Positions 1 to 64,000 of a stretch of 64,000 nucleotides of DNA are shown here, in pieces. The translations under genes were made by a program, and so were the position numbers. Below the pieces are notes generated by a model, which was not told the origin of the DNA, did not search any database, and saw only the letters and a program-made list of their open reading frames with translations. Source of the DNA: Synechococcus sp. (GTDB taxonomy: Bacteria; Cyanobacteriota; Cyanobacteriia; PCC-6307; Cyanobiaceae); the NCBI GenBank assembly GCA_047285535.1, contig JBJBDC010000001.1:64136-128135 (forward strand), in the 5' to 3' direction. Within the stretch, counting starts at the first letter, position 1; every line of letters begins with the position of its first letter.

Positions 1-132
1 GAGCTCCGTGCGGGGGAGGCCAAGCGCCTAGGCCTCGGCGTTGGAGACAAGGTGCTGATTGAGTCGATCAAACCGATGATCCCATCGCAAGATTCCTTGG
101 CTCCTCCTCTGGATCACGAGAGATTGAAGTAA
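1..132 (+). CDS. 3' end of a probable DUF192-family protein (truncated by window edge)
   Basis: Frame 1 reads ELRAGEAKRLGLGVGDKVLI...*, matching the E-x-x-AG-x-A-x-x-x-G-x-x-x-GD tail of DUF192 proteins. Confidence 0.6.
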   Translation, partial: ELRAGEAKRLGLGVGDKVLIESIKPMIPSQDSLAPPLDHERLK

Positions 133-274
133 CAAAAGCGTGCCTAGCTAAAGAATCCATTGGCTTGGAGGTATAAGCCAATGGCGATCAGTGGTCCAAA
201 GCCTGCGATCAGGAGAGTGACCTTGAGGCGCAGGGGTGAAACTTGGTTCTTGCGTTCTCGAATCGGCATGCTGA

Positions 275-1591
275 CTAGTTTCGTAAGGTTTGATTCTGGC
301 CTTGTTCGTTCCCTTCATGGTGAGGAGCACTCCCCTTGAGGATCAAGACCGGATTCATCGGAGCGAGACGGGTGCCCTCGCCAAGGGGTTGCCCTCGCCA
401 TGCTTGATGCTGACTGACTTTCACCTTGTAATGGGCTGACTCGAGTATCGGTCGCAGGTCGGCGAGGGCTTCCAGGGTGGCGAGGGGAATCACTACTTCT
501 GAATGAGATCCCATGCGCTTCATAACTTGTTCGAGCAGTGATCGTCGATGACGACCACCTCCGCCAATTAACACTCGATCGGGTGTTGCCAATGCCGCAG
601 GGAGTTGTTCAAGCGCCTCGAGGGCATTGCCCTCCACGATCGCTGCTGGACGGACACCTAAGCGCAAGGCATTGGCGGCGATCAATGACCGTCCACCGCT
701 GCGCTGCTCCACACAGAGCAACTGCAATTCAGGTTGCAACCGCAGCGCTTCAAGCCCGACACTGCCCGTGCCTGCGCCGAGGTCCCAAAGCACACCCTGC
801 TGAGGAAGGTTGAGCTCTGCCAGCAACTGAATCCGAACCTCCCGTTTGGTCATCAATCCGGGACGATCGTTGTGTTGAAGAAAGATGCCATCATCAATAC
901 CAAAGAGTGGCAGAGGGGGTAATCGCGAGGCCTCCTCTGCTTCTGCGAGAAGAACCACCAAGTGAAGGGAATGAAGATCCTGAGGGGTGGCTTGAGAGGT
1001 CTTGAGACGTTGTACCCGTTCATTGCTGTGCCCAAGGCTTTCAAAGAGCCAAAGGCTGTAGGCCGCTTCCAGGCCACTGCTGAGCAAACTTTGTCGGACT
1101 TCGTCTACCCCTCCCCGGCTTGGATCGGTGAGGATGGCCAAGGCCTCCGGTCGTTGTTGCAAGCGTTGCATCAATGGAGTGGGGTCTCTGCCATGCAGGC
1201 TCAGCCATTCGGCGTCCTGCCAGGAACGACCAAGGCGTGCAAAAGCGAGTTGAAGCGAAGACGGCGCTGGATGAAACCGCAGGTGGTTTTGTGGCAATCG
1301 TTCGCTCAAAATTCGTCCGATTCCAAACCACAGAGGGTCGCCGCTGGCCAGTACGACAGCGCATTGAGATGAAGGCAGAGCGCTCAAGGCATCGCATAGT
1401 GCGATGGGTGCATCACTTCTGTGTAGTTCACCGCCCCATGCCTGGTGATCAACTCCGCTTTGTAGCCAATGGCGAAGAGCAGGAAGAAGTCGATCGGGTG
1501 CTGCAATCCAGTTTGCTCTGCGCAAGAGCTCCTGCTGAGCACCCGGTAGAGAATCCGGTGCTCCGGCATCGCTGCCTATGACATCGATCAT
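275..1591 (-). CDS. cobL: Bifunctional precorrin-6Y C5,15-methyltransferase (CbiE/CbiT, CobL)
   Basis: VLASGDPLWFGIG (CbiE), MTKREVR and WDLGAGTGSVG SAM motif (CbiT). Confidence 0.9.
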   Translation of the reverse strand: MIDVIGSDAGAPDSLPGAQQELLRRANWIAAPDRLLPALRHWLQSGVDHQAWGGELHRSDAPIALCDALSALPSSQCAVVLASGDPLWFGIGRILSERLPQNHLRFHPAPSSLQLAFARLGRSWQDAEWLSLHGRDPTPLMQRLQQRPEALAILTDPSRGGVDEVRQSLLSSGLEAAYSLWLFESLGHSNERVQRLKTSQATPQDLHSLHLVVLLAEAEEASRLPPLPLFGIDDGIFLQHNDRPGLMTKREVRIQLLAELNLPQQGVLWDLGAGTGSVGLEALRLQPELQLLCVEQRSGGRSLIAANALRLGVRPAAIVEGNALEALEQLPAALATPDRVLIGGGGRHRRSLLEQVMKRMGSHSEVVIPLATLEALADLRPILESAHYKVKVSQHQAWRGQPLGEGTRLAPMNPVLILKGSAPHHEGNEQGQNQTLRN

Positions 1592-2591
1592 CGCTTCATT
1601 TTGTGTGCGACAGACAGCTCAGAGGACAATGATCCCTATCAGGTGAGATGTAGATCATGATCTCAACTTTTAAAGCCCTGAATTTATAGTCAAAGATAAT
1701 CAATATTTAATGACCTTTCGTCGCATTGCCTTTGATGACTCGCTTTCGGCAAGAGCAGCTTGCTTTTCCCTAGGAGTGTTTGCAGTCGTTTTTGGGTTCT
1801 CGGAGACCAACAATCACTCGAAAGACCTTTTTGAGAAAATTCAGCATTGACGATCTGCACAACACAGGACTGGTCCCATGCAAGCTGAGGTGAATCAAGC
1901 CTTCGTCATGGGGCCAGTGATGACGAGGAATGGCGCTCTCACTGAAATCGAGGTGATCTTGGCTTAATCCATCCGAGCGGGCGAGGTCCTAAGGATCGCT
2001 AAAAGACCTTGAAACAATGGAGTTGGTGTGTGCTTGAAACTGAAGAAAGGCGGAGCCCTGGCTTTGGACGCAATGATGTGTCCTGTGTTGAATCCTTTGT
2101 TTATAGATTTGGTTCTGTTGGTATGTATCAGTGCGCATTCAAATTAATTCCAAATATTGTTTTTATCGTGGCTAGAATGCGCCTCTGCTTAAACTTTTTA
2201 AGTGAGTTTCATATGTAAAAGAAGTGCTTTCAAGTCTCGAAATGTGCTACTCCGTTTTGAGGTTAAAGCTTCAAGAGTTCAAAATTTGTTTTTATGATCT
2301 TCGCTTGAAAAGGATTTTTCTTTGATGGGTCTGACGAGTTGGAGTATTGTGTCTTCGATGATTGGATGTCTTCATTGATTGTTTCTATTTGAGAATGCCA
2401 GGTTGACATGGTTATTTGAATGATTGTTGGCTGGATTGTCTTCAATTTCTTCTTTTCTCTTGCTTGGGTTTCTGTATTGCTGGCAATTGCTATTGGATTT
2501 AAGAAGGTGATGGCGATCTGTTGCCCTCTTGTCGAGGTCTGAAAATGAGTGGACGATTCAGCTTCAGTGAATTCATGTTGACATGCGTGAT

Positions 2592-3464
2592 TTAGATTTC
2601 TGTGGTCATTGGATCCTGAGATGCCTTGGCTTTGCGCCATCTCATGAATGGGACAGAGCCGATTGCTGTGATCACCACATAACCCACCACTGCAGCTTTG
2701 ACGTCTAAGGCTCCTGGATCCGTACGTTCAACTAAAAGTAGAGCTAGGCCTGGATTACGCATCGAGAGCACCAGTGGCAAAGTGCTGCGCTCAATCGTGT
2801 CTTCGCTTGCGATCACAAATCCCAACGTCAGTGCAATCCAGGTGAGGGTGAGCATCACCAAGACTCCTTGAAGGTTGGCGATCAGCATTCGCAAGGCGTC
2901 TGGTAGGGCCACGATCAGGATCAAGGCCAGCAGCAGCAGTAAAAGAATGCTTGCCCCTTTCTGAATGAAAGGATTCCAGCGGTAGGCCCACTCACTTCGC
3001 CATCGTCTTAATGACACACCGAGCAGCAGGGGAACTAACTGCACAGTCAATACCTGGGAGGCAACCTCTTTGGCTGGAATACTCAGTATGGTCTCGCTTG
3101 CTTCCTCTGGTAGCTGACTTGCCCATAACGGCACGCTGATGATTGCGGAACATGCGGACCAGAATTGCAGCCTTGTTGCTAATTCAGTGTTATGGGCTAC
3201 TTGTCTACTTTTGCGAGTGATCATCGGCGCGCTTGGGCAGATCGCCATCAGCATTACGGCCGTTGCCATGGCAGGCGAGAGACTTTGACCTAGTGGTGTC
3301 CTCAGCAGAATAAGCGCTGCGACGGGTATGCCGACGCAAGTGGTCAGCAAGACACGAATCAGGAGAGCCGGTCTGCGCTGTAGCAGATCGAATTGAATGC
3401 TGGGCAGATTTAGGCCCAAAGACACCATGATCAGAATCAGAGCAACAGAAATCAGCAGTGACAT
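2592..3464 (-). CDS. Bile acid:sodium symporter (BASS)-family membrane protein
   Basis: 290-aa highly hydrophobic protein with MVSLGL, CPSAP and MRNPGLAL motifs. Confidence 0.75.
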   Translation of the reverse strand: MSLLISVALILIMVSLGLNLPSIQFDLLQRRPALLIRVLLTTCVGIPVAALILLRTPLGQSLSPAMATAVMLMAICPSAPMITRKSRQVAHNTELATRLQFWSACSAIISVPLWASQLPEEASETILSIPAKEVASQVLTVQLVPLLLGVSLRRWRSEWAYRWNPFIQKGASILLLLLLALILIVALPDALRMLIANLQGVLVMLTLTWIALTLGFVIASEDTIERSTLPLVLSMRNPGLALLLVERTDPGALDVKAAVVGYVVITAIGSVPFMRWRKAKASQDPMTTEI

Positions 3465-4829
3465 GGAGAGAAGTGAGGGGACGCTTTCTTATTGATTGGG
3501 TAGTGACTTGTCTTCATATCAACGCATTGAGCGGCAATCGAAATGTAATAACTCCGGTCTCCGTTACTCCTGTAGGGGTGACGGTTGAGCGCGATGGCTC
3601 ATTGCGATGGATGTAGAAGTTGTTTAACAGCTCCACTTGATATCCGGAAGGATCATGGTCTTTCATGGCAATGGAGAATAGGAATTACATTTTGCTTGTG
3701 GTCTAATTAAGGTCTCTTCGATACGTGTTGATGAAGTGGTCGCGATGGTGAGCATCGCTTTGAAAAGTCAGGTCTTCTTCTGGAGCTGCTTGGACTGATT
3801 GGTGTGAATGGATATGGTTTGTTTGTATTTTTAACTCTCATTTATGAGTTTTTAGCTTCGAGATTTATACTTTTTTCAGTGTATGTCTGAATTTTTGTGG
3901 TGCCTCGATCTAAGCGATAGCTTTGCTGATGAGGGGGCTGGGGCTATGGGAGTCAACTCAATCTCTCTGACGAATCAAGGTTTAAGTCCTTGTTTTGATC
4001 AGAGTCTGTTTAGGTGTTTCCTGAAAAAGGTTTCGATAAGTGGCTGAAAAATGTCCGCGGCTTGTGAATCCTTAGTGGGAGAAGATTTCTCCCATTGTGC
4101 TTAATTCTAGGGCAGAATGACCTTCTGCTGAGCGAAGCGTTGAATTGACTTGTTGGAGTCCCGAGGGGGCATGAGCGGATAGGGCCGCCACTGGTTGAAG
4201 CAACAGCAAGACACTGATTGCCCCTGTTAGTCCTGTTGTTCCTAGTTGGACTGTCATTTCTGAATGGCCTCCAAGAGTCGGTCGCAGCCGTTGTCAAAGC
4301 AAGCCACGGCTCCGCGTCCGTTGTCCGCAAAGGCCATCCCAATGCGTGTGCGGCCTTGAATCGCATCACCGCCTTGGATCAGCACATCGGCCAGGAAGGT
4401 TGGGTTGTTCACGCAAAATGCTTTGTTGTTGAAGCAAAGCTCGTCTGTTTTGAAATTGATCGATGCGTTTTTGACCGATGTCTAGGGTGCGCCTGCACTG
4501 GCTTGGCTTTCGATACGGACGTAAGGATCTTCTATCACCCGGTACGTCGCCGTACGTGATCCAAACCGATGTCGATCTTCCGTGGAATGATCCACACTTA
4601 TCGCCTGTACTTGGCAGGAAAATCGTGATGCTGTTGGGGTGCTGCAAGTGGTGTTGATGACATCAAGCTCCTCTGCGTTGAACGCTGGAGCAACCAGGCC
4701 GCGGCTGAGATCCAGCAGGGATGTCAGCACCTTGCTTCGTTTGGACACAAGCCTTGGGATGGTGTGAGCGCGGAAGTGCGATGACTTCCATCCGTTCAAG
4801 ATGGCTACAACTATCGCGGTGCGATTCGA

Positions 4830-5099
4830 ATGTGCACCAATGGGATCAAGGAGCGTCGCCAACGCCTTCATGACATTTTGCTTGCCCTCCTGGCCCAACA
4901 GGGCGATCTCGAGCTGATGGATGGTGACAATCCGTCTGGTTTAGTGGCAGGGGGCAGTCGCGACGTATCAGCTGAAGCCGCGCGCTGGCTGGAACGGAAT
5001 CGTCGGGTCTTACAGCGCTATCAATCGTTAGTGCGCACTGCAGTGACACTCGATGCCCTTCTCGATGCTGAAGAGGGCATCGCTCAGGACCGTGCTTGA
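4830..5099 (+). CDS. Hypothetical protein (89 aa)
   Basis: ATG-start helical ORF converging on the MFS gene. Confidence 0.55.
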   Translation: MCTNGIKERRQRLHDILLALLAQQGDLELMDGDNPSGLVAGGSRDVSAEAARWLERNRRVLQRYQSLVRTAVTLDALLDAEEGIAQDRA

Positions 5100-5110
5100 A
5101 CCTGCTGTTT

Positions 5111-6742
5111 TTAGCTGAGTCGTTCTTGACCCAGCAACTGTTGCTCCCGGCCGATGATCAACAACAGCAGGCTGATGGCAAGCAACAAGGCGGTAAGACC
5201 AGACACCACCAACATCGTTCCAGCCAGCCCTTGGGTGTAAGCCTCTTGCAGGAGTTGCATCAGTTGTCTGGAAGCCCTTCCTTCCAAGGAGATCGGACTG
5301 TTGCGTAGAAACAAGCGAATCTGTTCGTCGATTTGGGTGATGTGCTCTAAGCCAAGGCCTGCGCCCTGCATTCGAGTGTGGAGATCGTTGAAGCCAAATC
5401 CGGAGATCATCGTTCCACTGGCGGCAAGCCCAAAGGCAAAGCCCAGCTGTCCGCTGGTTGTGCGAAAGGCAAGCACTGAACCAAAGCAATGCTCAGGTGC
5501 TTCCTGCACAAATAAGGCTGATTGCGGCACCGCTACAAAGGCCAGCCCGAATCCTGCGAGCATTAAGGCCGGCAGTAGTTGCCAGTAAGGCGTCTGTACC
5601 TGCACGATGGCGAATAGGGCAAGACCCACCACCAGGGCCAGGCTGCCGCCGCCCATCAATACCAAGGTGCGACGACCCGGACCCATCCAGCGCCCTGCAT
5701 AGATCCCCGCCACGCCAAAGCAGATCAAGAATGGCAGTTGTCCAAGGGCTACATCACTGGTGCTGTAGCCCTGTACCAATTGCCAGAAATTACTGGTTTG
5801 CAGCTGCACCACTGCTTGCGCCACATTCCAGCCGATTCCATTGATCACGGCGGCTGCAAAAAAGCCTCGCAGGTAAAGCTTGGGTGGAAAAATTGGCTGA
5901 TGGCTGCGGCGCTCAATGGTGATGTGAAGCGCAAATAACAAGAGTCCGCTCAGGGAAGGCAGCCAGAAACTTGGGCTGCGCAGCCCAAGGGCTGCATGGT
6001 TGATGCCAAATAAAAACAGCACCATGGCGATGGCGATGCTGGTTAGCCCTGGGAGATCTGGTTTAAGCGAGCGATTTCCAGCGATAGCTGGTACAAGCGT
6101 GGGTAAGAGGACCAGGCTTACCGTGCAAATGACTGGTACCAGCAAAAAGGCCAGCCTCCAATCGATCGTGGCCATCCAACCGCCGATGAGAGAGCCAGTG
6201 ATAAAGCCCACAACGATCAGCAGATTCCAGAGTCCGAGGGCGGCACTCACGCCAGCAGTGGGTGTCACGAAGCGCACACTGGCAAAGGTGCTGGTGAGCA
6301 CCGAGCCCAGTGCGATGCCCGTCAGCGCGCGACCGATCAGAAAGATTCCTGCTTCGCTGGCCAGCATTGAGAGAAGATTGCCGATGAGAGCAAGCAGGAG
6401 GGAAGCCGCTAACACCTTTCTCCGTCCGAAGCGGTCGCCCAAAAATCCCATCACCAAGACTGAGGCGGCTTGAGCCAAGGTGGACACACTGGCTCCCAGT
6501 GCCAAAACTGATCCGTGCATCTGCAGGGCATCGCTGGCCTTCACCAAAGCGATATTGGCTACGCTCGGGTCGATCAGCTGCAGGCTGGCCAGGATTCCGA
6601 GATACGGGACTGTTAGGCGAGAAATTTTCAGGGCTCGAATGCCGGTGACCGTCAAAAGGCTGGAGGTGTAATGGTTGAGACCAGTGGTGATTCGTGGCTT
6701 TGGCATTTTGATTCGCAACGCCAAAGCCATAGCAGGTGTCAA
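5111..6742 (-). CDS. MFS transporter (14-TMS DHA2-like)
   Basis: Motif A GFLGDRFGRRK; many TM segments; true start may be downstream of the ORF start. Confidence 0.85.
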   Translation of the reverse strand: MTPAMALALRIKMPKPRITTGLNHYTSSLLTVTGIRALKISRLTVPYLGILASLQLIDPSVANIALVKASDALQMHGSVLALGASVSTLAQAASVLVMGFLGDRFGRRKVLAASLLLALIGNLLSMLASEAGIFLIGRALTGIALGSVLTSTFASVRFVTPTAGVSAALGLWNLLIVVGFITGSLIGGWMATIDWRLAFLLVPVICTVSLVLLPTLVPAIAGNRSLKPDLPGLTSIAIAMVLFLFGINHAALGLRSPSFWLPSLSGLLLFALHITIERRSHQPIFPPKLYLRGFFAAAVINGIGWNVAQAVVQLQTSNFWQLVQGYSTSDVALGQLPFLICFGVAGIYAGRWMGPGRRTLVLMGGGSLALVVGLALFAIVQVQTPYWQLLPALMLAGFGLAFVAVPQSALFVQEAPEHCFGSVLAFRTTSGQLGFAFGLAASGTMISGFGFNDLHTRMQGAGLGLEHITQIDEQIRLFLRNSPISLEGRASRQLMQLLQEAYTQGLAGTMLVVSGLTALLLAISLLLLIIGREQQLLGQERLS

Positions 6743-6854
6743 TCAGCCGGCAGTGTTGCATGCATCGCTTGGCTTCCATTCCCTCATTTGCTGATAGCCA
6801 GGCTCTGGCTCTTCTGGCCAGCTCTGGCAATCTGGAGCAACTTTCGGCCTCTGC

Positions 6855-9356
6855 ATGGCACCGCTCGGACTGTCTGCACTGCGTTCACGGTTTAGCCGCG
6901 GCTCGTCAGGGAAGGGCTGGCAATCACCAGAAGCAAGTTGGAACCGTCCATTTGGACTGGGTTGGCAGACACCTTTCACTGTCCGCTACGCAAGCAACCT
7001 CGATGATGGCCCCTGGCATGGCATGCCTTTGGGGGGGTTTGGTGCGGGCTGCTTGGCACGCAGCTCCCGTGGTGATTTCAACCTCTGGCATCTCGATGGT
7101 GGAGAGCATTGGTTCGGCACTATCCCCGACTGCCAATTCGCTCTGTGGGAAAAGCAAGGTGAGCATGTGTCTGTTCACGCGTTAGCCACTGAGCCAGAAC
7201 TTGATGACTCAAGGCCAGATTCAGGGAAGCCGCTCAGCAGCTGGCAGTGGTATCCAGCCAGTACCGATGAGCGCAGCACTGGAACTTACGCCGCCCGCTA
7301 TCCCCTGAGCTGGAATCATTATGAGGGAGTGTTTCGCGCTGAGGCGACGTGCGAGGCGTTCAGTCCGATCCTTCCCGGCGACTATCAACGCAGCAGCTAT
7401 CCAGTGGCGGTTTTCCACTGGACCTTGCGCAATCCCACCAACAAGCCCCTGGAGCTATCGCTACTGCTGAGCTGGCGAAACACGGTGGGTTGGTTCACCA
7501 ACACCGATTCATCGGCCAAGGTTCACTTTCGTGATGACGGTAGTCCTGAACATAATTACGCTCCGGCGATTGGGAACACCGAGGGGCAGCGCAATTGCTG
7601 GATTGATGGCAATGGATTGAGCGGTGTGCTGCTCGATGGCAAACGGTCGATGCCGCTTGCGGAAGGAGAAGGACAGTGGTGTTTAGCCCTTCCAGAAGAG
7701 ATGGAGGGCGTCGAGCTGATGCGCTGCAGCCGCTGGGATCCAAGTGGTGATGGAGCTGAGATTTGGCAGCCGTTTGCGACTGATGGGGTTATTCCTAACA
7801 GCAACAACGATCGCTCCAGCCGCCCGGGTGAGCATGCCAGTGCTGCGATTGCTGTGAAGCTCAGCCTGGCGCCGGGTGAAACCCGAGAGATTCCGGTTGT
7901 GATCAGTTGGGATCTGCCAGTGACAGCTTTTGCCACAGGGGTGAGTGATTTGCGACGTTACAGCGACTTTTTCGGAGCTAACGGCAACCATGCAGCGGCG
8001 ATTGCTAGGGAAGCCTTACGTGATTGGAGGTCTTGGCATGAACAAATTGAGGTATGGCAGGCCCCGGTATTGGCACGAACGGAGCTGCCCGAAGAGTTGC
8101 GGATGGCACTCTTCAATGAGCTCTATGACCTGGCCAGTGGCGGCAGCCTTTGGACGACAGCGACTTCGAAAGATCCCTACGGTCGATTTGGGGTTCTTGA
8201 GTGTCTTGACTACGCATGGTACGAAAGTCTTGATGTGCGTTTGTACGGCTCTTTTGCCTTGCTGCAGCTCTGGCCGGAGTTGGATAAAGCGGTGATTCGT
8301 AGCTTTGCCCGGGCGATTCCGGCGGCAGATACCACCCAACGGCCGATTGGTTGGTATTTCACGCAAGGTCGCGGGAGGGTGGAAGCCGACCGCAAGGTGA
8401 AAGGCGCCACTCCGCATGATTTGGGTGCACCCAATGAAGTGCCTTTTGATGCCACCAATTACACCGCCTATCAAGATTGCAATCTCTGGAAAGATCTCGC
8501 CAGCGATTACGTTTTGCAGGTGTGGCGCACCTTTACATTGTCACCAACTGGGGAAGACCTGAGTTTTCTCGCGGACTGTTGGCCAGCGGCGGTGCAGGCA
8601 CTGCATTACCTCAAACAATTTGACAGAAATGACGATGGTTTGCCTGATAACGGCGGTGCCCCGGATCAAACCTTTGATGATTGGCCGCTGAAGGGGGTGA
8701 GTGCTTACTGCGGTGCGCTTTGGATTGCAGCATTAGAAGCAGCCTTAGCGATGGCGCAACGGTTGCAGCTGGAAATGGGTCTGGAAACTGGTGAGGAGCA
8801 ACATACCTTTAGTGGTTGGTTGGAACAATCGCGCACCAATTTCGACAGGCTCCTTTGGAATGGCGAGTACTACGACATCGATGCCGAAAGTGGTACTCCC
8901 GTAGTGATGGCTGATCAACTCTGTGGTGATTTCTATGCTCGCTTGCTGGGCCTTCCACCTGTGGTGAGTGAGGTCAATAGCCGCAGTACCTTAAAGGCCA
9001 TCAAGGAAGCTTGTTTTGACAATTTTGCGGATGGCACTTTGGGTGTAGCCAATGGTTTGCGCCGTGATGGCACTCCACTGGATCCGAATGGCACCCACCC
9101 TTTGGAAGTTTGGACAGGGATCAATTTCGGCATTGCCAGCTACTACCGCTTGATGGGGGAGGGCAAGACTGCAGAAGCGATTTGCTCTGCGGTCGTGAAC
9201 CAGGTGTATTCGGGTGGTTTGCAATTCCGCACGCCCGAAGCGATCACTGCAGTGAATACATTCCGGGCCTGCCACTATCTGCGGGCGATGGCGATTTGGG
9301 GGCTTTGGGCCACCCATACCGCTTGGGAGTTGATCCCTGGTGCACAGCGGGTGTAA
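6855..9356 (+). CDS. GH116 glycoside hydrolase (non-lysosomal glucosylceramidase-like beta-glycosidase)
   Basis: GMPLGGFGAG, LECLDY..YESLDV..Y, TPHDLG, PDQTFDDW, FRTPEA, YLRAMAIW motifs. Confidence 0.9.
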   Translation: MAPLGLSALRSRFSRGSSGKGWQSPEASWNRPFGLGWQTPFTVRYASNLDDGPWHGMPLGGFGAGCLARSSRGDFNLWHLDGGEHWFGTIPDCQFALWEKQGEHVSVHALATEPELDDSRPDSGKPLSSWQWYPASTDERSTGTYAARYPLSWNHYEGVFRAEATCEAFSPILPGDYQRSSYPVAVFHWTLRNPTNKPLELSLLLSWRNTVGWFTNTDSSAKVHFRDDGSPEHNYAPAIGNTEGQRNCWIDGNGLSGVLLDGKRSMPLAEGEGQWCLALPEEMEGVELMRCSRWDPSGDGAEIWQPFATDGVIPNSNNDRSSRPGEHASAAIAVKLSLAPGETREIPVVISWDLPVTAFATGVSDLRRYSDFFGANGNHAAAIAREALRDWRSWHEQIEVWQAPVLARTELPEELRMALFNELYDLASGGSLWTTATSKDPYGRFGVLECLDYAWYESLDVRLYGSFALLQLWPELDKAVIRSFARAIPAADTTQRPIGWYFTQGRGRVEADRKVKGATPHDLGAPNEVPFDATNYTAYQDCNLWKDLASDYVLQVWRTFTLSPTGEDLSFLADCWPAAVQALHYLKQFDRNDDGLPDNGGAPDQTFDDWPLKGVSAYCGALWIAALEAALAMAQRLQLEMGLETGEEQHTFSGWLEQSRTNFDRLLWNGEYYDIDAESGTPVVMADQLCGDFYARLLGLPPVVSEVNSRSTLKAIKEACFDNFADGTLGVANGLRRDGTPLDPNGTHPLEVWTGINFGIASYYRLMGEGKTAEAICSAVVNQVYSGGLQFRTPEAITAVNTFRACHYLRAMAIWGLWATHTAWELIPGAQRV

Positions 9357-10138
9357 GTGGTGCTTGCTGTTGGTGAACTCTTGAGTTAAGGCTTACTTGT
9401 TCGTGATCCGTTGGGCTTCCCTAGCGAATGTGGTTGGGATCCCATTCGCGGATCTCTTGCGTGGCGTTGACCTGCAGTCAGATTTAGACGTTTTCAGCCA
9501 ACAGCTCGACCTCTGTCGAGCTGTTGTGGGCTATTCCTCTGATGACTGATTGAAAGGTATTCCTGATTCGTGCGCCAACAAGAGGAAACGACTTTCGCCC
9601 TGCTGGCATTGTTCTGGGTGGTTCTCATGGTAGAGGTCATTCGGTCTGAATTTCAGGCGAGCCAATATTTGCTCTTGATTGGATGGCTTATGCCAACCCA
9701 AGGTTTTTGTCAGGTGGAAGAGAGGGGCAAATAGACTATGTTTCTCATTTGTTGAGATTGAACTTTGCGATTGCCGTTTACTTTTTAGGTGTCATTTGCT
9801 ACTTGCTGGGGCTTGTTTTGTGATTCTGTGCTTTTTGGTTGTTTGGTTTGGACGTAATTAGTCATAGTTCATAGGTTTTGAGTCACATTTGTTAGTGGAT
9901 CAGTTGCGACTGTATTGGAGAATTCAGAGGAGTTGTTGATCCATGGCGTGTCTCCCTTTACCGTTGGGTGGTGTTGAAAAAATTTCCACCAGGAGTGCAT
10001 TCCAACTTTTGATAGGAAATTGACATCTTTCTCGTTGCGTTTTATTGATGTTGATCTCTTGTTGCTGTTGACAAGCGAACTCATAACAATCGATTGATTG
10101 TTCTTTTGTCTTTTTTTTCTCTTTTTCAATCTTGATTC

Positions 10139-13100
10139 ATGGCTGATTTCTCTGGTGGTGTCACTTATCAAGTCAACCCTGCAGGTGCCGACATCCCAAA
10201 ATTTGATCTCATCAATGATCGTCTTGATTTTGGAGAGATCTCAGTCCATGGATTGATTTTGGGCTCTTTAGCTGATGGCACTGCGGTTATCGTCAATCCA
10301 TGGGCTGATCCTGTACAGACCCAAGCACTCCAGGGTTTGCGTTGGAGTGACTTAAGTCTGGATAATTTTGGAGTCGTTGGAAATGAGCATCTCCGTCAGG
10401 ACATTGGGGGGGTGTTGTCTTGGGAGAAGGTCATTGGCGAACGTGACCCGAACACGATCTATGTGCGATCTCATCAATTTGGGGTTGAGGACGTCGTCAG
10501 TGGCTTTGATCCACAAACCCAGAAGCTGAGTTTTTTGTACTTGGGCACCAGGGAACGTATGTCGGTGCTGGATTCCGACCAGGGTCTGTTGATCAGTTTT
10601 CAGCCATCCGGTCAGAGCGTGTTGCTTCTGGGTGTTCAGCGCAAAGATTTGATCGGCTCCAATCTTGAGTTTCACCACGATCAAGTGATGGAGGACAACC
10701 TAGAAGTTCCTTTTGGATTCACGGCAGATGAGGTGGCATTGGTGAGTCGGGAAGGTCTGTTGACTCCTGCTTCACCGATGGGAACGTTCACTGATGGCAA
10801 CCAGATCCGCGCTGGCCAGCCGGTGAATCCCGATTCGATGGTGGTGTCTATTGAGTCTTCGCATGACGTGCATAGCCATGAACTTCATAACCATGCTGTC
10901 CATTCGCATTCCATGGGTACGGACACCGTGATGCCTATGGCAATGGATGCTGACCCACTAGCTGCTGGAGACAATCTTCTGCAGTTGTCGTCCGGAGGAC
11001 TGAAGATTTCGGCGACGATTACAGGTGGATGGTCTGGCACCACTGCAGGTCAGATCAGGGTGACTAATACCAGTGATGTCTCATTAGGAACTGACTGGAG
11101 TATCGAATTTGTGATGGATGCGCCGTTTAAAACCGTCAGCAATTTTGAGGTTCAGTCCACGCTGCGAGAGGACGGTCGATATGCGGTGAAATTAATGCCG
11201 AAATCTTGGTCTGCTCCGTTAGGAGCTGGCTCATCCCAGGATTCGTACTACCAGGCTTCTGTTGAAGCATCGATGCCTCAAGAGGTGTTTGATTTTGGCG
11301 AACTCGCTGCTTCCAGCACGGTGATAGGTGGATCGGTGTTGGGTGAATCTGCGCTTGTTGCAGAGAACAGCACGGATGTCTCCAATGCCAAAGAGGTCAG
11401 TCGTCATGACAGGAGTGATGACACCGATAGTGAGGTCACCGCAGATTTCAGCGATGCCATCGAGCCTGTTGATGCAAGAGAAGCGGTTGATCTCGCCTTG
11501 GAGAGCAGTGTTGACAGCTCTATTCCAAAAGCTGCAACGACTGAGCAGTTCGAGGTAGTACGTCCGAACGACGAGTCTGTAGAGGATAACCACGACGCTC
11601 ATAGGGCTGATGACATCGTCTCTGTGAACGTGGCGGAGCCTGTCAATCCTGATCTGGCCCCTGATCATGCTGTTGAGTCGTCCGGAGGACTGAAGATTTC
11701 GGCGACGATTACAGGTGGATGGTCTGGCACCACTGCAGGTCAGATCAGGGTGACTAATACCAGTGATGTCTCATTAGGAACTGACTGGAGTATCGAATTT
11801 GTGATGGATGCGCCGTTTAAAACCGTCAGCAATTTTGAGGTTCAGTCCACGCTGCGAGAGGACGGTCGATATGCGGTGAAATTAATGCCGAAATCTTGGT
11901 CTGCTCCGTTAGGAGCTGGCTCATCCCAGGATTCGTACTACCAGGCTTCTGTTGAAGCATCGATGCCTCAAGAGGTGTTTGATTTTGGCGAACTCGCTGC
12001 TTCCAGCACGGTGATAGGTGGATCGGTGTTGGGTGAATCTGCGCTTGTTGCAGAGAACAGCACGGATGTCTCCAATGCCAAAGAGGTCAGTCGTCATGAC
12101 AGGAGTGATGACACCGATAGTGAGGTCACCGCAGATTTCAGCGATGCCATCGAGCCTGTTGATGCAAGAGAAGCGGTTGATCTCGCCTTGGAGAGCAGTG
12201 TTGACAGCTCTATTCCAAAAGCTGCAACGACTGAGCAGTTCGAGGTAGTACGTCCGAACGACGAGTCTGTAGAGGATAACCACGACGCTCATAGGGCTGA
12301 TGACATCGTCTCTGTGAACGTGGCGGAGCCTGTCAATCCTGATCTGGCCCCTGATCATGCTGTTGAGTCGTCCGGAGGACTGAAGATTTCGGCGACGATT
12401 ACAGGTGGATGGTCTGGCACCACTGCAGGTCAGATCAGGGTGACTAATACCAGTGATGTCTCATTAGGAACTGACTGGAGTATCGAATTTGTGATGGATG
12501 CGCCGTTTAAAACCGTCAGCAATTTTGAGGTTCAGTCCACGCTGCGAGAGGACGGTCGATATGCGGTGAAATTAATGCCGAAATCTTGGTCTGCTCCGTT
12601 AGGAGCTGGCTCATCCCAGGATTCGTACTACCAGGCTTCTGTTGAAGCATCGATGCCTCAAGAGGTGTTTGATTTTGGCGAACTCGCTGCTTCCAGCACG
12701 GTGATAGGTGGATCGGTGTTGGGTGAATCTGCGCTTGTTGCAGAGAACAGCACGGATGTCTCCAATGCCAAAGAGGTCAGTCGTCATGACAGGAGTGATG
12801 ACACCGATAGTGAGGTCACCGCAGATTTCAGCGATGCCATCGAGCCTGTTGATGCAAGAGAAGCGGTTGATCTCGCCTTGGAGAGCAGTGTGGATGTCGT
12901 TGAGGCTGGCGTCGTCAAGTTGGATTATGTGGCCCCGGAGGACTTGAGCGATCAGCGCATCGTGACCTATTTCGAGGAGTGGGGGGTGTATGACCGCGAT
13001 GTCAACCTCTCTGATGTTGATGGTCAGGCCATGACTCATCTCAACTACAGCTTTTTTGATGTGAAATCAGATGGATCGATAGAGCTGTTTGATTCCTATG

Positions 13101-14314
13101 CCGCACAGGAGATGCGCTTTGGGGTTGAGGATCAAGTGAGCCGTACATTTACGACAGCTGAGTATGCCGTTGTTGATCCATCTTTGATTGCGGCTTACAA
13201 CTCAGATCGCTACACCATTCGTGAAACGGTTGATTCTGTGAAGGTAACGAGTGTTCCTGTGGGATGGAACGATGTGGGTCTAAAAGATGCTGGTAATTTT
13301 GAGCAACTCAGACGTTTTAAGGAGCTGAATCCAAACGTTAACCTTGGATTTGCCCTTGGCGGATGGACTCTTTCTGGTGAGTTCAGTACGGCCTATTCCA
13401 CTCAGGCGGGTCGGGATCACTTCACGGATGAAGTGGTGGATCTATTTCGTACACATGACTTTTTTAATACGGTTGATTTTGATTGGGAATATCCTGGCGG
13501 CGGAGGTCAAGCTGGAAATGCAGTTAGGCCAGATGATGGATTCAATTTTGCTTTGGTTCTGAAACAACTCCGCGATAAGTTGAATGCTCTTACGTTGGAT
13601 ACAGGTGAGAATTATCAGGTGTCAATTGCAACAGCTGGTGGCAAAGAAAAGCTTGCTAATTTAAATCTTCCTGGAATTGATCCTTACGTTGATTTTTACA
13701 ATGTGATGACTTACGATTTCCACGGAGGTTGGGAAAATCAAACTGGTCACCAGGCTGCTATGACAGGTGATGATAACAACTATGATGTTGATTCGGCGGT
13801 TGCATTTTTTGAGGATTCTGGGGTTGAACTTTCGAAGGTGGTGATGGGTGCTCCTTTATACACTCGTGCCTGGGGTGGCGTGGATGAAGGTCTCACGTTT
13901 GGCCACAATCAACCAGGTGTTGCTGGTGATGCAGAGGGGTCATTTGAAGCAGGCGTTTATGATTACAAAGACATCATCAATGATGTGATCACTGGTCAGA
14001 CTGATCTCTACTGGGATGATACGAATAAGGCTGCATTTACCTATGATGGTGATGAATGGAGCTCGATTGAAACTACCGCTACAATCGCTGGAAAGGCGGC
14101 CTACATTCAAGAGAAAGATCTTGGAGGAATGATGTTCTGGGCCTTGAGTAATGATGCTGATAATGACCTTAGTTTGTTGCAAGCAGCTAACGATATCCTT
14201 CGCCTGGGTGTCGCTTATGAAGATGTAATCGAAAAGTCTCCTGACTTCGACTACATTATCGGCGGCAACAATGAATTCAGCTTGAGTGACTTCACGAATC
14301 TGGCCCAATATTAA
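10139..14314 (+). CDS. Large multidomain chitinase: N-terminal domain, His-rich linker, three CBM2-like modules with acidic linkers, C-terminal GH18 domain
   Basis: YFEEWGVY, THLNYSF, LGGWT, VDFDWEYPG (DxDxE), NVMTYDFHG, LGGMMFW; CBM-like GGWSG..GQIRVTN...DWSIEF. Confidence 0.9.
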   Translation: MADFSGGVTYQVNPAGADIPKFDLINDRLDFGEISVHGLILGSLADGTAVIVNPWADPVQTQALQGLRWSDLSLDNFGVVGNEHLRQDIGGVLSWEKVIGERDPNTIYVRSHQFGVEDVVSGFDPQTQKLSFLYLGTRERMSVLDSDQGLLISFQPSGQSVLLLGVQRKDLIGSNLEFHHDQVMEDNLEVPFGFTADEVALVSREGLLTPASPMGTFTDGNQIRAGQPVNPDSMVVSIESSHDVHSHELHNHAVHSHSMGTDTVMPMAMDADPLAAGDNLLQLSSGGLKISATITGGWSGTTAGQIRVTNTSDVSLGTDWSIEFVMDAPFKTVSNFEVQSTLREDGRYAVKLMPKSWSAPLGAGSSQDSYYQASVEASMPQEVFDFGELAASSTVIGGSVLGESALVAENSTDVSNAKEVSRHDRSDDTDSEVTADFSDAIEPVDAREAVDLALESSVDSSIPKAATTEQFEVVRPNDESVEDNHDAHRADDIVSVNVAEPVNPDLAPDHAVESSGGLKISATITGGWSGTTAGQIRVTNTSDVSLGTDWSIEFVMDAPFKTVSNFEVQSTLREDGRYAVKLMPKSWSAPLGAGSSQDSYYQASVEASMPQEVFDFGELAASSTVIGGSVLGESALVAENSTDVSNAKEVSRHDRSDDTDSEVTADFSDAIEPVDAREAVDLALESSVDSSIPKAATTEQFEVVRPNDESVEDNHDAHRADDIVSVNVAEPVNPDLAPDHAVESSGGLKISATITGGWSGTTAGQIRVTNTSDVSLGTDWSIEFVMDAPFKTVSNFEVQSTLREDGRYAVKLMPKSWSAPLGAGSSQDSYYQASVEASMPQEVFDFGELAASSTVIGGSVLGESALVAENSTDVSNAKEVSRHDRSDDTDSEVTADFSDAIEPVDAREAVDLALESSVDVVEAGVVKLDYVAPEDLSDQRIVTYFEEWGVYDRDVNLSDVDGQAMTHLNYSFFDVKSDGSIELFDSYAAQEMRFGVEDQVSRTFTTAEYAVVDPSLIAAYNSDRYTIRETVDSVKVTSVPVGWNDVGLKDAGNFEQLRRFKELNPNVNLGFALGGWTLSGEFSTAYSTQAGRDHFTDEVVDLFRTHDFFNTVDFDWEYPGGGGQAGNAVRPDDGFNFALVLKQLRDKLNALTLDTGENYQVSIATAGGKEKLANLNLPGIDPYVDFYNVMTYDFHGGWENQTGHQAAMTGDDNNYDVDSAVAFFEDSGVELSKVVMGAPLYTRAWGGVDEGLTFGHNQPGVAGDAEGSFEAGVYDYKDIINDVITGQTDLYWDDTNKAAFTYDGDEWSSIETTATIAGKAAYIQEKDLGGMMFWALSNDADNDLSLLQAANDILRLGVAYEDVIEKSPDFDYIIGGNNEFSLSDFTNLAQY
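10987..12891 (+). repeat. Intragenic tandem repeat, 690-bp unit, ~2.8 copies
   Basis: Units start at 10987, 11677 and 12367 (gtcgtccggaggactgaag...); no differences seen by eye; antisense ORFs 11231-11668 and 11921-12358 are identical. Confidence 0.95.
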
Positions 14315-14542
14315 TCCCAGTTTATTTGACTTCTAGCTCTTGTTCAACTGATTCTCTATTGGACGGCTATGTTGTGATTTCACTCCTTGCAAGTTGCCAT
14401 CAGATCTTGGGCAACGGTCCTGGCCAGGTTCACTGCAGACATCTTTTTCCAGTGGTTTTTGCGTTCTTATAACCCTTGGCTTAAGGCCCCGCAGTACGGA
14501 CCTGAAGCGCCGATGATGATGGGATGGATTGGTCTAAGCGAA

Positions 14543-15040
14543 ATGGGTGTGCTGCGTCGATTTCTGTTCTCATTGTTGGTTGCCGTGGTACTGCTCCTTG
14601 TCAGCTCCAGAGCCGCTTTGGCTCTGGTTCATGAGCACAGCGATGAGTCTGGTGCGCCGATGCTGCGCAGCCTGGAAAGTTTGCGCGATCTCGATTACGA
14701 CAGCTGGCAGACGGTGGTTTACCGCGTTGGAAAGCCAGGAAATCCAGTGGTGCTAAGGATTGTTGGCTTCCCTGGCAGGGTGCGACTTGAGCATCCGATG
14801 CCCCTGCGTGTTCAGGCTGGTGTGAAGGAGTGGAAATTGGAGGACATCACTCTCGATAATCCTGCTCTTGCCAGAGATGGCCGCGAAGCTGCTGCCGAAT
14901 TTGCCCTCGAGCCCCTTTTGAGTGATCTGAGCAATAACCGTCCTCTGCGTTTGTTCCTGCCTGGAGTGTTCAATGAGTTGCCTGTTCCTCCATATGTTGT
15001 TGGCGAATGGCGCGATGTTCAAACTCAGCCTTTGAGCTGA
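14543..15040 (+). CDS. DUF3122-like exported protein
   Basis: Signal-peptide-like N-terminus then RSLESLRDLDYDSWQ...LRIVGFPG; start codon uncertain. Confidence 0.7.
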   Translation: MGVLRRFLFSLLVAVVLLLVSSRAALALVHEHSDESGAPMLRSLESLRDLDYDSWQTVVYRVGKPGNPVVLRIVGFPGRVRLEHPMPLRVQAGVKEWKLEDITLDNPALARDGREAAAEFALEPLLSDLSNNRPLRLFLPGVFNELPVPPYVVGEWRDVQTQPLS

Positions 15041-16119
15041 TGAGAACCAGTGGCAGCCGCTGGAACATTTGGATGCGCAGGGCACTGCAGTTGGCAGAGC
15101 TTGCTGATGGTCTGACAAGCCCAAATCCACTCGTTGGTGCCGTCGTTCTTGATTCTCATGGTGAGTTGGTGGGCGAAGGCTTTCATGCAAAGGCTGGGGA
15201 GCCCCATGCAGAGGTGGGTGCTCTGGCCCAGGCCGCTGATCGAGCCAAAGGTGGCACGATCATCGTCACCCTTGAACCCTGTTGTCATCAGGGTCGGACG
15301 CCTCCTTGTACGGAAGCGATTATCAAGGCGGGAATTGAGAGGGTGGTAGTGGCTCTCAAGGACCCAGATCCGCGTGTGGCCGGTGGTGGTATCCAGCGTT
15401 TGCGTGACGCCGGATTAGAGGTGATCACCGGGGTGCTGAAAGCTGAAGCGGCTGAACAAAACAGGGCCTTTGTTTATCGCGTTCAAACTGGCCGACCCTG
15501 GGGCCTACTCAAATGGGCCATGAGTCTGGATGGACGCACCGCCCTGCCCAACGGAGCCAGCCAATGGATCAGTGCACCGCCAGCCCGTGGCTGGGTTCAT
15601 CAGCTCCGCGCGGGGTGTGATGCGGTGATTGTGGGCGGTGGGACCGTGCGTGCTGATAACCCCTTGCTCACCAGTCGAGGCCGGCGCACGCCTGAACCGC
15701 TGAGGGTGGTAATCAGTCGCAGTCTGGATCTGCCCGCCAAGGCTCAGCTTTGGGACACCAGCATGGCTGCAACGCTTCTTGCTTACCCTCCAAACAGTAG
15801 TGATCGCTTACCTCCTGAGGGACCGGAGTGTCTTCAACTTAAGGACAGTGAACCGTTGCCGTTGTTAGAAGCTCTGGCGGAACGAGGCTGCAATCAGGTG
15901 CTCTGGGAATGCGGTCCTTCCTTGGCGGCGGCGGCCCTTCAGCAGGGTTGTGTTCAGGAGTTGGCGGTGGTCATGGCTCCCAAGCTTCTTGGTGGCCAGT
16001 TGGCTCGCACGCCTCTCGGGGATCTGGGGTTCTCTGCAATGGATCAGGTGATTGAACTTTCGAGTTCTAATCCAATGCGCCTGGGGGATGATCTGCTGCT
16101 GCTGTACAAGCTGCTTTAG
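15040..16119 (+). CDS. ribD: Riboflavin biosynthesis deaminase/reductase
   Basis: PNPLVG, HAE, TLEPCCHQGRTPPC, KWAMSLDG, SQWIS; ATG overlaps upstream TGA. Confidence 0.95.
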   Translation: MRTSGSRWNIWMRRALQLAELADGLTSPNPLVGAVVLDSHGELVGEGFHAKAGEPHAEVGALAQAADRAKGGTIIVTLEPCCHQGRTPPCTEAIIKAGIERVVVALKDPDPRVAGGGIQRLRDAGLEVITGVLKAEAAEQNRAFVYRVQTGRPWGLLKWAMSLDGRTALPNGASQWISAPPARGWVHQLRAGCDAVIVGGGTVRADNPLLTSRGRRTPEPLRVVISRSLDLPAKAQLWDTSMAATLLAYPPNSSDRLPPEGPECLQLKDSEPLPLLEALAERGCNQVLWECGPSLAAAALQQGCVQELAVVMAPKLLGGQLARTPLGDLGFSAMDQVIELSSSNPMRLGDDLLLLYKLL

Positions 16120-16174
16120 GTCGTTTGGGCATTGACGCTCAAACCTTTTTGGCCTCTGATGCCGCACTTTTAGC

Positions 16175-17142
16175 TTAAGGAGTATCCCAAAGCGATTGAG
16201 GTGTCCAAGGACTGCCATTGATCATCCACATCGATCCATCCACTAAGCGATAGTTTTGATTGAGCGTTGCAATCTTTTTCATATCGTTCTTGCTGAGTTT
16301 GACATCAGCGGCTTGAAAATTCTCCAGCAAGCGTGCTGGCGAAACCGATTTAGGAATCGTAGAAATCCCCCGTTGTACATGCCACGCCAATAACACCTGG
16401 GCAGGAGTACAGCAGGACGACTCAGCAATTGATCTAATCACAGGATTGGCGAGCAGCACTGGACCATGCTTGTCTTTTTGGAATGCAGGGCGAAGAAGTG
16501 GTGCAAAGGCGGTCACATGAATCTTGTGTGAAGCGCAGTATTGAATGAGTTCTGGTTGTTGAAGAAGCGGATGGTGTTCTACCTGATTCACTTCAGGTTG
16601 ATGCTTGCAGTTCAGAAGTAGTCGATCAAGCTTGTGAATGGAGAAGTTGCTGACGCCAATGTGATGCGTGAGACCTTGCTCGCAGGCTGATTCCATTGCT
16701 TCCCATGTTTCACGAATCGAAAATTCTGATGGCGGGAGAAAATCCTCTGCTGATTGTGCTGAGTGAGAGTCTGGCTTAATGGTGACCGGCCAATGAATCA
16801 GGTAAAGGTTCAGATAATCCGTGCCAAGATCTTGCAGTGATTTCTTGAGTGCAGATTGCACCTGATCCTTTCCATGGCAATTAGACCAAAGCTTTGATGT
16901 GATGAAAGTTCTGATCTTGTAATTTCTTTGTCTCGGATCGCATCGCGAATAGCAGTACCAATTTCAGCTTCATTTCCGTAACTACTTGCGCAATCAATGT
17001 GACGATATCCAATCTGAATTGCGTTTCTTAATGCTGAATATAATTTGCCAGACTCTGCATTCCAAGTGTCAAGACCGATTAAGGGGATTTGATCATTATG
17101 CGATAAAGATGTGTATTGCATCACCGTTTTTGATTGTTTCAT
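16175..17142 (-). pseudogene. Aldo/keto reductase split by a -1 frameshift near 16905-16907
   Basis: N-part GYRHIDCASSYGNE; adding one T restores ELFITSKLWSNCHGKDQVQSALKKSL...LYLIHWP; C-part has IGVSNF, NQVEHHP, IPKS. Confidence 0.85.
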
Positions 17143-17167
17143 TCAATATGAGTTGAGTTGGCTTTCA

Positions 17168-17908
17168 TTATTTTTTGTCTTCTATCTCGACGAGATCTTT
17201 ATCATCCAGATCGCTGGTATATCGACTGATCAGCACTCCCATGACGACTGCCAGATATAAAGGTCCTATGATTCCAGTTACGACAGCCAACATCCTTGAC
17301 AAGGGAAGCATCGGTTCGATGTCTCCGAATCCCACAGTGGTAAGACAAATGAAGGCGAAATAGTTGATATCTGCAAAAGCTCTCATCAAAACCAGCACGC
17401 TGGCATTGGGACTGTTTGCTGATTCTTTGAGGATGTTGAGAGGTTCAAAACTTCCTGGCTGAATGGTTTCTACACCACTCATGACCAAACCTGCAGTGAG
17501 TCCTAAAAGCAGATAGCCAGCCGCCGCTCCCATGAGCAATCCAGACGTGACTTTGCGTTCCTGCGAGAGACTTTGGACCAAGCGGACCACGCTCCATCCC
17601 ACCAGCAGGCTCCAAGTCAGGACAAGTGGTACCCCACTCACCACCCAGCGGACAGGTGTGATTTGCCAAAGAAGGAGGGCTGCAAGGGCAGCGACGCCCA
17701 GTGCTTGGTAAAGACGGTCTTGCAGTGTGAGTACCTTCTTGCGGATCATCACCAATTGGGTGAGCAGCAGGGCGATGAGGGCGTATCCCAATGCGGCAAT
17801 CCAGCTCAAGCGTGGAAAGGCAAAGCTCACCAGCACGATCAGGCAGAGCCCTAGCAATAGCTCATAGATTTTTTCTCGACTCCGGCGATTGAATCTGTTT
17901 GATCTCAT
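17168..17908 (-). CDS. Potassium-channel-family (Ion_trans_2) protein
   Basis: Pore helix and filter YFAFICLTTVGFGDIEP. Confidence 0.85.
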   Translation of the reverse strand: MRSNRFNRRSREKIYELLLGLCLIVLVSFAFPRLSWIAALGYALIALLLTQLVMIRKKVLTLQDRLYQALGVAALAALLLWQITPVRWVVSGVPLVLTWSLLVGWSVVRLVQSLSQERKVTSGLLMGAAAGYLLLGLTAGLVMSGVETIQPGSFEPLNILKESANSPNASVLVLMRAFADINYFAFICLTTVGFGDIEPMLPLSRMLAVVTGIIGPLYLAVVMGVLISRYTSDLDDKDLVEIEDKK

Positions 17909-18743
17909 CTTCTGAACATTCAGCCAAACTCAAAATCCCAACTATGGCAAATGCAATAGAGCCCAGCAAGGTGGTTCGAACTGACATTGTGCTGTCGATT
18001 ACCTGTTCCTGAAGCAAGTTTGTCGGTAGACCCGCGAGTGCAGATTGCATGAACCAGATACAACCCAAAGCATTGACGATTGAAATCCACCAGCCGAGAT
18101 GATCTGGCTCAAACACCAGCACCTTGCCGTGACCGACTTCTTGCAATCCGTAAGCCGCAGATACCAGAAACAGGATGGAGCCGATCAAGTTGGGAAGGAT
18201 GCTCAGCAGTATCCAAAGCCCGGCATTTGGATGCTGCTGGTTCCAACTGAAAAACGTTTCAACGTTGAATAGCACCGTTCCAATGCTTTGGGTCAGTGCG
18301 CAGCGCAGGCCACACCACTTCCAGTGGGGTGAATCGGCAGGTAGTTTCTGATCTCCGATGCGTGCTTGTTTGAGTTGCCACCAGCCGCCAGCCGTAAAAA
18401 AGACTGATCCAATCGCAAGTAGTCCTAAAGCCATTGATGGTGATTGGCTGTTGTGAAGTTGCAGCCAGGACCCAAGTGCAAACAGCAACGGCCCAAAGAT
18501 GAAGGCCAGGGCCGTCCGCTCCTCTAAGCGTTCAAGTTGCTTGCGGTTCAGTAACGCCTGGAGCATTTCCCTCAGATTGAGGGCTTGGTAATGCCCACGC
18601 TTGAGTGGGCCGTGACCCTTGCGAAGACGTCGGCTGGTCCAAATACCAATGGGATGGCGCCATGCGCTGATTCCCAGGGCACCTCGCCAATGCGGCTTCA
18701 GACTTTCGCTTGAGATCATGGCGTTCGGTTCTCCCTCCAGCAC
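17862..18743 (-). CDS. Multi-pass membrane protein, possibly YrhK-like
   Basis: Repeated GS-x-x-F helices (GPLLF, GSVFF, GTVLF, GSILF, GSIAF); start uncertain. Confidence 0.6.
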   Translation of the reverse strand: MLEGEPNAMISSESLKPHWRGALGISAWRHPIGIWTSRRLRKGHGPLKRGHYQALNLREMLQALLNRKQLERLEERTALAFIFGPLLFALGSWLQLHNSQSPSMALGLLAIGSVFFTAGGWWQLKQARIGDQKLPADSPHWKWCGLRCALTQSIGTVLFNVETFFSWNQQHPNAGLWILLSILPNLIGSILFLVSAAYGLQEVGHGKVLVFEPDHLGWWISIVNALGCIWFMQSALAGLPTNLLQEQVIDSTMSVRTTLLGSIAFAIVGILSLAECSEDEIKQIQSPESRKNL

Positions 18744-18800
18744 TGGCGCCCATCAGCTAATCAACCGACTTAGTTTGGTTCGCAATTGGGATTCAGCGCT

Positions 18801-20684
18801 ATGCCGATCCGCGAGGACGACAATCGCCCTAATCGGCGCTTCGGGATTATCAATTTGGTTTTGATTGGATTCGGGGTGTTGTTGTTGCTGAGCAGCTTCA
18901 TCCCCAATCAAGGCATGCAACAAGTGCCTCGGGTGCCCTATTCCCTGTTTATCGACCAGGTGAATGATGGTGCTGTCAAGCGTGCCTTCATTACCCAAGA
19001 TCAGATCCGGTATGAGCTCAGCGAGGTTGAGGACGGAGCCCCTTCCGTACTGGCGACCACTCCAATCTTTGATATGGATCTGCCTCAGCGCTTGGAAAAC
19101 AAGGGAGTTGAGTTTGCGGCTGCCCCTCCGAAGAAGCCCAATATTTTCACCACCATCCTCAGTTGGGTGGTGCCTCCACTGATTTTTATTTTGGTATTGC
19201 AGTTTTTCGCACGCCGTTCGATGGGTGCTGGTGGAGCCCAGGGCGCACTCAGTTTTACGAAAAGTAAAGCCAAGGTTTACGTGCCTGATGAGCAATCGCG
19301 GGTGACCTTTGCTGATGTTGCTGGTGTGGATGAAGCTAAAGATGAATTGACTGAAATTGTTGACTTTTTAAAAACTCCTGAGCGTTACGCCGAAATCGGT
19401 GCACGAATTCCAAAGGGCGTCCTCTTAGTGGGGCCTCCTGGCACAGGTAAAACATTGCTATCGAAAGCAGTGGCAGGTGAAGCTGGTGTTCCTTTCTTTA
19501 TTATTAGTGGCTCTGAATTTGTGGAGTTATTTGTTGGAGCTGGAGCAGCTCGCGTCCGAGACCTGTTTGAGCAAGCTAAAAAGAATGCTCCCTGCATCAT
19601 TTTTATTGACGAATTAGATGCAATTGGTAAAAGCCGTTCCGGTTCGATGGGTGTGGTTGGAGGCAACGATGAGCGTGAGCAAACTCTCAATCAATTGCTG
19701 ACAGAAATGGATGGCTTTGCCTCAAAAGACAAACCGGTCATTGTGTTGGCGGCCACCAACCAACCTGAAGTTCTCGACGCAGCTCTGTTGCGGCCTGGTC
19801 GCTTTGACCGGCAGGTGCTGGTGGATCGCCCGGATCTTTCTGGACGTAAAACAATTCTCGAAATCTATGTCAAGAAAGTAAAACTTTCTGATTCCGTTGA
19901 TCTTGATCGTATTGCTCAAGCTACGAGCGGCTTTGCAGGTGCTGATCTCGCCAACCTTGTGAATGAAGCTGCATTACTCGCAGCCCGCAATAAGCAAACC
20001 GAAGTTTTGCAAGCAGATTTGAATGAAGCGATTGAACGGGTCGTTGCTGGGCTTGAGAAAAAAAGCCGGGTGATGCAAGACGATGAGAAAAAAGTGGTTG
20101 CTTATCACGAAGTTGGTCACGCAATTGTGGGTCACCTCATGCCGGGTGGTAGCAAAGTGGCCAAAATCTCGATTGTGCCCCGCGGGATGAGTGCTCTCGG
20201 TTACACCTTGCAGCTTCCTACTGAAGAGCGTTTCCTTAACTCACGTGAAGATCTTGAGGGGCAAATCGCAACCCTTCTCGGAGGTCGATCTGCCGAAGAA
20301 ATTGTTTTCGGCAAAATCACCACCGGCGCTGCGAATGACCTTCAACGTGCGACTGATATTGCTGAGCAGATGGTGGGCACGTATGGAATGAGTGAAACCC
20401 TTGGTCCCCTGGCGTATGACAAGCAAGGTGGTGGACGTTTTCTGGGTGGTAGCAACAATCCTCGCCGTACGGTCAGCGATGCCACTGCACAAGCGATTGA
20501 CCGTGAAGTAAGGGGCCTGGTGGATCGTGCCCATAATCAAGCCCTCGCCATTCTTCGCCAGAATATGGCACTCCTCGAAACGATTTCCCAGAAAATTCTT
20601 GAGAAAGAAGTCATTGAAGGTGATGACCTTAAGGAAATGCTTTCTGCGAGTGTTATGCCCGATGAGGAAGCGGTTGCTGCGTAA
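18801..20684 (+). CDS. ftsH: ATP-dependent zinc metalloprotease FtsH
   Basis: Two TMs, Walker A GPPGTGKT, Walker [25 protein letters not shown] zinc motif. Confidence 0.97.
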
Positions 20685-20701
20685 TCTTCATCTTGAAGAA
20701 T

Positions 20702-20733
20702 AGACTGCCTCCATCCAGGGGCAGTCTTTTTTT
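20702..20733 (+). terminator. Intrinsic terminator after ftsH
   Basis: AGACTGCC...GGCAGTCT hairpin followed by a T run. Confidence 0.8.
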
Positions 20734-21021
20734 GGGACAAGGATTTGTCAGGATAGATCTTATTCTGTCGATCGATTCGTAAATGATAAAGCAAGAGATT
20801 TTTGCCTAGACTTTTCTTTGTGACCATTTCTGTCCCTTGGGATCAAAAATCTGAGCATATTGGCTAGTGGTGTGATTTCCGAAAGGAAGATTCAGTTGAT
20901 TCTTACGTTGATTGAATCTTTTGGTTTCGCGTCTTGTGAAGTACTTATAGCAAGTCTTTATGCTTCGGCTCAGGCTTAATGGTTGATCCGTTCTTGACGG
21001 CAATCTCATCAAAGCAGCGAT

Positions 21022-21246
21022 TTAATTCAATTGCAGGTCCGATGTTTTGAATAAAACTTTGATCTTCGGTCCCTTGCCTCGCTGGCGCTTAGGTGTAGCG
21101 TCGCTGAATTCTTTTAACTCGTTGTCTGGTGATGGAGACTGATTCTTGCTTTGGGCATTGTTAAGCGGTTGTCTTTCTCCTTTTTGTCCAAATTCTTTCA
21201 GGAGATGAACGGCGAAGTGTTTCATTTGTTGGGGTTTTTGGCACAT
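21022..21246 (-). CDS. Small hypothetical protein
   Basis: 74-aa charged ORF divergent from argF. Confidence 0.4.
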   Translation of the reverse strand: MCQKPQQMKHFAVHLLKEFGQKGERQPLNNAQSKNQSPSPDNELKEFSDATPKRQRGKGPKIKVLFKTSDLQLN

Positions 21247-21334
21247 TGATCGCCAATGCTTCCAGCATGAAGGGACCTTGAGGCTTGACGAGCAGGCCGT
21301 TCATCTCCGATAACACTCCTTTGAAACCGCTGGC

Positions 21335-22282
21335 ATGGATAAGGGCGTAGCCGCTGTTCTCACCTCCTTAAGCGGAGGCGATTACCTTTCTTCGGCCGAT
21401 ATGTCTGCGGAGGAAACCCAGGCGCTTCTCGACCTTGCGCGCCAACTCAAGTCGGGGGATCGTCGCATCGATCTTGGCAATCGGGTGCTGGGTTTGATTT
21501 TCACCAAGGCGTCAACACGCACTCGCGTGAGCTTTCAGGTGGCGATGGCCCGTCTCGGTGGTCAAATCGTTGATTTGAACCCTCAAGTCACCCAGCTCGG
21601 TCGAGGTGAGCCTTTGGAGGATACGGCCAGGGTGCTGAGTCGTTTTTGTGATGCCCTCGCTGTGCGCACATTTGCGCAACAGGAGTTAGTGGATTACGCC
21701 TACTGGGCATCGATTCCGGTGATCAATGCCCTCACCGATCTCGAACATCCTTGTCAGGCATTGGCTGATTTTCTCACGATGCAGGAAGCCTTTGGCGATT
21801 TGCATGGTCAAACCCTGGCCTATGTGGGTGATGGAAATAATGTGGCCCACTCCTTGATGATCTGTGGAGCTCTGCTGGGCGTCAATGTGCGCATTGGCTG
21901 TCCAGATGGTTTTGAGCCTTTGCCAGGGGTACTGGATCAGGCTCGTTCCCTAGCGGTCGCTGGAGCTCAGATTGAGGTCACCAGTGATCCTTTAGCGGCC
22001 GTGCAGGGTGCTCAGGCGGTCTACACCGATGTCTGGGCTTCTATGGGCCAGGAGAAAGAGCAGGCGGAGCGTGAGCAAGCCTTCAAGGGATTTTGTTTGG
22101 ATGAGGCTCTGTTATCGCAAGCTGATTCTCAGGCGATCGTGCTCCACTGTTTGCCTGCTCATCGAGACGAGGAGATCAGTGCTGGTGTCATGGAGAGCAG
22201 CTCAAGTCGGATCTTTGATCAAGCGGAGAATCGCCTGCACGCTCAGCAGGCCTTGCTTGCTGTTTTGCTGGGTGGTTTGTGA
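21335..22282 (+). CDS. argF: Ornithine carbamoyltransferase
   Basis: STRTR, HPCQALAD, GDGNNV, TDVWASMG, HCLP, QAENR. Confidence 0.97.
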   Translation: MDKGVAAVLTSLSGGDYLSSADMSAEETQALLDLARQLKSGDRRIDLGNRVLGLIFTKASTRTRVSFQVAMARLGGQIVDLNPQVTQLGRGEPLEDTARVLSRFCDALAVRTFAQQELVDYAYWASIPVINALTDLEHPCQALADFLTMQEAFGDLHGQTLAYVGDGNNVAHSLMICGALLGVNVRIGCPDGFEPLPGVLDQARSLAVAGAQIEVTSDPLAAVQGAQAVYTDVWASMGQEKEQAEREQAFKGFCLDEALLSQADSQAIVLHCLPAHRDEEISAGVMESSSSRIFDQAENRLHAQQALLAVLLGGL

Positions 22283-23058
22283 GCGCATCTCCCCAGCCTT
22301 TGTCTCTGCCTGGAGGTGCAGTGACAGTGGTTCTGATTCATGGATTTACAGGTTCCCCTGCGGAGATGGGACTCCTTGCTGAAGCCTTCCATTCCGCTGG
22401 ATATGGTGTCGAGGTGCCTTTGCTGGCTGGTCACGGAACCAGCCTCAAGGATCTGATCTCGGTAAGGTCTAAGCAGTGGATTGATCCCCTTGACGCCCTA
22501 ATTGCTCGTTTGTTGTCTGAACGGAAAACGGTCGTCGTCGGTGGGCTTTCGTTGGGGGCAATTTTGACGTTGCAGCTTGCGGTGCGTTACCCCGAAATCC
22601 AAGCCTTGTTGCTTTATGCACCACCAATTCGCAGTCGAGATCCACGTCGCTTTCTGGCACCGTTGTTGACCAGATTTACGCAATCGTTGCCAAAACCACC
22701 TTCCCATTTCTGTGATCCGTTAGCTGCTGAGCGTCTGTGGTCCTATGAACGCTATCCCGTGTTGACGAGTGCGCGTGTGCTTGATCTCATTTCCCGTACT
22801 CGCAAGCAGCTCAAGGCGGTTCACCAACCTCTTCTGGCGATTGCTAGTCGTCGCGACAATGTGGTTTCAAAGAGTGGCATTGAGCTGTTGATGAGGAGCG
22901 TCCAGTCGAATCCTCAGGAACTTCATTGGCTGGAACGCAGTAGTCATGCGATCACGGTGGATGGTGAATGGAAGACAGTCCGTGATCTAAGCCTTGAGTT
23001 TTTACGTAAGATTTTTCAACTTCAATCTGAGTTGAGCCATGGATCAAGAGGAACGTGA
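22279..23058 (+). CDS. Alpha/beta hydrolase (carboxylesterase-like)
   Basis: HGFTG, GHG, GLSLG nucleophile elbow, C-terminal D and H; GTGA overlap with argF. Confidence 0.85.
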   Translation: MSASPQPLSLPGGAVTVVLIHGFTGSPAEMGLLAEAFHSAGYGVEVPLLAGHGTSLKDLISVRSKQWIDPLDALIARLLSERKTVVVGGLSLGAILTLQLAVRYPEIQALLLYAPPIRSRDPRRFLAPLLTRFTQSLPKPPSHFCDPLAAERLWSYERYPVLTSARVLDLISRTRKQLKAVHQPLLAIASRRDNVVSKSGIELLMRSVQSNPQELHWLERSSHAITVDGEWKTVRDLSLEFLRKIFQLQSELSHGSRGT

Positions 23059-23181
23059 CAACTGGCGAAGGGTTCTCGATGCACTCGAAGCAGCGGGCGA
23101 TCGAGAGAGCGGTTTTTATCTCAGAGCACAAGCGATTTGCAACGGTGAACCTGATCCTTTGATCCAGATGGAGAAGACCTC

Positions 23182-23430
23182 ATGAGCATCAATCCTATTG
23201 AAAGAGGCCTTGAACAATCCTTTGAAATTGAGAAGTGGGGCCGATTGATCCGTGAGTGCGACAACATAGATACGTTGAAAGAAACAGCACTTTCTCTGCT
23301 GCAACAATTGGCCCAGTTCAAAGCATCGAGTGCCTGGATGGCATCAAGAGCCTCGGAATCCGAGAATTCCAAGTTGGAAATGTTGGCCGAGTTGATTAAG
23401 CAAAAAAATCTGAATCAGGATCAGAAATGA
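23182..23430 (+). CDS. Small helical protein, possibly NblA-like
   Basis: LEQSFEIEKWGRLI...TLKETALSLLQQ resembles the NblA LEQxF helix-loop-helix pattern. Confidence 0.45.
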   Translation: MSINPIERGLEQSFEIEKWGRLIRECDNIDTLKETALSLLQQLAQFKASSAWMASRASESENSKLEMLAELIKQKNLNQDQK

Positions 23431-23891
23431 ACATTGTTTTCAAGCTTTACAAGCCGTTCTTTTTGAAGAATTTTTTATTTACCGGGTCAGCGATAGCTGC
23501 GGTTTTGGTTCCTATGCCAGGCCATGCAACTTGGGCCCCAAAGCCTGAGCCAAGCTTTTGGAGTGAGGTTCGGGTTCAGCTGGCAAAAAACGGGAACATC
23601 CAAGATGCAAATTGGACGTTTATGGAGGCGCTTCAGTCTCCCAAAATCGAGGCCGCTGAGTATTTACGTGATCCCCGTCGTAGCGAGGAGGTGGTTTCCT
23701 TTAAAGCATTGTTGCTGATGCGTCAAGGACAGAAGAGTTCTTGGGAGGTGCGACAGATATCCATGCGTGCCCAGTGCAGTGATGGCGTTCTCGAACGTCA
23801 GGATCAGCAGGGGCAATGGCTTGAATATCCAGGGCGTAAAGGGACAGCTTCCAAGGTGAGCTGGATCTGTGCACAAGCCCCGAAACCCTGA
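23427..23891 (+). CDS. Hypothetical exported protein
   Basis: Signal-like N-terminus, two C-terminal Cys; ATGA overlap with upstream ORF. Confidence 0.6.
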   Translation: MNIVFKLYKPFFLKNFLFTGSAIAAVLVPMPGHATWAPKPEPSFWSEVRVQLAKNGNIQDANWTFMEALQSPKIEAAEYLRDPRRSEEVVSFKALLLMRQGQKSSWEVRQISMRAQCSDGVLERQDQQGQWLEYPGRKGTASKVSWICAQAPKP

Positions 23892-23917
23892 ACCTCTTGC
23901 CAAACAGCTATAAGATA

Positions 23918-23931
23918 GGTACATATGTATT
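23918..23931 (+). promoter_or_regulatory. Cyanobacterial LexA box upstream of lexA
   Basis: GGTACATATGTATT, one mismatch to RGTAC-N3-DGTWCB, 20 bp before the lexA start. Confidence 0.75.
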
Positions 23932-23951
23932 GACCGAACAAGAACATCCTG

Positions 23952-24569
23952 GTGGCCACTGGATCCCCCGAAGCGCTCACAGCAGCTCAGCAAGAGTTAT
24001 ACGACTGGCTTGCGGACTACATCAGTAACCACCGCCATAGCCCCTCCATTCGTCAGATGATGCAGGCGATGGGGCTACGATCACCTGCCCCTGTGCAAAG
24101 TCGTCTGAGGCATTTGCAGCAAAAGGGTTGGTTGACTTGGCAGGAAGGCCAAGCACGTACTTTGCAGTTGTTGGGGGGGATGACATCAGGTATTCCTGTG
24201 CTTGGAGCTGTGGCGGCCGGCGGTTTGGTTGAGACGTTTGATGATGTGCAAGAACGCCTTGACCTGGGTCCAGTACTTGAGACTCGTGGTTTATTTGCGC
24301 TCACCGTGAATGGTGATTCGATGGTGGATGCTCATATCGCTGATGGTGATGTTGTTCTGATGGAGCCAGTTCACGAGCCAGGTCGGCTCCGTCAGGGCAC
24401 GATTGTGAGCGCCTTGGTTCCTGGGAGTGGCACCACCCTCAAACATTTTCATCTTGATGGAAGTGTGGTGCGACTAGAGGCGGCGAATCCTGCTTATGAC
24501 CCCATTGAGCTTCCAGCTGAGCAAGTGCAGGTGCAAGGCAAACTGATGGCGGTTTGGCGTCAGGTTTGA
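23952..24569 (+). CDS. lexA: SOS repressor LexA
   Basis: HTH (PSIRQM...SPAPVQSRL), VAAG cleavage site, GDSM Ser, TLK Lys. Confidence 0.95.
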   Translation: MATGSPEALTAAQQELYDWLADYISNHRHSPSIRQMMQAMGLRSPAPVQSRLRHLQQKGWLTWQEGQARTLQLLGGMTSGIPVLGAVAAGGLVETFDDVQERLDLGPVLETRGLFALTVNGDSMVDAHIADGDVVLMEPVHEPGRLRQGTIVSALVPGSGTTLKHFHLDGSVVRLEAANPAYDPIELPAEQVQVQGKLMAVWRQV

Positions 24570-24634
24570 ACAACATGGCGTTGTAAGCTTCGCCATAGCG
24601 CAGGTTCGAGCCTACGGGCTTCCTCCTCGTCTAT

Positions 24635-24707
24635 GGGGCCATAGCTCAGCTGGTAGAGCACCTGCATGGCATGCAGGGGGTCAGCGGTTCGAATCCGCTT
24701 GGCTCCA
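24635..24707 (+). tRNA. tRNA-Ala (GGC)
   Basis: GGGGCCATAGCTCAGCTGGTAGAGCA-CCTGC-AT-GGC-AT-GCAGG-GGGTC-AGCGGTTCGAATCCGCT-TGGCTCCA; G3:U70 pair; CCA not encoded. Confidence 0.98.
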
Positions 24708-25085
24708 CTAGGTTTTAACCAAGTGCGACAACCCCACTGGTCCAAAATTTGGTACAAGGCTGCAGTAGCTGAAATCTTTTTGTAGCAAGCTCAGCGTTTG
24801 CCCAAAAGGTCAGTCCATTGGACCGCATCAGGTCCAGTATCAATGAAGCATTAGCAACGCTGACACTGGCTACTGCAGCAGGTCTCTTTGCCCCTGTAAG
24901 CAAGATCACAGACCTGGGTGATGGCCATCAGCGAGCGAGGCGGTGAGTTCAGAGAAGCTGAAGGAGTCAGGGGGGCAGCCCAGCGCTGAACTCTCAGCTC
25001 TTCCTCAGAAGATTCAAGCGATTTGGATCTACAAAAAGGGAGGAGCCATCCCTTCTGGTTCGTTCACTTCAAGACACCGATCACC

Positions 25086-25271
25086 ATGACTGACATCAAC
25101 TCAAAAGCGATGGATGAATCACCCGTGGATTCAGAACAGATGGATCAGGAAATCAAGCCGGAAGACCTGCATGCGATCTCTGGTGGCTGGGGAAGGAGTT
25201 GCTATTACAGCTACAGCAACAACCGTTCTGCGAGCTACACCACTACATCAAGTAATGACGGTAAAAATTGA
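25086..25271 (+). CDS. Double-glycine leader peptide precursor (CCRG-2-like)
   Basis: MTD...QEIKPEDLHAISGG leader, then Ser/Tyr/Thr-rich core WGRSCYYSYSNNRSASYTTTSSNDGKN. Confidence 0.7.
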   Translation: MTDINSKAMDESPVDSEQMDQEIKPEDLHAISGGWGRSCYYSYSNNRSASYTTTSSNDGKN

Positions 25272-25415
25272 CAGCAGTGAGTGAGCTACCTGCCCCCTCC
25301 CGCCACGAGCGAGGTTAAAATCTATGAATGGTCCTAATTTGAGGCGGATTGAAAAGAATAAATGGTCTTTTGATCCATTCAGACAAACGAAGTAGTATTA
25401 ACTCCACCCATAGCT

Positions 25416-25832
25416 TTAAAAAGCTGTTGCTTCCCTGAATAAACGATCATAACGAGTATTAAATCCATCGCTCTTTTTCTGTACTAACCTGCCCATACCT
25501 TTCGAAAGCACACCTCCTTCAGCATTGAATTTGTAGAGAATAACATCACGCTTTGGCTTGTCATCATCACCTCTTTTGAACTCAGCAATGGCAGTATTTT
25601 CAAAACTCATGAAATCACGATCACTTCCCGCTGTCGTGAATGTCACAGACATCAAGTAATCATTTGAGTCAAGTAGGACTTCTGCGTGTACACCCCCTTT
25701 TACGAGCATTAAGGATTCATGGGTATCACCACCAGTGATCGGGTCAGGGTCATGGGGATCATCAAGGGCATCCCTGACTACAACATCAATACTTTCACCA
25801 TCGCTTTTCTGATCGCCAACCCTGGCTACCAA
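25416..25832 (-). CDS. Hypothetical protein (possibly 5'-truncated)
   Basis: 138-aa globular-looking ORF with non-ATG start. Confidence 0.5.
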   Translation of the reverse strand: MVARVGDQKSDGESIDVVVRDALDDPHDPDPITGGDTHESLMLVKGGVHAEVLLDSNDYLMSVTFTTAGSDRDFMSFENTAIAEFKRGDDDKPKRDVILYKFNAEGGVLSKGMGRLVQKKSDGFNTRYDRLFREATAF

Positions 25833-25851
25833 TAAGAAAAAGCCGATCCCC

Positions 25852-26220
25852 GTGATAATTCATTCTCGTTCGATCACCGTCGCCGCTCTCGGACTTCTTG
25901 GTGCCTGCGGTTCGGCTATGAATAATGCTCCAATCGTTTTCAACTGTGATTCCTTCAACAAGGGACAGACCTATCGGGTGAGGTTGTCACCCGATTCAAA
26001 TCATGTCGATGTGATGTGGGGTGTACAGCCCTATCAATACACCGAAGAACCCATGTCTCCAGAAAAAGTCCAACAAGGTTGGAGACGATGGGTGACCAAC
26101 GCAGATCGAAAAGGCAAAGCCAACAGCTGGACTGAACTCAACACCAAGTCAGGAGCCTTGAGACACATTGGCATCAACGGTCAGGTTGATTCGTTAGGCC
26201 GTTGTTTACAACAGAAGTGA
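25852..26220 (+). CDS. Putative lipoprotein
   Basis: Lipobox LGAC after a hydrophobic stretch. Confidence 0.6.
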   Translation: MIIHSRSITVAALGLLGACGSAMNNAPIVFNCDSFNKGQTYRVRLSPDSNHVDVMWGVQPYQYTEEPMSPEKVQQGWRRWVTNADRKGKANSWTELNTKSGALRHIGINGQVDSLGRCLQQK

Positions 26221-26369
26221 CCAGCAACCAAGCACATCAAAATGAGGAAATGCGTTGTCCTGTGGATTGCCAATATGCTTGCCCATCTGGAGGACTCCAA
26301 TCATCCGCGCAGTTGTCAGAGAGCCATGAAGACGCTGATCAATCACCAACAGGCTCACTGATCGCTGAA

Positions 26370-26666
26370 TTACTGCATCACCTTGAGGCTGTATTGCCCT
26401 GTTCGAGTGAAGGTGATGTCGCCCATTGTGTTGATGCGGATATAGCCAGTGCCCTGATCCTTCGCCAGGAAAGTAAAAGCCCAGCGATTGGAATCCACCG
26501 TGACATTGCCACCGCTCTGACGGAATTGGCAGTTAAAGGTTTCTGGAGGGGTGTTCATGCCGTCGTAACGGATCAGCGTGCATCTGGCAGGAACGATCTC
26601 AGCCATGGCTGAAGCCGCTAGGGCTACAAGAGCGAGTGCAGATGCGGCGGGTGTTGTGCGGATCAT
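26370..26666 (-). CDS. Small secreted protein
   Basis: MIRTTPAASALALVALAASAMA signal peptide; mature part has two Cys. Confidence 0.6.
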   Translation of the reverse strand: MIRTTPAASALALVALAASAMAEIVPARCTLIRYDGMNTPPETFNCQFRQSGGNVTVDSNRWAFTFLAKDQGTGYIRINTMGDITFTRTGQYSLKVMQ

Positions 26667-26702
26667 TTGCTTAGGGGCCGTTTGCTTGTGGTTTAAAGCC
26701 AC

Positions 26703-27149
26703 TTATTTTTGGATGTAATACGACGTGGGAAGACCAACTGCGCCTGCATAAAAAACCAAGGCCTTGGCGACGTCTGTTCCTGTGTTCTCGCAAGTATGCA
26801 GATCATTTTTGAAGGTTGTTGGGAGAACATCCCCTTTCACAAAGCGCTTGGCAACTCCCGAAGTGGGAACCTCGCACAGAAGTTCTCCTTCTTGAATCAG
26901 TGCGGCTCCTGGCATGTCATGGGAGTGTGGTTCTGATTTGGCTCCAGGCTGGAAGAGAATGGTTTTGACAGTGATCAGTGGTGTTCCTTTGGGGTATTTG
27001 TACTGGTCTCCCTTCCAGGACGATGATGCTTGCAAGAGAACTTCAGAAGAGATGGGTTCAGGCTTTGTCTCGGCCTGTTCAGCTAAAAGCCTCTGAGTGC
27101 CACAGCCGGCCACGACTAGTGCTGCTGCGATGAGTGTTGTGCGGATCAT
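26703..27149 (-). CDS. Exported cupin-domain protein
   Basis: PGAKSEPHSHDMPG...EGEL, F.KGD...H...NTG cupin motifs; MIRTTLIAAALVVAGC signal/lipobox. Confidence 0.8.
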   Translation of the reverse strand: MIRTTLIAAALVVAGCGTQRLLAEQAETKPEPISSEVLLQASSSWKGDQYKYPKGTPLITVKTILFQPGAKSEPHSHDMPGAALIQEGELLCEVPTSGVAKRFVKGDVLPTTFKNDLHTCENTGTDVAKALVFYAGAVGLPTSYYIQK

Positions 27150-27325
27150 TCGCGGGGTCGATGGTTGATCTGATGCCATCAAAGAGTCAGACCTTTGACG
27201 CAAACGCTGATTGAGTGAAAAACACCAAGGCCTCACCGCAATCTTGCACTCACTTTTGCACTAAACAATTTTTCATCCTCAAAGATGACTGTGCATCAGG
27301 GATTTTCGTTGAATAGCTGTTTGCT

Positions 27326-27366
27326 TGGCATGCAGGAGGACGGAGGTTTGAATCGGTTTGGCTTCA
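27326..27366 (+). repeat. Degenerate direct repeat of the tRNA-Ala 3' half (att-like)
   Basis: TGGCATGCAGGAGGACGGAGGTTTGAATCGGTTTGGCTTCA vs tRNA 24667-24707: 33/41 identical, no gaps. Confidence 0.85.
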
Positions 27367-28325
27367 TGGAGTTTTTCAAGGCATAGCCTTGATTTTCGAG
27401 TTTTTAGGGGGACGTCCTTCTACGCATGGTGCTCCACCTGGATACTCCCATTTCAATCCATTTCTGCAAACAGGACGTTTGTTCTGCTCATGGTTCCACT
27501 GCAGTGGTTTAAACATTTCAGAGGGCAATTCCAAGTCCGTTTCGGAGGGTGTTGGGGCATTGCAGGTCGGATTGGGGACATATGCTTTCGCGCCGCATGA
27601 ATGGCGGTCATCATCATCAAAATCCCAGACATTCGGTTCAGCTGGTTGTGATGTGTTGGTACATCTGGTTTGACCTGGACACGCAGGCCATGTTTGTGAG
27701 TTCTAGAAGGCGTTCTGCCAATTGTTAATCGCTCTTACAACACTCGCCTTGGCGAACTGTGTCGAGCGGCTTGATATTCTCTCCATTACAGCCGGAAGAA
27801 AAGACCTCATTAGAGAGAAGCCTTCATTAGGTAAATCAATCTTTCACGGCAAAAGGGTCCCGGCGAATAGCTTGGTTACGAGACAACGGAGCGAATAAAT
27901 AGCATCACAGAGACAGCTAGGGTTAGAATCAGAAATTGTGACTCTATAGAAGGGCGATTGGTTCTTGGAGTTGGTAACTAAATCGATATCATTGGGGCCA
28001 ATCCGGACTGGGCTCAGTGGTTCGCGGAAAGCATTGCTGATGCCGCTTGATTATCGGATTTGTTTATACATCGGTTGGGTTATGTGATGTTGGGGTCTGG
28101 AACTGAATAACTTTTGGCTGAGTCATAAATTGGCGCTAAAAATTGATCGCTTGAAGGCATGTCTTGACTGAAAGACTTGAATAAGGACTCCCTGAAAGAA
28201 GTGGTTCTAAGTAGTATTGGTATAGCCTGATGTGGCGTATGGGGCATGGAGAGGATGCGCTTTTTGAGTACATTGATGAGTGGCCGAGTTGAAACATTGG
28301 CCGGCCTCGTCAACGTGTTGAGCCA

Positions 28326-28760
28326 ATGAACACAATCAAAGTTCAGCTTTGTGCCGCCACGATTCCGGGATTTCCCGGCATCTTTGCTGATCATTATTGG
28401 CTTGTTGTTCTTCGTGGTATCGAGGGCATGCCTCCCCAGACTTGTGACCGCTGGGAAGTATGGCAACACTCTTCCCTAAATGATTCTTGTTGGGGGCATC
28501 TACATAAGAATCTTTTGGATCCCTATCAGGGAGTTGGTCATGGACCATCTCGTGTAATAGAGCAATGGGTGGCTGATGAGGCTTCGTGTCTCATTCAGAA
28601 AATTGAATCATCTCCAAGTACTTACCCATTCCTTGAAGAATATCGATATTGGCCTGGCCCGAATAGCAACACTTTTGCTCAATGGGTCGTTCGAGAAACA
28701 ACAGAACTTGGAAGACGTGCGATTGGACGCAACTTCCCTGTTCCAGAAATCATCCGATGA
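28326..28760 (+). CDS. DUF3750-like protein
   Basis: GIFADHYWLV, DRWEVW, YP...YRYWPGPNSNTFAQWV. Confidence 0.7.
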   Translation: MNTIKVQLCAATIPGFPGIFADHYWLVVLRGIEGMPPQTCDRWEVWQHSSLNDSCWGHLHKNLLDPYQGVGHGPSRVIEQWVADEASCLIQKIESSPSTYPFLEEYRYWPGPNSNTFAQWVVRETTELGRRAIGRNFPVPEIIR

Positions 28761-28869
28761 TGATTTGCCGTCGATGGCAAAAGCGATTGGACACATTCGT
28801 CACCATTAGTGTTTGTTTTGATGTCACTTGACACACCATCGATCTCTGAGAAGGTCGCTGAGAGCGTGA

Positions 28870-29310
28870 CTAGTCCCCTGTAGAGATGTGTGGGGACCCT
28901 TGTTCTCTCCAGAACGCCAGAAGCTCCAATGGAGTTGGAAAGTTGAGGCATTCTTCCCAGCACGCTATGACCGCTACATCTCGCTTTGTCAGCCAAGATG
29001 CAAACTTTTCGGTAGAGAGCGTTTTAGCTGCTGTTATTCCCTGAAACTTTTTCGGATTGGCTTGTTTATACGGTTTGAACAATTCACCGAGCCCTGTCTT
29101 GGTCATCCTGCGCTTAGCAGGGGCGAAAGGGATCGGCCTTGGCGATGGCAGTGTTTTTTCTTGTGATGTCTCAGTCTTGCGGGCTTGACGGGCGTCTGTG
29201 GGACTCCGATTTGTATCGTCAATATGTTGCCCAGCACGGCGAGCCATGCGCCTGTCTGCCTCAACCATCCGATCAATCAGATGATTGAATCCATCAGTGA
29301 TTGAACTCAT
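28870..29310 (-). CDS. Hypothetical basic protein
   Basis: 146 aa; ATGA overlap with upstream ORF. Confidence 0.6.
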   Translation of the reverse strand: MSSITDGFNHLIDRMVEADRRMARRAGQHIDDTNRSPTDARQARKTETSQEKTLPSPRPIPFAPAKRRMTKTGLGELFKPYKQANPKKFQGITAAKTLSTEKFASWLTKRDVAVIACWEECLNFPTPLELLAFWREQGSPHISTGD

Positions 29311-29513
29311 AGACCTGCCTCGATTTTCTGCACGTCATGAATTTCTTTGGCTGCTTTCCAGGCAGGCATAAATGCATTGCAAGCTGCAAGTAAGCGTTGG
29401 ATGGGGCGTGCACCTTGAAATGAACCGGGTCCTTTTTTGTAGTCCTCGATATCTTCGACCATTGTGTCACCAGCTTTCTCAAGGCTGGAGAAGACATCTC
29501 TGTATTTGGTCAA
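29307..29513 (-). CDS. Hypothetical protein (68 aa)
   Basis: 4-bp overlaps with both neighbours. Confidence 0.55.
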   Translation of the reverse strand: MTKYRDVFSSLEKAGDTMVEDIEDYKKGPGSFQGARPIQRLLAACNAFMPAWKAAKEIHDVQKIEAGL

Positions 29514-29788
29514 GATGCCCAGGAGTTGTGCCCGTTCTTGATAGTCAAGCTGGGCGTCATTGGCGTAGTTGCTGATCTCTTCTTGAACTGGTTGATGAGG
29601 ACGTCACGCTCTTTGACTTGGCGGATGTACTGGCCGCGGCTTCTGTTGACAGTGATGGCTGCTTTGCGCAGGAGGTCGTCGTTATTGCGGAGGTCAGCTT
29701 TCTCTGGCTTTGCTGCAAAGACCTGCCGATGGATGCATAAGGGGCTTGTGTGATAACACTCTGCTCGCACTGGAGCTCTTAATCCCAC
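29510..29788 (-). CDS. Hypothetical protein (start uncertain)
   Basis: Its stop overlaps the next TTG start (TTGA). Confidence 0.4.
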   Translation of the reverse strand: MGLRAPVRAECYHTSPLCIHRQVFAAKPEKADLRNNDDLLRKAAITVNRSRGQYIRQVKERDVLINQFKKRSATTPMTPSLTIKNGHNSWAS

Positions 29789-29925
29789 TCTTGAGCAGGC
29801 AGTTTGGTGAGAAAGAGCTATGAGTTTTCTAGATGGTTCTGTTTGTGGCCCGTTCTAAGGGTTATTCAAGACAGAGCCCTGCGGCAGTTTGCAGTTTCAG
29901 CTTTGCTGACAGGTTGTGAGGGCAT

Positions 29926-29948
29926 AAAAAACCCCGCTCGTGGCGGGG
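29926..29948 (-). terminator. Intrinsic terminator after the CCRG-2-like gene
   Basis: CCCCGC-CACGA-GCGGGG followed by T6 on the minus strand. Confidence 0.8.
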
Positions 29949-29976
29949 GGAGGTCAATCCATTTGGACGTGGATTC

Positions 29977-30252
29977 TCAAAAAGGAAGATTTTCACAATT
30001 ATCCTTCACTTGAGTTGAATTACAGCTATTCTCAGACCCAAGTCCAGTCGGATGTACATGGGGTTCTTTACCTTCCTTTACCAGATTTTCATTGGTTCCC
30101 TTCACTGACTGACCACCCATTGTATTTAGGAACGAATCACACCCTGCTTGAGCAGGTTTTTTTTTCTCTGATTTACAGGCTCCAAGTAAAAGCCATATTA
30201 ATCCACCTTGGATATCTTTGAGTTGATCGAGTGTGAGTTCGTTGTCAGTCAT
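29977..30252 (-). CDS. CCRG-2-family double-glycine RiPP precursor
   Basis: MTDNELTLDQLKDIQGG leader; 74-aa core with 4 Cys. Confidence 0.8.
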   Translation of the reverse strand: MTDNELTLDQLKDIQGGLIWLLLGACKSEKKKPAQAGCDSFLNTMGGQSVKGTNENLVKEGKEPHVHPTGLGSENSCNSTQVKDNCENLPF

Positions 30253-30341
30253 GATTGAAGTGGCAGTGGAGGTCTATCCCCCCGACCCACACATCCTCTC
30301 TCCGTTCAACGTCGTAGGTCATGATTTGAATCACCCAGAGC

Positions 30342-30357
30342 TGTGACGTTCGTCACA
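30342..30357. promoter_or_regulatory. Perfect CRP-type box TGTGA-N6-TCACA
   Basis: TGTGACGTTCGTCACA about 90 bp upstream of the CCRG-2 start; weaker CATGA-N6-TCACC at 30320-30335. Confidence 0.6.
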
Positions 30358-32026
30358 GGTGCTGCAATTTCTGCAAAAACTCCTCTCGTGATTGGGAGGT
30401 CACTCATTGAGTCCATGAACGGGTTCATGACTTGATTGGTTGGTCTAGCTAGTAGGCAACTCATTGATTGCCTCCCGCTTTAAAGTTTTTGCATCAGTTT
30501 TGAATCCATTGAAGACTCATCGATCGAGATGTTGATTGTGTTCAGTGCCTTCCATTGATGCAGCCAACAGGGATGGCCAATTATCTGGAGCAGTTTAAAA
30601 TCGCCGGAGAAAGTGAGAACTGCTGCTCATTCAGAAGATGATGAACAGAAAGTGATCATTGTGAGAAGTATCTACTGATGAAAAATTCTGATGGGAAACT
30701 GAATGCTGATGAATCAACGTAGGGGGAATCGTTGAGAGTGTGATGGCTCGATTTCTGGTTGGCTGAAAAGTCTTGATCGGAATTATATTAGTACTGAACA
30801 ACTTGGTGATAGCGAAGACTGCTCGTAAGGGTATGGCGTTAAAGTTGTTCCACTGTTGGAGCTTCATTGAGGAGAGGGCTATTTGGGGCAAGCGATAAAC
30901 CCATAAAGTATGACTCAATAGCCCAATTTGTGACTTCTTTATTGGCTGCGAGAGGATTTTTAAGTGAATAAGCTTTTTTTAAGCGTAAAATCTCATTCCA
31001 TTGATTTTTGGCTTCCTCTTTGCTGAAGGCCTCGCCGTACAAATTATGGTGAATCATCTTGATGCTTCCTTGAGTGTGCTTTTTTCAAGGCTTGTATGAA
31101 TGCCCGTTTGGTGGTCACTGCATTTCAAAGTTGTGTAGAGCATCGTGAATCGAAGGGTTAAAAGTCTTGGTTTGCCGTTTCAGATCAGACGTTGGCTCGA
31201 CTGATAAGAATGCGGCGAAATGCGTAGAAGCTGCTAGCTAGTAACAAGTCGTTAATTTATTTGAAGATTAAGATAGCAGGCTGTGAAGAATCGTAAATAG
31301 GTGTATTTGCTTATTGGCGCTGTCTGTGGTTATCCGCTGACGGGGGGGATGTTCTCCGTTTGCCAAGGGATGACGTTTTAAGGAGACCCAAATTAGAGAA
31401 GAGATTCGAAAACCCTGTTTAAGGACTAAGACAAAAAACGGGAGTAACTCTTTGATGGCTGGGGTGGGCATCGCTGAGGCCCTTGGGAGTTCGGGAAAGA
31501 CGTAATCACTTGCATGCCATACGACAATCGTCGTATTCGCGATCGTCAGCATTTTGGTGATGCCGTTGATGAATAGAAATGCATTCAGAATCAATCAAGC
31601 TTGTCACTCTTTTTCAGTGGAATTTGGTTTGGAGTTTCCTGAAAGCAAATCAGTGATGGCGGTTCGATTGGTTTTCTACCCTCGTGGAGTGTCTCTAGAA
31701 CTTATGCCTTCTCCAAAGACAAACCCATGACAGTGCTTGAGATCTCTTGGCAAGGGCTCTCAACTGATCCAATTAGATTATTGCTTTGGGATGCACAAAA
31801 GTTTGCAGGGAAACGAGCCTGAAGTCACTCAGGCAAATCGGTGGCAGTTCTTAGGGCCAAACAATGGATCACCTTCGGAGTGAATGGTCAGACTAGGCAA
31901 TAAATCGAAAAGTAAGGAATGGCTTCATCCTTGATGGGAGAGAGATTTAGTACTGCGAGAAAGCTAAAACCGATCACAAGCTATTCACATCTTTAAATGA
32001 AATTTATAGGCTGAGTCATCGTCCCA

Positions 32027-32800
32027 TTATGTCTTATTGAAGAGAGCTAATGCAGCCTCAGCTTGATCAGCATTGCTGGTGACCAGACCTGGAATAGCCG
32101 CGAAAAGCACTTTCCCTGCATCTTCATCTCTTTCTCCTGATAAACACGCAGTGACTAAGGCAGCAGCCTCCTGGGGGGCCATGGCCTTATGGAGAGGCAA
32201 CATGGTTTGGTCGACTAAACGTCGCAGCATGGGTGTTTCGACTGCACCCAGCGCTATGGAGAACGCTTTCACTCCAGTATCCACGGCTTCGACGTGAATC
32301 GCTCTGGTTAAACCATCGAGTGCAGATTTCGTGATTCCGTAAGCGCCGTTCCGAGGAAAGGGCCAGAGCACAGCAAGTGATGACAAGTTGATGATGCGAC
32401 CTTTAGCTTTGACTAATCCTGGCCATGCTTGCTGGATCAAGCGTATTGGTACACGCAGATTCGTCTCTAAAAGATAATCGAGATCAGTCTCTTCCCAATC
32501 TGGAAACATCTTTGGCATAACGACTCCTGCATTATTGACTAAGCCATCGAGTTTTCCCCCTTTACCGAGTACGGCATCGACAACAACGCGTAGGTCGTCA
32601 CGATTGGTTAAATCAGCGGTAACGATTTCTATTGAGCCCGCGGAGTTGCGGCAAATGGAGGCTGTCTCTTCGAGCAACGATTGCCGCCTTCCGCAGGTGA
32701 TAACGTGAGCCCCTGATTCAGATAGATCACGAACAATGGCACGGCCAATGCCGCTACCTCCGCCTGTAACCAGATAAGTTTTCTTCTCTGATTGATTCAT
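32027..32800 (-). CDS. Short-chain dehydrogenase/reductase
   Basis: TGGGSGIG, NNAG, YGITK (YxxxK). Confidence 0.92.
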   Translation of the reverse strand: MNQSEKKTYLVTGGGSGIGRAIVRDLSESGAHVITCGRRQSLLEETASICRNSAGSIEIVTADLTNRDDLRVVVDAVLGKGGKLDGLVNNAGVVMPKMFPDWEETDLDYLLETNLRVPIRLIQQAWPGLVKAKGRIINLSSLAVLWPFPRNGAYGITKSALDGLTRAIHVEAVDTGVKAFSIALGAVETPMLRRLVDQTMLPLHKAMAPQEAAALVTACLSGERDEDAGKVLFAAIPGLVTSNADQAEAALALFNKT

Positions 32801-33233
32801 GGTTGCTTAGATTCAACAGTCAAGGATTGCCTGTGTTGTTTGAGGGAATTCATTGAGCGTGGATACGTGAGCTGGGAGGCAATCAGACATCAGGTCGGTC
32901 AAAGAATGATGGAATGTCTTTGTGAGCATGTAGAGGCAGTCGTTGCAGAGATGCTTAGAAAGCAGCACAGGCTTAGCAAGGCTTTTGCGCAAAGGTTCTA
33001 GCTCATTCTGAGCTAACACCTGAAGGTTGGAAGCGAACGTTGTAGGTCTGCAAGATAGGACTTAACGAAAAACACACCTATTCCAAGCCAGAATGGGGTG
33101 CAAACAGTTATAAATTGTACATAAAAACAGAGCTGTAGTACATACAAGGATTGAATCCAGTGCTGAGCGGTGAGATCAGATCGATTCTTCTGTTCTTCTG
33201 TAATCGCTATGAGGCATGCGAATCAAGCAGAAA

Positions 33234-33656
33234 TCATGACAGAGGATTCCAATCGGGCGCCTCTGATACCTGCACCAACAGTAACTCCGATGGTGAATTA
33301 CCAATGGCCCAAGAGCGGTGTCCTTGATTGTTCCTTGTTCCCTGGTCGCCACCGAAACTAATATCGCCAGGTCCCATTTCCACAACCTTTCCGTCCATTG
33401 TTTCCACCCCCCAGCGCCCACGTAAGGGAATGATCCATTGAGGAGAAGGATTCTCATGCCACTCACCAACAACACCAGGCATTAAAATCGCAGTGACGAG
33501 TCGCGTGTCACCGGTTATGTGTTGCGCGTTCCATATCGCTGGAGTTCCCTTAGCGAATACAGACTGTTGGTGACCTTTGAGTGCATGAAGTGTTTGACAA
33601 CTGTCACCCCTTTTATCAACCCACACTCGCCAGTATTTGATAATTGGTGGATTCAT
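33234..33656 (-). CDS. Cupin-domain protein
   Basis: GEWHENPSPQW...G.W.VETMDG...GPGD...GH. Confidence 0.8.
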   Translation of the reverse strand: MNPPIIKYWRVWVDKRGDSCQTLHALKGHQQSVFAKGTPAIWNAQHITGDTRLVTAILMPGVVGEWHENPSPQWIIPLRGRWGVETMDGKVVEMGPGDISFGGDQGTRNNQGHRSWAIGNSPSELLLVQVSEAPDWNPLS

Positions 33657-34060
33657 TTGGACATCGATTGTAAGTTGTGTTGATTATAATCTCTCTTTAT
33701 GTCTATGGAGATCTCTGTAGGCACAAGCAAAACTTGGTGAAACACGTTCTTTTTGGCAAGTATTAAAGATCTTCCAGTACGCCATAAGTGATGTTTGCGC
33801 GGTGATAAGTGCTAACGGTTTTTTCAGCTACCTCTAGACGTCAATTAAATACGTCGTGATCGACTCTCTCTCATCATTTGATTCATAAAAGTCTCAGAGA
33901 CTTAATGCATTCCTTGGCCTCTGAAGACCTATGGGGCTAAACCGAACCTCAACCGTACCTATATCTTTCTTGTTGAGGAAAACCCTCCCTGATTGTTGGG
34001 TTTGCCCTCTACCGTTGTTCCACTTATTCCAACAAGTATGTATCAACACGCATGATCAAA

Positions 34061-35926
34061 ATGACCAAAGTAGTTGGAATCGATCTAGGCACAACCAATA
34101 GCTGTGTCTCTGTGATTGAGGGTGGTATCCCAACGGTTATCGCTAATGCTGAGGGATTTCGAACAACCCCATCGGTTGTCGCCTACTCCAAAGGCAAAGA
34201 CCATTTGGTTGGACAGATTGCTAAACGCCAAGCGGTGATGAATCCGGAGAACACATTTGGATCCGTTAAACGCTTCATTGGACGTCGCTCCGATGAGATC
34301 ACCAATGAATCCAGGGATGTCCCCTACGCAGTTGAGTCAGAAGGAACCAAGGTCAAGCTCAAATCACCATTCATGGATAAGTCCTTCTCCCCAGAAGAAA
34401 TCAGTGCCAGTGTGCTGCGCAAGCTTGCTGATGACGCCTCCAAATATCTGGGTGAAACCGTGACGCAGGCCGTAGTGACTGTTCCTGCCTACTTCAACGA
34501 CTCTCAACGCCAGGCCACCAAAGATGCAGGGAAGATTGCGGGATTAGAAGTCCTGAGAATCATCAATGAACCCACTGCAGCAGCACTGGCTTATGGCTTG
34601 GACAAGAAAGATGCAGAGAAGATCCTTGTTTTTGACTTAGGAGGGGGAACCTTTGATGTCTCTGTCCTGGAGGTAGGCGATGGCGTCTTTGAAGTGATCA
34701 GCACTTGTGGTGATGATCATTTGGGTGGAGACAACTTTGACAAAGTCCTCGTTGACTACATGGCTGAGTCTTTCAAGAAGGATGAAGGTATCGATCTTAG
34801 ACATGACAGTCAGGCACTACAAAGACTCACAGAGGCAGCAGAGAAGATGAAGATCGAACTTTCATCCTCCACTCAGAGTGAGTTAAATCTGCCATTCATC
34901 ACTGCCACTGCGGATGGACCAAAACACCTAACCATGACGGTCACAAGAGGTCAATTTGAGGAGTTGTCTTCAGATTTGATCGACCGTTGTAAAAAGCCTA
35001 TTGATCAGGCTCTAAAGGATGCAAAACTCGCCATTTGCGATCTGAATGAAGTGGTGATGGTGGGAGGGAGTTCCCGCATTCCATCAGTACTAGAGCTGGT
35101 TAAGGCTGCGACAGGCAAAGAACCAAACCAAACCGTGAACCCTGATGAAGTAGTGGCGATTGGTGCTGCTATTCAGGGAGGTGTTCTATCGGGAGAGGTG
35201 AAAGACATTCTTCTCTTGGATGTCACTCCTCTATCTCTTGGAGTGGAGACGATGGGTAGTGTTGTGAATGTAATGGTTCCGAGAAATACAACCGTTCCCA
35301 CTCACAAAACGGAGATCTATTCCACGGCAATGGATGGACAAACCACAGTGGAAATTCATGTGCTGCAAGGTGAGCGCCAAATGGCCTCTGACAACAAGAG
35401 CCTGGGAACCTTCCGTCTGGATGGAATCACTCAAGCCCCTCGTGGTGTTCCTCAGGTCGAAGTGGCCTTTGACATCGATGCCAATGGCATCCTGAGTGTC
35501 ACCGCAAAGGACAAAGGATCAGGCAAGCAGCAAGCAATCACCATTACAGGGGCATCCACTTTGAGTGCGGAAGAAGTCGATCGGATGGTGAAAGATGCCG
35601 AGGCCAACGCTGACTCTGATCAGCTGAAGCGACAATCAATCGACACCAAGAATCAAGCTGAATCCATTCTTTATCAGGGTGAAAAACAACTTGCAGAACT
35701 TGGGGGAAAGGTTTCTCCTGAAGCTAAGACTAAAGTTGTGTTGGTTCTCAATGAACTCAAAGATGCCCTTCGCTCTGATGACACACAGATCATCAAGGAA
35801 AGAGTTGAAGCTGTCCAGTTGGCCCTTATGGAGATGGGCACCTCTGCATATCATCAGGAAGAATCCACCACCGATTCCCAGGATGATGATGTGATCGACG
35901 CTGAATTCGTTGACTCACCCAAGTGA
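34061..35926 (+). CDS. dnaK: Molecular chaperone DnaK (island copy)
   Basis: [44 protein letters not shown] tail. Confidence 0.97.
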
Positions 35927-35958
35927 TAAACGAATTTGAAACATCTCACGAGGACTTG

Positions 35959-35984
35959 GGGAAGGATCTCTTGGAGACCTTCCC
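35959..35984 (+). terminator. Hairpin after dnaK, probable terminator
   Basis: GGGAAGG-ATCTC-TTG-GAGA-CCTTCCC then TATTT. Confidence 0.5.
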
Positions 35985-36544
35985 TATTTCTTGGACTTTC
36001 CCTGGAGAGCAGAGTCAAGATCTCACTCGACTAGTCGATGAACCAGAGTTTCAGCCACTGCATTTCGCCCTGCATTCCCAACGACAAGACTGAATATAGA
36101 TGACTTCGTACGCAACTTCTCTTTCCCCTATAGTATGAATCTGTACCATGAGATTTAGACTTTTCAGAGTTGTCGTTTAACGGATAGATCCTTCAAGCCT
36201 TCTGAACATCTTACTGGTACTAAGATTGAGAATATGCATGCTCTTATCGACAATTATTTGGATAAAGGTGTTAGCCCTATCAGTAAAGGCTCTTCGTTAT
36301 TGCACAGACATGGAGCACCAAGAGGTGAACTAAATGTTCTTGAATGTTCAAATTTGGCGCAGTGGTGCCATCTCCTCATGGCTTTGGCTCGCTGGATTGG
36401 CTCGACAGATCTTTAATGGTGGCATGAAATAGCGTGTAAATAAACTGGCTATGTGATAATTAATGAAAATTGATAGCATTCAAATGCATTAATTTAGGCA
36501 CCATTCGTTTGAGCAAGTCTATCTTTTCGACTGAGATTATGTAG

Positions 36545-36718
36545 CTACTTTCTCCCGGGAGATTTCTGCTCGATCCTCCAGAACATGTCAGCCTGTTGAA
36601 CGCGTATCGTCGCACCCTCGAGTTGAGAATTCGCAATCATTGGAACTGTCATGATCGAGATTGCCAGCAGTGTGATCGATGCGGGCATCGCCAGCTTGAT
36701 CCAGTCGGTTTTCGTCAT
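36545..36718 (-). CDS. Small membrane/secreted protein (57 aa, not in ORF track)
   Basis: MTKTDWIKLAMPASITLLAISIMTVPMIANSQLEGATIRVQQADMFWRIEQKSPGRK*. Confidence 0.5.
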   Translation of the reverse strand: MTKTDWIKLAMPASITLLAISIMTVPMIANSQLEGATIRVQQADMFWRIEQKSPGRK

Positions 36719-37551
36719 CTATGTTAAGGGGTGATTAAGGAGTGATCTCCTTCTTCTCTAGCAACGGGGCACTCTCTTGAAAAGCATGGTGAGTCAGTGA
36801 TTTGCATCCTCATTTGGAACTGGCTGAATTTCTCACCACTCAAGCTATTTCTGTGGAGGAATATGATGGCGTTATTGAAGAGTCAGTATCTTATGAAAAA
36901 GATTTAAATGTTTTCATATTTTACGCCGATGAAGTGAATGAAGGGGCAATTTTTTGCCAATTCGAGCTTTCGTAATCGTTTTCAGTCTCTCCTCCTGGGA
37001 GGGAAGAGCTTGTCATGTCTCCTCTCTCTTGATTGCTTAATCTTCCAAGTAGTATTGAAGTCCTTTGTTCTACTACTGCAGAGGAAAAACTATGTACAGA
37101 AGTTTCTTCTACTTGTATCAATTCTAGAGACTATGATACACGTCAAACGCTTAGAACGTTGACCTGTGATTACATCAAGAACTAAGAGACTCACTTAGAG
37201 AGTTCAGGCGAAGTGATATTCTTTCTTTCGCGGATTAAAAAGAGATCATAGGCTTTGCTTGCTCGACTCATGCTTCACGATAGTCTGATGAAATGCTTGG
37301 CCTGACTCTTTTTGGCATTACTCATTGATTCTATCAAATTGATTTCTATTCCCATTCAGAATCAAGTGATGCTAAATGAATTAAGGCTTATGTTAGTTGT
37401 CAGAATTTAGAGGTCTAGAAAATGGTTTCTTTAATGAAGAGTCTGAGTGAATGAATATCTAGCATGGAAGACTCATATAACCTGAGAGCTTCGTGATTTC
37501 AAGATCAGGATGATATCCCTTGCCTCCAGACCAATCCCGTGGTCATCGTAT

Positions 37552-37878
37552 TCATGATTCAGCTTGATAAGCAGTTTGAGGCCATAGCCTGTTGATTTCG
37601 TCGGCCTGGAGCTTGGCATTGAAATATTCCCACGTAATGTCGTTCACATCTGTTTCGGTATTGAAGTTGCTAGCTGCACTGTCTTCCCATCCAAGGTGTC
37701 TCAATTCGCCTGTTCGGCATCTGGAATCCTGCCGGATGGAGAGATTGATTGTGTCTGTGCGCCAAAGTGCATACTCATTCGCTACAACTACGCAGGGCTC
37801 TACTCCAAGTCGCTGGCTGTAATCACAGATTGAGTCACTGATACGTTTTGTTGACAAGGCGATATGAAATTTCTTCAC
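37552..37878 (-). CDS. VOC/glyoxalase-like hypothetical protein
   Basis: KFHIAL...YSQRLGVEP...YALW...LRHLGW pattern. Confidence 0.55.
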   Translation of the reverse strand: MKKFHIALSTKRISDSICDYSQRLGVEPCVVVANEYALWRTDTINLSIRQDSRCRTGELRHLGWEDSAASNFNTETDVNDITWEYFNAKLQADEINRLWPQTAYQAES

Positions 37879-38476
37879 TCCGCGTGTCCTTTCTTGAGTT
37901 GAGCTTAAGCAGCGTAGATGGTTCAGAGCTATCTTGTTGAAGAAGCCCCAAATCTCGTACTTCAACTCAAGCGTTGTTCAATCACGTCGTTGTGTTTTTA
38001 TAAAGAACAAAGAGAACACTTGAAATCCATTGGTTCTGGCTTGTAGGTGAGCGATTAATCATATTTCGATAGCGCTCATTGCAGACAATGAGGTTGGAAT
38101 GTTAGTCCCATTCAGCTTCTCTCCATGAGCTTCCCTCTATATAATGTAGTTGAATGGTCATCCTGCTGGAGCTGCTTTGTATTTTTCTTGATATCTATAG
38201 CTTAGGCATCTAGTCTGGCTCTAATTATTCAAAATCACAGTAGTATTGATCATCAAAGTTACATTTATTGGAAGAGCTTGTTCTGTCAGAGCAGTCTGTC
38301 TTCCTCGTCGCTGAATTGTGTTATCAGCTGTATTCCCTGAGGAAGAAGATTTAGTCTATGCTCCCTATCTTCTCACTCAGTATGCAAGGATTGAGCCAAC
38401 CATGCCCTGCACTTCTGGCCATAAATATTGGTGCTTCGAAATTGATATCTGATTCCTTTGAGTTGTCTCTAATCAA

Positions 38477-38707
38477 TCATTGCTCTTTGTATGCGAAGCC
38501 GTGAATGATAAAGAGCTCAATTAACCAAGTAGGCTCTTGGCCTGTTAGACAAAATTCATTTCCTTCTCCGTAGATCTTTGCGATAGTTTCAATGTTGTCT
38601 TCAATGTGAACTTTGAACCTTTCTGCTTCCATGAATATAGGTCCTAAAGAGCCGTCATTCATGGCATCCATGAATATTGAACATTCATCTCTGGTGTTTT
38701 TCGTCAT
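38477..38707 (-). CDS. Small hypothetical protein
   Basis: 76-aa ATG-start ORF with protein-like composition. Confidence 0.45.
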   Translation of the reverse strand: MTKNTRDECSIFMDAMNDGSLGPIFMEAERFKVHIEDNIETIAKIYGEGNEFCLTGQEPTWLIELFIIHGFAYKEQ

Positions 38708-39309
38708 GAGTTTAACGAAACGACAATGTAATGCCGTCTAAGTATAGAATCCTTATAGTGAGCATCATGCCCATTTGCGTATAGATGGAGTCTATTTACA
38801 AGTTGGTTTCACCTAAAAACATTAAGTTGTTGTTAGAGCAGTTTTATCAAAGTAGACAGTGTTTCGTCCGTTGAGTTCATGAGTTTCGCATCTTTAAAAA
38901 GGGATGGGGCCTGTTTAGATCAAGGATGACTTTACTTGTTGAGAATCACGCCATCGGAAGTTGAATTTTTCCGTTCCTATCCCTTACAGCGTAGTCGATG
39001 TGCTGGAGATGATTTGCTTGTAAACAACCAACGCTCTAATGTCTTGTCTATTCGCATAAGCTATCTGGTGAGGACTCTCGATGGTGATGCTGTGTTCAGC
39101 ATCATGGATTCTCAACTCTTGCCTCGTTCATACGTTTGCTTTGCTCATAGTCCGTAAGGATATTCAGGATAATCCCAAAACTGACTCGAAAAAATATAAA
39201 TTCTTTGATGATTTGGCTAGCATCGCTAAGCAAGTATGTGTTGATTAATAGTGATTTTTTGAATGGCTGGGTTTGCTCTCAGTCTTTGCAGGATTTCAGT
39301 GTGTTGGTT

Positions 39310-39558
39310 ATGGCGCCAATAATAAAACTTGTTGTAAAGGCGTTCCCATGTTTTGCTCTCGTCAGCAGAGATAGTGAAGGTCACGGCAATGTTTATGCGA
39401 AAGAGCCCCGTATGGAATTGGCAGCACCAGATGCGGGATGGGTGTTCCACGAGCGTGCCGAACAGCTCAATGGTCGCCTTGCAATGATTGGATTCGTCGC
39501 TGCGATAGCCACGGAACTGATCAGTGGCGAAGGCTTGCTACACGCCATTGGGCTTTAA
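39310..39558 (+). CDS. hli: High-light-inducible protein (HLIP)
   Basis: NVYAKEPRM...AEQLNGRLAMIGFVAA...ISGEGLL; start uncertain. Confidence 0.9.
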   Translation: MAPIIKLVVKAFPCFALVSRDSEGHGNVYAKEPRMELAAPDAGWVFHERAEQLNGRLAMIGFVAAIATELISGEGLLHAIGL

Positions 39559-39639
39559 TTCGTCAAAGCCGGTGTCTGCAGCCCACTGAGGCTGATGTGT
39601 CCTCCAGGGAGATGGACCTAAAGAGCAATGATGTTGGCC

Positions 39640-39664
39640 AGCCCCGCAATGAGCGGGGCTTTTT
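39640..39664 (+). terminator. Intrinsic terminator after hli
   Basis: AGCCCCGC-AATGA-GCGGGGCT-TTTT. Confidence 0.8.
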
Positions 39665-39721
39665 GTTGATGGTTTGTGTCTGCTGACCTTTGGGCTTTTT
39701 GGTGGTCGTTCCTACAAATAA

Positions 39722-39811
39722 GTTCCTAGGGATACATAACACTCAATGTGTTCCTGGGAACGGGAATGCGTCGTCATGAGGAGGGTTGCGGGAAGCCTTC
39801 CTCTTTTTTTT
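39722..39811 (+). ncRNA. Candidate small RNA (5' hairpin plus terminator)
   Basis: 16-bp stem GTTCCTAGGGATACAT/ATGTGTTCCTGGGAAC with 3 G-U pairs, then GAGGAGGGTT...AGCCTTCCTC-T8. Confidence 0.5.
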
Positions 39812-40759
39812 GGTTGCATTCATTCATGCTCCAGATGTGAAGCCTGGAAACAACTTGCTCTGATGGGGAGGGGGTGTGGAATCACCCCCTCTTTAATGTC
39901 GTCATGAGAGGTCTGGCTTCTGGTCTTGAGAATCGCAGGTGATGGATTGGTTGTCCTGTGATTGGACTGTGAAGAGTGCTGATCGAATGAGTTGAGGTTG
40001 CATCCATCGATGCGATTGAGCCTGTGGTGCGTCCTCCCCAGGATGTTGGTTTGCGGCTTACAGCACCAACGAAAAAGCGTTGGGCTGAAATTTTCTTGAT
40101 GGAGGTCTCCTCAATGCTTGTCCTGATTTCTTAGTCTGTAGGCTGCGCGAGAAGCTCAACCCTTTGTTTATTCCGGGATAGGGCAACGATCAAGGACTGA
40201 TCGTCACTGTCTCCGCCAATTATGTTGTTGTCTCGGCGTTGTTGTGGAGCGATTTCAGCAAGCCAAGTGACATCCATTTTGAACTAAACTCCATACTATA
40301 AGTATTGATTCCAGGCGGCATCCTTGCCTCTTCAACTGGTGCGATCGTCGAAACTGATCAATAAGTTGGCTTGCTTGAACTCGATGCAGGAAGCTTTTTT
40401 AGGATCTCTCACCATCTGTAAGAGGTGGGAGTCGTTCACAGCTCGTCAGATCATTATGTTTTCGCCGAAGGGCTGGTTTGTGTTGAAAAAAATCGACGTT
40501 CGCACTCCTGACGATTGAGCTTCAAACGGCATTGAATGCAATGAACATGGGTTGCATCGTTGCCTTGTGTGGGGTGATGGCTTTCTGTACCCAGACTCAT
40601 TTGATCACTGAGTCAAACTATGCCAATTCGTGAATTCTATCCCACGTTTTGTTGATCTGTTTTTTCATGCTCAATGGCCTTGGCTCCATGCCTTTGCCAT
40701 GAGGCCCGAGTCCTTGGCCGCCTGTACGTTTTAGTGCTTAGGATGTTTTGCTGATGCCT

Positions 40760-41860
40760 CTACTGGTCGATCCCAGCTGCGCTGATCAGACGTAGCTGCA
40801 CTGGCGGGATGAGCGCCTGAACCTGCAAAAACGCTGCTTCGCGCAATCGTCGATTGCTTGTGTGTTCTGACCGCATTGCTTCTCCAGCGTGACTGATCAA
40901 GGCGGCTTGGCAGCAGCGCTGAGCCAGGATAAGAGCTGCTGCCCGGAGGTCATAGTGCGTTGCCTCCGACAGAGTATTGGGGTTGTCGGTAGCGGCATAA
41001 CAGCGTGCTCGCAGATCTCTTGCTTCCTCTAAGAGTTGTCGGCCTACGTTGAGCCAGATCTCTCGATCACGGCGTGCTGCTTGTTGTTCAAGATCGGCTA
41101 GGGCTGCTCGGATCAGCCCGAAGGCAGCTGGATTCGCAAACCGGGTACGGGCCTGATCGGCTAGGCGCCATTCCTTGATTGGCGTCGTACTCATCAAAGC
41201 CCCCTCGTTGATGAGAAACCTCTCGAACATCGCTGGGCGACTCCATGTGCCATTCATCACCATCAGCTCCAAAGGTGGTTGGATGTGTAAACCCGGAGGG
41301 AACGATGAGCGCAGCTGTTTTGATAAAAGAAAGCCCAAAACCGGTGCGTCTGCCTCCTTCCCTGCCCTGATTTGCAAGGCCACAACGTCAGCCAGATCCC
41401 AGCCCGTGATCCAGTCCAGCTTGCCGTTCAGCTCCCAGCCATCGTTCACTGCTTGAGCGATGGGGTTGGCCTGGCCAGGCCTACGTAAATGCGCGAAGGC
41501 TGTGGCACCAACCGCCTTGCCGCACTCCATGAGATTCAGCCAACGATCTTTGAGGGTCGTGTTTTCTGAGCCCTGCAGCAGACGTAAGGGCGACTGGTGC
41601 TGCGCCCAACAAAACCACACTGCGACGTCAGCCATGGCTAGTCGTTCAGCCCGCTCACGCTGCAGAGGCACTGATGGTGCCAGTCCCAGCCAGCCAATGG
41701 CAGCCAATTGATCCATCACTGAGCGAGGTAATCCCTTGCGCTCATGCTGTTCTGCGTTTGCTGTAATCAAAGCCAGCAAGACTTCTGCCGCAGAGTCCGC
41801 CGCTATCCCTTCGTCGTAGGGCCCCAAGGGATCATGCATAGACATCAGCAGAAAGCCCAA
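40760..41860 (-). CDS. Acyl-CoA dehydrogenase-superfamily flavoprotein
   Basis: GWELNGKLDWITG, MNGTWS, RRLREAAF. Confidence 0.8.
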   Translation of the reverse strand: MGFLLMSMHDPLGPYDEGIAADSAAEVLLALITANAEQHERKGLPRSVMDQLAAIGWLGLAPSVPLQRERAERLAMADVAVWFCWAQHQSPLRLLQGSENTTLKDRWLNLMECGKAVGATAFAHLRRPGQANPIAQAVNDGWELNGKLDWITGWDLADVVALQIRAGKEADAPVLGFLLSKQLRSSFPPGLHIQPPLELMVMNGTWSRPAMFERFLINEGALMSTTPIKEWRLADQARTRFANPAAFGLIRAALADLEQQAARRDREIWLNVGRQLLEEARDLRARCYAATDNPNTLSEATHYDLRAAALILAQRCCQAALISHAGEAMRSEHTSNRRLREAAFLQVQALIPPVQLRLISAAGIDQ

Positions 41861-42184
41861 TGCCTCAAACTATGGTTTCGAGAGACCTATCGAGCCAAAG
41901 TAAGATCAGTTATTGGCTCGTTTGCAATTCAGCAATAGTGACCTCTCGACGGAATCGAGACATGAATCAGCTCTAAGAAAACTCACTTGTGTCTTCTCTG
42001 ATACGAATGAGGCTCTTAATGATTCAATAGAAGCAATGAGAACGTTCAGCGTTTTCATTGCAACGGTCTTGAATTGAATCAAAATGTCATCAACCAGTCG
42101 ACAGACTGAGTTCTCAGAACATGAATTGAATACCCGCCCCTGACTGTATATCCTTGAAAGAGCGTTAATCAATAATCTGAAATT

Positions 42185-42544
42185 TTAATTGGACAAAATT
42201 TTCATGCAAACTTTTCTAGCATCCCAGAAATCAGTGCCGACTTTTTTCCTCATGCAGTTGTCATAAAGTTCTGACTTTGCTAATAGCTCTTTGCTCGAAT
42301 CGGGTAACTGGTCTCTGATTTGATCCCTGGCATCTTTGATTTCACTTCTTTCATACTTGGCTTGGACTTGTTCAATTTCATCATCTTTTTGCCAGTTTTT
42401 CCAAAGAAGATCATTTGTCCAGGCTTTAGTATCTGGATCCAGTCTCTTTGAGGAGAGTGCCTTTGTTTGAGGGTTTTCGTCGTGGAAAACATTAGTGCAT
42501 CCGGCGATGAATAGCAGTGTTAGTGCGATGAGAAGGCGCTTCAC
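42185..42544 (-). CDS. Putative lipoprotein
   Basis: MKRLLIALTLLFIAGC lipobox; C-terminal Cys pair. Confidence 0.65.
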   Translation of the reverse strand: MKRLLIALTLLFIAGCTNVFHDENPQTKALSSKRLDPDTKAWTNDLLWKNWQKDDEIEQVQAKYERSEIKDARDQIRDQLPDSSKELLAKSELYDNCMRKKVGTDFWDARKVCMKILSN

Positions 42545-42999
42545 GTTGACTGCGTGGTGAGTTGACGATATTAACCGATAATTCAATCAATAATGAATTG
42601 AGTTAAAAAATAAGATAACTATGCCGATCGATGAAATCTAGAGAGGGCAGATGATTTCTTTGTGTTTGCATTGTAATCAGTCAAGCAGCCATAATTCCTT
42701 TGTACACTTAAAAATCATTCCGTCTATTTTAATCTTTTGATAGCTTTTCATCTTGTTGAAGGCATTTTTGCTGGCAAGAATAAGCACAATAGAAGACGAT
42801 GATTCGATTGAAGCAGCAATTGATAAGCCAGTTTAATGGCTTGAAAGTCCTTAAAGCCACCCTCATCCCCCGCATTTTCGCACTATCAGCGACGTATCCC
42901 TAGTTCCGCAGACCTATTTAGACAACCAAATCGTCTTCTCGATCAACCTCTTTGTGTTGACTTTTCCAGCTTTCACCGCACCTTAGATGCTTTACAGTC

Positions 43000-43221
43000 A
43001 TGGCATTGATGGATACAAAGGTGGCAAAGCTCGGGAAAATCAGTCTCAAACAGATTCATCAGCTGAATACTGCTGATAGTTCACTTTTAATTCGCAAGCA
43101 TAAAGAGGTTCTCAATCTGATGATGAGGACACTTCAAGTAGACACTTATGGATTGACTTGGATTCAGTTCTTTAAAGGTGCTGGAGTCGGTGGCTTTGTA
43201 GTTTGGATCCTGATGCGTTGA
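43000..43221 (+). CDS. Small protein with a C-terminal TM helix
   Basis: 73 aa ending YGLTWIQFFKGAGVGGFVVWILMR. Confidence 0.6.
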   Translation: MALMDTKVAKLGKISLKQIHQLNTADSSLLIRKHKEVLNLMMRTLQVDTYGLTWIQFFKGAGVGGFVVWILMR

Positions 43222-43499
43222 GATTTTTCAAGGCTTCGATCTGTATTTTGACTCTGATGTGTGAGCAATGTTTGATGATCACTGGCAACGGTCTTGTTTA
43301 GATTGGAGCCCCAAAAAGCCGCATATTTGAATCATCAGGCATCACAGCAATAAGATTGCTAATAAGAAGTTCAATAGGTGAAATGCTTCTTCTGATGACG
43401 TGTTTACATTAAGAATGATGTTGCAGCCATGATATTTTATCTCAACAAAATGAAGACATTTCTGCCTAGCTATCATAATACTCATGATTCAATCGCTGC

Positions 43500-44285
43500 T
43501 TGAAGATGAGAGTATGGTCCAAGAGTCTTTTGGTTGGATTGCTCCTGATGCCTCTGCTCAGGTATTCAGCACAATCAGCCCCTTCTTCCGATAATAGGTG
43601 TGAGAATGTAAGGATTGGAACTTATCTGATTGTCAGTCAAGGAAGTAATCAAGGTATCCCTATAGGGCAACTTCAACTAGAAACCTTGAATGACGACGGA
43701 ACTTTGACTGGTATTCGTTTTCTCAGAGATGGAACGCGCTATAGCAACGTGAATTACACGGGCCGATGGGACAATGTTGCTAGTTGTCAGATACGAATCA
43801 GGCGAGATCTTAGCAGTTTCAACAGCAACGTTCTGTTGACAACACAAGGAGATCCTTATTTTTCTATCGTTACAACACCTGGAATTGTTGCAAGCGAACG
43901 TTGGTTCTTGCAATTAGATGCGCCTTGTACAGAAGATACTATTGTTGGAGATGTATTAAGTCTTCAGCAAGGTCATCAGTTGATCAATGGACAATGGAAA
44001 CCAAATACAGTAATTCAGAGGGAAGAGTGGAGCAAGTGGAGAATGAATGGTGTTGCTATGTCTTCTTATTCTGGGAAGGATGAAGTCGCTACTTATCAGG
44101 GTCAATTTACCCAAACTGATAATTGCGTGGGTAGAATTGACCAACAGGATAGCAACGGGGTACCCTACTCTTACATCGCCATTCTTCGTCCTAATGGTAA
44201 AGGATATGCATATCTACAAACACAAGGTGATTCACTTACTGTGGCAGTTCTCAACCGTATCGATCTGAATAGATCACCTCAATGA
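43500..44285 (+). CDS. Secreted beta-rich protein with internal duplication
   Basis: Signal peptide; two halves each with an early Cys and Y-x-G-x-W/F...C motif. Confidence 0.7.
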   Translation: MKMRVWSKSLLVGLLLMPLLRYSAQSAPSSDNRCENVRIGTYLIVSQGSNQGIPIGQLQLETLNDDGTLTGIRFLRDGTRYSNVNYTGRWDNVASCQIRIRRDLSSFNSNVLLTTQGDPYFSIVTTPGIVASERWFLQLDAPCTEDTIVGDVLSLQQGHQLINGQWKPNTVIQREEWSKWRMNGVAMSSYSGKDEVATYQGQFTQTDNCVGRIDQQDSNGVPYSYIAILRPNGKGYAYLQTQGDSLTVAVLNRIDLNRSPQ

Positions 44286-44880
44286 AGTCAATGAGAGTAA
44301 AATCTATGATTTTCTGAGGCAAACGACTTTGTAGGTGTTCAATGTGGACTATCGCTTCCAAAAGAATATTCATTTTTATGTTTGATTCTGTATTTGAAGT
44401 AAAGCTAGAATCAAATGAATTGATCCCATTGGTTACTCTAAGAGTCGCTTGCTAGTCATTTGAATAAGGGTTGATATCTCTGCGTGTGAACCTCTGTTCT
44501 AGTGAGAGGTTTGCCTATGGATATTCTTTTCCTTCGTAAGAAATAGCATGCGCCTCCCTGGATACGCGCAATATCTCTCAATACAGGTCTATGAAACTTC
44601 TTAATGCTTCTCTTCTGTGATACTTTCTTGATTAAATTAGACTACTTTCTTCTACAATCCTTGGCAAGAATGCTTTGTATCATGCTACTTCCAAGTTTTA
44701 CGAATCAATACCACACTTTTTGATTTATTTGCCTAAATGGACAGTATTTATCACTTTTTGCCCTTTTGAACCCACTGGCCTTGGTGAAATTGTTCGTCCG
44801 CTGACTTTTTTGATGCAATACTTTGTCTTTACCGGTTGCATGTATTAAAATTATCCGATGAATAGCTTACAAGACTCAGA

Positions 44881-45501
44881 ATGGAATCATTTATTCCAAG
44901 TAAAACCGCTCTTCTTCTGATTGGTTTTCAGCGAGATTATTTTGATCCTGATGGCATTCTCTACTCTGTCGTGGAAGAATCTCATCGCCTTTCCGGTACC
45001 CTCGAGCACACTATTGACGTTCTGGATAAGATTATTGATTCTTCCGTTACTATAGTAAATACACCAATAGTTTTTAGCGAGACATATCATGAAATTGAGA
45101 ATCCCATGGGTATACTAAAAGCCATTAAGGATTCTGAAGCTTTTAAGATAGGTACAACTGGGGCAGAAACTATTCCTCAGATTCTGAACTATGGTGATCG
45201 AATTGAAGTGATTCCAGGGAAGCGAGGCTTTAATGCATTTTCGAATACAGCATTAGAAGATCTGCTTGTTCAGAAGGGGATAGAACGTCTTGTCATTGCG
45301 GGTTGTGTTACATCTCTCTGTGTTAATGCCACTGCATTGGCGGCAAAGGAAAACGGTTTTGATGTAACCATCCTGTCCGATTGCACTTCGAGTCGAACGC
45401 CAGTAGAACAAGATATGTTCTGCAAGGAGATATTTCCCTTATTTACTAATGTTGTTGACCATAATCAATTTGCTACTGACATTGTTAGCAATAGTGATTG
45501 A
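44881..45501 (+). CDS. Isochorismatase-family cysteine-hydrolase-like protein
   Basis: TALLLIGFQRDYF, GKRGFNAFSNT.L, AGCVTSLCVNATA, GFDVTILSDC. Confidence 0.88.
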   Translation: MESFIPSKTALLLIGFQRDYFDPDGILYSVVEESHRLSGTLEHTIDVLDKIIDSSVTIVNTPIVFSETYHEIENPMGILKAIKDSEAFKIGTTGAETIPQILNYGDRIEVIPGKRGFNAFSNTALEDLLVQKGIERLVIAGCVTSLCVNATALAAKENGFDVTILSDCTSSRTPVEQDMFCKEIFPLFTNVVDHNQFATDIVSNSD

Positions 45502-47054
45502 TGTCTATCGACCGTTATCAGGACCCAGATGCCACAGCAGTAGCTCAGTCTAGGCTTATTGAACGCTTAGCTGAGTCAGAGAGAAACATAAGAGATATTC
45601 TTTCTAATCTACCAGTTATAGTTGCTCGTTTTGATAGGAATGGTCAAGGTGAAATTGAATTTCTTAACATGGCTTGGAACAGAATATTAGGATATGAAAT
45701 TGATTCTAGTTTGGGCACTGCAATTGATTCTTATGTATTGGCTGATGATCTAGACAAGTGGAGAAATCTTGTCAACAACAGCAAGAAAAGCCATGCCGAT
45801 CCATCAGATGGCCAAGTTCGTTTTCAAGACTCAAAAGGTGAGACTCGCTGGTTGAAGGTTAAATTCGATCAGCGTGAAGGTGGTGAGGTCATTGTTCTCA
45901 TGGAAGATTTTACTGAGCGACGCCGCCTTGATGCAGAACTTTTGCGTGCTCAGCGATTAGAGAGTATTGGAAGACTTGCTGGAGGTTTAGCACATGACTT
46001 TAATAATCTTTTGCAGGTTATTATGGGGTATATTGATATTAGTCAAAGGGTCAATAAAAATCATGGAATCGATACTAAGTATTTGAAGATCGCAAATCAG
46101 GCTTGTGTGCGTGCCGCTGGGCTAACGAAGCAAATGTTGTCTTTTAGTAAAGGTGGAAATCCCGTTCGTAAGATTTGGGCCTTAGAGGATGTTGTGAAGG
46201 AAGCAATGGAGATGAGTTTACATGGTTCAAATGTTAAAGCTGATCTTCAATGCGAACCCTCTATTCCTAAGGTTGATATTGACTCTGGTCAGATTCACCA
46301 GGTTTTTAACAATATTATTTTAAATGCTCAGCAGGCGATGCCAGATGGGGGGCAAATCAAACTAGATATCCGTAGTGAATGGAATGGATCTGATGGTAAG
46401 CAATCTAGGGAAATGGTTGTTGTAGAAGTCACCGATAGTGGTAATGGCATTCAACCATCGGATATGGAGAAGATCTTTGATCCTTTCTTTACAACTAAAA
46501 AACAGGGAACTGGTCTTGGCTTAACAAGTGCCTATTGGATCGTGCAGAGACATGACGGTGATTTACAAATTAAAAGCGAGATTGGATTAGGAACAGTTGT
46601 CCGAATTTCATTACCAGCAGTTCGTAATGTATCGATTCCATTCGAATCGGAAGTTATTGATCAAAAAACATCATCTCCATTAAGGATATTAATCATGGAT
46701 GATGAAGATTTGGTTCGATCAACGTTGGAATTAATGCTTCAAGAGCATGGTCATATTGTCACTAGTACAGAGCATGGTCAAGAGTGTTTAGATACGTACA
46801 TGGAAGCACTCGATAAGAATCAAACTTTTGATTTGGTCATTCTTGACCTTACAATTTCTGGAGGTAAGGGAGGCCTTTGGACCATTAATCAGTTGCGTAA
46901 AGTGAATCCCTCGGTGAAAGCAGTCGTCGCGAGTGGGTATAGCCAAGATAGCATTTTATCTGATTACAAAAAGAGTGGTTTCTGTGCAGTCTTGCAAAAG
47001 CCTTTCGATATGCACCTGTTGACTCGATGTTTAGCCGAGGTGATGTTTGACTGA
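45501..47054 (+). CDS. Cytoplasmic PAS-HisKA-HATPase-REC hybrid histidine kinase
   Basis: PAS (FLNMAW..ILGY), H-box AHDFNNLL, N-box NIILNA, DSGNGI, FDPFFTTK, GTGLGL, receiver DDED...D...KPF; no TM. Confidence 0.92.
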   Translation: MSIDRYQDPDATAVAQSRLIERLAESERNIRDILSNLPVIVARFDRNGQGEIEFLNMAWNRILGYEIDSSLGTAIDSYVLADDLDKWRNLVNNSKKSHADPSDGQVRFQDSKGETRWLKVKFDQREGGEVIVLMEDFTERRRLDAELLRAQRLESIGRLAGGLAHDFNNLLQVIMGYIDISQRVNKNHGIDTKYLKIANQACVRAAGLTKQMLSFSKGGNPVRKIWALEDVVKEAMEMSLHGSNVKADLQCEPSIPKVDIDSGQIHQVFNNIILNAQQAMPDGGQIKLDIRSEWNGSDGKQSREMVVVEVTDSGNGIQPSDMEKIFDPFFTTKKQGTGLGLTSAYWIVQRHDGDLQIKSEIGLGTVVRISLPAVRNVSIPFESEVIDQKTSSPLRILIMDDEDLVRSTLELMLQEHGHIVTSTEHGQECLDTYMEALDKNQTFDLVILDLTISGGKGGLWTINQLRKVNPSVKAVVASGYSQDSILSDYKKSGFCAVLQKPFDMHLLTRCLAEVMFD

Positions 47055-47646
47055 ATTTAGATAAAATGCAAAATCACTATGATTTTAATTTCTGCTGGTA
47101 ATTCGTTTTAGTCTTGTGCATTCATCGATGCTTCTGTGAGACCTGACTGAGGACTTTCTTTCTCTTCAATGTTAATGCTGAAAATTGTTGCTATAGATAA
47201 GGCATTCCTTTTGTTGTCTGGGTGTTTTGTATGTGGCTGAAAGATTCTTTAGTCTTTTCCCTGCGCCTTTTTCTTGGATTTGCCTTTGTTAGGATTTTCA
47301 ACTCATTCATTTAGAATTAAATCAATTTTGAAGATCGATTGATGCGCTGGATAAGTGTCAGATAGCGATCTGACCTCCTGCCTAAAGAATAGAAATGAAA
47401 AAAGGTCAAAATACAGCAACTGTAAATGACAAGTTCGATGATGGTGGCTCATACATTTGTTTCTACTGCTTGTTTTATCCCAGTGAAGCGCGGGATTGCG
47501 TGAGTCCCCTGTGCTTCATCTGGATTACTTCGTTGTCAATGAGTCTTACTTGCGCTTGTGACGCTCTCTTGCATTGAATTAAATTGATCCTTTGATTTTA
47601 TTGAATTTCCCATTTCAGTACCGCTACTGTTTCTTACTGCCTATTC

Positions 47647-47862
47647 TTATGATTTAGCATATTTCTTGCCACCTTCTGGTTTTGATTGGTGATGATTATT
47701 TCTATTCTTGGTTTTGTTTTCGCCTATGTTTAGTGATTTCAAGTTTTTAGCATCAGAAAGCTTTGGCATTTGTACTTTCCTTGATTCAACTCCCCTTGTT
47801 GCTTCGAAATTGATCTGATGATTGTTTTTTCCTGCACTAAATCTACTAGTCTTTTGGCCCAA
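47647..47862 (-). CDS. Small basic hypothetical protein
   Basis: 71-aa Lys/Asn-rich ORF. Confidence 0.35.
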   Translation of the reverse strand: MGQKTSRFSAGKNNHQINFEATRGVESRKVQMPKLSDAKNLKSLNIGENKTKNRNNHHQSKPEGGKKYAKS

Positions 47863-47962
47863 GATCCTTTACCTCTGTAATCCATCGTTGTCTATACTTG
47901 CTCGGCTTGGTTCGTTGTAGTGACAGCCTTTTATTGCTTCTGCTGGGAAATATCTATACGAA

Positions 47963-48121
47963 TTATTTGCTCAGGTACTCATTTATTATGGGTGATTCTT
48001 CGTCTGCTTCCAGTGCTTTAATTTCTCTGGAAATATTATCGATAAAAAGTTGGTTGCCTTTTGTTTTTGCGATGTCAAGTGCTTTTTTTAGCTTTTCCAA
48101 AGCTACTTCTTTTTCGCTCAT
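47963..48121 (-). CDS. Small helical protein (52 aa, not in ORF track)
   Basis: MSEKEVALEKLKKALDIAKTKGNQLFIDNISREIKALEADEESPIINEYLSK*; AGGA upstream. Confidence 0.6.
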   Translation of the reverse strand: MSEKEVALEKLKKALDIAKTKGNQLFIDNISREIKALEADEESPIINEYLSK

Positions 48122-48299
48122 TGAGTTGGTTCCTATCTGTTGGATTTTGAATATTATAGGATTGATGATGTCTTTATGATCATTTGAGTTTCTTCTGTTT
48201 TTACCTCTCTTGCGTGTTACTTACGCTCTTGCCCCACTATTGTTCGCCCTAACGACCTTTGCAATGCGCCTTTATACCGATGGCAAAGCTGTCCAGCTG

Positions 48300-48560
48300 G
48301 CGCAAACTAAGCATATCGAGAGAAGGAGGCGCTTTGACAGACGACACTCCACCTGAGTTATCGGCAGAAGCAAGCTGACTTCAGGTCCCTGCTCCAACAG
48401 TCTCAACAAGACGTGGGTTGTTCCTTTGGTAGGCAATCCCTTGCACGCCACGCCAATCGATGCTCCATTAGCACCGTCCTAGGTGCCCTCAGGAGAAAAC
48501 GACCCAACACCTAGAGCTCCGGCCCCAGGTGATCCTGCAGTTAGTCGCTTCGTACCACGC
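48300..48560. ncRNA. Candidate structured RNA locus, possibly Yfr8/Yfr9-like
   Basis: GC-rich non-coding block in AT-rich surroundings; hairpins at 48352-48385 and 48471-48486; family assignment from recall only. Confidence 0.4.
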
Positions 48561-48712
48561 TTTCAGTTCACTGTTTTCGTTTCGAGGTTAAAGCTTCACC
48601 GATACAGAATCACTGATTACTGGTGTGCGCTATGCATAAACGAGCGAGCTAGGCCGTCTTTTCCATCTGGGAGGGGCGGCCTCCTGATTTCTCAAACCTT
48701 TGGAGAATTCTC

Positions 48713-49012
48713 ATGTCCAATGCAGCTTTTACTGCTCCTAAGACACTTCCGTTGCTGATGTCAGTGTCCGAGGCTGCAGAATGTCGTTCTCGCAATGATC
48801 GACAGACTTATTTTGCTATCACACGCAGTCTCGTTCAAGCTCAGTTTCTTCTTGATGATCGAGAGTTGTCCAGACGTTTATGGCAGGAGATTGCTGACCG
48901 TGATCTTGATGTAGGTAGAATTATTAACTTAATGTATGGATGTTGGTTCCATCAAGATGATGAGGAAATGACATTAGTCGATCAACTTCATCTTTCTCTT
49001 AATTTGGACTAG
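48713..49012 (+). CDS. Picocyanobacterial hypothetical protein
   Basis: 99 aa (LWQEIADRDLDVGRIINLMY); GGAGA RBS. Confidence 0.75.
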   Translation: MSNAAFTAPKTLPLLMSVSEAAECRSRNDRQTYFAITRSLVQAQFLLDDRELSRRLWQEIADRDLDVGRIINLMYGCWFHQDDEEMTLVDQLHLSLNLD

Positions 49013-49532
49013 GTTTTCGACTTATTAGTTTCTTCCCTTTGATCTGACGATATCACTGTCTACATATAATTGATTGCCTCATTCATTTGATGCTTATTCG
49101 CTTTTGTATGTGTTGTTTGGTTTGATGGTTGTCTTGATTTTCTCTTTTTGCTTGTCTAGTTAATCTCATTTTTGATTTAATATACGTGCTTGTTTTGACG
49201 CTTTGCTGTGGATCTAATGATCAATTGACTGCTATCTACTTTTATTTCACCGACTAAGCCGCCACATTTATTGTTCCTGGACATGGTACACGCTCCAATA
49301 TTGATTCTTTCTTGTCTTTAACGATCTATCTTTACGTTCTTACAATGGCGAATTGAGTATTTGTTAATTAGTTGTGTATAAAGTGCAAACTTGTTGATTG
49401 TAAATTCTTCATTGTATGCATCTCTTGTATTCCTGTGAATTCAAAGCTTTATCGCTATCCCTGCATTTTAACTGGTTTTTGAAACGATTTTTTGTTTGTC
49501 TGGGCTTATGGGATTGATCTTTTTCTTTTCAC

Positions 49533-49733
49533 CTATGCGCATCTTTGGTGATGATGGGATTGACTTGCTGCATACCTTCTTCCTGCGCTGTGAGCTTCGT
49601 TAACTGATTTAAAGTTGCCTACATGGTCATAATCGATTCCATTTGTGGTTGCGGAGACGGAATAAAGATTTGTTGTTACCTTTTGCACTGACCAGTGCAT
49701 GAAGCATGATGGAGCTTTTTTGCTTGTGCTCAT
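49533..49733 (-). CDS. Small hypothetical protein
   Basis: 66-aa ATG ORF with purine-rich RBS. Confidence 0.5.
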   Translation of the reverse strand: MSTSKKAPSCFMHWSVQKVTTNLYSVSATTNGIDYDHVGNFKSVNEAHSAGRRYAASQSHHHQRCA

Positions 49734-49999
49734 TGCCTTTCTCTATCCAATGTCTTGAAATTAAGATGTTATTTTCTTTCTGAGCTATTCCCTTAACGAA
49801 ACTCTATCGGATTTAATTTTTCCTTTAGGTTTTACTTGTCCGTTTTCTTCTTTATTGCTTGCAGTAGTGAGTTTTTTACTGTGGGTTTTTTGTTCATCTT
49901 CCCTGTCATTTGATCTTTAAATTTACCTCGTCCTGTTGAAGTTCGCTTGATTGTTGACGCTAAATATACTGTTTAATGTTTACTGTCTTTGCATCGACT

Positions 50000-50284
50000 A
50001 TGTCTCTCGATCAACTAAGAGCTTTCCTTATCAGGATGCAGCATGATGTAAAGCTTATGTCTGATATCCTTACCGCTTCTAATGCAGATGATGATGCAAA
50101 TTATGCAGCAACTTTAGGTTATGAGTTCTCTGGTGATGAACTCTTACGCCAATCTGGCAAGCAAGTAGGACAAGTTACTGTGTTTAATCGGCAACCACAC
50201 GGTGAGTATCATCGATTACACTTTTTTCTGATTGGATTCCTATCCCAATACATTAATATTGATCTAAATTCTAATTCATCTTGA
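50000..50284 (+). CDS. Nif11-like leader peptide protein
   Basis: MSLDQLRAFL..MQHD..L......A...A..LGYEFSGDEL Nif11 pattern. Confidence 0.75.
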   Translation: MSLDQLRAFLIRMQHDVKLMSDILTASNADDDANYAATLGYEFSGDELLRQSGKQVGQVTVFNRQPHGEYHRLHFFLIGFLSQYINIDLNSNSS

Positions 50285-50483
50285 GCTTTTTAGTAGTACC
50301 GCTTAAGTTTTGATACTGCAATACTTATTTTATGTGTTTAATTATTTTCGTTAAATCTTGATTTCATCTTTTAAGCTTTCCGCGTCGCTTTTGTTCGTTA
50401 GTGGACCTGTTTTGCCCCTTGGCTTTTATTCCGATTTCGTATATTTATGTCTACGTCATATGATTGTCCATTAAAACTCTACG

Positions 50484-50735
50484 TTACTTCACTTGTTCTC
50501 CGTCGATGCTGATGTCAAATTCAATACCGAATCGATGTGCTGTTGCTCTAAATCGTTTTGCTAGCTCTATAAATAATTTCTTGACCAATTCGTCATCAAA
50601 ATCATAGATATCTAGATTCGCTGTTTTTGATACTGCCTGAAGATCTTCAATCAGTTTTTCGACCCTTGTTGAAAATATTTTCCCAAATCTAGCTCGCTTT
50701 TCTGTTGACGAGTTGAAATCTGGTAGCTCAGTCAT
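50484..50735 (-). CDS. Hypothetical protein (83 aa)
   Basis: EKRARFGKIFSTRVEKLIEDL...ANLDIYDF amphipathic helices. Confidence 0.65.
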   Translation of the reverse strand: MTELPDFNSSTEKRARFGKIFSTRVEKLIEDLQAVSKTANLDIYDFDDELVKKLFIELAKRFRATAHRFGIEFDISIDGEQVK

Positions 50736-50924
50736 TGTACTGTGATTTTTTTAATTTTCACTAGTTTTACATGTTTTTTTTCTTTTGAGTCAATTGTTGA
50801 ATTTATGTACAATCAAATTTATTGATCATTGTTGGTTCTCTCGTTTTTAGTTGGAATTGGAAGTTAATATAATAGTTCCTGTTGAATAGATTTTGTTTTC
50901 ACTTGATTGAATGCTCTTCTCTTG

Positions 50925-51989
<1,065 letters not shown>

Positions 51990-52105
51990 TCACACTTCCC
52001 GTCTTTTTAATTTGTTAACCCAAATAAAATTCTGATTTTCAAATCCGCTTGATGTCCAGTTGTTCCTGATTTCTATGGGATCATCTCCTCTTGCTGGTTC
52101 TAGAC

Positions 52106-52822
52106 CTATGTATTTGTGCATGCTCCGTTAGTGGTGATCACTACCTGATCACCCAGTTTCATTTCTTTTAACAGTTTTGTTATGTCTTTGTTGTTCATGT
52201 TGATGCAACCACCAGTTACTGCCTTGCCAACTCGTCCTTCATCGTTGGTTCCATGAATTGCAAAGCTGTACCATCTGAATTTTCCTGCATATTCATTAAA
52301 TTCAAATGGTTGTTTGTTTTCTGGCACTGGTTTCAGGCTTATATATCCCATTCCATACTCATTCTTTCTCCCATCTCCCTGAAAATCAATTGAGCTCATG
52401 TCATTAAATAAGTTCTTTACCAGGTATTCCTTGCTTTTCCCTGATTTGTTTATAAGTGATTCTTCCATTTCAAATTTCTCATTGCTTAATATAGCATTGA
52501 CTTTGAATGTTCCTAGCGGTGTCATCCCTTCTTCGAATTGACTACCTTTGCAACTAACTCCATATTTGCCAAACCCAACTTTGAATATTTCATTCCCCAC
52601 TTCTTTGTTTATTGTGGCATAGCTTTCGTCAGGTTTTCTTTGATTTAAATGTATCTGTATTTTAGCGCCTTGACTTTTTGCTGGATCCAATGGATCCTTT
52701 ATCGTTGTACATCCTGCAAGGACGCACAGTATTCCCGCCAAGCCTAGATGTTTTTTCGCCATCAATGAGTACATCTTGGACGTCACTTCCCTATGCTGCG
52801 CTTTCCTTTGCCTTTTCACCAC
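52106..52822 (-). CDS. L,D-transpeptidase (YkuD)-family lipoprotein
   Basis: LAGC lipobox, TPLGTF, IHGT...GGCINM catalytic His/Cys; start uncertain. Confidence 0.85.
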   Translation of the reverse strand: MVKRQRKAQHREVTSKMYSLMAKKHLGLAGILCVLAGCTTIKDPLDPAKSQGAKIQIHLNQRKPDESYATINKEVGNEIFKVGFGKYGVSCKGSQFEEGMTPLGTFKVNAILSNEKFEMEESLINKSGKSKEYLVKNLFNDMSSIDFQGDGRKNEYGMGYISLKPVPENKQPFEFNEYAGKFRWYSFAIHGTNDEGRVGKAVTGGCINMNNKDITKLLKEMKLGDQVVITTNGACTNT

Positions 52823-53024
52823 TATAATCCTTCATTCTCTCACTTTCGCTAGCAATTCTTAGCCCTTCCCGTCATATTTCTTATTTTCTTTCTGTCTTTG
52901 CTTTTGACTTCACTCATTGTTGAACCTCGCGGTTAGCTTTTCTTTTCGCTTAGTTGAAGCCTTCTTACGAAATCGATGCGTTTGAAGCCATTCATCCGAT
53001 GATTGGCATGTTCTACTTAAATCC

Positions 53025-53282
53025 ATGGAATTCAACCTTTTTGCGCTGGCTGCTCCTTCTACCTTCGCTTGGTCTCCTAAAGTTGGCCTTTTAATGGTTT
53101 TATGTAACGTTTTCGCGATTTATATTGGCACCACTATTTTCAAGGCAGGTGAAGGTACTCAGCTTCCCAATCCTACTTATTTCGGTGGATTAGGTTTAGA
53201 AGCTTTAATCGCTACTACCAGCCTTGGTCATGTTATAGGTTTTGGTGTCATCTTGGGTTTAGGAGCGAGTGGATTGCTCTAG
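53025..53282 (+). CDS. psaK: Photosystem I subunit X (PsaK)
   Basis: WSPKVGLLMVLCN...ATTSLGHVIGFGVILGL. Confidence 0.92.
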   Translation: MEFNLFALAAPSTFAWSPKVGLLMVLCNVFAIYIGTTIFKAGEGTQLPNPTYFGGLGLEALIATTSLGHVIGFGVILGLGASGLL

Positions 53283-53429
53283 TGTTCTGAGATGATCCGA
53301 TGCTGTTGCAGAATCAGTCATTGTCGTAGTAATGGCTGCTGATGCAATCGAATTTATTGTTTTTTACTGGTATAATTTGATTCTTTTCAATAGATTGCTT
53401 TTCTAGTCTTTGGTCAATCTATTGTCTAT

Positions 53430-54074
53430 TCATACTCCTTTATTGCTATACTGCTTAAGAAGTCCAGATAAAATTGCCAATGCAAATACTCCTAAAAAAG
53501 CTACCAGAAGCATTGTTTTACCTCCATTGAACACTCCGGCCCCCAAGGCCACGATCGGTGGATTGCTTAACCCAACGCTGATAATCAGAGCTGGTGCAAA
53601 TCTGTTCCATTTAGTTCCTCCAAGTCCGGCTGCATAACTTACAAAATCAAATAGTCCTGTCATCAACAGACCTGTTAGCAAAAATAGATTTCCTTCGATT
53701 TGTTTTTTATTGAAGTTTTCAATCCGCTTGCTTGCTTTTTCGCCTACAAGCGCTCTAACTGGTTTTTGTCCATATCTTTTTGCGAGGAAGAATGCAATCT
53801 GGCAAAAAATTAAATCAGTTATCGCTATTGTTATTAATCCTTTCTCAAATCCTAGTAAGGCTCCCGCTAGAAGTGCGTAGGCCGTACTTGGAAGCGCTGG
53901 GAGAACAATACTAATACCCCTTAATGCAACAATTCCCAGAGGTGCCCAGGCACCCATACTGTTCACTTGTTCTCTCAATGGCTCTAGAGCATGGGTATGT
54001 CCTAGATGCACCAATACAATGGCCAGTGCCACGATCGCGCTGACCTCGATGATTTTTCTTAGGTTTTTCACCAA
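53430..54074 (-). CDS. TVP38/TMEM64 (DedA/VTT) membrane protein
   Basis: LPSTAYALLAGALLGF..G, FDFVSYAAGL. Confidence 0.85.
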   Translation of the reverse strand: MVKNLRKIIEVSAIVALAIVLVHLGHTHALEPLREQVNSMGAWAPLGIVALRGISIVLPALPSTAYALLAGALLGFEKGLITIAITDLIFCQIAFFLAKRYGQKPVRALVGEKASKRIENFNKKQIEGNLFLLTGLLMTGLFDFVSYAAGLGGTKWNRFAPALIISVGLSNPPIVALGAGVFNGGKTMLLVAFLGVFALAILSGLLKQYSNKGV

Positions 54075-54374
54075 CCAGTAAGAGGAATCGATTTCCCTTA
54101 CTGTTGCACGGAACGCGTTCTCCTTAGATTTTTTTTGAATGTTATGCTTTCTTTATATTGTTTTATTTTTTGTTCGATATAGCATATTGATGGCACTTAT
54201 TTCTTGTTTGCCTTTTCAATGCTTACTTATTAGGAGATTATTCTCACTATTGGACGATTGGCCCACTCAGCTCCTTTCCTCAGAGTTCTAGGTTGCGATC
54301 CTTACCTTTTCTTTCGGATTCAAGTGCTGTCTTTTGTCTAGACGGCGTTAACTTTCAGACGTTGCAATGATTTT

Positions 54375-54548
54375 ATGGATTCAACTGATCTCGAGGTAGT
54401 CAACGTATTGGTATTCCAACAGCTTCTAGAATCTGTAGAGCGTGAGTCTTGGACTGAGGCCGCCATGGCTCTTTATAAGCTTTATGATCTTGAAGCTGGG
54501 CAGACTTTTGAGGAAGAAGATCTTCAGGAACATTTGTGCGCAGCCTGA
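54375..54548 (+). CDS. Small acidic protein (57 aa, not in ORF track)
   Basis: MDSTDLEVVNVLVFQQLLESVERESWTEAAMALYKLYDLEAGQTFEEEDLQEHLCAA*. Confidence 0.55.
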   Translation: MDSTDLEVVNVLVFQQLLESVERESWTEAAMALYKLYDLEAGQTFEEEDLQEHLCAA

Positions 54549-55078
54549 TTTTTCACTCAGGATGATTTAGCGCCCTTGACCAACATTTTTATAGACTTCT
54601 TCTAATTTAGTTGTAAACATCATATGCAGTTTCCTTTCAATGGATCAAGGTTGTGATTTAGTAGTATCTATTTATTGATTTATTGTTCGCCTTGGGTCTC
54701 TTTAGCATTGATGTCTTCTCTTCCTGTTATATCTTTTGTTGTTTTTGACTGTTGGTGATTTTTGTCCTATTAATCTCTGCTGTTTGTCGGTTTCTCTATT
54801 GTTTTCGTTAGTTTTGAATGATGATTCTATGCATCTTCAAGTTTTTCTGCGGATGGGACGGATTTTCTTTTTTCGATTCCTTTTCTGACTCATTTTTGTG
54901 AGTCGATAGCTTCATTCGTTACTCTGTTTATTCTTTCTGTTTTTATTGATGTAACCCTATGCGATGCCGATCGCGTACTCGTTTCGTCTTGTAGCCAATC
55001 TTTTGTTTTCAGTTTCAATATTAGCAATGGGCTTGGTTTCATTTGGCGCTATAGAGAGCAAGTGCTTCTCATGATCCA

Positions 55079-55366
55079 ATGTGTTTGTTGGCTGTTTTGG
55101 GTTTGTTCCTTCCTCGATTGATTTTGGTTCTGCTCTGGTTAACGAATGCTTCTTTTGTGCTTGAACCATTCAATAATCTGCCTTTGCCCAGCTTTGTTGT
55201 TCCTTTGCTTGGTCTATTTATGGTGCCTACAACGACATTGGGTTATTGCTGGGCGTCAGCCTCTTATGGTGGTTTGAGTACGTTTAGTGGCCTTTTGATC
55301 GTTGCTATTGGCCTTTTCGTTGACCTTGGAATGATTGGCGGCGGACGAGGTGTTGTTCGTCGTTGA
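55079..55366 (+). CDS. Small membrane protein
   Basis: MCLLAVLGLFLPR...PLLGLFMVPTTTLGY; about 3 TMs. Confidence 0.7.
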   Translation: MCLLAVLGLFLPRLILVLLWLTNASFVLEPFNNLPLPSFVVPLLGLFMVPTTTLGYCWASASYGGLSTFSGLLIVAIGLFVDLGMIGGGRGVVRR

Positions 55367-55385
55367 CTCCTGTTGCCCAACCGGA

Positions 55386-55607
55386 TTAGCGTTCATCAAT
55401 TCCTTCAATACAAAGAGTACTTGCTTTCGGCTGCCAGGTTTTGATCAGTTTCGCATTCGCTTCGCACTGCTCTCTTGAGGCTTGAGGCACTTTTTCTAAT
55501 GCTGCCGTGGTTCGATGGGCCCCGTAGGTTGCCCAGGTGATCATGAGCCAGATGACTGGTTCCATCGTTGTTCTTAATCGCTTTGATATTCTGCCGTGTT
55601 CCAGCAC
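55386..55607 (-). CDS. Small hypothetical protein
   Basis: WLMIT...LEKVP..SREQCE....CIEG pattern. Confidence 0.5.
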   Translation of the reverse strand: MLEHGRISKRLRTTMEPVIWLMITWATYGAHRTTAALEKVPQASREQCEANAKLIKTWQPKASTLCIEGIDER

Positions 55608-55656
55608 CTATGTGTGGATCCTGCTCATTAGCTCTATTTGCTTGATATGTTTTGAA

Positions 55657-56310
55657 CTATGTGTCGCTTATTTCATGTAATCTGTCGATTAAAAGGTCGA
55701 CATCCGTTGCAATTCCTCCGTCTTCAGCCCACTCTTCCGGATTAATCCTTTCCTGAATATGCTGATTGAGTCGTGTTCCGTTATGAAGATTGAGAAGAGT
55801 TTGGTTACTGGAGGCCTGAGTGTGTGAACTCTTGACCGCTGATTCTTTTTTTTGACCAATGAGATGACAAGCCAGATGCCTTGTACTCCCAATGGTTCGA
55901 TGCTCCCAGAGGTAGACCGCTTGCCAGGTTCCCAGCACTAACTGACCCTCTTTCACGCTGAGTGTCATGGTCTGATTCGTCAGTGCTGTTCTGATGTGTG
56001 CCGGCATGTCGTCCTTCCCTTCATCGTCGTGTCGATAACGTCGGCGTTGACCATTGGCATCGGGTGGTCCTTTGCCATCTTGTGGGACAAGTGCTTCCAT
56101 CCATGCTGTTAGGTCACTCAATACCCGTGGATCAGCGTTTTCGTTAATCGTGATACTGCAACTGGTATGTAAACAGGTCAGGTGTAATACCCCCTCGTTA
56201 ATTTCAGTTGTTTTGAGCCAGGTTTGGATGCTTTCGTTCAGCCTGGTGAAGCCATTGCCTCTGGTCTTAATTTCTAGTTGGTGCAACGTCTGTTCGAGTC
56301 CCATCACCAC
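55657..56310 (-). CDS. yjbQ: YjbQ/UPF0047 family protein
   Basis: HTSCSITINENADPRV, HDDEG.DDMPAHI, LGTWQ.VYLWEH. Confidence 0.9.
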   Translation of the reverse strand: MVMGLEQTLHQLEIKTRGNGFTRLNESIQTWLKTTEINEGVLHLTCLHTSCSITINENADPRVLSDLTAWMEALVPQDGKGPPDANGQRRRYRHDDEGKDDMPAHIRTALTNQTMTLSVKEGQLVLGTWQAVYLWEHRTIGSTRHLACHLIGQKKESAVKSSHTQASSNQTLLNLHNGTRLNQHIQERINPEEWAEDGGIATDVDLLIDRLHEISDT

Positions 56311-57084
56311 TCAGTCCACTGATGATTCAGGTTTAGCTGTTTCTTCCGACCCTTGGCTCTTAGCGCGGGCTTTAAGCATGAAGGCCTCTCCTGGAACCAG
56401 GTCTACCACACGATCGTCGTTGAATGTTTTCGTTGCAGTTCCATCTAGAAGAGCACTGATTAAACCAGTGAATTTCACGTTTCCACCTGTGGTGCTCGCC
56501 AACACTGTGCATGGGTTGAAACGTTCAATCAAGTCCGGAAGTACGCTGGCGCCAGTAATGAATGAACCTAAGACTGGCAATCCTAGATCAATCACCGGCG
56601 TAATTACTGTGTCGACTGGTCGCGCTGCAAGCTTTGGATCAAGAACACCATGGGGTTCGAGATACAACGATCCATCGGGCCAATCGAGTAGATAACCATT
56701 TTCAACATTGGGTACTGCTGCACCTGCTGTGGCCTCGATTTTGAGATGTTGAAAGGAGTAGGTCTCGCTTGGCTTGAGGACCTCCACCTTTTCAAAACGC
56801 AACCGCTTCACCACCCGTGCTGCGGCGGCTGAGGCCACCACCTGCAGGTTGCGTGGTAGCAATTTCAAACTTGGTCGGTGGCAATGATCTGCTAGGCCTT
56901 GGGTGAGCAATAACAGGTCAACATTTTTTGGAACAGGCCATGGGTGTGGCAGTTCGCCGTGAAGTAGCCATGGGCCGGGAGGGAAGATCAGCGGACCATT
57001 GAGCCAAGGGTCGACCAAAACTCGTAAACCAGCCATTTGCAATAACCAGCCATTGGCTCCGAAATACGTGGCTTGAGACTTCAT
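56311..57084 (-). CDS. MBL-fold metallo-hydrolase
   Basis: ANGWLL, VLVDPWL, LLTQGLADHCH, ENGY. Confidence 0.85.
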   Translation of the reverse strand: MKSQATYFGANGWLLQMAGLRVLVDPWLNGPLIFPPGPWLLHGELPHPWPVPKNVDLLLLTQGLADHCHRPSLKLLPRNLQVVASAAAARVVKRLRFEKVEVLKPSETYSFQHLKIEATAGAAVPNVENGYLLDWPDGSLYLEPHGVLDPKLAARPVDTVITPVIDLGLPVLGSFITGASVLPDLIERFNPCTVLASTTGGNVKFTGLISALLDGTATKTFNDDRVVDLVPGEAFMLKARAKSQGSEETAKPESSVD

Positions 57085-57209
57085 GATTGTTCCTTTGAAG
57101 GGTTCTGCCTGGATTCATCCAGCCCTCGATCGATCTCACCAATCCAGGCCACCATGGCCACAAGCGCAAGAATGGAGTCGATCAGCGGAACCAAGCGGTG
57201 AGCTTGCAT
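57081..57209 (-). CDS. Possible 42-aa membrane peptide
   Basis: MQAHRLVPLIDSILALVAMVAWIGEID...*; ATGA overlap with the MBL gene. Confidence 0.35.
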   Translation of the reverse strand: MQAHRLVPLIDSILALVAMVAWIGEIDRGLDESRQNPSKEQS

Positions 57210-57261
57210 GAAGGGTCTGTCACTCTTGGAACCGTAGAAGGGCTTTGTCCAGCTCTGTGAG

Positions 57262-58146
57262 TCAGGTCAGAACAGCCAAAGCAATTCCGCTGACAGCCAG
57301 GACTGATGCGCAAACTCCAGCAGCTTGCGGATGATCACCCTCGGGCACTGCCACCAATAAGGCCATCACTGGTGATGTGCTGAGGACCGTGATTCCGACG
57401 CCCAGAGGTAATTGTCTCAACACCACTTGCTGCAAAACAATTCCCACGTTGGTTCCGAGCAGGGTGGCCAAGAGCACCCTTGGCCAACGAATTCGCTTTG
57501 GTCGCGGACGGGGGAAGAGGGTTCTGAACCGCAGCCATGGCAGTAACAGCAACAGCCCTCCAAGTAAGCGAGTGGCTGCGCTTTGCCAGGGAGACAGATC
57601 CGTGTTGATCAAAATGCATCGGGACATCGCTGCACCGCTCACCCCACAAAGCACGGCAAGAACAGCAAGGCCAAGCCCCTGCCATTGCATTCCGTCATGG
57701 AGATCGTCGCGGAATGGGGCATCCGTTTTGCCATTAGGTGGTTGTTGACGGGCTACTAGCAGGACTGACAGCGAGACCATTGCGGCTCCAATCCATGCCT
57801 GTAGCTGGATCCGTTCGCCCATCACAGCAAGTCCGCCTAGGGCTGCGATCAAAGGTGCCAGTGACTCAATCGTGAGGGTGCGTCTTGTGCCAAGACGGCG
57901 CAGGGCTGCCAGATAAAAGCTGTCGCCCAAAGAGATGCCCAGCCCACCGCTGATCAGCAGCCAGGTCAGCGCTTGGCCCTCCTGGATCCATGGCAACGCA
58001 ATCAAGACTGGCAACAACAGCGCACATGCAATTCCATTTTTGAGTCCGTTGAGCTCGAGTGCTGTAAGTGAGGTGGACAGTCCACGCCAGAGGCTGCTCG
58101 CCAACGTCCATGCCAGTGCTGCAACCAATCCCGCTATGACGCCCAT
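57262..58146 (-). CDS. DMT/EamA family transporter
   Basis: About 10 TMs; GD..Y.AALRRLG, GERI. Confidence 0.85.
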   Translation of the reverse strand: MGVIAGLVAALAWTLASSLWRGLSTSLTALELNGLKNGIACALLLPVLIALPWIQEGQALTWLLISGGLGISLGDSFYLAALRRLGTRRTLTIESLAPLIAALGGLAVMGERIQLQAWIGAAMVSLSVLLVARQQPPNGKTDAPFRDDLHDGMQWQGLGLAVLAVLCGVSGAAMSRCILINTDLSPWQSAATRLLGGLLLLLPWLRFRTLFPRPRPKRIRWPRVLLATLLGTNVGIVLQQVVLRQLPLGVGITVLSTSPVMALLVAVPEGDHPQAAGVCASVLAVSGIALAVLT

Positions 58147-58153
58147 GAATCAG

Positions 58154-58405
58154 TTACCAGTAGGGATCCGTGGCGAATTCCACCGTTAGGGATTCAGATT
58201 CAGACTCGGGAACAGTGCTGATGCAGGCCCGCACGACCTTTCCATTCACTTCGATTTCGCAGGCACCACAACTTCCTCCCATGCAACCGGTGGGAATGTT
58301 GATGCCTGCCGCTTTTGCGGCTCTCAGCCAGTCATGGCCTGGAGGACAGGTGCTGTGGCTGCCGTTTGGCCAAGTGATTTGGATGGCGGAATTCGCTCTC
58401 TGCAT
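58154..58405 (-). CDS. 2Fe-2S ferredoxin-like protein
   Basis: GCMGGSCGAC...RAC. Confidence 0.88.
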   Translation of the reverse strand: MQRANSAIQITWPNGSHSTCPPGHDWLRAAKAAGINIPTGCMGGSCGACEIEVNGKVVRACISTVPESESESLTVEFATDPYW

Positions 58406-58557
58406 CGTGCCTTGCCAAGCAAAACTGCACCCTTGGTCTGATGCAGGTCAACTCTGGTTGATTTTTGAATGCACATTAACGACCCTTTTCCTCAGAGGGC
58501 TACGTCTTTTTTGAGACGTTGAGAACAAACCACACCCAGTGACCCTCTAGGTCTGTC

Positions 58558-60066
58558 TTATGGCAACAGTGGCTCCAGATTGATGTGCTGTTCGAAGGCA
58601 TCGGCAAGGCGATCGAGGAGGTCCTCTCGATGACGGCTGTGATGAGGCTGTTGTTCACTGAGCAGTGCCAATCCTTTGCGTGATCTCAGTTGATTGAGCC
58701 AACGTCGCCGCCAAGGACCGCTTTCAAAGACTCCATGCAGATAAGTGCCTGCTACCAGTCCTCCTCGATCATCCATTGGCTGCACCCAGCCAAGGTCCGA
58801 ATCACGGCAAAGGGGCTTACAGGGTAGGAGAGTTGTCGTCCGGCCATGGTGCAATTCAAATCCTTCCAGACAGAGTGTGCTGCTTCCTGCGGGCCATTGG
58901 GCTTCGCTGTTTCGCTGTCGAAGCGCTTTGTCTCCGCTGAATACGGTGCGAAGCGGTAGGAGACCCAGACCTGGGTGGCAGTTGGTACTGTCCGATGGAG
59001 GCCCCCCCTCAAGACCCTCGGGATCGCAAAGTTCCCGGCCTAAAAGCTGCATGCCGCCGCAAATACCAAACACGTGGCCACCCCCTGAGCTGTAGGCGTG
59101 CAGCGCTGCTTCAAGTCCGCTGCCTTGGATCAAGCCAAGGTCGCGCAGCGTTTGCTTGCTACCAGGAATGACAACGGCATCTGGTGATCCAAGCTCCTCA
59201 CCTGGTGCAACCCAGCGAAGCTGAACCGTAGGTTCAGCTTCCAGTGGATCGAGATCAGAGAAATTGCTCAGAGAGGGGAGCTTGAGCACAGCAATCTCTA
59301 GTTCAGTACGACGCTTTCGTCCTCGCCGTTCGAGTAGATCGAGCGAATCTTCAGGAGGGAAAAGCTCATCCAGCCATGGCATCACTCCTAAAACCGGTAC
59401 ACCTGTGTTGTCTGCAAGCCAGCGTTGGCCTTCATCAAAAAGTTCGCGCCGGCCACGGAATCGATTGATCAAGAGACCCTTTATTAGTGGACGCTCCACT
59501 GGACGCAGAAGATTCAGCGTGCCCACGATTTGCGCGAACACACCACCCCTTTCGATATCTGCCACAAGCAGGCAACGGGCTCGGAGGTATTGGGCTAAAC
59601 GCAGATTGGTGAGATCACGTCGTTGAAGATTGACCTCCACTGGGCTCCCTGCTCCTTCGAGCACCAGGCGACCACCAGGATGAGTGCTTTGTAAGGCCTG
59701 AAGACCGTCGCGAATGGCTTGCCAGCCCGGTTTGAACCAATCGCGGTAATAGTGCTCAGCTCGGGCCGATCCCACACTTCTCCCGAGGTGAATCAGTTCA
59801 CTGGTGGAATCGCCCTGAGGCTTGAGCAACACCGGATTCATTGCGCAGATTGGTTCCAAGCCTGCGGCCCATGCCTGAAGGGCCTGGGAATAGGCCATTT
59901 CACCGCCGTCTTGGTCCACCCAGGCGTTGTTGCTCATGTTCTGCCCTTTAAAAGGCAATGGAGTTTCACCTCTGCGGCGCAGGACCCTACAGAGCGCAGC
60001 CGTCATCAGTGATTTTCCGGCACCACTTGAAGTGCCCAGCACCATGATTGCCTGGGGCGCTCTCAT
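58558..60066 (-). CDS. cobQ: Cobyric acid synthase
   Basis: [38 protein letters not shown]. Confidence 0.95.
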
Positions 60067-60506
60067 AGCCGAGGCCGATGACGGCGGAGCCAGTGATGCA
60101 TGATTTCAAAGCAGCTCGGCGTTGGGATTTCACCAGACCAACGATCGAGAAGCTCTCGGCCCATCGGCGTGAGACGAACCCGTTCTGTCAGCCCTTGTCC
60201 ATCCACTTCCCGACGGAGTACGCCCACCTGGATCAGCCAGATCAGATGATCTTCCGTTCTGGAGCGATTTAGAGGCTTGCTGCTCATGGTCATCCAGTTT
60301 TTTTGGCTGCTGAGCTGGGTGCTGCTCATGGCCTCGTGCTCAAGTGCCTCATAAAACGAACGGCGAAATGGAAGGCAGCAGATGGCCTGCTGTGCCCGAT
60401 TCACCGCACGTGCCGATATCAGGGTTGTGGATGTTGTGGATAACGTCACGACCTTGTCGATTTGTGCTTCATTCTCCTCTCGCTTTGCTCTGGGCGTGGC
60501 GGGCAA
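60063..60506 (-). CDS. Npun_F0494-family cyanobacterial protein
   Basis: [26 protein letters not shown]; start uncertain. Confidence 0.75.
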
Positions 60507-60582
60507 CGCCGCTGTGATGGATGGGCGCGCCCGTTTTGAACGGGATCGTCATCAAAATGATGGGATTGCTTGCTTGCTTGCT

Positions 60583-61221
60583 GTGTTGCTGTTGGCTTCC
60601 GCTTCCCCGGCGCGGCGTCGTCTGCTGGAGCAGGCTCATCTTCTTCATCAGGTGATGGTGAGTGGGGTGGATGAAGATCAGATTCATCATGCGAATCCTG
60701 CGCAGTTGGTGCAGCTTTTGGCTGAGGCCAAGGCTTCAGCCGTGAAGCTGAAACTGGATCAGCGCTCTGAGGTCGCTGCGTCCATTACGGCGGTTCTCGG
60801 TTGTGATTCAGTGCTGGAATTTGAAGGAGAGGTGTTTGGCAAGCCACTCAATCGGGACGAGGCGGTCCGGCGTTGGCGGCGCATGCGAGGGGAATGGGGT
60901 CAGTTGCATACGGGCCATTGTTTGTTGCATGGCCCTTCTTTGCTTTCGGAAGACAGAGGAGATCTAAAGAAGCAGCTCATCACCTGTGTCACGACGCGTG
61001 TGCTGTTTGCCAATCTCACCGATAGCGAGGTTGAGGCTTACGTGGCTTCAGGGGAGCCTCTGCAATGTGCGGGTGGGTTTGCCCTCGAGGGGCGTGGTGG
61101 CTGCTGCGTCGAACAAGTAGAGGGTTGTTACTCCAATGTGATTGGTCTCAGCCTGCCGTTGTTGCGTCGTTGGTTGTCTTCCCTTGACTGTGGGTTGTCA
61201 TTTTTCTCTGGCCGTAGCTAA
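60583..61221 (+). CDS. maf: Maf-family nucleoside triphosphate pyrophosphatase
   Basis: [31 protein letters not shown]. Confidence 0.92.
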
Positions 61222-61249
61222 GTCACAAATAGGTTTATCGACGTGCACC

Positions 61250-61504
61250 ATGACCCGCTTGCTTGGCCGCTGCTTTTCCTTATTAATCCTGACGGCTGGT
61301 GTGGCGCCCGCCTTTGCCTTTGAACCCCTGCAAAAATCCTTCAGCACGACTCCCGTAGAGGAATCAATCGATATCAGCGCCGAGCAGGTGCATTTCTCAT
61401 CAGATGACCTAAAGCGTTCTCAGACCTCATCGGCTAGTCCTGTTCCTCCTGGTGAGAAGGGCAGGGCACCGAAGGGATATTCCGTGTTGGATGTGGGTTT
61501 CTGA
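61250..61504 (+). CDS. Small secreted hypothetical protein
   Basis: Signal peptide ending APAFA. Confidence 0.5.
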   Translation: MTRLLGRCFSLLILTAGVAPAFAFEPLQKSFSTTPVEESIDISAEQVHFSSDDLKRSQTSSASPVPPGEKGRAPKGYSVLDVGF

Positions 61505-61574
61505 GCGTTTATCAGCGAACCCCGGTCATTGTTATGACCTTCAACCTCATCACCTCTAACCCCACAAAGCGCTC

Positions 61575-62507
61575 ATGGCGTTGCTATGGCTTTGGTTAGG
61601 CGCCGTTGGCTTGGGGCTGAGCCTTAGCGGTTGCCGGCCAGGGAGTGAAACCTCTCACGTGGAACCCTCCACTGTGGTCGGTGCTGGAGCCACGTTCCCA
61701 GCTCCGTTGTATCAACGCTGGTTTAGTCATCTTCGGGTTCGTCAGGGCCTCAGCCTGGGATATGACCCGGTGGGCTCCGAAGATGGGGAACACCAGCTTC
61801 TGGCTGGGATCGTGGACTTCGCAGGCACTGAGCTCGATGATCACACCGGCCTCTTGCTTGGTTTGCGTAGCGACCGATGGCTGCGCATTCCCGTGACGGC
61901 TGGGGCCGTTGCCATTGCTTATAACCACCCTGGCTGCGAGCTCTCCCTGACCCGTGAGCAGTTGCGGCTGATTGTCTCTGAGCAGATTGACGATTTCGGT
62001 CAACTTGGCTGTGCCAAACAACCGATCACTTTGTTCGTGCGTCAGAACGGCTCAGGCACAACGGCGCATCTGCGCCGTTACCTGAACGCTACTGCTCAGG
62101 TCTGGCATCACCCCAGGGCTTTGCGCGTGAAGAGCAATGAGGCGATGGCCACAGCCCTGCTGCAGCGACCTGGGTCGATTGGCTACCTCAACACCGTATT
62201 TCTCAATGGCCGTCGCAGCTTGCAGGTGGCTTCTCTGGAGACGGATCAAGGCTCGTTTGCGTTTCCTGAGCGGGCGCTTGAGATTGAGGGTCCTGATCAT
62301 TCCAGAGTTAGATATCCACTGACTGCAGTCAGTTGGATGGTGATGCGCCGCAAGGGGTTGGCAGACAAGGCTGCGGTGTTGAGAGAGGCCATTGCTTACG
62401 GCCTTTCTGCAGAAGGACAAGCTGCTGCCTTGGGCCTTGGTTATCTCCCCTTGCCTGAGGCTCTTTTGGAGCACGCACGGTTGCAACTCGAGGCTTTGCA
62501 GCCATGA
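61575..62507 (+). CDS. Divergent PstS-like substrate-binding lipoprotein
   Basis: LSGC lipobox, GAGATFPAPLYQRW, GAVAIAYN, RQNGSGTT, GSIGY, YPL. Confidence 0.82.
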   Translation: MALLWLWLGAVGLGLSLSGCRPGSETSHVEPSTVVGAGATFPAPLYQRWFSHLRVRQGLSLGYDPVGSEDGEHQLLAGIVDFAGTELDDHTGLLLGLRSDRWLRIPVTAGAVAIAYNHPGCELSLTREQLRLIVSEQIDDFGQLGCAKQPITLFVRQNGSGTTAHLRRYLNATAQVWHHPRALRVKSNEAMATALLQRPGSIGYLNTVFLNGRRSLQVASLETDQGSFAFPERALEIEGPDHSRVRYPLTAVSWMVMRRKGLADKAAVLREAIAYGLSAEGQAAALGLGYLPLPEALLEHARLQLEALQP

Positions 62508-63244
62508 GAGTTCGTGTTCCCCTCAAGCTTTCAGCGCAAGCCATCCGAGCGAAGGAGCATCACTTCCCGATGTTTCTGCTCACGGCGCTGTTGCCGATTG
62601 TGATGTTCCCCGTGGCTCGATTGGATGGATTCCTGTTCCAGCGGATAGCTCTTCCCTTGTCGGTCACGTTGCTGGTGTTGGAGTCCCTGCGGGCCATGCC
62701 GTCCTGGGTGGCTCAATTGGGCCCCATTCGCGTCAATGGGATCTACTGCTGCCTCGGTTACATCTCAGTGGTTGCGGTGTGGCTTCCTTTGCTGCCTTGG
62801 CAGAAGCTTCCCTTCGCTCTACAAATCATTTTGTTGGGCCTGCGGGCTGTCTTTTATCTGCTCACTGCAATCCGCATCGTTCAGGTGCTGGCCAATTGCG
62901 AGCGTGTGTCTGGGAAAACTCTGAGTCTGGGTGCCGCTGGCTATGTGCACCTCGGTTTGACGGCGGGTTTGCTGGCCACGGTGTTGCAGATGGCAGACCC
63001 TGACAGCTTCAATCTCGGTGCTGTTCCAGTGCAGGAATCCTTGGCTGCACGGTTGTCGTACTTTTCGTTCGTTACCTTGGGAAGCCTCGGTTATGGAGAT
63101 GTGGTACCAGCCAGTCCCATCGGGGAATCTTTCGCCGTTTTGCTGAGTCTCAGCAGCACGTTGTATCTCAGCTTGTTGATTGGTTTACTGCTGAGTCGCT
63201 TTATTACCTCAAGGGAAGACGAGATGCAGGAGAGACAGCAATGA
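62504..63244 (+). CDS. K-channel-family (Ion_trans_2) subunit, filter SLGYG
   Basis: YFSFVTLGSLGYGDVVP. Confidence 0.82.
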   Translation: MRVRVPLKLSAQAIRAKEHHFPMFLLTALLPIVMFPVARLDGFLFQRIALPLSVTLLVLESLRAMPSWVAQLGPIRVNGIYCCLGYISVVAVWLPLLPWQKLPFALQIILLGLRAVFYLLTAIRIVQVLANCERVSGKTLSLGAAGYVHLGLTAGLLATVLQMADPDSFNLGAVPVQESLAARLSYFSFVTLGSLGYGDVVPASPIGESFAVLLSLSSTLYLSLLIGLLLSRFITSREDEMQERQQ

Positions 63245-63954
63245 GCACGTGTTCATTGGCATTGCGTCTGCAGAAATTAGAACCCTGGTTTTATCAGTTT
63301 TTGCTTGCAACCCTGCTGCCTCTCTTGGTGATGCCTTTCACCAACCTTGATGGCAACGTGATTCAACGGGTGCTGTTGCCTCTGAGCACGTTGTGGATGG
63401 TGGTGGTGTCAGTGCGGATTGTGCCCAGGGATCTGTTGTTTATTGGCCGTTGGAAACCCTTTGCTCTCTACAGGCCCCTGGCTTTGTTGTGTGTTGTGGT
63501 GATGTGGCTGCCTTCTCTGCTCGGGCATCACACGTCGCTGACGCTGCATTGGCCGGTCCTGACAATCATTTGCAGCTTTTACCTGGTTACGGCCGTTGCC
63601 ATTGTGCTGATGCTGGCCAAGGTGGGACGCGTGAATGAACCCGTGCTTTGCCTCGGTGCTGCCGGTTATATCCACCTTGGTTTGACTGGCGGTCAGTTGG
63701 CGACAGCCTTGGAAGTGTTGCAGCCAGGCACCTTCAGCCTTGGCTTGATGTTGCCCGGTGAGGAACTGGTGGAGCGTTTGAGCTATTTCTCATTCGTTAC
63801 CCTTGGAACCCAGGGGTATGGAGACGTCCTGCCGTCGACGGCTACGGCAGAGAGTTTTGTGGTGTTGCTCAGTGTTTCAGCAACTTTGTACGTCACATTG
63901 ATGATCGGCTTGCTGGTGAGCCGTTATCTGCAAACACGAAAAATTGAAATTTAG
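63241..63954 (+). CDS. K-channel-family (Ion_trans_2) subunit, filter TQGYG
   Basis: YFSFVTLGTQGYGDVLP. Confidence 0.82.
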   Translation: MSTCSLALRLQKLEPWFYQFLLATLLPLLVMPFTNLDGNVIQRVLLPLSTLWMVVVSVRIVPRDLLFIGRWKPFALYRPLALLCVVVMWLPSLLGHHTSLTLHWPVLTIICSFYLVTAVAIVLMLAKVGRVNEPVLCLGAAGYIHLGLTGGQLATALEVLQPGTFSLGLMLPGEELVERLSYFSFVTLGTQGYGDVLPSTATAESFVVLLSVSATLYVTLMIGLLVSRYLQTRKIEI

Positions 63955-64000
63955 AAAATTTAGAGTATTGATGGCTTGTTTAAATTAAAGAACCATTTTT

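Follow-up and report, generated by a model that had tools for sequence, protein, structure and literature searches.

Introduction

D14/KAI2 and the sensor domain of BlaR1 are enzyme folds that have kept their nucleophile and signal on slow or blocked turnover. A different arrangement is found in Bacillus subtilis, where the hydrolase gene rsbQ is located directly upstream of the gene for RsbP, a protein with PAS and coiled-coil regions. The RsbQ study (PMC3183031) describes an RsbQ-PAS module whose output may be a phosphatase, a histidine kinase, or a diguanylate cyclase and proposes direct contact between the partners. In TrtA, a hydrolase of the isochorismatase fold, the active-site Lys lowers the pKa of the Cys, a water-activating role in hydrolysis of the thioester is proposed for the Asp, and helix alpha2 closes upon bound ligand (PMC7948467).

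Here we describe a two-gene locus of Synechococcus sp. lying in a 64,000-nucleotide stretch of contig JBJBDC010000001.1 (assembly GCA_047285535.1), referred to below as the window. The original prediction was of a hydrolase fold repurposed as a sensor that docks on the N-terminal helix of a soluble kinase. As judged by sequence comparison, the hydrolase belongs to a clade of Gly-type isochorismatase-fold proteins that are coupled or fused to signalling proteins with a common short helix. The best explanation for the hydrolase and kinase is that they form a bipartite cytoplasmic sensor, a reading we consider probable.

Results

An overlapping hydrolase-kinase gene pair in a low-GC island

The upstream gene (44881..45501, + strand) encodes a 206-aa Gly-type isochorismatase-like (cysteine hydrolase) protein, the putative sensor subunit, and the downstream gene (45501..47054, +) encodes a soluble hybrid histidine kinase of 517 aa with the Pfam domain order PAS-HisKA-HATPase_c-receiver. 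The predicted TGATG stop/start overlap at 45499..45503 (+; TGA 45499-45501, ATG 45501-45503) is present in the sequence and implies translational coupling; overlaps of 1 or 4 bases were also found at all six loci from named genomes. A promoter and terminator scan performed at chance level (11 versus 8.7 promoters, 1 versus 2.1 terminators). In one metatranscriptome run (word share 0.11), two short contigs covered 44774-45032 and 45392-45571 at a depth of about 4, for which DNA carry-over is a possible source.

GC content is 0.40 in the two genes, 0.43 over 30-56 kb of the window, and 0.51 genome-wide. The low-GC island (30000-56000) also contains genes for Hsp70/DnaK (34052-35926), GAPDH (50925-51971), a YkuD L,D-transpeptidase (52106-52822), and a Nif11 peptide (49976-50284), as well as an hli-like gene (39205-39558). 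A DnaK orthologue is likewise found near the hydrolase-kinase module at one other locus (L001). A 261-aa protein encoded at 43500-44285 of the window has no Pfam or NCBIfam match, and a 60% homologue of it lies near the module at two loci (L014, L016). The 366-aa reading frame at 40760-41860 is without a Pfam match; by eye we take it to resemble an acyl-CoA dehydrogenase. Further along the window, at 61575-63954, a phosphate-binding-type PBP gene is followed by two overlapping Ion_trans_2 channel genes.

The kinase consists of a PAS domain (residues 30-139; 45588..45917, +), a kinase core (45969..46619, +) made up of HisKA (157-219, with His165) and HATPase_c (261-373), and a receiver domain (396-508; 46686..47024, +) with Asp449. 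His165, the N and G boxes, and the receiver residues Asp449, Ser478, and Lys500 are all intact, as expected of a hybrid sensor histidine kinase. The maximum 19-residue hydropathy is 1.18 and there is no transmembrane stretch, in agreement with the soluble kinase that was predicted. Also borne out was the claim that no response regulator or Hpt gene is nearby: of 18 receiver matches in the genome, the kinase's own is the only one within the window, and the only Hpt match of the genome is inside an 881-aa hybrid kinase at 2.93 Mb. No ChpT-type phosphotransferase (PF10090) was matched in the genome, and with this partner absent and a score of 235 bits against an NCBIfam cut-off of 1000, the kinase does not classify as a CckA orthologue.

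The catalytic acid of the hydrolase is replaced by glycine throughout the clade

The 206-aa protein matches the Pfam family Isochorismatase (PF00857) with an E-value of 4e-37 (128 bits against a cut-off of 27) and is the sole isochorismatase match of its genome. Its predicted structure (mean pLDDT 85.9) is most similar to 3KL2, with a TM-score of about 0.9 and a Foldseek E-value of 2.5e-19. It falls below every NCBIfam cut-off, including those for the named equivalogs BiuH, PncA, YcaC, and RutB, the best score being 51 bits versus the 370 set for BiuH. Database labels of its homologues read cysteine hydrolase or nicotinamidase-related amidase and nothing else.

The Asp-Lys-Cys catalytic triad of the PF00857 superfamily is incomplete in this protein. 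When it was aligned to solved relatives and homologues, Gly15 (codon GGT, 44923..44925, +) fell on the position that biuret hydrolase 6XJM fills with its catalytic Asp and 3KL2 with a Glu, while Lys114 (45220..45222, +) and Cys147 (45319..45321, +) aligned with the triad Lys and Cys positions. Each of these three residues is present in 120/120 of the best 120 of 317 homologue hits. Among the 92 distinct proteins from the loci examined below, Gly is found in 92, Lys in 91 (Arg in the other), and Cys in 91, although the metagenome part of this set, some of it retrieved by an IG[FY]Q pattern, is biased toward Gly. Whole-genome profile searches free of this bias returned Gly in all 22 core-clade carriers. 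The replacement of Asp by Gly with retention of Lys and Cys was thus predicted correctly, with the refinement that the nearest sister group has Glu rather than Asp. A dN/dS of ~0.07-0.09 against three Synechococcus-type orthologues indicates that the hydrolase is under purifying selection, and together with the conservation in the best 120 of 317 hits it rules out a pseudogene or sequencing error.

Other positions also set the clade apart. Tyr20, which adjoins the lost acid, is Tyr in 86/92 locus proteins, whereas 96% of Asp/Glu relatives have Phe, and Cys181 is found in 80% of 74 core rows versus 0% of 49 Asp/Glu rows. Positions conserved specifically in this clade include Tyr20, Phe21, Glu32, Asn118, Ser145, and Tyr/Phe188. 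Based on alignment to TrtA and BiuH, the clade-specific residues appear to map to the pocket, the lid, and the C-terminal helix.

Gly-type proteins group in one clade and are patchily distributed

A quick tree of 131 domains placed all 79 Gly rows within one 80-row clade (SH-aLRT 95) adjoining Glu-type proteins, with a support of 98 for its 75-row core; this tree is midpoint-rooted, carries no one-clade test, and does not allow the direction of transfer to be read. Across its more diverged rows, Cys147 is kept in 71/79 and Lys114 in 58/79, with Arg in 14.

The nearest named homologues come from marine Synechococcus (85-86% identity). Gly-type carriers were identified in 4/401 cyanobacterial genomes, 5/251 genomes of the family, 12/301 genomes in the phylum of G401, and, as 3 core and 4 basal carriers, among 201 genomes in the phylum of G403. 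In the quick tree the window's hydrolase falls among copies of planctomycete type, and other cyanobacterial copies lie elsewhere. This grouping and the patchy distribution would fit repeated transfer, and its scattered occurrence among marine Synechococcus and marine heterotrophs would point to a common chemical cue if the sensing role holds. No relative was detected among 82 pattern matches on viral contigs. Plasmids gave five pattern matches, and both of the two fetched were Glu-type; the ESM Atlas returned generic isochorismatase clusters only.

Several relatives at the edges of the clade were also recorded. At four loci (L120-L123), basal Gly-type hydrolases whose catalytic loop is Glu-type are encoded upstream of histidine kinases and possibly represent an earlier stage of the module. 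The fusion partners of two Glu-type sisters (P0264, P0179) are FIST sensory domains and alpha-acetolactate decarboxylase, which are possible clues to the ancestral substrate. In one core-clade member (L119, 1498-2097) the Cys is replaced by Gly and the gene is convergent with an adenylate-cyclase-like gene; the helix motif described below was looked for in this genome and not found.

Gly-type hydrolases are followed by, or fused to, diverse signalling proteins

The original prediction included the proposal that IG[FY]QxDYF proteins precede signalling proteins with varied outputs, and downstream genes were tabulated accordingly. Following removal of 27 duplicates or loci fetched for other queries, 138 loci were examined. 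The core loci number 104; in 102 of them the sequence extends 150 bases or more downstream, and these correspond to 90 distinct proteins. The next gene matched a signalling domain at 82/90 distinct core-clade loci, and a signalling domain or the helix was found at 87/90. For the Asp/Glu controls the corresponding values were 0/30 (within 1.5 kb) and 0/30, with the caveat that only four of the 30 are sister Glu-type and that many are kin. The helix is still visible at five of the eight loci without a signalling match, which are short or broken reads. The true exceptions are L053, which has no partner, L067, where the sequence is cut off, and L119; L053 and L119 lack a co-oriented partner. At the four basal Gly loci a kinase is nearby, and helix scores are only weak.

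The proposed association was upheld, and so was the diversity of outputs. Pfam found a signalling domain in 34/34 partners picked for diversity from 89, namely histidine kinases with or without receiver and Hpt domains, an HWE/HisKA_2 kinase, GGDEF and GGDEF-EAL proteins, a class III cyclase, a SpoIIE phosphatase (PP2C), and a Ser/Thr kinase. A second batch of 20 gave 11/12 for the Gly type versus 0/8 for controls. A PAS domain directly follows the helix in most partners. The surroundings of the cassette differ among 12 loci inspected, with no metabolic neighbour in common, so they offer no clue to a ligand.

Fusions were also observed. Among 19 long homologues, 15 have PAS/kinase domains, 2 have TIR domains, and 2 have hydrolase domains only; named sources of the PAS/kinase fusions include Desulfogranum mediterraneum, Ca. 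Thiosymbion oneisti, and Cellvibrionaceae. In P0165 the hydrolase is fused to GGDEF-EAL-receiver without a PAS domain. TIR domains are joined to a Gly-type hydrolase, in tandem in P0272, in the proteins P0272, P0279, and P0183, with a weak helix motif in the linker; these fusions may be eukaryotic, and P0183 is probably chimeric.

Linkage at 82/90 loci, together with the fusions, is the opposite of what was expected if homologues had no tie to signalling genes, and it supports a modular system in which one hydrolase type is combined with varied outputs. It also makes it very improbable that a metabolic amidase and a kinase are simply co-regulated here as neighbours without contact, as the database labels and the few members that stand alone (L053) might suggest, given the 0/30 in controls, the repeated fusions, and a motif that tracks the hydrolase across unrelated outputs and chain positions.

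A 14-residue helix accompanies the hydrolase irrespective of output and position

The motif occupies kinase residues 10-23 (45528..45569, +) and is a putative docking site. Its consensus among partners is D/E-L-x-x-x-A/I-Q/T-Y-R-L-x-E-x-L. Of the helix AQSRLIExLAESE that was proposed to precede the PAS domain, residues 10-23 proved to be partner-specific, and the ESE tail continues into the ordinary PAS N-terminal helix. A scoring matrix was trained on 52 PAS partners only and applied to held-out sequences. Among 6.05 million genome windows scored as background, one reached at least 20 bits (the kinase of the locus itself) and 18 reached at least 12. The held-out Ser/Thr kinases scored 28.3 bits (L070), 24.6 bits (L099-L102, which are near-identical), and 13.6 bits (L103), and the match was located within the last 31 residues, i.e. 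at the extreme C-terminus, in each. Cyclases lacking PAS scored 13.2 and 16.6 bits, and P0165 scored 19.1. The helix is hence conserved regardless of PAS and of position in the chain, as the prediction required.

In 18/18 PAS-kinase and GGDEF fusions scored, the best-scoring segment was the linker following the hydrolase. The linker helix of P0127, P0282, and P0283 was near chance and not above shuffles; the values for the TIR fusions were 60 and 29 of 2000 shuffles, and 0/2000 for P0183. Overall, the motif was found at 84/90 loci, a count that includes training rows, and the kinases at L038 and L068 are without a scoring helix. A 22-residue motif search of 401 cyanobacterial genomes gave 12 hits at E ≤0.05 and five at E <1e-4. 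The five include all four hydrolase carriers, two of them (G089, G372) outside the query. The fifth, in G260 (L158, 1138-1572), is a 144-aa kinase stump between transposase-like genes in a genome from which the Gly-type gene is absent. We rejected a generic PAS N-cap as the origin of the motif, given that the latter is also seen in PAS-less proteins and that ~396 other cyanobacterial genomes are almost devoid of it. Since the motif follows the hydrolase across unrelated enzymes and from the N- to the C-terminus, it is best read as the binding site of the hydrolase.

Structure prediction was also performed. When residues 1-349 of the natural fusion P0124 were modelled with AlphaFold2 (pTM 0.65), both domains came out well folded and their relative placement was without confidence. 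The motif forms one continuous helix (211-237) running into the PAS domain, with pLDDT values of 57-76 for linker and helix. A predicted complex of two hydrolase copies with kinase residues 5-140, supplied as alignments, scored 0.00 against a mark of 0.32; this run, which had no controls, speaks neither for nor against contact.

Discussion

The hydrolase most likely regulates its partner through the helix, and on balance we favour the view that it does so as a ligand-binding pseudoenzyme. We infer the contact, the ligand, and the loss of activity. In the mechanism we propose, an oligomer of the hydrolase fold would bind the partner helix, and the vestigial pocket would take up a small amide-, ureide-, or carbonyl-type molecule. 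Cys147, activated by Lys114, could still attack, and the acid that would activate water for deacylation is absent, so that, in place of turnover, the ligand would stay on the protein in a long-lived complex or as a thioacyl adduct. With the acid lost and Lys and Cys kept, a ligand is expected to bind or to acylate the protein without being released efficiently, which would make it a receptor. Closure of a mobile lid helix would then alter the grip on the partner helix, and this change could travel along the N-terminal helix of PAS into the coiled coil of the kinase to switch autophosphorylation of His165 and transfer to Asp449. A covalent trap specifically is a tentative proposal, weakened by the incomplete retention of Cys147 and Lys114 in the diverged rows (71/79 and 58/79).

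An active enzyme, slow or altered, is an unlikely alternative. As proposed for RsbQ, it would make or destroy a small molecule read by the partner, with the helix serving only as a tether. RsbQ requires an intact triad (PMC3183031), and here Lys114 and Cys147 are each kept in 91/92 locus proteins and most partners have a PAS domain right behind the helix. This alternative is kept alive by the clade-specific Tyr20, which could partly replace the lost acid. However, the acid is missing in 92/92, the Cys is also lost in some members, and the cyclase, Ser/Thr kinase, GGDEF-EAL (P0165), and TIR partners have no PAS domain to receive a product.

Rather improbable is a role as a thiol redox or electrophile sensor, built on a low-pKa Cys147 and the clade-specific Cys181, or as a ligand-free scaffold or inhibitor that clamps the partner off. 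The restriction of Cys181 to the clade is in line with the former, as is the TrtA cysteine that acquired mercaptoethanol in the crystal (PMC7948467). The latter has a precedent in the isochorismatase-like CrcA, which acts via binding a regulator (PMC10213629). Nevertheless, more pocket and lid positions appear to be conserved in the clade than a bare thiol or clamp would need.

Returning to the ligand-binding receptor, sharing of the helix across signalling enzymes points to an undescribed plug-in chemical sensor. At its most ambitious, and as a possibility we put forward with reserve, this would be a new receptor class in which an amidase, converted to a covalent trap with a single turnover, senses a small metabolite and governs whichever enzyme bears the docking helix. 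The 14 residues could then sit at the N-terminus, in a linker, or at the C-terminus, the two-gene cassette would span phyla, and the enzymes so controlled would range from histidine kinases, c-di-GMP enzymes, and adenylate cyclases to PP2C phosphatases, Ser/Thr kinases, and TIR proteins. If true, this would represent a new cytoplasmic sensor fold and a situation rare in bacteria, a short docking helix through which a single receptor is wired to six or more unrelated output enzyme classes. Because clade members are annotated as metabolic amidases, such a sensing role would be hidden in databases. Biosensor construction could also profit from a portable receptor-helix pair, and since the system is small and soluble, the hunt for its ligand is directly testable.

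The module is real, conserved, and apparently undescribed: full-text literature, mostly outside subscription journals, yielded no account of it, though a brief mention may exist. Comparison with D14/KAI2 and BlaR1 is one of analogy only, as folds and outputs differ. BiuH, TrtA, RutB, PncA, and 3KL2 of Streptomyces avermitilis share with the hydrolase the fold, the Lys and Cys, and the G-x-x-T-x-x-C loop. Unlike BiuH, TrtA, RutB, and PncA, the hydrolase has no Asp/Glu, and its neighbours are signalling rather than catabolic genes. 3KL2, the nearest solved relative, is itself no more than a "putative isochorismatase." In Pseudomonas aeruginosa, the isochorismatase-like protein CrcA (PA1677) acts by binding a regulatory protein, but it is distant in sequence (8CIB, E 7e-5), its target is the translational co-repressor Crc, and the part of the report consulted describes no kinase coupling or common docking helix (PMC10213629). 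In RsbQ-PAS as at this locus, the hydrolase gene immediately precedes that of a PAS protein, and outputs vary. RsbQ, however, is an alpha/beta hydrolase that depends on its intact triad and contacts the PAS fold (PMC3183031), whereas here Pfam and fold searches give an isochorismatase fold, the acid is Gly, the common helix is not part of PAS, and adenylate cyclase, Ser/Thr kinase, and TIR domains are found among the outputs as well. The module works like RsbQ-PAS, its closest working analogue, but by fold and triad it is not a member of that system.
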